Notes under the pieces: generated by a model
The model's input: the letters and a program-made list of their open reading frames with translations, nothing else
Told to the model about the DNA's origin: nothing
Databases searched by the model: none
In this document: one piece after another, positions 1 through 32,000 of the stretch
Layout of the letters: each line of letters starts with the position of its first letter
Numbering within the stretch: the stretch's first letter is position 1
Position numbers and translations under genes: made by a program
Assembly (NCBI RefSeq): GCF_000014785.1
Contig: NC_008340.1
Span: forward strand, 420,001 to 452,000
Source: Alkalilimnicola ehrlichii MLHE-1
Lineage (GTDB): Bacteria > Pseudomonadota > Gammaproteobacteria > Nitrococcales > Halorhodospiraceae
Length of the DNA: 32,000 nucleotides
Direction: 5' to 3'

Positions 1-1
1 G

Positions 2-115
2 GAGGAGCTGCGCGAGCTCGACCAGGTGGCCTACGTGCGTTTCGCCTCCGTCTACCGCAGCTTCGAGGACGTGTCCGCCTTCCGGGAGGTCATCGAAGGG
101 CTGGAGAAGCGGTAG
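2..115 (+). CDS. nrdR: NrdR transcriptional repressor, C-terminal end (5' part outside window)
   Basis: Frame 2 reads [37 protein letters not shown]. [15 protein letters not shown] is the conserved NrdR C-terminus. nrdR-ribD adjacency is the usual order. Confidence 0.8.
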
Positions 116-125
116 CGCGCCCGCC

Positions 126-1235
126 ATGTCCGGTTTCTCCCCCGCCGACAACCTCTTCATGGGCCGGGCCCTGCGCCTGGCCCGCCGCCCGCAGCAGCCG
201 CCCCATCCCAACCCCGCCGTCGGCTGCGTGCTGGTGCGCGACGGGCTTATCGTCGGCGAGGGCTGGCATGAGCGGGCGGGCGAGCCCCACGCGGAGGCCA
301 TGGCCCTGCACCGGGCCGGCGAGCAGGCCAGCGGCGCCACCGCCTACGTCACCCTGGAGCCGTGCAGCCACCACGGCCGCACCCCGCCCTGCAGCGAGGC
401 CCTGCTGGCGGCCGGCGTGGTCCGGGTGGTGGCGGCCATGACCGACCCCAACCCGCAGGTGGCCGGCCGCGGGCTGCGCCGCTTGCGCGCCGCCGGGCTG
501 GAGGTGGCCACCGGCTTGATGGCCGAGCAGGCGGCGGCGCTGAACCCCGGCTTCACCCAGCGGATGCGCACCGGGCGGCCCTGGCTGCGGCTGAAATCGG
601 CGGCCAGTCTCGACGGGCGGACCGCCATGGCCTCCGGCGAGAGCCGCTGGATCACCTCGCCCCAGGCCCGGGCCGACGTCCACCGCTGGCGGGCGCGCAG
701 CGACGCCATGCTCACCGGCATCGGCACCGTGCTGGCGGACGACCCGCGCCTGGATGTCCGCGATGCCGGCATCGAGGCGCCGCGCCAGCCGCGCCGCTGC
801 GTGCTCGACCGCGACCTGCGGACCCCCGCGGACGCGGTCCTGCTCCGCGGCGAGGGCGCGACCCTGTTCCACGGCCCGGACGTGGCCGCCGGACAGATCC
901 GGCGGCTGACCGACGCCGGCGCCCACTGCGTGGCGCTGCCGCTGGCGGACGGGCGCCTGGACCTGGGCGCGGCCCTGGACTGGCTGGGCGGTCAGGGGTG
1001 CAATGAGGTGCTGGTGGAGGCCGGGCCGACCCTGGGCGGGGCCTTGAGCCGCGCCGGTCTGGTGGATGAATGGCTGCTCTACCTGGCGCCCCACCTGATG
1101 GGCGACGCGGCGCGGCCGCTGCTGCACTGGCCGGGGCTGGAGACGATGAGCCAGCGCCAGCCCCTCCGGGTGCAGGACTGCCGCTTGGTGGGGCCGGATC
1201 TGCGGTTGACGCTGCGGCTGGGGAGCGGGACCTGA
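126..1235 (+). CDS. ribD: Bifunctional riboflavin biosynthesis protein RibD (pyrimidine deaminase / uracil reductase)
   Basis: 369-aa ORF. It has the CDA-type zinc motif HAEAMAL ... TLEPCSHHGRTPPC in the N-terminal half and a reductase domain (LKSAASLDGRTA, GDDYELL-type C-terminus). It heads the rib cluster. Confidence 0.94.
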   Translation: MSGFSPADNLFMGRALRLARRPQQPPHPNPAVGCVLVRDGLIVGEGWHERAGEPHAEAMALHRAGEQASGATAYVTLEPCSHHGRTPPCSEALLAAGVVRVVAAMTDPNPQVAGRGLRRLRAAGLEVATGLMAEQAAALNPGFTQRMRTGRPWLRLKSAASLDGRTAMASGESRWITSPQARADVHRWRARSDAMLTGIGTVLADDPRLDVRDAGIEAPRQPRRCVLDRDLRTPADAVLLRGEGATLFHGPDVAAGQIRRLTDAGAHCVALPLADGRLDLGAALDWLGGQGCNEVLVEAGPTLGGALSRAGLVDEWLLYLAPHLMGDAARPLLHWPGLETMSQRQPLRVQDCRLVGPDLRLTLRLGSGT

Positions 1236-1266
1236 TAGACTCGCGGGTTGTTGTGGGAGGGGTGTC

Positions 1267-1932
1267 GTGTTCACCGGGATCGTACAAGCAGTGGGCCGTA
1301 TCCAGCGCCGGGACCCCCGGGGCGAGGACATGCGGTTGTGGATCGCCGCCGGCGATTTGGACCTGACCGGCGTGCGGCTGGGCGACAGCATCGCCGTCAA
1401 CGGCGTCTGTCTCACCGCCGTGGAGCTGACGGCCGATGCCTTCGCCGCCGATGTCTCGGTGGAGACCCTGCGGCTCACCAGCCTGGGTGACCTGGGCGAG
1501 GGCGATGCGCTCAACCTGGAGCTGGCCCTCACCCTGCAGACCCCGCTGGGCGGCCATCTGGTCAGCGGCCACGTGGACGGCCTGGGCGAGGTGGTCTCGC
1601 GCCGCCCCGCCGGGCGCAGCGAGGTCTGGCGCTTCCGCGCCCCCGAGGGGCTGGCCCGCTACATCGCCGCCAAGGGCTCGATCACCGTGGACGGTGTAAG
1701 CCTCACGGTGAACGGGGTGGACGGCGCCGAGTTTGAGGTCAACCTGGTGCCCCACACCCTGGAGGTCACCCGTCTGGGGCAATTGCGCCCGGGCAGCCGG
1801 GTGAACCTCGAGGTGGATATCATCGCCCGCTACCTGGAGCGCCTGCTGACGGCCGGCGGCACGGGTGGTCAGGGCGTGACCCGAGAATTCCTGGAGGCGC
1901 ACGGCTTTGGCCGGGTGCCGGGGAGCAAGTGA
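1267..1932 (+). CDS. ribE: Riboflavin synthase (alpha chain)
   Basis: GTG start preceded by GGGAGGGG. The N-terminus [12 protein letters not shown] and the second repeat [11 protein letters not shown] are typical of riboflavin synthase. The stop TGA directly abuts the ribBA ATG. Confidence 0.93.
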
Positions 1933-3048
1933 ATGGCGTTCAACAGCATCGACGAGATCATCGAGGACCTGCGCGAAGGGCGCATGGCGGTCATCCTGGA
2001 CGACGAGGACCGGGAGAACGAGGGCGACCTGGTCATGGCGGCCAGCATGGTCCGGCCCGACGACATCAACTTCATGGCCCGCTACGGCCGCGGTCTCATC
2101 TGCCTGACCCTCACCCGCGAGCGCTGCGAGCAGCTCCGGCTGCCGCTCATGGTCCAGGACACCGAGCAGGCCCAGTCCACCAACTTCACCGTCTCCATCG
2201 AGGCCGCCACCGGCGTGACCACCGGCATCTCCGCCGCGGACCGGGCGCGCACCGTGCAGGCCGCGGTGGCGCCGCACGCAAAGCCCGAGGACCTGGTCCA
2301 ACCGGGGCACATCTTCCCGCTCATGGCCCAGCCCGGCGGCGTGCTCACCCGCGCCGGGCACACCGAGGCCGGCTGCGACCTGGCCCGCCTGGCCGGTTTC
2401 GAGCCCTCGGCGGTGATCGTCGAGATCCTCAAAGAGGACGGCACCATGGCCCGGCGCGACGACCTGATGGCCTTCGCCCGCGAGCACAACCTGAAGATCG
2501 GCACGGTCGCCGACCTGATCGCCTACCGCGTCCGCAACGAGCGCTCGGTGGAACGGGTGGGCGAATGCGACCTGCCCACCGAGCACGGCATCTTCCACCT
2601 CTACGCCTACCAGGACAACGTGGACAATGCCCTGCACTTCGCCCTGGTCAAGGGCCGGCCCCAGCCGGACACCCCCACCCTGGTCCGGGTGCACGTCCAG
2701 AACACCCTCTCCGACGTCTTCGCCAGCGATGGGCCGCACTGCGGTTGGCCGCTGCGCGCCGCCATGCGCCAGGTGGCCGAGGCCGGGGAGGGCGTGGTGG
2801 TGGTGCTGCGCCGGCGCGACGACAGCGACGACATCCTCAAGCGCATGCGCGCCTACCAGGTGCAGGCCAGTCAGGCCGACGAGAGCGAGGAGGCGCGCTC
2901 CAGCAGTGATCTGCGCACCTACGGCCTGGGCGCGCAGATCCTCACCGACGTGGGCGTGCGCCGTATGCGCGTACTGTCCGCCCCCAAGCGTATGCACGCC
3001 ATTTCCGGCTTCGGCATGGAAGTGGTGGAATACGTAGAGCCTGAATAG
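1933..3048 (+). CDS. ribBA: 3,4-dihydroxy-2-butanone-4-phosphate synthase fused to a degenerate GTP cyclohydrolase II-like domain (RibBX type)
   Basis: The N-terminal DHBP synthase motifs are present ([28 protein letters not shown]). The C-terminal half aligns to RibA (LVRVH...), but two of the three zinc cysteines are replaced. Confidence 0.92.
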
Positions 3049-3060
3049 ACGGAACGGCCC

Positions 3061-3531
3061 ATGAATATCATCGAAGGCGACTTTCAGAATCCCGGATCGG
3101 CCCGCTTCGCCATCGTGGCGGCGCGGTTCAACGACTTCGTGGTCGGCCACCTGGTGGAAGGGGCGGCCGACGCCCTGCGCCGCCACGGCGTGCCCGACGA
3201 CCACATCGACCTGATCCGCGTGCCCGGGTCGTTTGAGCTGCCGCTGGCGGTGCAACAGACCGCCGAGGCCGGCCGCTACAGCGCCGTCATCGCCCTCGGC
3301 GCGGTGATCCGCGGCGGCACCCCCCACTTTGAGTACGTGGCCTCGGAGTGCACCAAGGGCGTGGCCGCCACCATGATGGACACCGGCCTGCCCATCGCCT
3401 TCGGCGTGCTGACCGTGGACACCATCGAACAGGCCATCGAGCGCTCCGGCACCAAGGCCGGCAACAAGGGGGCCGAGGCCGCCCTGTCGGCGCTGGAGAT
3501 GGTCTCGCTGATGAAGAAGCTGGCGGAATGA
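3061..3531 (+). CDS. ribH: 6,7-dimethyl-8-ribityllumazine synthase
   Basis: 156 aa. [36 protein letters not shown] and GVLT are lumazine synthase hallmarks. Confidence 0.95.
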
Positions 3532-4064
3532 GCACATCGGAGTCCCCCAACACCCCCGGCCAGGGCCGCCGCGCCCGCGCCCGGGCCCGTGAACTGGCCC
3601 TGCTGGCCCTCTATCAGTGGCAGATGACCGGCCAGGACCTGGGCGCCATCGAGGCCCAGCACCTGGAGATCGACCCGGAGGAGCCGCCGGTGGAGGCGGG
3701 CGACGACGAGCACTACCCGCGCTATCCCCACGACGGCCTGGACCGGCCCTATTTCCGGGCCCTGCTCCACGGCGTGCCCGCCCGGCTCAACGACCTGGAC
3801 CAGGCGCTGGAGCCGCTGCTCGACCGCCCGCTGCGCACCCTCGACCCGCTGGAGAAGGCGCTGCTGCGCCTGGGTGCCTGGGAACTGTCCGAGCGCATGG
3901 ACACCCCCTGGCGGGTGATCATCAACGAGGCGGTCAACCTGGCCAAGCGCTTCGGCGCCGAGCAGAGCCACCGCTACATCAACGGCGTACTGGACAAGCT
4001 CGCCCGCGGCCTGCCCCTGCGCGCCACCGAGATCGAGGCCGACCGCAAACGCCGGGGGCGCTGA
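3528..4064 (+). CDS. nusB: Transcription antitermination factor NusB
   Basis: ATG at 3528 overlaps the ribH stop (ATGA). [17 protein letters not shown] and [23 protein letters not shown] are NusB motifs. The track ORF start at 3348 lies inside ribH and is not used. Confidence 0.92.
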
Positions 4065-4205
4065 CCATGCCCCTCCCACCCGCCGCCGAGCGCACCCCCA
4101 TCCACCGCCGCCAGATCGAGTGCGACGGCTATCGGCGCGAGGCTGGCGAAGCGGTCCAGGTGCTGTACCCGCGCCACTTCCGCCCCGAGGAGTGAGGCCC
4201 GGCGG

Positions 4206-5171
4206 ATGGACGAATTTCAACTCATCCGCAGCTACTTCCAGCCCGACGCCAGGGGCGAGGGCGTGGTGTTGGGGGTGGGTGACGACGCCGCCCTGCTGCA
4301 GCCCGCCCCGGGCCAACTGCTGGTCACCTGCGTGGACACCCTGGTGGCCGGCGTGCACTTCCCCGAAGACGCCCCGCCGGACGCCGTCGGCCACAAGGCC
4401 CTGGCGGTGAACCTCAGCGACCTGGCCGCCATGGGCGCCCGCCCCCGCTGGTTCCAGTTGGCGCTCACCCTCCCGGAGATCGACGAGGCCTGGCTGGCGG
4501 CCTTCTCCAGCGGCCTGCACCGCCTGGCCGCCGAGCAGGACGTGGCCCTGGTCGGCGGCGACACCACCCGCGGGCCCCTCACCATCACGGTCCAGGCCAT
4601 GGGCGAGGTGGCGCCCGCGCAGGCATTGCGCCGGACCGGCGCCCGCGCCGGCGACCGGCTCTACGTGACCGGCACCCTGGGTGATGCCGCCCAGGGGCTG
4701 GCCCTGTGGCAGCGGGGCGTGCGGTCTGCCGGCGGAGATGACCCGGCCGGCTTTCTGATCGACCGGCTGCACCGCCCCACCCCCCGGATGGCCGCAGGCC
4801 GCGCGGCGGCGGGCCTGGCTCGGGCCGCCATCGATATCTCCGACGGCCTGCTCGCGGACCTGGGGCACCTGTTGGAAGGTGGCGAAGGGCTGGGGGCCGT
4901 GCTGCAGGCCGACAGCCTGCCGCTCTCGCCCGCGTACCGCGCGCACTGCGAAGACTCTTTACCGGGGCGGGCGGCCCTGTCCGGGGGCGACGACTACGAG
5001 TTGCTGTTTGCGGTGGCCCCCGAGAACGAGGCGGCATTCCAAACGGCCCTGCAACATGTGCCGGCTGGATGCACCTGCATTGGCTGGATCACCGAGGATT
5101 CGGCGATTACCCTGCAAGGGGACGGAAAGGCGCAGGTCCTGACCCGCCAGGGGTATCAGCACTTCAACTAG
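4206..5171 (+). CDS. thiL: Thiamine-monophosphate kinase
   Basis: 321 aa. MDEFQLIRSYF, GVGDDAALL, AVNLSDLAAMGA, GGDTTRGPL, DISDGL and GGDDYELLF are AIR-synthase-fold ThiL motifs. It sits downstream of nusB as usual. Confidence 0.93.
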   Translation: MDEFQLIRSYFQPDARGEGVVLGVGDDAALLQPAPGQLLVTCVDTLVAGVHFPEDAPPDAVGHKALAVNLSDLAAMGARPRWFQLALTLPEIDEAWLAAFSSGLHRLAAEQDVALVGGDTTRGPLTITVQAMGEVAPAQALRRTGARAGDRLYVTGTLGDAAQGLALWQRGVRSAGGDDPAGFLIDRLHRPTPRMAAGRAAAGLARAAIDISDGLLADLGHLLEGGEGLGAVLQADSLPLSPAYRAHCEDSLPGRAALSGGDDYELLFAVAPENEAAFQTALQHVPAGCTCIGWITEDSAITLQGDGKAQVLTRQGYQHFN

Positions 5172-5208
5172 CCGGCCGGGGTGGCCGGCCCCAAGCCAAT
5201 CGGACGGC

Positions 5209-5850
5209 ATGATTCGAAGCCTCATATACGACACCCTCATCCTCAGGCTCACCTCCCGGTGGTATGCCGAGGTGCTTGATCGCCTGCCTGAAGACGCGAC
5301 CCTGCTGGATGTAGGTATCGGCACCGCCGGTGCGCTGCTGGCAAACGCGGACCGGGTCGTGCAAAAACGGCTGCGCATCACCGGCATCGACATCGACACC
5401 GACTACGTGGACCGCGCCCGCAGCCGGATTCGCGATTCCGCCCTGGCCGATCGCGTCGGCGTGCAACTGGAGTCCGTCTACGACCACCAGGGCGGCCCCT
5501 ACGACGCGGTCTACTTCTCCGGCAGTTTTATGCTGCTACCGGAGCCCGAGCAGGCGCTGCGCCACTGCGCCTCGCTGCTGAAACCGGACGGGCGCATCTA
5601 CTTCACCCAGACCATCCAGAAGCGGCCCAGCCGGTGGATGGAAACCCTTAAGCCGATGCTGAAGCGGGTCACCACCATCGACTTCGGCCGAGTGACCTAC
5701 GAGGACGAATTCAGGGCGGAGATTCGGGCGGCCGGGTTGGCGTTGGAGGAATTTACCCTGTTGGCACACCACGGCAGTCGTGCGTCTTGCATCGCGGTCG
5801 CGCGGCCAGCGCATGCATCAGGACCGTGGCCAACCCACCAACGCCCTTAG
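5209..5850 (+). CDS. Class I SAM-dependent methyltransferase (substrate unknown)
   Basis: 213 aa with host-like GC. It has a motif I-like LLDVGIGTAG, an acidic GIDID loop and a post-I/II region (VYFSGSFMLLPEP, LLKPDGRIYF). It lies between thiL and the island, so its last codons may be affected by the island junction. Confidence 0.65.
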   Translation: MIRSLIYDTLILRLTSRWYAEVLDRLPEDATLLDVGIGTAGALLANADRVVQKRLRITGIDIDTDYVDRARSRIRDSALADRVGVQLESVYDHQGGPYDAVYFSGSFMLLPEPEQALRHCASLLKPDGRIYFTQTIQKRPSRWMETLKPMLKRVTTIDFGRVTYEDEFRAEIRAAGLALEEFTLLAHHGSRASCIAVARPAHASGPWPTHQRP

Positions 5851-6027
5851 TGGATTCGCACAGAAGAGCGCGCTAGGTTTGGTGTAAACCAAGTACCAGC
5901 CCCGCTGCCGCCCCGACCGCCTGGAGAAGTGCACGAGCGGCAATGTAGGCCGAAACCATGAATGCCCCCAAGTGCGCCACCTCGCCACGTAACGCCGCGC
6001 CTTTCCGATATGGAAGTGACACCCCCA

Positions 6028-6233
6028 AAGGCAAGACCGGCAAGGCCGACTGGGCGCTGAGCCTGATCGGCAAGCTCTACCGCATCGAACGCGAGGGCAA
6101 GCCCCTCGATGCCGACGGCTGCCTGGCGCTGCGCCGGCCGCTGATCGACAAACTCCAGCGCTGGCTAGAGAAGTCCATCACCCAGGTGCCGCCGAAGACC
6201 GCCATCCGGCCCTTCGTGGTGGGCCGAAAAAAA
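6028..6233 (+). pseudogene. Relic of an IS66-family transposase (TnpC) C-terminal region, internally deleted and truncated
   Basis: It translates to KGKTGKADWALSLIGKLYRIEREGKPLD...PLIDKLQRWLEKSITQVPPKTAI/RPFVVGRK. This is near-identical to the TnpC segment encoded on the opposite strand at 6689-7008, but it lacks 36 codons and both ends. Confidence 0.8.
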
Positions 6234-6456
6234 CCGCCTCAGATGGTGATGCGCTAACACCGCAAAGTAGGCCGGCCGCACCGAGCAGCAGGCCGATGAC
6301 CAGCACCGTGCCGATGGGCGTCGCCCACGCCTGCTGGACCACCGGGGCCTGTTCCCCCAGCCATACGCGCCCGTCGCCACCACTGAAAGGCACCGGCCTG
6401 GTCCGGCTGAGGCTCCGGCTGACCACCATCGATCCCACGTAGGGCCTTCGATAAGG

Positions 6457-8029
6457 GTAAGCGGTCCACCCCGCCCACTTACCGAGCTCGGTCTCAGGCC
6501 TGTATGGTCTTCCCCCAGTTCCAGGGCAGCAGGGCTTGAATCGCCTGGTCGGTGTCCGCAGCCGGCAGGCGGGTGAGGACATCTTCCAAGTACTCGTAGG
6601 GCTCCAGCCCGTTGGCCTTGGCCGTCTCTATCACGCTGTAGATCATCGCGCTGGCCGCCGCGCCCTGGGTGGTGTGACTGAATAGCCAGTTTTTTCGGCC
6701 CACTACGAAAGGCCGGATGGCGTTCTCCGCCGGATTGTTATCCAGCGGGATGCGCCCATCATCGAGAAAGCGGGTCAGCCGGGGCCACTGGGTCTGGAGG
6801 TAGCGTAGGGCCTTGCCGATGGCGGTCTTCGGCGGCACCTGGGTGATGGACTTCTCCAGCCAGCGCTGGAGTTTATCGATCAGCGGCCGGCTCTGCTGCT
6901 GACGCAGTACCAGACGATCCTCCGGGTCCAGGGTTTTGCCTTCGCGTTCGACGCGGTAGAGCTTGCCGATCAGACTCAGCGCCCAGTCGGCCTTGCCGGT
7001 CTTGCCCTTGGGCTGGACCTTCTGGGCCTCGACAAACTTCCGCCGGGCATGCGCCCAGCAGCCGGCATGGGTGATGCCATTCTCCCGCACCACCTGGGCA
7101 TAGCCCTCGTAGCCGTCGGTAACCAGCACGCCGGCATAGTCGCCGAGCAGGCGCTGGGGGACCCGGCCGGAGCGGCTGGTGTCGTAGTCGTAGCGCACCA
7201 CCTGCTCACCGGGCGGACCACCGCGCTGGACCCACATGTAGGAGGTGCTGGAGGCCGTTCGCCCCGGCTCGGTGTTCACCTGGACCGTGGTCTCATCCAT
7301 GTGGATGAGCGGCTGGGCCAGTAGATGGTCCTGCAGGGCCTGCCCCAGCGGGGTGAGCAGCTCGCCGACGCCCACCATCCAGCGCGCCAGGGTGTTACGC
7401 GGCAGCGGGATGCCCTTGCGCTCGAAGCCCTTGGCCTGGCGGTAGAGCGGCAGCCCGTATTCGTACTTGGCGGTGGCGATGTAGGCCAGCAATCCGGGGC
7501 TGGCCATGCTCCGGGGCAGCGGTTGGGGCGGCATGCTTGCGGTGTGCACGCCTTCTTCGCAGCATCTGCAGGCGTACTTGCGGCGGATGTGGCGGCGGAC
7601 CTGCACCCGGGCGGGGATGACATCCAGTTGCTCGGTGACCTCTTCGCCGATGCAGGTCAGCTCGCTGCCGTCATGCGGGCAGTAGCGCTGTGCCTCGGGG
7701 ATATCGTGCACCACCTCGACCCGCGGCAGTTCCGCGGGCAGCCGCACGCGGCCGCCACGGTTCCGGCGCTTGGCCGGCACGCTCGGGGCCGTCTCGCCGG
7801 CTTGAGCGGCCTCTGCCTCCGGTTCGGTGACCGGTGCATCGGCATACTGCTCGGCCTCGTCGAACTGCAGTTGCTGCTGATCGACGTGGTAGCGTTCGGT
7901 GGAGGGGCCGAAACGGCTGTCGAGCAGCAGCCGGATCTGCTCGAACATGGAGCACTCGCGGGCAGCCCAGTGGGCTTCCTTGGTGGCCAACAGGGCGTCC
8001 TTTTCGGCGAGCTTTTTCTCCAGCTCAGC
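6457..8029 (-). mobile_element. IS66-family element, 5'-truncated (tnpC only; one terminal inverted repeat retained)
   Basis: The terminal GTAAGCGG... at 6457, 37 bp beyond the tnpC stop (6494), matches the GTAAGCG-type IS66 end. No matching ...CGCTTAC end, tnpA or tnpB is present on the other side, where the coding frame runs directly into intI sequence near 8030. Confidence 0.75.
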
Positions 8030-8578
8030 GACCTGACGCTGCAGGGGCGTGATCAACTCGTCGGCCAGTGTGACGACCCGATCCTTGCCACCCTTTCCCC
8101 GACGAACGAAGACGGCCCGGTGCCTGAAATCGACATCTTTCACTCTCAGTCGAACACTCTCCAGAAGCCGAAGTCCCGAGCCGTACTGCAGGCAGGCGAT
8201 CAACCAGTACGCCCCGGAGAGATTTGCAAGCAGCCGGGAGACCTCGTCGCGACTCAGTACAACCGGGAGCCGTTCCCGCCGTTTCGCTCGTACTGTGCCG
8301 CCAATCTCCCCGAGTGGTTGCTCAAGGACCTTCGAATACAGAAAGACCAGCGCGTTCAGTGCCTGATTCTGCGTCGCTGGGGCGACATGCCGCTCGACGG
8401 CCAGGTCGGTGAGAAACGCCCTCACCTGTGCCGCGCCCATCTCCCCCGGATGGCGCTTTCCGTGAAACAGGATATAGCGGCGAATCCATGTCAGATAGGC
8501 TTGTTCAGTGCGGATGCTATAGTGCCGAACCCGGATGGCATCACGTACCTGATCGAGAAACGGCGATCGTCTAGCCAT
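6494..8578 (-). CDS. Chimeric ORF: integron integrase N-terminal ~183 aa fused in frame to IS66 TnpC (~511 aa)
   Basis: ATG at 8578 is preceded by GGAGGAG. The IntI-like part ends near ...LITPLQRQV. From AELEKKLAEKDALL onward it reads as IS66 TnpC (RFGPSTER, zinc-finger CPHDGSEL...ACRCCEEG, DETTVQV, VTDGYEGY, CWAHARRKF, NPAENAIRPFVVGRKNWLF). The 55 codons upstream of this ATG in the track ORF are not supported. Confidence 0.7.
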   Translation of the reverse strand: MARRSPFLDQVRDAIRVRHYSIRTEQAYLTWIRRYILFHGKRHPGEMGAAQVRAFLTDLAVERHVAPATQNQALNALVFLYSKVLEQPLGEIGGTVRAKRRERLPVVLSRDEVSRLLANLSGAYWLIACLQYGSGLRLLESVRLRVKDVDFRHRAVFVRRGKGGKDRVVTLADELITPLQRQVAELEKKLAEKDALLATKEAHWAARECSMFEQIRLLLDSRFGPSTERYHVDQQQLQFDEAEQYADAPVTEPEAEAAQAGETAPSVPAKRRNRGGRVRLPAELPRVEVVHDIPEAQRYCPHDGSELTCIGEEVTEQLDVIPARVQVRRHIRRKYACRCCEEGVHTASMPPQPLPRSMASPGLLAYIATAKYEYGLPLYRQAKGFERKGIPLPRNTLARWMVGVGELLTPLGQALQDHLLAQPLIHMDETTVQVNTEPGRTASSTSYMWVQRGGPPGEQVVRYDYDTSRSGRVPQRLLGDYAGVLVTDGYEGYAQVVRENGITHAGCWAHARRKFVEAQKVQPKGKTGKADWALSLIGKLYRVEREGKTLDPEDRLVLRQQQSRPLIDKLQRWLEKSITQVPPKTAIGKALRYLQTQWPRLTRFLDDGRIPLDNNPAENAIRPFVVGRKNWLFSHTTQGAAASAMIYSVIETAKANGLEPYEYLEDVLTRLPAADTDQAIQALLPWNWGKTIQA
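8030..8578 (-). pseudogene. intI: Integron integrase, truncated (catalytic C-terminal half missing)
   Basis: LDQVRDAIRVRHYSIRTEQAYLTWIRRYILFHGKRHPGEMGAAQVRAFLTDLAVERHVAPATQNQALNALVFLY ... LQYGSGLRLLESVRLRVKDVDF ... RRGKGGKDR aligns along its length with IntI1-type integrases. It is divergent from an attI/attC cassette array. The second Arg, the His residues and the Tyr nucleophile are absent. Confidence 0.8.
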
Positions 8579-8597
8579 GGCGGCTCCTCCCTGAGTG

Positions 8598-8613
8598 CTG
8601 TATTTATATACAC
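8598..8613 (-). promoter_or_regulatory. LexA-box-like palindrome upstream of intI
   Basis: CTGTATTTATATACAC fits CTGT-N8-ACAG with an AT-only spacer and one mismatch (final C instead of G). It lies 20-35 nt upstream of the intI ATG, where SOS boxes of integron integrase promoters are found. Confidence 0.45.
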
Positions 8614-8799
8614 TAGCGTGAGACCTAGGGGTACGCAACCGGAGATGGGCGGACGCGTTCCCTCTATCGTGCAGGGTCCGGCCGCTTGGGGAAGCCTGCT
8701 GCGCAAAGCCAACTTGCTGGGTGGATGGAGAAATTACCGGCACACAGCGGTCTGTGGCACGCTAGGTCCGTGCGTGGAAAGGTGGCCTCCGTCCGTGTT

Positions 8800-8835
8800 T
8801 AAAACCGGAAACATTCCGTCTACTACCTGTTAGGC
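8800..8835 (+). other. attI region with crossover core G|TTAGGC (cut between 8829 and 8830)
   Basis: GTTAGGC at 8829-8835 is the exact reverse complement of the R'' core GCCTAAC (9177-9183) that ends the first cassette. It is located between intI and the first cassette ORF. The upstream extent of attI is not determinable by eye. Confidence 0.7.
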
Positions 8836-8858
8836 GAATGAAGTAAGGAGTTTCAACA

Positions 8859-9134
8859 ATGAGTGATTGTGAGTCCAGCCAATGGAGAGATGCGCTCGAA
8901 GCGGAGCTTAAGGCAACCGACAAGACCGATTTGGTGATTCCTTATGGTCAGATCGCTAAGGCTTTCCCTTCCTCGAATCCGCATCCTCGCACCTTTGAAC
9001 ATCCAATGATTGATGATGTCTCTCTGAGAAATTGGGGTTCTGAGAGGGGGTGGTGCATCGACTTGGCTTCGGAGATACTGCCCGAGGGTTCGGACTCTTT
9101 GCCGCCTGTCAGGTTCTACAAAGAACACCAGTAG
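8859..9134 (+). CDS. Hypothetical protein (cassette A, 91 aa)
   Basis: ATG is preceded by AAGGAG at a 9-nt spacing. It is the only sizeable sense ORF in a 440-bp cassette. No motif was recognised. Confidence 0.6.
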   Translation: MSDCESSQWRDALEAELKATDKTDLVIPYGQIAKAFPSSNPHPRTFEHPMIDDVSLRNWGSERGWCIDLASEILPEGSDSLPPVRFYKEHQ

Positions 9135-9176
9135 AGTGAGCTTGGTGTTTCCGCCGATCCTTAGCAGCTTCGGATC

Positions 9177-9275
9177 GCCTAACAAGTCGCTCAAGTTCGC
9201 TACGGCCCTGGCGGGCCTCCGCCGGACGGCTTTTCCGCTGCGCTCCAAAGCCGCCGCTTAGCTCAAACGTTAGCA
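9177..9275 (+). repeat. attC site of cassette A (~99 bp)
   Basis: R'' is GCCTAAC (9177) and R' is GTTAGCA (9269). An internal 7-bp stem CGGCTTT/AAAGCCG closes a TCCGCTGCGCTCC loop that is shared with the other attC sites. Confidence 0.8.
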
Positions 9276-9302
9276 ATACTCAGATTTTCAGGGAGAGTGT
9301 AA

Positions 9303-9713
9303 GTGTCTGGCCTCGTAGAAACCTTCAATATGACTTGCCAGGACGTTGCGTTACTTTGGACTTGTCCGGTTATCGCCGGAGCGGCCAGTTTGGTTAGGGG
9401 GTGGACTTCTGAGTTAGATCTAGTGAAACCCCCGGTATATGAAACCCTTAGTCCAGACGAAGAAGATAGAAAACCAAAACAAACCTCCGAAAATAAAAGA
9501 CAACGAAGCTACTGGGTAGTTGGGATGTTACTGGCCGGGGCAGGAATTGGTTTGGGCTTGGCTCTACTTTTCCTTGGGGCTATACAGCCAACAAGCAGTG
9601 CAGTTGGCAGAGTTTGGTTGCTAGCATTGGTCCTGGGCTATTCAACCCCAATAGTTCTCAAACAAATTGATGGCAAGGTCGAGAAGGCCATTGCTGAGGT
9701 CGACAAAATCTAG
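9303..9713 (+). CDS. Small membrane protein (cassette B, 136 aa; start uncertain)
   Basis: GTG at 9303 follows GGGAGAG; an alternative ATG is at 9330. There is one N-terminal and two C-terminal hydrophobic helices ([41 protein letters not shown]). The stop TAG abuts the R'' core. Confidence 0.55.
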   Translation: MSGLVETFNMTCQDVALLWTCPVIAGAASLVRGWTSELDLVKPPVYETLSPDEEDRKPKQTSENKRQRSYWVVGMLLAGAGIGLGLALLFLGAIQPTSSAVGRVWLLALVLGYSTPIVLKQIDGKVEKAIAEVDKI

Positions 9714-9785
9714 TGCTAACAAGGTGGTCAACGGGACGCCAACTACGCTGCGCTCCGTTGGTGCCCGTTACCACTGGCGTTAGCA
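9714..9785 (+). repeat. attC site of cassette B (72 bp)
   Basis: The site reads TGCTAAC-aag-GTGGTCAACGGG...TACGCTGCGCTCC...CCCGTTACCAC-tggc-GTTAGCA. The L''/L' arms pair with one bulged base. Confidence 0.85.
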
Positions 9786-9798
9786 AGAAGGAGCAAAG

Positions 9799-10680
9799 AT
9801 GGCCGTAGGAGATTGGTTCAGCACATTCTGTGGGAATATCAAGGTCAGTAATAAGGACTCAATATCAAGACGATATAAAGCTATTACAAGAAGACTGAAT
9901 ACTGATTTTTGGGATACAGTTTCTGACACTTCGCACAGTCTTTATGTCGGATCCTATGGTAGAAACACCGCCGTGGGGGGCTTTAGTGACCTTGATATGT
10001 TGTTTCGTTTGCCATATAGCGTCTACGAACGATACAACAATTATAATGGAAACGGCCAGTCTGCATTGCTCCAGGAAGTAAAGCGCTCCATAGAACGAAC
10101 CTATGCCACCACCAAGATTCGTGGTGACGGTCAAGTAATTCTGGTTCCATTTGATGATGGTCTCACTTACGAGGTTGTTCCTGCATTTGTTAATAAAGAT
10201 GATAGCTTCACCTATCCTGATGCAAATAATGGCGGCCGTTGGCGTACCACCAATCCAAAACCAGAAATTGAAGCAATCAGGACGAGGAACAACCAGTGTA
10301 ACAAAAACCTGATTTGGCTTTGTAGGATGATGCGTATTTGGAAAAGAAAATGGGATGTTCCGATAGGAGGCTTGCTGATAGACACGTTGGCCTACCAGTT
10401 TATTGAAAATTGGGAGTATAGAGATAAATCATTTGTGTACTATGATTGGATGTGTCGCGACTTTTTTAATTTTATGGCAAATCAGGATAAAACAAAGGAA
10501 TACTGGAAAGCCCCCGGTAGTGGTCAGTACGTTTATGGCAAAGATTTGTTCCAATGGAAAGCAAGACGTTGTTGCAATATCGCAATAGAGGCATGTAAGC
10601 ACGAGTCAGCAGACCCTAAACGTGAATGGTCAGCCAAACAGAGCTGGAGAGAAATTTTTGGAACCAAATTCCCAAACTAG
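9799..10680 (+). CDS. cGAS/DncV-like (SMODS family) nucleotidyltransferase
   Basis: AAGGAG RBS. The pol-beta NTase signature is GSYGRNTAVGGFSDLDMLF (GS...DxD), with a third acidic strand LTYEVVPAF. The helical C-terminal half (LCRMMRIWKRKW, GGLLIDTLAYQF) is typical of CD-NTases. It is paired with a SLATT gene. Confidence 0.8.
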   Translation: MAVGDWFSTFCGNIKVSNKDSISRRYKAITRRLNTDFWDTVSDTSHSLYVGSYGRNTAVGGFSDLDMLFRLPYSVYERYNNYNGNGQSALLQEVKRSIERTYATTKIRGDGQVILVPFDDGLTYEVVPAFVNKDDSFTYPDANNGGRWRTTNPKPEIEAIRTRNNQCNKNLIWLCRMMRIWKRKWDVPIGGLLIDTLAYQFIENWEYRDKSFVYYDWMCRDFFNFMANQDKTKEYWKAPGSGQYVYGKDLFQWKARRCCNIAIEACKHESADPKREWSAKQSWREIFGTKFPN

Positions 10681-11233
10681 CAATAAAGGACTGGCATACC
10701 TCGAAGAGCAGATTCGGGAGTGCTATGGCCGGGTCGTTTATTCGCATAAAACACATGAGAAATGCGCCGATATTCTTCTGAGTCGGCTTTCAAGTATAAA
10801 GATTGCACAAATTATATTGTCTGCGCTTAGTACAGCCGGTTTCGTTTCGATAATTTTTGGAACTGGGGAAGTTGGGGCGATTGCTGGCGGCTTAGTGTCG
10901 GTTGCATTACTTGTTCTGAATGGGTACACAAAAGATTACGACCTCGGTCAATTGGCGCAGAAGCATCGTCAAGCTGCTGCTGACCTCTGGCTGATTCGCG
11001 AGCAGTATCTCTCCCTTCTGACCGACTTGCGTTCCAATTCAAGCAGTGAAGATGAATTGCGAGAAAAGAGAGATGACTTATTAACCGAGTTGCATGCTCT
11101 TTATTCAGGTGCGCCCAGCACTAATTTTAAAGCATATAAAAAAGCACAAGAAGCCCTGAAGAACCTTGAAGATATGACTTTTTCCGATGAGGAAATTGAC
11201 GCATTTTTGCCAAAGAGTCTGAAAAAGTGCTAA
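10622..11233 (+). CDS. SLATT-domain two-transmembrane effector (start uncertain: GTG 10622 or TTG 10658)
   Basis: It overlaps the end of the NTase gene. GGAGAG lies 6 nt before TTG 10658. The ECYGRVVYSHKTHEKCAD motif is followed by two adjacent hydrophobic helices (IAQIILSALSTAGFVSIIF, AIAGGLVSVALLVLNGY) and a helical tail, as in SLATT proteins. The stop TAA lies inside the attC R'' core. Confidence 0.72.
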   Translation: MNGQPNRAGEKFLEPNSQTSNKGLAYLEEQIRECYGRVVYSHKTHEKCADILLSRLSSIKIAQIILSALSTAGFVSIIFGTGEVGAIAGGLVSVALLVLNGYTKDYDLGQLAQKHRQAAADLWLIREQYLSLLTDLRSNSSSEDELREKRDDLLTELHALYSGAPSTNFKAYKKAQEALKNLEDMTFSDEEIDAFLPKSLKKC

Positions 11234-11297
11234 CAAGTGGCTGTTGGCGGACGTGCCTACGCTTCGCTCCAGCACGCCGCAAAGTCAAGCGTTATAG
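11228..11297 (+). repeat. attC site of cassette C (70 bp)
   Basis: R'' is TGCTAAC (11228) and R' is GTTATAG (11291). The central stem is CGTGC/GCACG around CTACGCTTCGCTCC. Confidence 0.8.
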
Positions 11298-11325
11298 GTC
11301 ATCGTAGTCAAATAGGGATGTAGGC

Positions 11326-12441
11326 ATGAGGGAAGAAGAGAACGAAGAAGAAATCGATCTGCTCAGCGAGGAAGAACAGGCTGAGCGGGAAGAAAAGCTG
11401 GCGAAGCTAGAAAAAGAAAAGAAGGAGCTTTTGGCATCGTTGGCCGGAGGCGATTTCTCCACGCTGAAGACGAAAGTCGCCTATATCCTGAATTTGTACC
11501 CGCAGGCTCGCAACAGCGACATTACTCTATCAATAAAATACTGGGAAACTTTTCAGCCTGATATTTATAACGAATCGGGCATTCTCCCCAAGGACCTTTT
11601 TAAATTGGAAAGGTTGCACTACATAGTGCGCGCGAGAGCGAAAATTCAGAATGAATATGGCCTATTCACCTCTGACTCACCCGTAAAAAAATTCCGCAAG
11701 AAGCGTGAAGAGGAAATGCAGGATGAGGTTCTGAAAGACGCCAGCCCTCGGAAGGTTGTCACTGTCTTTGCCGACGAAACAGGTAAGAACCAAAACTATG
11801 TCGTTGTGGCCTCAGTCTGGGTTCTTACCGGAAGAGCGGTTTATACAATAAGCAAGAGCATCTTAGACTGGCAAAGCTCATCCCTATGGGCCAACAGAGA
11901 AATCCACTTCACAAAGTTTGGCAAAAGAGACAGTGACACGCTCGCTGAATATCTGAACATAATTCAGGCGAATCGTGAATTTTTAAGCTTTAAGGCTATA
12001 GCAGTAGAGCGCAGTCGCACAAAGCGAAAGATTGAAGCTGTTGTCGAGAAGCTGCACGAGCATATGCTCATAAATGGCGTAGAGCACGAGGTCGAACATC
12101 ATCGCATTAGCCCGCCTCAGACTATCAACGTTACTTTGGACGAAGAGCAGTCTTTAGATGCAATTACTCTCGCTGAGGTGAAACGTAGGGTTAATTCTCA
12201 TTTTGAAGACAGGTTTGGTGATGAGATGGCGATGGGCACGCTGGAATCGGTTTCTTCTCGAAAAAGCCCTATGGTGCAGCTTGCCGATCTCATCGCAGGC
12301 GCGATTAACCGAAGGCTTAACCACACCGGTGATAAAAACTACAAAGATGAGATGGCTGGCAGGGTTATTCACGCGCTAGATCTTCAGCTTGGTGAGGACG
12401 AGGTAGACGGAATTGATGTCACAACCTTATTCAAAATCTGA
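11326..12441 (+). CDS. DUF3800-domain protein with ~140-aa N-terminal extension
   Basis: 371 aa. The C-terminal two thirds carry the DUF3800 landmarks VTVFADETG (conserved D-E), REIHFTKF and MVQLADLIAGAI. The N-terminus is an acidic/lysine coiled-coil (EEENEEEIDLLSEEEQAEREEKLAKLEKEKKEL) plus a helical module (LYPQARNSDITLSIKYWE). Confidence 0.7.
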   Translation: MREEENEEEIDLLSEEEQAEREEKLAKLEKEKKELLASLAGGDFSTLKTKVAYILNLYPQARNSDITLSIKYWETFQPDIYNESGILPKDLFKLERLHYIVRARAKIQNEYGLFTSDSPVKKFRKKREEEMQDEVLKDASPRKVVTVFADETGKNQNYVVVASVWVLTGRAVYTISKSILDWQSSSLWANREIHFTKFGKRDSDTLAEYLNIIQANREFLSFKAIAVERSRTKRKIEAVVEKLHEHMLINGVEHEVEHHRISPPQTINVTLDEEQSLDAITLAEVKRRVNSHFEDRFGDEMAMGTLESVSSRKSPMVQLADLIAGAINRRLNHTGDKNYKDEMAGRVIHALDLQLGEDEVDGIDVTTLFKI

Positions 12442-12444
12442 CAC

Positions 12445-12516
12445 CTATAACCAATGCGTTAACGGGACTGGTTTTCCGCTAGCGCTCCAAACCAGCCCAT
12501 TACGCAGGCGTTGGGC
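12445..12516 (+). repeat. attC site of cassette D (72 bp)
   Basis: The site reads CTATAAC-caa-TGCGTTAACGGG-[CTGGTTT TCCGCTAGCGCTCC AAACCAG]-CCCATTACGCA-ggc-GTTGGGC. R'' is complementary to the cassette's first bases TTATAGG (11292). Confidence 0.85.
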
Positions 12517-12526
12517 TTAGAAGAGC

Positions 12527-13120
12527 ATGGACATTAATATCGCTGTCGCACTTATAGCCGGATCAATCACGGCCCTCGGTTGGTTAATAAACCACATATT
12601 GAACTCACGCAGAGAAGCAATACGTGTCGAAGTTCAAGAAAATTTGAATTTCACAAAAGAGCAACTGGAAAAGCTTTACGGTCCGTTGGCATTTGTAATA
12701 CTTGAAGGTAGACGAACTTGGTCTGACCTTTTGGCGGTCCTTGGGCGGGATATTGTCTTCGATGGAGCCAGTGAGATACCAGAAGACGAGCAAGAAATTT
12801 GGAGGTTCTGGGTTGAATACGAGTTCTTGCCAAGAAATAAGAGAATTCGTGACTTGTTGGAGTTGAATGCGCACCTTATAGAAGATGATGGCATACCACA
12901 GTCCTATTCCGATTTTATTGAGCACGAAAGTTCATGGAGGCTTAGATATGCTCGGTGGGAAAAGGAGGGAGGTGAGTATCCGTGGACTTCATCTACCAAC
13001 TGGCCAGACCACTTTGAGAACGATGTTCTGAATACATTTAGCCTTTTGAAGGCGCGGCAGCATAAGCTGAGCGGGTGTATTACGAAGATCGCCCAACAAG
13101 TAGCTCCAGCGGATTCGTAA
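12527..13120 (+). CDS. Hypothetical membrane-anchored protein (cassette E, 197 aa)
   Basis: It has one N-terminal TM helix (INIAVALIAGSITALGWLINHIL) and then a ~170-aa soluble Trp/Glu-rich region with no recognised motif. The RBS is weak. The last 10 codons overlap the attC R'' core. Confidence 0.55.
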   Translation: MDINIAVALIAGSITALGWLINHILNSRREAIRVEVQENLNFTKEQLEKLYGPLAFVILEGRRTWSDLLAVLGRDIVFDGASEIPEDEQEIWRFWVEYEFLPRNKRIRDLLELNAHLIEDDGIPQSYSDFIEHESSWRLRYARWEKEGGEYPWTSSTNWPDHFENDVLNTFSLLKARQHKLSGCITKIAQQVAPADS

Positions 13121-13146
13121 ACTCGCCGCTGAGCTTGGCGTTGGGC
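13091..13146 (+). repeat. attC site of cassette E (56 bp, minimal form)
   Basis: GCCCAAC (13091) pairs perfectly with GTTGGGC (13140). The inner arms AAG(tag)CTC(c)AGCGG / CCGCTGAGCTT pair with two bulges. It lacks the apical stem-loop module of the other sites. Confidence 0.8.
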
Positions 13147-13161
13147 AACACAGGGGGCTAG

Positions 13162-13544
13162 GTGGATCAGAAACGCCTTCCACAACTGATAGAAGAACTT
13201 TACCGCGTCGTGGGCGAGCTGGAGGCAATGTTCCCCGGCAGGCACTTCACCCCCGATGGTCATCTGGTTGGGAGCCTTGGCGAGTGTCTGGCGGCACACC
13301 ACTACGGCTTGGAACTGCTGACAGCCTCTTCCCCGGGCGTGGATGCCATAAAAGGCGAGCTGAAGGTCGAAATCAAGGCAACCCAAGGCCAACGCGTTGC
13401 GCTTCGGAGCGGCCCGGAGCACCTGCTGGTTCTCAAACTGAATAAGCGGGGCGGGTTCTCGGAGGTCTACAATGGCCCCGGCAGACCCGTCTGGAAAGAG
13501 CTGGAGCGTAAGCCACGGCCGAGTAATGGCCAGTACCAGGTCTC
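13162..13544 (+). pseudogene. PD-(D/E)xK-like nuclease-fold gene, 5' part (cassette F), interrupted by an IS
   Basis: GTG start after GGGGG. GSLGECLAAHH ... GVDAI ... KVEIKAT has the E / D / ExK spacing of restriction-endonuclease-like folds. The track ORF tail 13545-13671 is IS sequence. Confidence 0.55.
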
Positions 13545-13667
13545 CCAAGTTCCACACTTCAGATCGAAAACCCAAGGGGTTGTGGGACGTAAGTGCTTGA
13601 AGCGATTGATCTGCGCGGCCAGAACCAGCCAAGCCGCTGTTGTGTCACGCGAATCCTATACTGGCTA

Positions 13668-13695
13668 TTGATTGCAGGTCTCTGGGTGGCATAAT
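13668..13695 (+). promoter_or_regulatory. Candidate sigma70 promoter of the IS transposase
   Basis: TTGATT-16 nt-CATAAT, ending 9 nt before the transposase ATG region (ATG at 13704). Confidence 0.4.
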
Positions 13696-13703
13696 GTCAT
13701 GCC

Positions 13704-15392
13704 ATGTACACGCGCATCACAAAGTCCGGCCCGCGCCGCTATTTGCAGTTGGTCGAGGGCTACCGAGACGCCAACGGCAAGGTTAAACAGCGTGTGGTAG
13801 CCAGCCTGGGTCGCCTTGATCAGCTTGAGGCAGCCGACCTAGAGCCGCTCATCAAGGGACTCCAACGGGCGGTGGGGCGTCCTGAATCATTGCCTGAAGC
13901 GCCTCAGTTCGAGACCGCCCGCGCCTTTGGCGATGTGTGGACCCTCCATCAGCTCTGGCAGGAGTTAGGCCTGGATGGGGCCTTGAAACGGGCTCTGCGC
14001 TCCTCCCGACGACAGTTCGATGCCGAGGCACTCATCCGAGCCATGGTTTTCAACCGCCTCGCTGAGCCGAGCAGCAAACGCGGCACGCTGGAGTGGTTGC
14101 GCGAGAGCACCAGCATGCCCGGGCTCGATGCCTCGACCGTGCACCACGAGCAACTCCTGCGTGCCATGGATGCGTTGGAGGACCACAAGGAGGCCGTGGA
14201 GCGTGCGGTAGCCGGCCAGTTGCGGCCGCTGCTTGACCAGGATCTCAGCGTCATCTTTTACGATCTCACCACGGTACGCATCCACGGCACCCATGCGATG
14301 GAAGACGATATCCGTCAGCATGGCCTCAGCAAGGACACCGCCGGTATTGGCCGCCAATTTGCGCTGGGGGTGGTCCAGACTGCCGAAGGCCTGCCGATCG
14401 CCCACGAGGTCTTCGAGGGGAATGTCGCCGAGACGCGCACCCTGGCCCCAATGATTGAACGTCTGCTGGAGCGTTTCGCGCTCGCCCGCGTGGTGGCGGT
14501 CGCCGACCGCGGCCTGCTCAGCTTCGATAACATCGACACTCTGGAGGCACTGGGCGTCGAGCAGGGGCTGGCGGTCGACTACATTCTGGCTGTACCCGCC
14601 CGGCGTTACGGGGACTTCACCGAGGTGATGGAGTCTCTGCATACGCAACTGGAAACCGCCGTCACCGAGCCTAGTCAGGACGTGGTGACCGAAACCACCT
14701 GGCAGGGCCGACGCCTGGTGGTGGCCCACAATGCCGAACGGGCCGCCGAGCAGAGCGCGCAGCGTCGGCAGACCATCGAAGAGCTTGACGCCCTTGGTGC
14801 CCAACTCGCCGAGCGACTCGATAATCAGGATGCTGGCCAGCCCGGTCGTGGGCGGCGTTCCACAGACCGTAGTGCCTACCAGCGCTTCCACAAGGCCGTG
14901 CTGGAGAGGCGCATGAGCGCGATCATCAAGGCCGATCTCGGCTCGCCGCAATTCAGCTACACCATCGATGAGCCCGCCTGGGCGGCTGCCGAACGTCTGG
15001 ACGGCAAGCTACTGCTGGTTACCAGCCTCACCGACATGGGGGCGGAAGCCGTGGTAGAGCGTTACCGCTCCCTGGCCGATATCGAGCGTGGATTCCGGGT
15101 ACTCAAGAGCGAGATTGAAATCGCGCCGGTCTACCACCGGCTGCCGGAGCGCATTCGGGCGCACGCGTTGATTTGCTTCCTCGCGCTGGTGCTCTACCGG
15201 GTCTTGCGCGGGCGCCTCAAGGCCGCCGGCAGCGCCTGCTCACCGGAAAAGCTGCTACGGAGCCTGCGGCAAATCCAGCGGCACACGGTGCGTGTGGGTA
15301 GCCGCGCCTACGAAGGGCTTACCCGACCCAACCAGGAACAGCTGGACCTTTTCGAAGCCGCCGGCGTGGAGGTTCCGAAGGCCCCTCGTTGA
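13704..15392 (+). CDS. IS1634-family DDE transposase
   Basis: 562 aa. The N-terminus MYTRITKSGPRRYLQLVEGYRDANGKVKQRVVASLGRLD is characteristic of IS1634-type transposases. The DDE context is VIFYDLTT, AVADRGLLS and YRSLADIERGFRVLKSEIEIAPVYH. Confidence 0.88.
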   Translation: MYTRITKSGPRRYLQLVEGYRDANGKVKQRVVASLGRLDQLEAADLEPLIKGLQRAVGRPESLPEAPQFETARAFGDVWTLHQLWQELGLDGALKRALRSSRRQFDAEALIRAMVFNRLAEPSSKRGTLEWLRESTSMPGLDASTVHHEQLLRAMDALEDHKEAVERAVAGQLRPLLDQDLSVIFYDLTTVRIHGTHAMEDDIRQHGLSKDTAGIGRQFALGVVQTAEGLPIAHEVFEGNVAETRTLAPMIERLLERFALARVVAVADRGLLSFDNIDTLEALGVEQGLAVDYILAVPARRYGDFTEVMESLHTQLETAVTEPSQDVVTETTWQGRRLVVAHNAERAAEQSAQRRQTIEELDALGAQLAERLDNQDAGQPGRGRRSTDRSAYQRFHKAVLERRMSAIIKADLGSPQFSYTIDEPAWAAAERLDGKLLLVTSLTDMGAEAVVERYRSLADIERGFRVLKSEIEIAPVYHRLPERIRAHALICFLALVLYRVLRGRLKAAGSACSPEKLLRSLRQIQRHTVRVGSRAYEGLTRPNQEQLDLFEAAGVEVPKAPR

Positions 15393-15472
15393 CCGTGTTG
15401 TGGCATTTTTCGAATTCCGGGCCTAACAGGATCAGATAGTTACGGCGTTAACTGTGGAACTTGGGAGGTCTC

Positions 15473-15596
15473 GCTGAAGCGCCTCAAGGCGGTCATGCAG
15501 CAGGTTCCGGAAGGGCAACGCCTCCCGATGCTGGTCCCGAACAATGCGCGCACGCCGACCGGCTTTTCCGCTGCCGGTCCCGAGCCGCTGGCTTGA
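15473..15596 (+). pseudogene. 3' part of the IS-interrupted cassette F gene
   Basis: Joining 13544 to 15473 (IS plus one AGGTCTC copy removed) keeps the frame: ...NGQYQVS LKRLKAVMQQVPEGQRLPMLVPNNARTPTGFSAAGPEPLA*. This gives a 168-aa protein. Confidence 0.55.
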
Positions 15597-15642
15597 ACGG
15601 GCACCGGCGTCTGCCGACCACGCAAGCCCCGGCACGTTGGGG
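15536..15642 (+). repeat. Degenerate terminal attC (cassette F)
   Basis: CCCGAAC-aa-TGCGCGCACGCC-GACCGGCTTTTCCGCTGCCGGTCCCGAGCCGCTGG is clearly homologous to the cores of attC A and D (CGGCTTTTCCGCTGC). However, the 3' arm is divergent and the GTTGGGG at 15636 is only a tentative R'. Confidence 0.45.
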
Positions 15643-15747
15643 AAAACAACCCACCCGACGTTACACTAACCCGCAATCCACGGGGCGCCCTGGCTTTGCC
15701 GCGCCCGTTCCAGTGCCCAACCACAACCACCCGGGAGCCCAACCTCA

Positions 15748-16227
15748 GTGACCGCACCGACCGACCGCTTCCAACTCCGCAACCCCTGGCACTTCCTCGC
15801 TCTGGGCTTCGGCTCCGGCCTGGCGCCCAAGGCCCCCGGCACCTTCGGCACGGTGGCGGCCATCCCGGTCTACCTGCTGTTGGCGCCGCTGCCCCTGTGG
15901 GCCTATCTGCTGGCGGTGGTGGCGGTCTGCGTGGCGGGGGTCTGGATCTGCGATATCGCCGCCCACGACGTGGGCGTACACGATCACCCGGCCATTGTCT
16001 GGGACGAGATCGCCGGTTACCTGATCACTATGATCGCGGTGCCGCTGGGGCTGGTCTGGGTGGTGGCCGGGTTCGTGCTGTTCCGGTTCTTCGACATCCT
16101 CAAGCCCTGGCCCATCCGCTGGCTGGACCGCCACGTGCACGGCGGGCTGGGCATCATGGTCGATGACATCCTGGCCGGGGTGTTCGCCCTGGTGGTGCTG
16201 CACGCGCTGGTCTGGCTGGTGGGGTAG
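15748..16227 (+). CDS. pgpA: Phosphatidylglycerophosphatase A
   Basis: GTG start. NPWHFLALGFGSGLAPKAPGTFGTVAAIP, GVHDHPAIVWDEIAGY, DILKPWPIRWLDRHVHGGLGIMVDDILAG align closely with E. coli PgpA. Confidence 0.92.
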   Translation: MTAPTDRFQLRNPWHFLALGFGSGLAPKAPGTFGTVAAIPVYLLLAPLPLWAYLLAVVAVCVAGVWICDIAAHDVGVHDHPAIVWDEIAGYLITMIAVPLGLVWVVAGFVLFRFFDILKPWPIRWLDRHVHGGLGIMVDDILAGVFALVVLHALVWLVG

Positions 16228-16230
16228 GGC

Positions 16231-18051
16231 ATGCGCGGGAGCAGTGGTAACGCCTACAGCGGCGCGCGGCCTAACTGGGCGATCGTCGCCAGCGTGCTGC
16301 CCTACCTGGCGGAGTTCCGCGGGCGGGCGATCGCCGCCCTGGCCTTTCTGGTGCTGGCCAAGCTGGCCACGGTGGGGGTGCCGGTGGGGCTGAAGTTCCT
16401 GGTGGACTACCTGGACGAGGCCCGCGGGGCGGAGGTGGTCTTCCTGCTGCCCTTCTTCCTGGTGCTGGCCTACGGCCTGCTGCGCTTCGCCTCCACCGCC
16501 TTTCAGGAGCTGCGTGACGCCATCTTCGCCCGGGTGGCGGAGCGGGCCATGCGCCGGGCCTCGCTGCAGGTCTTCCAGCACCTGCACCGGCTGGACCTGG
16601 GCTTTCACCTGGCCCGGCGCACCGGCGCGCTGGCCCGCGACATCGAGCGCGGCACCCGGGGGATGAGCTTCGTGCTGCGCTCGGCGCTGTTCAACATCGT
16701 GCCCACGGGGCTGGAGGTGCTGCTGGTGGCGGGCATTTTGATGGTCGCCTTCCAGGTGCACTTTGTGCTCACCATCGCGGTGGCGGTGGTGTTCTACGTG
16801 ATCTTCTCGCTGTACGTGACCGAGTGGCGCATCCGCTTCGTGCGCGAGGCCAACGAGATGGACAACCGCTCCAACACCCGCTCGGTGGACAGCCTGCTCA
16901 ACTACGAGACGGTGAAGTACTTCGGCGCCGAGCGCTACGAGGCCGAGCGCTACGACCGCGACCTGGATGCCTGGGAGAACGCCCGGGTGAAGAACCGCCT
17001 GTCGCTGGCCGCGCTCAACACCGGGCAGGCGGCCATCATCGCCCTGGCCATGACCGGCATGATGGGCATGGCGGCCTGGCAGGTGATGCACGGCGGGATG
17101 AGTCTGGGCGATCTCACCATGATCAACGCCTTCCTGCTGCAGTTGTTCATCCCGCTCAACAACCTGGGCTTTGTCTACCGCGAGATGCGCGAGTCGCTGA
17201 TCAACATCGAGCGGATGTTCGGGCTGCTGTACCAGCCGCCGCAGGTGGCGGACCGCCTGGATGCGGTGCCGCTGCGGGGCAACGGGGGCGAGGTGGCCTT
17301 CGAGGATGTGCACTTCGGCTACCAGCCGGAACGGCCCATCCTGCACGGGGTGAGCTTCACCGTGCCGCGGGGGCACAAGGTGGCGCTGGTGGGCCCGAGC
17401 GGTGCGGGCAAGTCCACCATTGCCCGGCTGCTCTTCCGCTTTTACGATGTGGACAGCGGCCGCATCCGGGTGAACGGCCAGGACATCCGCGATGTCACCC
17501 AGGAGAGCCTGCGCGCGGCCATCGGCGTGGTGCCGCAGGACACCGTGCTGTTCAACGACACCATCCGCTACAACATCGCCTACGGTAATCCCGAGGCCAC
17601 GGAGGCGCAGATTCTTGATGCCGTGCGCCGGGCCCACCTGGACCACTTCATCGAGCAACTGCCCAACGGGCTGGAGACGGTGGTGGGCGAGCGCGGGTTG
17701 AAGGTCTCCGGCGGTGAGAAGCAGCGCATCGCCATCGCCCGGGTGCTGCTCAAGAACCCGCCGCTGTTGGTGCTGGACGAGGCCACCTCGTCGCTGGATT
17801 CCGCCTCGGAGCAGGCCATCCTCGCCACGTTGCAGGAGGTGGCCGAGGACCGCACCACGCTGGCCATCGCCCACCGGCTCTCCACCATCCGCGATGCCGA
17901 CACCATCCTGGTGCTGGAGGCCGGCCGGGTGGTGGAGCGGGGCAGCCACGACGAGCTGCTGGCCCGGGATGGGCCGTATGCGCGCCTGTGGCACTACCAG
18001 GACCGACAGCAACGGCTGGCCACGAACCAGGAGACGGTGGCCGCACGGTGA
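16231..18051 (+). CDS. ABC transporter, fused permease/ATPase (ATM1/HMT1-like exporter)
   Basis: 606 aa. It has six N-terminal TM segments, Walker A GPSGAGKST, the signature VSGGEKQRIAIAR and Walker B LLVLDEATSSLD. The overall layout is that of type IV exporter half-transporters. Confidence 0.88.
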   Translation: MRGSSGNAYSGARPNWAIVASVLPYLAEFRGRAIAALAFLVLAKLATVGVPVGLKFLVDYLDEARGAEVVFLLPFFLVLAYGLLRFASTAFQELRDAIFARVAERAMRRASLQVFQHLHRLDLGFHLARRTGALARDIERGTRGMSFVLRSALFNIVPTGLEVLLVAGILMVAFQVHFVLTIAVAVVFYVIFSLYVTEWRIRFVREANEMDNRSNTRSVDSLLNYETVKYFGAERYEAERYDRDLDAWENARVKNRLSLAALNTGQAAIIALAMTGMMGMAAWQVMHGGMSLGDLTMINAFLLQLFIPLNNLGFVYREMRESLINIERMFGLLYQPPQVADRLDAVPLRGNGGEVAFEDVHFGYQPERPILHGVSFTVPRGHKVALVGPSGAGKSTIARLLFRFYDVDSGRIRVNGQDIRDVTQESLRAAIGVVPQDTVLFNDTIRYNIAYGNPEATEAQILDAVRRAHLDHFIEQLPNGLETVVGERGLKVSGGEKQRIAIARVLLKNPPLLVLDEATSSLDSASEQAILATLQEVAEDRTTLAIAHRLSTIRDADTILVLEAGRVVERGSHDELLARDGPYARLWHYQDRQQRLATNQETVAAR

Positions 18052-18067
18052 CCGCCTCGGCGCCATG

Positions 18068-18098
18068 AAAAAGCCCCGGGCCGTTGACGACCCGGGGC
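18068..18098 (-). terminator. Rho-independent terminator downstream of ectD
   Basis: On the minus strand, GCCCCGGG-10 nt-CCCGGGGC is followed by TTTTT (the plus-strand A-run at 18068-18072). It lies 43 nt past the ectD stop, in the convergent gap with the ABC gene. Confidence 0.6.
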
Positions 18099-18140
18099 GC
18101 AGCGCCTTGGCCGGGCGCGCTCGGGGCGCGCCACGCTCTC

Positions 18141-19049
18141 TTACCGCGGCGGGTCCACCGGCGCCAGCGGGGTGAAGTCGCGGTTGGCCAAGTGCGCCGG
18201 CCGCGGCTCCTGCCCGCTGAAGGGACGATGCGGGGTGTTCTCCACGCTGTTGTAAACGAACATCAGATTGGTGCGCGGGTTGGGCGAGATGTTGTCCGGC
18301 GAGGCGTGCATGATGTTGCCCTCGTGGAAGACCACGGTGCCGGGCTCGCCATAGACCCCCTGGATCTCGCCGCAGCGTTTGGTCAGCCACTCGATGCTCT
18401 CCAGGCTCGGCACGCCGGCCACCTGCTTCTTGAGCGACTGCTCGTAGTTGTTTTCCGGGGTCTCGCCGGCCACCGCCACGTACCAACGGTGCGAACCGGG
18501 GATGACGAACAGCGGGCCGTTGTAGGGCGTGTTGTCGGTCAGCATGACCCAGCCGGTCAGCACCCGGCAGCGGGGCATGCCGTCCTCCACGTGCCAGGTC
18601 TCGAAGTCCGAGTGCCACTGGAAGGACTTGCCCTTGATCGGCGGCTTCACGTTCACCCGCGACTGGTGGACATAGACCTCGCTGTCGAGTAACTGACGGG
18701 CCACGTCCAGCAGCCGGCGGTCGCGGGAGATGCGGTCCACCATGGGGCTGAAGTTCTGGGCGGCGAAGATGGAGCGGACCTCGTCGGAGTCCGGCTCGGT
18801 GACCACCTCCTTGCGGTGGCCCATCTCGCGGCCCAGGCGGCGCACCTCCTCCAGCATCGGCTCGACCACGTCCTTCATCAGCCCGGGCAGCGCGATGAAG
18901 CCGTTCTGCTCGTAGCTGCGGACCTGGTCCTCGGACAGGCTGTACTCGCTGCGGGCAGAGGCATTGCCGAACACCACGGGGTCCTGGCGTTCACCAATGG
19001 CCTCCGCACGCCCCTGGCGGCTGGGATAGAGATCGTTTGGCATCAACAT
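18141..19049 (-). CDS. ectD: Ectoine hydroxylase (Fe(II)/2-oxoglutarate dioxygenase)
   Basis: 302 aa. It contains the EctD signature FQWHSDFETWHVEDGMPRCRVLTGW and the distal His (NIMHAS). GAGGAGG RBS. Confidence 0.88.
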   Translation of the reverse strand: MLMPNDLYPSRQGRAEAIGERQDPVVFGNASARSEYSLSEDQVRSYEQNGFIALPGLMKDVVEPMLEEVRRLGREMGHRKEVVTEPDSDEVRSIFAAQNFSPMVDRISRDRRLLDVARQLLDSEVYVHQSRVNVKPPIKGKSFQWHSDFETWHVEDGMPRCRVLTGWVMLTDNTPYNGPLFVIPGSHRWYVAVAGETPENNYEQSLKKQVAGVPSLESIEWLTKRCGEIQGVYGEPGTVVFHEGNIMHASPDNISPNPRTNLMFVYNSVENTPHRPFSGQEPRPAHLANRDFTPLAPVDPPR

Positions 19050-19278
19050 AAGGCCTACCTCCTCTTCCAGTTCCCTAGGTCAAGGAGACATGCGCAGACC
19101 GCACCCTGCCGGGTGGCAGGCATGTCTGTTGGCAAATGTCTTAAGGGGCTGCACGACGACCGCGTGCCGCAGGGGCCGGTGGGGGACCGGCCGGACACCC
19201 GAGGGGGGCGGGCGCTCTAGTGCCCCCCTTCGGTGCAGCCACCTATAGATGTAATGGCAGGGTTGGAATTTTTCAACC

Positions 19279-19620
19279 CTATTGGCCGATGGCCAGGTAA
19301 TAGGGCAGCCAGTAGAGCGTGACCACCACCGCGATGGCCACATTGACCAGGATGGCCAGGCGGTAGTGCTGGCGCTGCGGCCCGGCGGTGTCGGTCATGA
19401 AGACGCGGGCCATCAGCGCGTCCAGCAGCATCACCACCACTACCAGCGGTGCCAGCACCGGCGCCAGGAGCGTGGGCACCAGCGCCCAGCCCTCGGTGAT
19501 GATACCGGTCCCGGGTTCGGGGCGCAGCACCAGGCAGAGCAGCGCGCAGAGCATCAGAAACCAGCGCATGCTGCCCAGGGCGATCAGGCGTTGTGAGAGC
19601 GGGGCGAGGGTGGTGCTCAT
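19279..19620 (-). CDS. Hypothetical small membrane protein (113 aa, 3-4 TM)
   Basis: Strong RBS (GGGAGGA, 5 nt, ATG). Hydrophobic segments fill the ORF, and codon usage looks host-like. No motif was recognised. Confidence 0.6.
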   Translation of the reverse strand: MSTTLAPLSQRLIALGSMRWFLMLCALLCLVLRPEPGTGIITEGWALVPTLLAPVLAPLVVVVMLLDALMARVFMTDTAGPQRQHYRLAILVNVAIAVVVTLYWLPYYLAIGQ

Positions 19621-19837
19621 CCAGGTCCTCCCGGTGGGGTCGCATCCCTGTTTTTAGATGGGGTGGCGGTCGGCCGCAAGTCCCGGCGGGGCCGGATGGG
19701 GCGGGCTCACCCCGGAGGATACCTTAGCGCTTGGCTTGGGTTTGTGGAAACGGGCGCTGGCGGTTAAGCTACCGGGTTACTTCCGCTTTCCCGGTTCCGG
19801 GGCCCGACCCGCTCTCGAACGACACCACGGTGATGCC

Positions 19838-21184
19838 ATGACTGGTCGCGTATACGTCAAGACGCACGGCTGCCAGATGAATGAGTACGACTCCGACAAG
19901 ATGGCCGATGTGCTGGTCAAGGAACGGGGCTATACCCGTGTGGACAGTCCGGGCGATGCCGATGTGATCCTGCTCAACACTTGTTCGGTGCGGGAGAAGG
20001 CGCAGGAGAAGGTCTTTTCCGAGCTGGGCCGGTGGAAGGACTACAAGACCCGAAACGGTGCCGTGATCGGTGTCGGCGGCTGTGTCGCCAGTCAGGAGGG
20101 CGAGGCCATCGTCCAGCGCGCGCCGCACGTGGACGTGGTCTTCGGCCCGCAGACCCTGCACCGGCTGCCGGAGATGATCGACCGCGCCCGGGACGGTGGC
20201 CGTTCCGTCGTCGACGTCTCCTTCCCCGAGATCGAGAAGTTCGACCGCCTGCCCGAGCCCCGCGCCGAGGGCCCCACGGCCTTTGTCTCCATCATGGAGG
20301 GCTGCAGCAAGTACTGCTCCTTCTGCGTGGTGCCCTACACCCGCGGCGAGGAGATCAGCCGGCCCTTCGAGGACGTGATCGCCGAGGTGGCCAGCCTGGC
20401 CGAGCAGGGCGTGCGCGAGGTGACCCTGCTGGGGCAGAACGTTAATGCCTACCGCGGCCCCATGGCCGACGGCACCGTCTGCGACCTGGCCCTGCTGATC
20501 CACTACGTGGCGGCGTTGGACGGTATCGGCCGGATCCGTTTCACCACCTCGCACCCGGTGGAGTTCTCCGACAGCCTGATCGAGGCCTATCGCGAGGAGC
20601 CGAAACTGGCCGGCCACCTGCACCTGCCGGTGCAGAGCGGCTCCGATTTGGTGCTCAAGCTGATGAAGCGCGGCCACACCGCCGCCGAGTACCTGGACAA
20701 GATCGAGCGCATCAAGGCCGCGCGTCCCGGGATCAGCATCGCCTCCGACTTCATTGTCGGCTACCCCGGTGAGAGCGAGGCCGATTTCGAGGACACCCTG
20801 CGGCTGATCGAGGCGGTGGGTTTCGATCAGTCCTTCAGCTTCCTCTACAGCCCGCGCCCCGGCACCCCGGCGGCCTCCCTGTCCGACAGCACGCCGGCGG
20901 AGGTCAAGCGCGAACGGCTCTACCGGCTGCAGGAGACCATCAACGCCAACGCCCGGCGCATCAGCGAGTCCATGGTGGGCACGGTGCAGCGGGTGCTGGT
21001 GGATGGCCGCTCGCGCAAGGACCCCAACGAGATCTCCGGGCGCACCGAGAACAACCGGGTGGTGAACTTCGCCGGCCATCCGCGGCTGATCGGGCACTTC
21101 GTCGAGGTGCGCATCACTGAGGCCAAGCCCAATTCCCTGCGCGGCGAGCTGCTGGGCCTGGACGACGACATGGCCGCCGCCTGA
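19838..21184 (+). CDS. miaB: tRNA-2-methylthio-N6-dimethylallyladenosine synthase
   Basis: The start is placed at ATG 19838 ([22 protein letters not shown], the canonical MiaB N-terminus), so the 60 upstream codons of the track ORF are unsupported. It has the radical-SAM [15 protein letters not shown] motif and a TRAM C-terminus. Confidence 0.92.
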
Positions 21185-21302
21185 GCCCCGCTGGCCGGCC
21201 ATGGCGCCGTCACCGTATCGTCACGTTCGCCTCCGTTCCACACACCCGGCCGTTGCGCTAGGCTAGCGGTAAGCAAACCAATAACCCGCCGGACCCCGGG
21301 CC

Positions 21303-22334
21303 ATGGGCCTCGGGGCCCGGCCCTGCCGAGAGACAGTAGACGCCAAATTGAGTAATCGTCCGCAAGCCCTCGATTTTGACCTGGAGCCCGCCGACAACGA
21401 GCGCCTGGCGCGTCTGTGCGGGCAATTCGACGAGAATATCCGCCAGGTGGAGCGCCGCCTGGGGGTGGAGATCCGCAACAACGGCCATCACTTCCGCGTT
21501 ATCGGCAACGGCGACTCCGTGGCCGCCGCCGAGCGTGTCCTGCACGAACTCTACGACGACTCGGCCCGCAAGCTGATCGAGCCCGAGGCGGTGCATCTGT
21601 GCATCCAGGATGTGGGGGTGGAGGACGAGCCCGAGGCCGTCGAGACCGACGAGGAGGAGGCGGCGGACAAGGAAGGCGAGGTGATCATCCGCACCCGCAA
21701 GGCGCAGGTCCGGGGCCGTGGCCCCAACCAACGTGCCTACCTGCGCCGGGTGCTCACCCACGACCTCAACTTCGGTGTCGGCCCCGCCGGCACCGGCAAG
21801 ACCTATCTGGCCGTGGCCTGCGCCGTGCAGGCGCTGGAGGCGGACGAGGTGCGCCGGGTGGTGCTGGTGCGCCCGGCGGTGGAGGCCGGCGAGCGCCTCG
21901 GTTTCCTGCCCGGCGATATGGCCCAGAAGGTGGACCCCTACCTGCGCCCGCTCTACGACGCCCTGTTCGAGATGCTGGGTTTCGAGCGGGTGGGTCGGCT
22001 GATCGAGCGGGGGGTGATCGAGATCGCCCCGCTCGCCTTCATGCGCGGGCGCACCCTCAACCACAGCTTCATCATCCTGGACGAGGCCCAGAACGCCACC
22101 GTCGAGCAGATGAAGATGTTCCTCACCCGCATCGGCTTCGGTTCCACCGCCGTGGTCACCGGCGATGTCACCCAGATCGACCTGCCCCGGGACAAGCCCT
22201 CGGGGCTGCGCGACGCGGTGGACGTGCTGCGGGATGTGGACGGCGTCAGCTTCACCTTCTTCACCGCCCGCGACGTGGTGCGCCACGCGTTGGTGCAGCG
22301 TATCGTGCAGGCCTATGACAGCCGCAGTGAATGA
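21303..22334 (+). CDS. ybeZ: PhoH-like ATPase (YbeZ); start uncertain (ATG 21303 or TTG 21348)
   Basis: [31 protein letters not shown] aligns with the E. coli YbeZ N-terminus. It has Walker [12 protein letters not shown] and IILDEAQN. It sits in the miaB-ybeZ-ybeY-corC-lnt order. Confidence 0.9.
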
Positions 22335-22815
22335 CGCCCCCGCCCTGGACCTGGAGGTCCAGTATGTGGTGGCGTGGCGGGCCGGGTTGCCACCGGAGGC
22401 GGCGTTCCGCCGTTGGGTGAGCGCGGCCCTGGCGGCCGGGGGGCACACGGGCCCCGCGGCGCTGGCGGTCCGGGTGGTGGACAAGGCCGAGGGCCGCCGG
22501 CTCAATCACGATTACCGGGGCAGGGACTACCCGACCAACGTGCTCTCCTTCCCCTTTGAGGCGCCCCCGGGGCTGGACGAGCCCTTGCCCGAGCTGGGCG
22601 ATCTGGTGATCTGCGCCCCGGTGGTGGAGCGGGAGGCCCGCGAGCAGGGCAAGCCCGAGGCCGATCACTGGGCCCACCTGGTGGTCCACGGCGTGTTGCA
22701 CCTGCTGGGCTACGATCACGAGGCGGCGGAGGAGGCCGAGGCGATGGAGGGGCTGGAGCGGCGGATCCTGGCCGGCCTGGGTATTGCCGACCCCTACCGC
22801 CTTGACGAACAATAA
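22315..22815 (+). CDS. ybeY: Endoribonuclease YbeY (rRNA maturation)
   Basis: The start is placed at ATG 22315 (or GTG 22327), overlapping the ybeZ end. It has [16 protein letters not shown] and the zinc motif [15 protein letters not shown]. The track start at 22165 lies inside ybeZ. Confidence 0.9.
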
Positions 22816-22824
22816 CCCGGCCCG

Positions 22825-22866
22825 CCATTGCCTGATGGGTTGCACCCGCGTCCCATCAGGCAATGG
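22825..22866. repeat. Perfect 15-bp inverted repeat (hairpin) in the ybeY-corC spacer
   Basis: CCATTGCCTGATGGG (22825-22839), a 12-nt loop, then CCCATCAGGCAATGG (22852-22866). No T-run follows on either strand. Confidence 0.7.
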
Positions 22867-22896
22867 ACGGCTTCCCCGGCAACCTGAAATGGCCTG

Positions 22897-23772
22897 ATGA
22901 GCGAGGACGAATCGACCCCTTCCCAGTACCCGCGACGATGGCTGGATCGCATCGCCCAGGTGCTCTCGGGCGAACCCCGCGACCGCGATGACCTGCTGGA
23001 GGTCTTGCGGGACGCCCACGACCGCGGCCTGATGGATGCCGATGGCCTGGCCATGATCGAGGGGGTGTTGCACGTCTCGGAGCTGCAGGCGCGCGACATC
23101 ATGATCCCCCGGTCGCAGGTCACGGTGCTGCCCCGGGACATGCCGCCCCGCGAGATGCTGCCGACGGTGGTGCGCACCGGCTACTCCCGCTTTCCGGTCA
23201 CCGGCGAGAGCCGGGATGATGTGATCGGCATCCTGTTGGCCAAGGACATGCTGCGTTGCTTCATGGAGGAGGGGGAGGACTTCCGGCCCCGGGAGGTGTT
23301 GCGCCCGCCCATGTTCATCCCCGAGTCCAAGCGCCTGGACGCCCTGCTCAAGCTGTTCCGCGAGGCCCGCAACCACATGTCCATCGTGGTGGATGAATAC
23401 GGCGGTCTGGCCGGGATCGTCACCATCGAGGATGTCATCGAGCAGATCGTGGGCGATATCGACGACGAGCACGACTACAACGAGGACACCGCCATTCTCA
23501 CCCACGATGACGGCTCCAGCATCGTCAAGGCGCTGACCCCGGTGGAGGATTTCAACGAGCATTTCGGTCTCGAGCTGCCCGATGACGAGTTCGATACCAT
23601 CGGCGGCCTGGTGGCCGGTCGTCTCGGCCACGTCCCCCATCGCGACGAGGTGCTGGAGCTGGACGGCCTGACGGTAAAGGTCGTTCGGGCTGACAAGCGG
23701 CGGGTGCACCTGTTGAAGGTCTATCGCGCCGAGCGGGACGGGGCCCCGACGGACGGGACCGGCGCCGGCTGA
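22897..23772 (+). CDS. corC: CorC/HlyC-family magnesium/cobalt efflux-associated protein (CBS pair + CorC_HlyC domain)
   Basis: 291 aa. It has DIMIPRSQV, SRFPV, VVDEYGGLAGIVTIEDVIEQIVGDIDDEHD and a C-terminal transporter-associated domain. It sits in a conserved position before lnt. Confidence 0.9.
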   Translation: MSEDESTPSQYPRRWLDRIAQVLSGEPRDRDDLLEVLRDAHDRGLMDADGLAMIEGVLHVSELQARDIMIPRSQVTVLPRDMPPREMLPTVVRTGYSRFPVTGESRDDVIGILLAKDMLRCFMEEGEDFRPREVLRPPMFIPESKRLDALLKLFREARNHMSIVVDEYGGLAGIVTIEDVIEQIVGDIDDEHDYNEDTAILTHDDGSSIVKALTPVEDFNEHFGLELPDDEFDTIGGLVAGRLGHVPHRDEVLELDGLTVKVVRADKRRVHLLKVYRAERDGAPTDGTGAG

Positions 23773-23774
23773 TT

Positions 23775-25292
23775 ATGGGGGGATTGCACGCCCTGGGCCG
23801 CCACCCGCGGCTGGCCGCCCTGCTGGCTCTGGTGGCCGGCGCCGCCCTGCCACTGGCCTTCGCGCCGCTGGGCTGGTGGCCGCTGGCGCTGCTCTCGCCG
23901 GTGGTGCTCTTTCTGCTGGCGGCGGAGCTCCCGGCCCGCGCGGCCCGCTGGGCCGCCTGGTGCTACGGCATCGGCTATTTCGGCGCCGGGGTCTCCTGGG
24001 TCTATGTCAGCATCCACCAGTTCGGCGGCGCGCCGCCGCTGCTGGCGGGCCTTACCACCGCCGCCTTCGTCCTCGCCCTGGCGCTGTTCCCGGTCCTGCT
24101 GGTGGAGTCGGCCCGCCGGCTGGCCCGGCCCGGCGGGGCCGCCCACCTGTGGCTGGCGCTGCCCGCCGTGTGGGTGGCCCTGGAATGGCTGCGGGGCTGG
24201 CTGTTCACCGGCTTCCCCTGGTTGCTGTTGGGGTACAGCCAGTTGGACACCCCCTGGGTGGGTTGGGCGCCGGTGTTCGGCGTGCTGGGGATGAGCGCCT
24301 GGCTGGCGCTGCTGGCCGGCGGCCTGGCCTGCGCCCTGCGCCGGCCGCAGTCGCCCCGGCACTGGGGGGTGGTGGCCGGCCTGGCGGTCGCCTTCGGCGT
24401 CGGCGGTTGGGCGCTGGACCGGGAGTGGACCGCGCCGGCGGGTGAGCCGCTGCGGGTGGCCATGGTCCAGGGCAACATGGGCCAGGACATCAAGTGGCTG
24501 CCGGAGTATCTGGTGCCCACCCTGGAGCGTTACCGCGACCGCACCCTGCCCCACGCCGGGGTGGCGGACGTGGTGATCTGGCCCGAGACCGCCGTGCCGG
24601 CCTTTCTCCACCAGGTGGACGAGGACTGGCTGTCACCCCTGGCCGACGCGCTGCGTGCCCAGGGCACCGAGCTGGTGGTGGGGCTGCCCGTCTACGCGTC
24701 CGACCGCGACGCCATTTACAACAGCCTGGTGGCCTTTGGCGAGACGCGGCAGGCCTACCATAAGCACCATCTGGTGCCCTTTGGGGAGTACGTGCCGCTG
24801 CGCGATTGGCTGGGCGGCACCCTCGATGTGCTGGGGGCACCGCTGGCCGATTTCACCCGCGGGCCGCGCCCGGTGCCCCTGACGGTGCAGGGTCAGCCCG
24901 TGGGGGTGGCCATCTGCTACGAGGTGGTCTATGGCGCCACCATCGCCCGGTTGGCCCGGGAGTCGCGCTGGCTGGTCAATGTCTCCAACGACGCCTGGTT
25001 CGGCCAGTCCCTGGCCCCGCACCAGCATTTGCAAAAGGCGCGTTGGCGGGCGCGTGAGGTGGAGCGGCCCATGGTCCGGGCCACCAACACCGGGATCTCG
25101 GCCTTCATCGACCACGACGGCGGGGTGGCGGAGCGCCTGCCCCGCCTGGCGCTGGCCGACGCCGCCCAGCCGGTCCAGGGCCGGGACGGCCTCACCCCCT
25201 ACGCCCGCTGGCTCAACGGGCCGGTGGTGGGGCTGGTACTGCTGGTGATGGCCGGCCTCGCCGGATGGCGCTGGTGGCGCCGCCCGGGCTGA
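23775..25292 (+). CDS. lnt: Apolipoprotein N-acyltransferase
   Basis: 505 aa. It has an N-terminal polytopic membrane region and a C-terminal nitrilase-fold domain (VIWPETA, ICYEVVY, NDAWFG). Confidence 0.92.
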   Translation: MGGLHALGRHPRLAALLALVAGAALPLAFAPLGWWPLALLSPVVLFLLAAELPARAARWAAWCYGIGYFGAGVSWVYVSIHQFGGAPPLLAGLTTAAFVLALALFPVLLVESARRLARPGGAAHLWLALPAVWVALEWLRGWLFTGFPWLLLGYSQLDTPWVGWAPVFGVLGMSAWLALLAGGLACALRRPQSPRHWGVVAGLAVAFGVGGWALDREWTAPAGEPLRVAMVQGNMGQDIKWLPEYLVPTLERYRDRTLPHAGVADVVIWPETAVPAFLHQVDEDWLSPLADALRAQGTELVVGLPVYASDRDAIYNSLVAFGETRQAYHKHHLVPFGEYVPLRDWLGGTLDVLGAPLADFTRGPRPVPLTVQGQPVGVAICYEVVYGATIARLARESRWLVNVSNDAWFGQSLAPHQHLQKARWRAREVERPMVRATNTGISAFIDHDGGVAERLPRLALADAAQPVQGRDGLTPYARWLNGPVVGLVLLVMAGLAGWRWWRRPG

Positions 25293-25335
25293 GGCGGTGT
25301 CCGGGGCGGCCGGCGCGGTGGCCGGCCGGGTGGGG

Positions 25336-25887
25336 TCAGTTCGCGTTCTTCTCCTCCTCCTGCTCCTCTTGGTCCCAGCCGGTGCGGCGCACAAAGCGTG
25401 TGCCGTGACAGGCCGGGCAGGGGGGGACGTGGCCCGTCTGGCTGAAAGTCATGTTGCGCCCGCATTCCTGGCATTCGAGCACCCCGGGGCCGGTGATCTC
25501 CCCGGTGCGGTATTCCTCGCGCACGTGGCCGGTGCGCTGGAACTCCAGCCACTCCACCCGGGTGCGGTCGGCCACCGAGGAGAAGGCGTCCCAGAGCCAG
25601 TTCTCCAGCAGTTGCAGGTCCATCTGGAACCAGCCGCGCAGGTCGCGCTCGTCGGTGTGGGCCAGGAAGCGCCCGGCCTCCTCCACGTCGCGGCGCAGGT
25701 ACTCGGCAATGTTCTCCGCCTCGTCGCGGGTGAGCTCGCCCAGTTCCACCGCCTGCTCCTTGGCCCATTGGAGCGCATCGGCCACGCTGTGCCGGTCACC
25801 CTTGATGCGCTCGCGGATGCGATCCAGCATGCGATCGTAGCCGCGCAGCAGGTGCTGTTGCTCTTCTTTTTTCTGTTCGTCGTTCAT
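25336..25887 (-). CDS. Zinc-ribbon protein, YbeL-like (DUF1451 type)
   Basis: The start is placed at ATG 25887 (GGAG 7 nt upstream). It has a helical N-terminus and then CQECG...CPACHG, a four-Cys ribbon. Its position next to leuS is the same as E. coli ybeL. The upstream 58 codons of the track ORF are unsupported. Confidence 0.7.
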   Translation of the reverse strand: MNDEQKKEEQQHLLRGYDRMLDRIRERIKGDRHSVADALQWAKEQAVELGELTRDEAENIAEYLRRDVEEAGRFLAHTDERDLRGWFQMDLQLLENWLWDAFSSVADRTRVEWLEFQRTGHVREEYRTGEITGPGVLECQECGRNMTFSQTGHVPPCPACHGTRFVRRTGWDQEEQEEEKNAN

Positions 25888-26053
25888 GGCCGCGCTCCGT
25901 TGTCTGGCTCGTTCACCCCATTTAAACGCGTGTGGCCCGGCTTGGCCAGCCGCCGGGCGGCTCGGTGGAGTGTCGCCGCCCCCTGCGGTATCCTTGCGGG
26001 TTTCCCGGGGCGCGCCGCCGCGCCCGCAACCCGCCAACCGTTCAACGTGATAA

Positions 26054-28654
<2,601 letters not shown>

Positions 28655-28690
28655 CCCGCCGGCGCCGCGGCGCCACGCCACCACCGACCC

Positions 28691-29251
28691 ATGCCCATGG
28701 GGGGAAGGAGAATGAACCGCCCGGCAACGCTTGGAATGGCCCTGCTGCTGGCCCTGCTGCTCAGCGCCTGCGGCTGGCAACTGCGCGGCGTTGGCGGCGG
28801 TGCCGCCGGTCTTGATGGCACCGCGGTCTACGTGGCCGGCAGCCCGGCGCGGGCGTTGCAGGACGCCGTGGACGAGGGCCTGTCGGTGAGCGGCGCGCGG
28901 CAGGTGGATAGCGCGGAGGCCGCCGACCTGGTGCTGCGCATCGTCGGCGACGCCCGCGAGCGGCGGACCCTGACCGTGGACCGCGATATCCGCGCGCGGG
29001 AGTACGAACTGCGTTACCGCCTGACCTTCGAACTGGACAACGCCGACGGCGAACACCTGCTGGCACGCAGCCAGGTCAACGCCGTCCGCGGCTTCCGCGC
29101 CGATCGGGACGACCCGGTGGGCACCGAGGGGCGTGAGGAGGAGTTGCTCATCGACCTGCGCCGGGACGCCGTGCGCCTGATGCTGCTGCAGGTCGCGGCC
29201 CACCGGGACGCCGAGCCGATCACCGACGACAACGCCGCAGCGGCGGACTGA
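28691..29251 (+). CDS. lptE: LPS-assembly lipoprotein LptE; start uncertain (28691, 28697 or 28712)
   Basis: The signal peptide has the lipobox LLLSAC followed by GWQLRG, as in LptE/RlpB. It sits in the conserved leuS-lptE-holA order. Confidence 0.85.
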   Translation: MPMGGRRMNRPATLGMALLLALLLSACGWQLRGVGGGAAGLDGTAVYVAGSPARALQDAVDEGLSVSGARQVDSAEAADLVLRIVGDARERRTLTVDRDIRAREYELRYRLTFELDNADGEHLLARSQVNAVRGFRADRDDPVGTEGREEELLIDLRRDAVRLMLLQVAAHRDAEPITDDNAAAAD

Positions 29252-29253
29252 CC

Positions 29254-30270
29254 GTGCAGATCAAACCCCACGACATCGCCCGCCACCTCGAGCGCGACCT
29301 GCTGCCCGCCTACCTGGTGGCCGGCGATGAGCCGCTGCTCATCCAGGAGAGTGTGGACGCCATCCGCGCCACGGCCCGGGCGCAGGGCTACGACGAGCGC
29401 GAGGTGCTGGAGGTGGAGCCCGGCTTCGAGTGGGAGCGGCTGCACCACGCTGCCGGCAACCTCTCGTTGTTCTCCGAGCGGCGGCTGATCGAACTGCGCC
29501 TGCCCGACGGCAAGCCCGGCAGCCAGGGCGCCAAGGCCATCCAGGGCTACTGCCGGCAGGCGCCGCCCGACACCCTGCTGCTGGTGATCAGCGGCCGGTT
29601 GCCCGGAAAGACGCGGCAGAGCGCCTGGGTGAAGGCCCTGGAGGGGTTGGGGGCGATGGTGTACTGCTGGCCCGTGGGCGGGCATGAGTTCCCCGGCTGG
29701 CTGCGCCGGCGGCTTCAGGCCCACGGCCTGCAGCCCAGTGACGACGCCGTGGACCTTCTGGTGGCGCGCTCCGAGGGCAATCTGCTGGCCGCCAACCAGG
29801 AGATCGAAAAGCTGGCCCTGCTGCACGGCAGCGGTCCGTTGGATGGCGATACCGCCGCCGCTGCGGTGGCGGACAGCGCCCGCTATGAGCTCAACGACCT
29901 GGGTGACGCCATGCTGGCGGGCGAGCGCGGCCGCGCTTACCACGTGCTGCAGGGCTTGCGCGAGGAGGGCACGGCGGCCCCGCTGGTCCTCTGGGCCCTG
30001 GCCCGGGACCTGCGGGCGGTGGCCGACCTGCGCTGCAAGCGCCCGCCGCGACCGGAGTGGGAGCGCTTCCTGCGGGCCCACGGTGTCTTCAAACCGCGGG
30101 TGCCGCGGGTGGTGGGCGCCGCCCGGCGGGGCCGGCGCGAGGACTGGCTGCACCTGCTGGCCCGCTGTGCCGGCGTGGACCGCACCGTCAAGGGGGTCGG
30201 CGAGGGCCGGCCCTGGGATGAACTGGCCCGGCTGGTGGACGCCGCCGCCCGCCTGGCCGCGGCGGGATGA
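29254..30270 (+). CDS. holA: DNA polymerase III subunit delta
   Basis: GTG start 2 nt after the lptE stop. 338 aa. It has PAYLVAGDEPLL, LFSERRLIELR and the NLLAANQEIEKLAL pattern of HolA. Confidence 0.88.
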   Translation: MQIKPHDIARHLERDLLPAYLVAGDEPLLIQESVDAIRATARAQGYDEREVLEVEPGFEWERLHHAAGNLSLFSERRLIELRLPDGKPGSQGAKAIQGYCRQAPPDTLLLVISGRLPGKTRQSAWVKALEGLGAMVYCWPVGGHEFPGWLRRRLQAHGLQPSDDAVDLLVARSEGNLLAANQEIEKLALLHGSGPLDGDTAAAAVADSARYELNDLGDAMLAGERGRAYHVLQGLREEGTAAPLVLWALARDLRAVADLRCKRPPRPEWERFLRAHGVFKPRVPRVVGAARRGRREDWLHLLARCAGVDRTVKGVGEGRPWDELARLVDAAARLAAAG

Positions 30271-30343
30271 GTCTGGCCCGCACAGCATATAAACTACCCG
30301 GTAGGTACCGTCACCCCAAGCCAACAGGACGAACCTCAGCCTC

Positions 30344-31606
30344 ATGACCGAAGACATCCGTGCTTACATGCAGACCCTGGGCCGGCAGGCCCGCGAGGCC
30401 GCTCGCGAGATGGCTCGTGCCGACACCGGCCACAAGAACGCCGCGCTCCATGCCATGGCGGACGCCCTGGAGGAGCACGCCGGTGATCTCAAGCGCGCCA
30501 ACGCCGACGACCTGGAGAACGGCCGCGCCAACAACCTGGACCCGGCCCTGCTGGACCGCCTGGAGTTGAACGATGAGCGCATCCACGGCATGGCCGAGGG
30601 GCTGCGCCAGATCGCCGCGTTGCCTGATCCGGTGGGGGCCATCCGTGATCTGGCCTTCCGCCCCTCCGGCATTCAGGTGGGCCGGATGCGGGTGCCGCTG
30701 GGGGTCATCGGCATTATCTACGAATCGCGCCCCAATGTGACCGCCGACGCCGCCGCCCTCTGCCTGAAGAGCGGCAATGCCGCGATCCTGCGCGGCGGTT
30801 CCGAGGCCCGCCACTCCAACGCCGCCATCGCCGCCTGCGTGCGCGCCGGGCTGAAGCGCGCCGGGCTGCCCGGAGAGGCCGTGCAGGTGGTGGAGACCAC
30901 CGACCGGGCCGCCGTCGGCGAGCTGATCCGCATGGACGAGTACGTGGACGTGCTGGTGCCGCGCGGGGGCAAGGGCCTGATTGAGCGGATCACCGCCGAG
31001 GCCACCGTACCGGTGATCAAGCACCTGGACGGGATCTGCCACGTCTACATCGACGACTCCGCCGACCCGGCGAAGGCCATCAGCGTGGCCTACAACGCCA
31101 AGACCCAGCGGCTGGGGACCTGCAACACCATGGAGACCCTGCTGGTGGCCGAGGCCATCGCCGAGCGGGTGCTGCCCGAATTGGCCCGCCGCTACCGCGA
31201 GTCGGAGGTGGAGCTGCGCGGCTGTGAGGCCACCCGCCGGCTGATCCCGGATGCGGTGCCGGCCACCAAGGAGGACTGGTCCACCGAGTACCTGGACGCC
31301 ATCGTCTCCATCCGCATCGTGCCCGGCCTCGATGAGGCCATCGAGCATATCGCCCGGCACAGCTCCGGCCACACCGAGAGCATCCTCACCGAGGACTGGT
31401 CCCGGGCCCGGCGGTTCCTGCGCGAGGTGGACTCCAGCTCGGTGATGGTCAACGCCTCCACCCGTTTCGCCGATGGCTTCGAGTACGGCCTGGGGGCGGA
31501 GATCGGGATCAGCACCGACAAGCTGCACGCCCGCGGCCCGGTCGGTCTTGAGGGGCTGACCACCGAGAAGTTCATCGTGCTCGGCGACGGCCACATCCGC
31601 GAATAG
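30344..31606 (+). CDS. proA: Glutamate-5-semialdehyde dehydrogenase (gamma-glutamyl phosphate reductase)
   Basis: 420 aa. It has [14 protein letters not shown], the catalytic region CNTMETLLV and SGHTESI. Confidence 0.95.
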
Positions 31607-31613
31607 CGCTATC

Positions 31614-32000
31614 GTGACCGAGCCCCGAGCACTGACCGGCCGCACCCCGCTGGGCCTGTTTGGCGGTACCTTCGACCCGGTGCACTACGGCCACCTGCGC
31701 CCGGCGCTGGAGGCCCAGCAGGCGCTGGGCCTGGCCAGCGTCCGCCTGCTGCCCTGCCGGCTTCCGCCCCACCGCGCCCGGCCCGGCCGCGATGCCGGCC
31801 AGCGGCTGGATCTGCTGCGGTTGGGCGCCCGCGAGGTGCCGGGCTTCCGGGTGGACGATCGCGAGCTGCACCGCTCCGGCCCCTCCTACACGGTGGACAC
31901 CCTGCGCCACCTGCGCCAGGAGCAGGGTTCGGCGCGGCCGTTGGTGCTCCTGATGGGGGCGGACAGCCTGGCCGGGCTGGGGCGCTGGCACCGCTGGCGG
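31614..32000 (+). CDS. nadD: Nicotinate-nucleotide adenylyltransferase, N-terminal part (runs off window end)
   Basis: It is an open frame from GTG 31614 and is not in the ORF track because it has no stop in the window. It reads LGLFGGTFDPVHYGHLR (the (H/T)xGH motif), SGPSYTVDTL and LLMGADSL. It follows proA as in many gammaproteobacteria. Confidence 0.85.
   Translation, partial: MTEPRALTGRTPLGLFGGTFDPVHYGHLRPALEAQQALGLASVRLLPCRLPPHRARPGRDAGQRLDLLRLGAREVPGFRVDDRELHRSGPSYTVDTLRHLRQEQGSARPLVLLMGADSLAGLGRWHRWR

Follow-up and report, generated by a model that had tools for sequence, protein, structure and literature searches.

The window analysed here, a 32-kb stretch of the Alkalilimnicola ehrlichii MLHE-1 chromosome, contains what we consider, with a probability of about 0.93, to be a chromosomal integron located between a methyltransferase gene beside thiL and pgpA, whose integrase gene intI has been killed by an IS66-associated deletion (Table 1). 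The element belongs to a known type, of which it is a well-documented case, and we do not claim novelty for it. The observation behind the original prediction is confirmed, all of its coordinates having been compared with the sequence. The array comprises five canonical cassettes (A to E) and one decayed terminal cassette (F), and a sister strain (CP184336.1) carries an intact intI at the same chromosomal site. The original prediction had treated the whole of 5851-15747 as integron; this was too broad, as 5851-8033 is IS debris.

Table 1. Features of the integron locus and its chromosomal context (window positions)
Feature	Coordinates	Strand	Evidence
thiL, thiamine-phosphate kinase (left chromosomal context)	4206-5171	+	named so in source, A. 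ehrlichii MLHE-1
Class I SAM methyltransferase gene	5209-5850	+	Pfam methyltransferase domains; same position in integron-free relative L059
Old debris with inverted, internally deleted IS66 tnpC remnant (~6013-6257, +)	5851-6457		inverted repeats I1-I3 match 6690-7012
5'-truncated IS66-family element	6458-8033	-	NF033517 transpos_IS66 489 bits; Pfam IS66 domains
intI pseudogene, codons 1-182 of 331	8034-8578	-	TIGR02249 positions 1-187/315, 236.6 bits
intI-attI intergenic region, attI crossover G/TT at 8829/8830	8579-8831	+	strain comparison
LexA-box-like palindrome CTGTATTTATATACAC, 20 nt upstream of intI start codon	8598-8613		one mismatch
Cassette A: ORF 8859-9134 (91 aa), attC 9177-9275	8830-9269	+	R1 69.2 bits; R2 33.7 bits, E 2.9e-6
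Cassette B: ORF 9303-9713 (136 aa), attC 9714-9785	9270-9779	+	R2 50.1 bits, E 2.4e-10
Cassette C: SMODS/CD-NTase cyclase 9799-10680, SLATT_4 2TM effector 10658-11233	9780-11291	+	Pfam, PADLOC
attC of cassette C	11228-11297	+	R2 30.7 bits, E 1.7e-5
Cassette D: DUF3800 protein 11326-12441 (371 aa), attC 12445-12516	11292-12510	+	Pfam DUF3800; R2 41.6 bits, E 3.1e-8
Cassette E: orphan 197-aa protein 12527-13120, attC 13091-13146	12511-13140	+	R2 41.4 bits, E 3.6e-8
Cassette F (terminal, decayed): DUF6998 ORF 13162-13543 + 15472-15596	13141-15636	+	DUF6998 159 bits
IS1634-family insertion sequence, 1922 bp	13544-15465	+	NF033559 393 bits; inverted repeat I13
pgpA (right chromosomal context)	15748-16227	+	homology to integron-free relative clear from 15728, visible from ~15650

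In regard to the array itself, the attC sites were examined with two covariance models. R1, built from the window's own sites, recovers 14 attC sites in three unrelated integrons, each located upstream of intI on the opposite strand. R2 consists only of 12 of these foreign sites, and because they were chosen by the window-derived R1 it is not fully independent. In the window, R2 detects five sites and no more (E 2.4e-10 to 1.7e-5), each on the plus strand and at its predicted coordinates, and nothing else falls below E 0.6; the covariance check suggested by the original prediction thus yields strong, strand-specific matches confined to the array. These five sites, all on one strand, are 56-99 nt long and lie 0.44-1.5 kb apart, a cassette-sized spacing. 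Compensatory changes occur at 15 of 22 pairs, and attC A to D have a conserved centre in common. Folding of the bottom strands, also proposed beforehand, gives bulged hairpins with extrahelical bases for B, D, and E (z -3.0 to -4.2: attC_B, with a bulged T and G, -2.97; attC_D -3.5; attC_E -4.2), but MFE folding did not recover a full hairpin for attC_C or for the 99-nt attC_A, which has an extra 27-nt internal hairpin. Six palindrome-ended units had been predicted; five are significant by the covariance model, while the sixth site is degenerate, reaching only 12.2 bits (E 0.66) in the window and 14.9 bits in the sister strain. Because this sixth attC is not significant, "six cassettes" overstates the number of recombinogenic units.

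The cassette boundaries bear the mark of circular insertion that had been proposed for each unit, in which a cassette begins with the reverse complement of its own 3' core. The R'' cores are GCCTAAC (9177), TGCTAAC (9714 and 11228), CCTATAAC (12444), GCCCAAC (13091), and CCCGAAC (15536), and the cassettes start with TTAGGC (8830), TTAGCA (9270 and 9780), TTATAGG (11292), and TTGGGC (12511 and 13141). This circular-permutation relation is perfect for cassettes A to E, but it is discriminating at only three junctions: at A, C, and D the 3' core agrees with the cassette's own 5' end at 7/7 positions, against 5/7, 4/7, and 3/7 for the adjacent R'. The probability of such agreement by chance over the discriminating positions is ~4^-9, a back-of-envelope estimate and not the output of a tool.

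Cassette F is indeed present as a sixth unit with a DUF6998 gene, but it is split by a 1.9-kb IS1634 element and its attC is degenerate, running from 15536 to 15615 by the covariance model, or to 15642 if the GTTGGGG of the original prediction is taken as its end. The centre of this site is 91% identical to that of attC_A (repeat family D5). The insertion sequence, with a transposase at 13704-15392 and inverted repeats CCCAAGTTCCACA, is flanked by a 6-bp target duplication, AGGTCT (13538-13543 and 15466-15471). Its removal in silico restores a 168-aa DUF6998 ORF equal to the allele of the sister strain, which keeps the uninterrupted target in its own cassette F.

Comparison of the two strains reveals how the cassettes have moved. 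The sister array consists of an NsnA/GmrSD-like gene broken by ISL3 together with a HEPN gene, a CBASS with a Cap15-type effector, and then E-B-F, so that cassettes B, E, and F are common to both strains in a different order. Identity between the strains switches exactly at G/TT, at attI and at the E-to-B and B-to-F junctions, and the cassettes behave as discrete mobile units, B and E sitting at other array positions in the sister strain. The possibility raised beforehand, that close relatives might carry the same AT-rich genes without attC sites, is not borne out; the closest relative has some of these genes, attC-bounded and reordered, with crossovers at G/TT.

On the left of the array, the reading of 8578 to 8030 on the minus strand as the N-terminus of an integron integrase proved correct, with the integrase part ending at 8034. 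In profile searches, the score of the stump on TIGR02249, the model for integron integrases, is about four times that on XerC (60.4 bits) or XerD (54.2 bits), its whole-protein score of 236.6 bits lying under the family cut-off of 265. The stump shares 99% identity with the intact sister gene and 65-78% with thousands of integron integrases, and its profile places it in the IntI subfamily, distinct from XerC and XerD. The 331-aa sister protein scores 482.5 bits (cut-off 265), with VchIntIA (IntI4; 2A3V, E 8.5e-105) as its best PDB match. Low GC, IS elements, and an adjoining tyrosine-recombinase fragment would also fit an ordinary genomic island moved by an XerC/XerD-like or phage-type recombinase, with REP-like palindromes between its genes. 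Such an island has practically no chance of being correct, given the 236.6 bits against 54-60 for XerC/XerD, repeats that match foreign-trained attC models on one strand and in the array only, and cassette-by-cassette permutation at G/TT between strains; the covariance models and the strain comparison already refute this candidate. The integron reading is supported, and none of the three contrary findings named by the original prediction was made.

The stump lacks both the IntI-specific segment and the catalytic residues (H, R, H/W, and Y), and is not an intact, catalytically competent IntI (R-K-H-R-H/W-Y plus the IntI-specific segment). A fully functional MLHE-1 integron, with its integrase intact or complemented and its array now reshuffling, would agree with the canonical form of all five attC sites and with an attI identical to that of the strain with intact intI, and a second intI is possible elsewhere in the 3.26-Mb genome, our search having covered 32 kb. 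We nevertheless regard it as very unlikely, because the frame departs from the integrase after codon 182 and runs into IS66 tnpC, because tblastn found no C-terminal part of intI (catalytic Tyr, HxxR motif, IntI-specific segment) in the whole 32-kb window, and because the same intI-IS66 junction is present in independent read sets. With no 3' part of intI in these 32 kb, this integrase is dead.

The break in intI lies at 8033/8034. Identity to the sister strain breaks off at 6457, at the right terminus of the IS66 element (GTAAGCG, 6457/6458), and resumes at 8034. The stump joins tnpC, which lacks its first codons, in frame; a frame match has one-in-three odds of arising by accident. Short-read assemblies break inside IS66 and IS1634 sequences, as might be expected if the junction were an assembly chimera at a repeated IS, but that explanation is highly improbable. 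Two further read sets yielded short-read contigs (L052 and L053) that contain the junction; these start at about window position 8012 and run from cassette F through intI to ~22 nt into IS66, positions inferred from cassette gene offsets. The structure is also that of the complete long assembly CP183314.1, and the 2006 assembly appears alike, judging from consecutive protein accessions (ABI55735-ABI55743) covering the same genes.

The fusion ORF (6494-8743) is annotated as a 569-aa protein. It is barely conceivable that this chimera of IntI(1-182) and IS66 TnpC is an SOS-expressed protein that combines an attC/attI-binding N-terminal domain with a DDE transposase; if so, integron recombination sites might become targets of IS66-type cleavage or transposition. 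Our analysis gives no support for activity of the chimera. The IS66 element has no left end and neither tnpA nor tnpB. None of the 120 best IntI homologues is a similar fusion, and none exceeds 321 aa.

On the divergent side of intI, the predicted GTTAGGC is present at 8829-8835. The window is the same as the sister strain up to GTT (8829-8831) and unrelated beyond it, the first cassettes being different, which identifies an attI beside intI with cassette insertion at G/TT. Boxes similar to the LexA-like palindrome also precede intI in two related integrons (L046 and L047), and intI may be under LexA/SOS control; LexA-like patterns are not enriched in the window, and their count alone is not above chance. 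As had been noted, the cassette ORFs are all on the plus strand and have no evident promoter (5 promoter-like sites in the array, against 4.5 +/- 2.0 in shuffles). Their expression would come from an unmapped Pc promoter, for which 8300-9000 contains no sigma-70 consensus match.

The chromosomal context was described as a thiL-pgpA pair that is normally adjacent and here far apart, and this is upheld by a gap of <80 bp in 27 of 39 related loci, compared with 10.6 kb in MLHE-1, where thiL ends at 5171 and pgpA begins at 15748. The integron does separate the two genes of this conserved cluster, but the true split is between the methyltransferase gene and pgpA. The synteny comparison called for by the original prediction uncovered, besides the sister strain with its different array, an integron-free metagenome relative (L059) with the order thiL-methyltransferase-IS3-pgpA, to which left-side homology stops at ~6004-6012. 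Because the lineage already had a methyltransferase gene between thiL and pgpA, the integron does not split that pair directly, and the gene is the ancestral neighbour of thiL in this lineage and lies outside the integron. In each of two complete A. ehrlichii chromosomes the integron occupies the methyltransferase-pgpA site, which is fixed within the species; as in sedentary integrons, it lies in the chromosome and not on a transposon or plasmid.

Alternatively, the platform may have come as cargo of an IS66-bounded composite element, of which the left IS66 remnant would be the scar, and not as a vertically inherited sedentary integron. The debris at 5851-6457 is common to both strains (98% identical up to 6457), and its old inverted tnpC remnant marks the very point at which the integron-free relative ceases to be homologous. 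Base composition also agrees with arrival from outside: the intI fragment has 60% GC and the cassettes 44-54%, against 70% in the host, and no IntI relative exceeds 78% identity, the closest ones belonging to other lineages. We find this origin unlikely, since no IS66 copy or remnant is present at the right edge near pgpA, the region is without a flanking target duplication, and the integron-free relative carries another kind of IS (IS3) very close to this position, so that the intergenic spacer may simply tolerate insertions. For cassettes A to E, a GC content of 38-48% against ~70% in the flanks had been estimated. The contrast is real (C 43.8%, D 46.8%, E 46.2%; flanks 70-71%), but A (53.9%) and B (49.4%) exceed that range.

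The cargo fits its earlier description as mostly unannotatable or defence-like in that it includes orphan proteins and a CBASS, but the defence assignment is firm only for cassette C. Family profile searches gave no match for the protein of cassette A, and that of cassette B has only weak matches, DUF6249-like (Pfam) and phrog_15254. The DUF3800 protein of cassette D matches PADLOC PDC-M04A at 46.7 bits. The cassette E protein has only 19 homologues and is predicted to be a helical bundle (AF2 model, pLDDT 85) with no PDB fold match. In cassette C, Pfam (SMODS 194 bits, SLATT_4 251 bits) and PADLOC (cyclase PDLC00786, 486 bits over the full length; 2TM effector PDLC00696, 279 bits) identify a complete type I CBASS pair without Cap2/Cap3 or ancillary genes; there is no space for further genes between the flanking attC sites. 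Homologues of this pair are attC-flanked in six unrelated metagenome contigs.

The A. ehrlichii locus resembles the sedentary chromosomal integrons of gammaproteobacteria (the Vibrio cholerae superintegron, Xanthomonas, Pseudomonas) in its divergent intI/attI platform and in its co-oriented, attC-bounded array of strain-variable content at a fixed chromosomal site, and V. cholerae VchIntIA is the best solved-structure match of its integrase, as preserved in the sister strain. Sedentary chromosomal integrons usually hold >20 cassettes, whose attC sites are highly homogeneous and specific to the species, and superintegron arrays hold tens to hundreds. The A. ehrlichii array is very small by comparison (6 units in MLHE-1, 5 in the sister strain) and is not homogeneous, with 5-6 cassettes, attC sites of 56-99 nt, and only their centre conserved; moreover, the MLHE-1 intI is truncated by an IS, and the cassettes lie 16-27 GC points under the host and so are not host-adapted. 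IntegronFinder categories, reportedly set out by Cury and co-workers in 2016, include CALIN and integrons with inactivated intI. MLHE-1 likewise combines an attC array with the loss of a functional integrase and has IS elements inside the platform, yet it differs in that 182 codons of intI can still be recognised and attI is intact.

Defence cassettes have been described elsewhere. The BRiCs (Kieffer et al., bioRxiv 10.1101/2024.07.02.601719) include brc135, a cassette that has two ORFs and resembles type I CBASS, and the same source cites Darracq et al. on the V. cholerae superintegron. Cassette C is similar to these defence cassettes as a compact cyclase and 2TM-effector pair between attC sites, and the sister strain holds a different CBASS pair as a cassette. 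Unlike the described defence cassettes, cassette C resides in a haloalkaliphilic arsenite oxidiser and not in a clinical isolate or Vibrio.

It is established that the IntI tyrosine recombinase recombines folded attC bottom strands with attI at G/TT. In A. ehrlichii, a leftward-transcribed IntI, probably under LexA/SOS control, would have done so, inserting promoterless circular cassettes beside attI and excising or reshuffling resident ones. In MLHE-1, an IS66-associated deletion took the 3' 45% of intI (the IntI-specific segment and the catalytic His/Arg/Tyr) together with DNA downstream of it, leaving the stump in frame with 5'-truncated tnpC. The gene is still complete in another strain of the species, so this inactivation is recent and datable. 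The cargo, including the predicted CBASS pair, may provide phage defence, and because intI is a dead 55% stump, the MLHE-1 array is frozen in its present form unless an integrase acts in trans.

In MLHE-1, a recent IS66-associated deletion has destroyed the integrase of a small chromosomal integron. The array consists of five cassettes that look recombination-competent and, at the end, one that is decayed and interrupted by an IS. The original prediction was right in calling an integron, a call that withstood all three of the refutation tests proposed for it. Of the six cassettes it counted, five have significant attC sites, but the sixth, terminal one is decayed and interrupted. Its coordinates were all correct when checked against the sequence. 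The proteins of the locus, deposited in 2006 as ABI55735-ABI55743, are also encoded on a resequenced chromosome, CP183314.1 (3.26 Mb).

Features of the MLHE-1 integron and its surroundings (window positions; bit scores and E-values from covariance model R2)
Feature	Position	Strand	Details
thiL	4206-5171	+	
methyltransferase	5209-5850	+	
older debris common to both strains	5851-6457		contains inverted, internally deleted IS66 tnpC remnant
IS66 tnpC	6458-8033		without first codons, tnpA/tnpB and left end
intI stump	8034-8578	-	
LexA-like box	8598-8613		
cassette A	8830-9269		
attC_A	9206-9275	+	as aligned by R2; 33.7 bits
cassette B	9270-9779		
attC_B	9714-9785	+	50.1 bits, E 2.4e-10
cassette C	9780-11291		
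attC_C	11228-11297	+	30.7 bits, E 1.7e-5
cassette D	11292-12510		
attC_D	12445-12516	+	41.6 bits
cassette E	12511-13140		
attC_E	13091-13146	+	41.4 bits
cassette F	13141-15636		
IS1634-family element	13544-15465		1922 bp, inside cassette F; inverted repeats CCCAAGTTCCACA; 6-bp duplication AGGTCT
predicted sixth attC	15536-15615		next match after the five; 12.2 bits, E 0.66
pgpA	15748-16227	+	

Comparison with the chromosome of a second A. ehrlichii strain (strain 2, CP184336.1) provides direct evidence, at the level of sequence, that the predicted units are cassettes moved by an integron integrase, because identity between the two strains stops or switches exactly at GTT. Strain 2 has the same ribH-nusB-thiL-methyltransferase ... 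pgpA frame, and the 5' part of intI and attI are 99% identical up to the attI GTT (8829-8831), where identity ends. The strain-2 array opens with an NsnA/GmrSD-like gene into which ISL3 has inserted. Next come a HEPN protein and a CBASS pair unlike the one in the window, made up of a cyclase and a Cap15-type 2TM effector, and the array closes with cassettes E (99.5% identical), B (99%) and F (97%), before pgpA. At the E-to-B and B-to-F junctions of strain 2, the identity switch likewise falls exactly at GTT. Furthermore, in each of cassettes A-E the first bases are the reverse complement of the cassette's own 3' core, as had been claimed. The test is informative at three junctions (A, C and D), those between unlike cassettes: in every case the R'' core agrees with its own cassette's 5' end at 7/7 positions, versus 5/7, 4/7 and 3/7 for the adjacent R' box. 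Such own-end matching is what insertion of circular cassettes would be predicted to leave. GC content, about 70% across the window, falls to 41-55% at 8.8-13.1 kb (A 53.9%, B 49.4%, C 43.8%, D 46.8%, E 46.2%), with 60.2% in the intI fragment and 69.5-71.3% in the flanks.

The attC sites required models suited to them. An Rfam scan of the window gave no match, a result neutral for the attC question since no attC model matched, and covariance models were therefore built. They replaced a regular expression because the textbook consensus proved too stringent here: the RYYYAAC...GTTRRRY palindromes of the original prediction are recovered as five sites by the covariance models, but the strict expression matches attC_E alone. 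R1, built from the five candidate sites of the window, found 14 sites in three unrelated integrons (one from Nitrosococcus halophilus Nc4) whose intI genes, intact or partial, were retrieved independently. Every one of these sites lies upstream of intI on the opposite strand, with none elsewhere. R2 was built from only the 12 best of these foreign sites and run unfiltered over the whole window, where it returned the five sites, then the predicted sixth and beyond these only noise; R2 is partly dependent on the window in that R1 picked its training set, and its training sites lie in bona fide integrons with the correct geometry. The bottom strands of attC_B, attC_D and attC_E fold into hairpins whose R''/L'' arm carries bulged bases (minimum free energy folding, z -3.0 to -4.2). 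Those of attC_A, attC_C and the sixth site fold no better than shuffles, and A and C need manual pairing; in attC_A, inspection gives an L-box pairing GCT(C)AAG/CTTAGC. Between its L box and main stem, attC_A has about 27 additional nucleotides, TTCGCTACGGCCCTGGCGGGCCTCCGC (within 9184-9215), which account for its length of 99 nt and can form a small hairpin of their own. The terminal attC is about as weak in strain 2 (14.9 bits) as in the window, and its centre is 91% identical to that of attC_A.

Decay of the terminal cassette extends to its gene. When the IS1634-family element is taken out together with one of the two AGGTCT copies, a 168-aa DUF6998 ORF reappears that matches the uninterrupted strain-2 gene; thus, the 169-aa DUF6998 protein of the annotation is chimeric and includes IS sequence.

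Loss of the integrase is recorded in an ORF (6494-8743, minus strand) that fuses the N-terminal part of an integron integrase to IS66 TnpC. Residues 62-249 match positions 1-187 of the 315 in the integron-integrase model TIGR02249 at 236.6 bits, versus 60.4 for XerC and 54.2 for XerD, and among the thousands of proteins to which this part shows 65-78% identity, several bear the name integron integrase; residues ~268-741 are an IS66-family TnpC (NF033517, 489 bits). The C-terminal half of IntI is absent from the whole 32 kb in tblastn searches with five full-length relatives. Strain 2 encodes an intact IntI of 331 aa (TIGR02249 482.5 bits, cut-off 265; best solved-structure match VchIntIA 2A3V, E 8.5e-105) with the IntI-specific LPxALxxKYPNA...W.Y.FPS segment and the catalytic C-terminus. 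Identity to this gene starts at 8034, so 182 of 331 codons survive in MLHE-1. On the other side, the right terminus of IS66, GTAAGCG, adjoins DNA shared with strain 2 at 6457/6458. In the simplest history, IS66 would have inserted first, and a deletion would then have removed its left half, the 3' half of intI and the DNA between them. The junction is real and not an assembly artefact, because two contigs assembled from short reads continue from the cassettes across intI into about 22 nt of IS66 (position inferred from gene offsets). The stump and the truncated tnpC share one frame, probably by accident, as a 749-aa ORF, whose GenBank annotation is a 569-aa protein bearing both integrase and IS66 domains.

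Other IS remains and truncations lie nearby or in related loci. The two strains also share about 200 bp (6258-6457) that separate the old IS66 remnant from the end of the newer IS66, and the minus strand there resembles a membrane-protein fragment (…VWLGEQAPVVQQAWATPIGTVLVIGLLLGAAGLL…). In strain 2, two nested IS3-family elements sit just downstream of the intact intI (locus L050, 85-2990) and the first cassette is split by ISL3; in both strains the platform attracts insertion by IS elements. Among the IntI homologues found, the closest (78% identical; GCA_041690635.1, locus L049, 10001-10726) is only 241 aa long, inside a large contig, with attC matches beside intI; this locus may be another integron with a truncated integrase.

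In regard to expression, a promoter scan found no Pc promoter, and promoter-like sites in the array are at chance level, consistent with the earlier remark that the cassettes have no evident promoter; promoter and terminator scans gave nothing above chance. The intI start is preceded, at a distance of 20 nt, by a LexA-like box, CTGTATTTATATACAC, and comparable boxes stand upstream of intI in two related integrons. Since the window has no more such patterns than expected by chance, we regard the box as a candidate regulatory site of intI that is only suggestive.

The integron had been described as separating thiL from pgpA. A foreign block does occupy this interval, but the actual split is between the methyltransferase gene and pgpA, judging from gene order in an integron-free metagenome relative (L059). 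The gap between thiL and pgpA is below 80 bp in 27 of 39 related loci, none of which has the methyltransferase. These relatives, from a search of representative genomes with ThiL, are at most 54% identical; they served for synteny statistics and included no empty site. L059 was found instead through homologues of the methyltransferase (84% identical) and reads ribH-nusB-DUF2889-thiL-methyltransferase-[IS3]-pgpA. Its homology to the window has a left limit at ~6004-6012 and restarts visibly at ~15650 and clearly at 15728, which places the foreign block at ~6.0-15.65 kb. In this lineage the methyltransferase already stood between thiL and pgpA before the integron. We rejected the idea that it is a displaced cassette, like the methyltransferase in the first cassette of L049: the two proteins are unrelated, no attC is nearby and the gene is syntenic in the integron-free relative. 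It is 75-84% identical to proteins of very distant lineages (Longimicrobium, Halomonas/Billgrantia, Thioalkalivibrio), has 64% GC versus 71% in the left flank, matches the PADLOC model mad2 (59.8 bits) and looks like a horizontally spread gene. Three distant relatives (L003, L006 and L010) carry 0.8-2.0 kb between thiL and pgpA, and insertions may recur in this spacer. The stretch from nusB to thiL contains just a 42-codon ORF (4067-4195) in A. ehrlichii and a 185-aa DUF2889 gene (2064-2621) in L059.

Among the cargo, cassette C is predicted to be a complete type I CBASS (PADLOC cyclase 486 bits, 2TM effector 279 bits; Pfam SMODS and SLATT_4). Its 90%-identity protein cluster includes Marinomonas, Halomonas, Salinivibrio, Vibrio furnissii and Flexistipes, and in six unrelated metagenome contigs its homologues are flanked by same-strand, R2-positive attC sites. 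Cassette D encodes a DUF3800 protein that scores 46.7 bits on PDC-M04A, a PADLOC candidate family. No informative family was obtained for cassettes A, B or E. For the cassette E protein, a search of 5.8 billion proteins gave only 19 homologues, and Pfam, PADLOC and PHROG gave no match. Its AF2 model is confident (pLDDT 85) and shows a helical bundle that matches nothing in the PDB at E <= 0.001.

Within the library covered by our literature search, no published description of an A. ehrlichii integron was found. The 2006 MLHE-1 genome has probably already been scanned in large IntegronFinder surveys. Integron cassettes with defence systems, among them one pair similar to type I CBASS, have already been published (bioRxiv 10.1101/2024.07.02.601719), and our findings support the recent view that anti-phage systems are stored in chromosomal integrons: two strains of a soda-lake extremophile hold different CBASS pairs in the same integron, and one of these pairs circulates, bounded by attC, in unrelated environmental integrons.

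The MLHE-1 case leaves the understanding of integrons unchanged, and its gain for annotation is a reason for the phage-integrase domain in an MLHE-1 'transposase' gene. One species displays three stages of integron life: a presumably active platform, in the sister strain with its intact intI; cassette reshuffling at G|TT; and platform death. In MLHE-1 this death was recent and came about through IS-mediated truncation of intI, and decay continues, with an IS inside a cassette and a degenerate terminal attC.

Follow-up and report, generated by a model that had tools for sequence, protein, structure and literature searches.

A probable minimal type I CBASS operon within a single integron gene cassette of Alkalilimnicola ehrlichii

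A chromosomal integron of the haloalkaliphile Alkalilimnicola ehrlichii MLHE-1 contains two short genes that were proposed in an initial annotation, made from the sequence alone, to encode a CD-NTase/SMODS cyclase and a SLATT effector, raising the question of whether they form a complete CBASS operon that is carried, mobilised and expressed as one integron cassette. We have addressed this computationally within the 32,000-nucleotide stretch of DNA in which the pair lies (the window, to which all coordinates refer). Searching the literature for this locus, under its accession and its organism, turned up no specific account.

The cassette and its integron

The segment from 9780 to 11291 (+ strand; 1512 bp, ~95% coding) is a genuine and complete integron gene cassette, the third after attI. 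Its 5’ end, TTAGCA (9780–9785), is formed by the last six bases of the attC site of the preceding cassette (9714–9785, + strand; R’’ TGCTAAC, R’ GTTAGCA), and its own attC (11228–11297, + strand; R’’ TGCTAAC, R’ GTTATAG) ends in six bases, 11292–11297, that are part of the following cassette. In the sequence the G|TT crossovers fall at 9779|9780 and 11291|11292, an exact match to the limits 9780 and 11291 first proposed. The cassette passes a closure test in which its R’’ (TGCTAAC) is the exact complement of G plus its own 5’ TTAGCA (7/7), and this test, with shifted-position controls, was used for the closed-cassette calls at the related loci. It replaced searches that required RYYYAAC or an R box paired in the minimum free energy structure, which missed most true attC sites because the R’ boxes within an array are hybrids. 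The bottom strand of the upstream attC forms a canonical hairpin on folding (–18.6 kcal/mol, z –2.97, 1/200 shuffles as good), and the cassette’s own attC, reconstituted with the TTAGCA from 9780, folds at –15.0 kcal/mol (z –2.6, 3/300 shuffles as good) with the R box paired and the L stem bulged; neighbouring attC sites fold with z of –3.0 to –3.8. With these exact attC boundaries, and with the same cassette or its relatives attC-bounded elsewhere, the assignment of both genes to a single cassette is well founded, as is the description of the cassette as low-GC DNA in a host of about 70% GC (43.8% GC, versus 70.2% in the flanks).

The array begins at an attI-type core, GTTAGGC (8829–8835, + strand), with cassette 1 starting at 8830, and counting from this core places the gene pair third, as had been noted, among six cassettes. 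The array is short and its attC sites are heterogeneous, and its end is interrupted by an IS4-family element. The attI core lies ~250 bp from the start of a divergent integron integrase gene, intI (7976–8578, – strand), which is truncated: it encodes roughly the N-terminal 195–200 residues and is joined in frame to a segment of an IS66-family transposase (6494 to ~7975, – strand). The fusion matches the TIGR02249 integron integrase model (4.1e-70) at model positions 1–187 of 315 only, and matches Pfam Phage_integrase at positions 3–101 of 172, after which IS66 domains follow, so that the resident integrase lacks its C-terminal catalytic half. No 3’ remnant of intI was found beyond the IS66 element in 5851–6493, which holds only a second, inverted IS66 fragment. 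The initial annotation’s description of the pair as mobilisable therefore stands only in part: the cassette is a closed, attC-bounded unit, but the resident intI is truncated by the IS66 element, and only an integrase acting in trans could move the cassette from its third position.

The cyclase and effector genes

Gene 1 (9799–10680, + strand; 293 aa) is identified as a CD-NTase/SMODS nucleotidyltransferase by its matches to Pfam, to PADLOC and to CdnD. The SMODS model (PF18144) is matched at 2.5e-57 over all 164/164 positions with a score far over its cut-off (194.1 bits against 26.5), and the PADLOC CBASS cyclase model PDLC00786 is matched at 7.8e-147 over 293/293 positions; the score for the NCBIfam CBASS_cyclase_b equivalog is 114.5, under its cut-off of 200. 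The expected pol-beta signature is present in full, with GSYGRNT from residue 51, DLD at 64–66 and YEVVPAF from residue 124, and the catalytic residues G51-S52 (codons at 9949–9954), D64 (9988–9990), D66 (9994–9996) and E125 (10171–10173) are invariant among 37 aligned homologues. The glutamate first remarked upon at the third acidic position is thus real; in the sequence alignment it is lined up with the third Asp of Pseudomonas aeruginosa CdnD (Pa-CdnD), and of 120 matches, 94 have the VPA motif, nearly all of them with this residue kept as [TS][FY]E[VI]VPAF. We considered and rejected the notion that E125 is an active-site defect, since Glu is conserved throughout the subfamily.

The alignment of the cyclase with the Pa-CdnD structure 6p82 spans residues 3–292 (E 1e-9 with a single sequence, 2.4e-13 with a profile). 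Ranking solved structures with the alignment profile places CdnD structures first (2.4e-13, next 3.4e-6, next CdnD02 at 5e-3), well ahead of CdnE (0.05–0.6), and by this ranking of solved structures the predicted enzyme is tentatively placed closest to those of clade D. An AlphaFold model of the cyclase, built from a 37-sequence alignment (73–84% identical), is poor (pLDDT 58.8). In the Foldseek comparison that had been suggested as a check, the top matches are all CD-NTases (CdnD, CdnC, CdnE, CdnG, DncV and cGAS), with TM-scores of only 0.2–0.37; with a model of such low pLDDT the fold matches are qualitative only.

Gene 2 (10658–11233, + strand; 191 aa) encodes a two-transmembrane SLATT_4 effector. 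It matches Pfam SLATT_4 (PF18186) at 7.2e-75 over 165/165 positions (250.7 bits against a cut-off of 27), the NCBIfam SLATT_4 model (157.8 bits against 55) and, over its full length, the PADLOC 2TM effector model PDLC00696 (3.4e-84). The SLATT hallmark ECYGRVVYSHKTHEKCAD is followed, as had been described, by a tight hairpin of two hydrophobic helices (10802–10927, + strand; residues ~49–67 and ~69–90 with a GTGE turn between them), for which Kyte-Doolittle 19-residue windows reach 2.02 and 1.86. In an AlphaFold model with pLDDT 71 there are helices at residues 7–66 and 71–93, and conserved cytosolic helices flank the transmembrane hairpin. A sequence search of the PDB found no relatives of SLATT_4, and Foldseek comparison of the model with the PDB returned generic helical bundles only, all with E > 0.03. 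With no similar structure in the PDB, it is conjectural that SLATT_4 binds a nucleotide or forms a pore, and SLATT proteins are still termed ‘predicted pore-forming toxins’ in the literature.

The translation signals are compact. A Shine-Dalgarno sequence read from the DNA, AAGGAG (9788–9793, + strand), lies 5 nt ahead of the gene 1 ATG, and a ribosome-binding site for gene 2, GGAGAG (10646–10651, + strand), lies within the 3’ end of gene 1, 6 nt ahead of the TTG at 10658. The gene 2 reading frame is also open from 10622, and the overlap of the two genes, originally given as 23–59 nt, is resolved to 23 nt, as the TTG start is backed by the N-termini of homologues (MEP[HN]SQ; 191–193 aa) and by the NCBI call of a 191-aa gene; the same 23-nt overlap occurs in 53 of 77 related pairs. 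The overlap and the internal ribosome-binding site suggest that translation of the two genes is coupled. At the other end of gene 2, the TAA stop codon (11231–11233) lies inside the R’’ of the cassette’s own attC.

The whole leader of the cassette is 19 nt long, and there is therefore no room for a promoter within the cassette ahead of gene 1. Transcription must presumably come from upstream, either from a promoter near intI and attI or by read-through across cassettes 1 and 2, and the latter is possible because no + strand terminator-like site was found between attI and the cassette. A promoter and terminator scan of 8200–13700 gave counts at chance level with no Pc candidate, and between intI and the cassette this simple scan gave no sigma-70-like promoter above chance. 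The prediction of a promoterless cassette with position-dependent expression is thus compatible with the short leader, but its other half, an upstream promoter, was not located.

Relatives in other genomes and metagenomes

The gene pair is highly conserved, at 73–84% identity across phyla, and attC sites enclose it in numerous other genomes and metagenomes as well. An array in Halomonas sp. NO4 contains a closed cassette that is 95% identical and has a near-identical attC, Wenzhouxiangella has a closed cassette that is 80% identical, and Vibrio furnissii carries a 95% identical, scarred copy that keeps nearly the same attC and fails the closure test. The ~1.5-kb unitigs examined are each a single cassette (3/3). 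Closed attC cassettes are present at 20 of 71 testable related loci, as against 0 of 284 controls, and cassette boundary signatures are found in 38 of 72 dereplicated pairs. The attC sites of the relatives’ cassettes comprise 17 different sequences, which fall into roughly a dozen unrelated types, and the coding bounds are constant, with leaders of 17–30 nt and stop codons that lie within R’’. Relatives are also found outside integrons in defence islands; that of Marinobacter shengliensis, for example, adjoins a Type ISP restriction enzyme and an Mrr nuclease. Among plasmids and phages we found no relative above 60% identity, and on these grounds we reject the circulation of the pair on sequenced plasmids or mobile integrons.

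Because about half of the pairs have boundary signatures and a quarter of the loci are intact, with varied attC sites and fixed coding bounds, we raise the tentative idea, which we do not yet favour, that the lineage of 293-aa SMODS and 191-aa SLATT_4 proteins is an integron-borne CBASS that diversified as a cassette, the copies in defence islands being decayed ex-cassettes. Were this idea right, integrons would be a main vehicle of nucleotide-signalling immunity in environmental bacteria, and the compact pair would be a good entry to an uncharacterised effector fold and possibly to a new signal.

A type I CBASS reading, its alternatives and known counterparts

We consider it highly probable that the two genes of this one promoterless integron cassette make up a minimal type I CBASS operon. 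The cyclase and effector genes are adjacent, co-oriented and overlapping, and the CBASS cyclase and 2TM-effector models of PADLOC, which had been suggested as a check, are both matched over their full lengths. The absence of Cap2/Cap3 and HORMA/TRIP13 genes, on which the type I designation was based, holds in that no neighbouring cassette has a Pfam or PADLOC match to these or to any other CBASS accessory. By analogy with characterised type I CBASS, phage infection would activate the cyclase through some cue to make a cyclic oligonucleotide, which would bind the cytosolic part of SLATT_4; SLATT_4 would then oligomerise and permeabilise the inner membrane, and the cell would be killed or arrested ahead of phage release. 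For SLATT_4 we therefore infer abortive infection by membrane disruption on the model of those systems.

The operon could be a bona fide CBASS module and nonetheless silent in A. ehrlichii, a ‘biobank’ item that gives no current phage resistance. This is a serious possibility, if one that we lean against. The 19-nt leader has no promoter and the scan for one gave counts at chance level; the cassette is in third position in a decayed integron, with its intI truncated by IS66 and its array end cut by the IS4-family element; and in the chromosomal integrons of Darracq et al. (10.1101/2024.07.02.601686) protection hinges on an active upstream promoter, which was validated by moving cassettes to first position. 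Against silence, both reading frames are intact and every conserved residue is kept despite a GC content ~26 points under that of the host, read-through is possible where no + strand terminator-like site separates attI from the cassette, and promoters of a high-GC host may escape a simple scan.

The two other alternatives change the function of the pair rather than its expression, and both seem to us very improbable. An inverse ‘guard’ or decoy logic, in which a constitutively made nucleotide keeps the SLATT_4 pore shut until phage sponges or nucleases deplete the signal and release it, is compatible with a two-gene layout with no sensor domain, and it has a precedent in Panoptes, which also pairs a minimal cyclase with a transmembrane effector (PMC12657218). 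Nothing in the sequence indicates such a logic, however; the Panoptes cyclase is mCpol and not a SMODS CD-NTase, the word SLATT has 0 occurrences in the text of the Panoptes paper (PMC12657218), and where SMODS-type operons of type I CBASS have been tested, they follow the classical, infection-activated logic (10.1101/2023.05.21.541620). The pair might instead have no role in defence, and either stabilise the array, for example through addiction, or signal membrane stress independently of phage. In favour, toxin-antitoxin pairs, the commonest ‘defence’ matches in integron arrays, help to keep the cassette repertoire stable, and a membrane-toxic effector under the control of an enzyme could, in principle, cause addiction. 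But PADLOC has dedicated CBASS models for this family, the Marinobacter shengliensis relative and others outside integrons are in defence islands, and the tested type I CBASS operons and the brc135 cassette protect from phage.

As a probable type I CBASS operon the cassette is an ordinary example of a kind described in 2024–25, in that SLATT-effector type I CBASS and integron-cassette defence systems, brc135 included, are already published, and it leaves current understanding of CBASS and of integrons unchanged. It is nevertheless a clean and fully delimited candidate for signalling-based anti-phage activity in one integron cassette, with its 19-nt leader, 23-nt overlap and stop codon within attC, and it lends support to the idea, advanced recently, that integrons serve as stores of phage defences, extending this view past Vibrio to a haloalkaliphile and many metagenomic lineages. 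At 1.5 kb the unit is small enough for direct synthesis, which offers a route to learning what signal the cyclase makes, what phage cue triggers it and how SLATT_4 is built and works.

Several known systems bear comparison. The best solved-structure match to the cyclase is Pa-CdnD of clade D (PDB 6P82, 6P8J and 6P8U), with which the GS, DxD, third acidic residue and the stretch of the C-terminal helical lobe all line up by sequence, although the relation is distant and Pa-CdnD has Asp where the family described here has Glu. Pa-CdnD itself is part of a type III operon that is regulated by HORMA/TRIP13 and has a nuclease as its effector. The work that described SMODS-SLATT conflict systems was reportedly computational and is not known to address integron carriage. 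As defined by Burroughs et al. 2015, who coined the names behind Pfam SMODS and SLATT_4, the predicted systems pair a SMODS nucleotide synthetase with a SLATT 2TM ‘pore-forming’ effector, with no architectural difference from the pair here.

Like the cassettes of sedentary chromosomal integrons in Darracq et al. (10.1101/2024.07.02.601686), the A. ehrlichii pair is a system of no more than two genes in a chromosomal integron for which position-dependent expression is proposed. The matches in that study are mostly from Vibrio (73%), with PfiAT, Shedu, AbiV and PD-T7-4 the commonest systems, and its main text does not treat CBASS among the cassette types (10.1101/2024.07.02.601686); by contrast, the array here is short, its attC sites are heterogeneous and its integrase is lost. 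The CBASS-I-like cassette brc135, drawn from the INTEGRALL gcu collection, protects against free HK544 and against induction of an HK544 prophage (Kieffer et al., 10.1101/2024.07.02.601719). Compared by description only, brc135 is likewise a two-gene cassette encoding a nucleotidyltransferase and a membrane protein, whereas the cassette here lies in the chromosomal integron of a haloalkaliphile. Finally, the commonest type I layout joins clade D, E or F cyclases to effectors with two or four transmembrane segments, and the EcCdnF04-SLATT6 and EcCdnD12-4TM type I operons give strong phage defence in E. coli (Richmond-Buccola et al., 10.1101/2023.05.21.541620). The effector here is SLATT_4 rather than SLATT6 or 4TM and the cyclase is without an AGS-C fusion, but the A. 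ehrlichii pair shares with these operons a two-gene plan of a CD-NTase and a small membrane effector, free of Cap2, Cap3, HORMA and TRIP13.

The cyclase and effector genes

The two-gene CBASS-like cassette at window positions 9780-11291 encodes ABI55738 and ABI55739 of Alkalilimnicola ehrlichii MLHE-1, annotated as 'SMODS domain-containing nucleotidyltransferase' and 'SLATT domain-containing protein', and an identical cyclase is also encoded at ~517-538 kb on CP183314.1 (a 3.26-Mb chromosome, GCA_049262545.1). The initial annotation proposed a SMODS cyclase with a pol-beta signature and Glu as the third acidic residue, overlapped by a SLATT gene (GGAGAG then TTG 10658) for a protein with a two-helix transmembrane hairpin, with no accessory or sensor gene and both genes in a single cassette between two attC sites; all of this is borne out by the results below.

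The cyclase reading frame (9799-10680, forward strand; 293 aa) matches Pfam SMODS over the full model length (2.5e-57) and the complete PADLOC CBASS cyclase model PDLC00786 (7.8e-147, 293/293), and scores 114.5 bits against NCBIfam CBASS_cyclase_b, under the 200-bit equivalog cut-off. The catalytic residues are intact, with GSYGRNT from residue 51, DLD at 64-66 and YEVVPAF from 124, and G51, S52, D64, D66 and E125 are invariant among 37 homologues. The closest solved structure is Pseudomonas aeruginosa CdnD (6p82/6p8u; alignment over residues 24-292), in which an Asp of the strand ...SVDAVPAF aligns with E125; Glu is also conserved among the best matches, and at the third acidic position it is, by sequence comparison, a family trait. 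Since CdnD entries (2.4e-13, 3.4e-6, 5e-3) outrank CdnE (0.05-0.6) when a profile of the 37 homologues is searched against solved structures, the cyclase looks clade-D-like. Its AlphaFold model is weak (pLDDT 58.8), and the Foldseek matches are all CD-NTases with poor TM-scores.

The effector reading frame extends from 10622 to 11233, and we place its start at TTG 10658 because the homologues are 191-193 aa long with MEP[HN]SQ at the N-terminus. GGAGAG (10646-10651) precedes this codon, and the two genes overlap by 23 nt, an arrangement that suggests translational coupling. The product (10658-11233, forward strand) matches Pfam SLATT_4 (7.2e-75, 165/165) and the PADLOC 2TM effector (3.4e-84), and its hairpin consists of two hydrophobic helices at residues 49-67 and 69-90; the model is all-helical (pLDDT 71), with no PDB neighbour by structure or by sequence. 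Neighbouring cassettes contain no matches to CBASS accessory proteins, and the layout of the pair is type I.

Cassette boundaries and the array

The interval ends, 9780 and 11291, are exact attC crossover points, with G/TT at 9779/9780 in the upstream attC (TGCTAAC...GTTAGCA, 9714-9785) and at 11291/11292 in the cassette's own attC (TGCTAAC...GTTATAG, 11228-11297). The upstream site and two other attC sites of the array form canonical bottom-strand hairpins (z -3.0 to -3.8). The cassette's own site folds poorly as placed in the array, as expected for a site whose R' box is a hybrid formed with the following cassette; rebuilt with the cassette 5' end TTAGCA, it folds (-15.0 kcal/mol, z -2.6) so that its R stem reaches 8 bp and its L stem is bulged. 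The SLATT gene ends inside this attC, its final sense codon and stop codon making up the R'' box (xGC-TAA-C, 11228-11234), an overlap seen in 18 of the 20 closed cassettes described below. The first R'' base has to pair with the final base of R', and it thereby decides whether the effector ends in Cys, Gly, Ser or Arg.

The integron follows ribD-ribE-ribBA-ribH-nusB-thiL and a methyltransferase gene and precedes pgpA. Its attI core (GTTAGGC) is at 8829-8835, followed by cassette 1 (8830-9269) and cassette 2 (9270-9779), which encodes a 136-aa protein (9303-9713) of unassigned function with hydrophobic stretches and a sole match to phrog_15254 (5.7e-08). The CBASS pair is cassette 3, and beyond it cassette 4 (11292-12510) encodes a 371-aa DUF3800 protein (11326-12441) and is probably a second defence-type cassette, given matches to PADLOC candidate defence family PDC-M04A (6.2e-13) and phrog_3732 and relatives of at least 90% identity in Marinobacter and Halomonas. 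The 197-aa protein (12527-13120) of cassette 5 (12511-13140) has no match in Pfam, NCBIfam, PADLOC or PHROGs. Cassette 6 (13141 to ~13700) encodes a DUF6998 protein (13162-13671) related to phrog_35225 (8.5e-30) and weakly to a PADLOC methyl-directed type II restriction enzyme (2e-4). An IS4-family element, whose transposase gene (DDE_Tnp_1, 562 aa, 13704-15392) ends the array, has cut off the 3' end of this cassette and with it the attC.

The CBASS cassette has 43.8% GC compared with 70.2% in the flanks, and the five complete cassettes (8830-13140) all lie between 44 and 54% in a 70% GC genome. The attC sites are heterogeneous (56-99 nt, mean column identity 49%), and those of old sedentary chromosomal integrons are typically uniform; with their low GC, the cassettes thus look like recent acquisitions from lower-GC donors.

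Relatives and their association with integrons

There are 5922 cyclase relatives at E <= 1e-10 (90%-identity clusters). The best 120 of these are nearly all 293 aa, are 73-99% identical, and span Gammaproteobacteria, Gemmatimonadota, Deltaproteobacteria, Anaerolineae and Bacillota; the cyclase's own cluster, at 90% identity or more, takes in Marinomonas, Halomonas, Salinivibrio, Vibrio furnissii and Flexistipes. Sequenced plasmids and phages yielded no relative above 60% identity. A 95% identical copy in Halomonas sp. NO4 has attC sites on both sides, the 3' one near-identical to that in the window, and an 80% identical Wenzhouxiangella copy is a cassette whose attC differs. The V. furnissii copy (locus positions 4142-5680, from LKHS01000027.1; 95% identical) has the same attC with R'' mutated to GCTAGC and an upstream GTTAGCA core with no recognisable attC ahead of it. 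It lies close to an integrase fragment of 122 aa and to two genes resembling hipBA (HTH/HipA domains), and may represent a cassette left stranded without an array. In Marinobacter shengliensis, an 82% identical copy adjoins a Type ISP restriction enzyme and lacks an attC. All three sampled metagenomic unitigs of ~1.5 kb are single attC-bounded cassettes. For about 20 of the best 120 matches the longest contig measures ~1.5-1.7 kb, which is the length of a single cassette. The three examined end at or within attC, a pattern suggestive of assembly graphs that break, or form a cycle, at this point because the cassette occupies several contexts.

We surveyed 80 metagenome loci together with genome loci, all from the closest relatives, and the fractions that follow describe this sub-lineage rather than SMODS-SLATT systems overall. 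The pair is complete in 77 of 91 loci, and 53 of the 77 keep the 23-nt overlap. We called a cassette closed when a GTT core preceded the start by 8-90 nt, when its 5' end was complementary to the R'' box located at the stop in 6 or 7 of the 7 bases, and when the rebuilt attC folded into a single hairpin. This strict test was passed by 20 of the 71 loci with enough flank and by none of 284 shifted controls. These closed cassettes are 1507-1568 bp long and have 17 distinct attC sequences (53-120 nt) of about a dozen unrelated types. Among 72 dereplicated pairs, GTTAG precedes the start by 10-40 nt in 35 (chance 1.3%) and 29 end in xGC-TAA-C (chance 0/1440), with both signatures in 26 and at least one in 38.

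Mobility, expression and relationship to known systems

The integrase reading frame matches the integron-integrase model at positions 1-187 of 315 only, beyond which it is fused in frame with a transposase of the IS66 family to form a chimera of 749 aa (6494-8743, reverse strand; one 569-aa CDS in the NCBI annotation). Past the IS66 element we found no 3' part of intI, only a degenerate, inverted IS66 transposase fragment (5958-6257, forward strand). The catalytic tyrosine of tyrosine recombinases is near the C-terminus, and with this region missing the resident integrase is inactive. The proposal of a mobilisable unit thus holds for the attC-bounded cassette, although mobility requires an integrase in trans. 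The 19-nt leader is too short to house a promoter, in keeping with a promoterless cassette, whereas the dependence of expression on array position, also proposed, stays inferential because a promoter scan from intI to the cassette gave nothing above chance. It is accordingly possible, though less likely than not, that the pair is a genuine CBASS module stored silently in this genome.

We favour the reading of the pair as a minimal type I CBASS system. By analogy with type I CBASS operons and with brc135, a published two-gene cassette protective against HK544, phage infection would lead the cyclase to make a cyclic oligonucleotide, this would bind the conserved cytosolic helices of SLATT_4, and the effector would then permeabilise the membrane, resulting in abortive infection. 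We consider it very improbable that the pair follows an inverse, Panoptes-like logic, and equally so that it is an addiction module.

Systems of this kind are already known, since SMODS-SLATT pairs were among the predictions made in 2015, type I CBASS operons with SLATT6 or 4TM effectors protect by experiment (10.1101/2023.05.21.541620), and defence systems were found in integron cassettes in 2024 (10.1101/2024.07.02.601719, 10.1101/2024.07.02.601686), including the CBASS-I-like brc135 (10.1101/2024.07.02.601719). What is modestly new is the family-wide tie of a very compact CBASS lineage to integrons.
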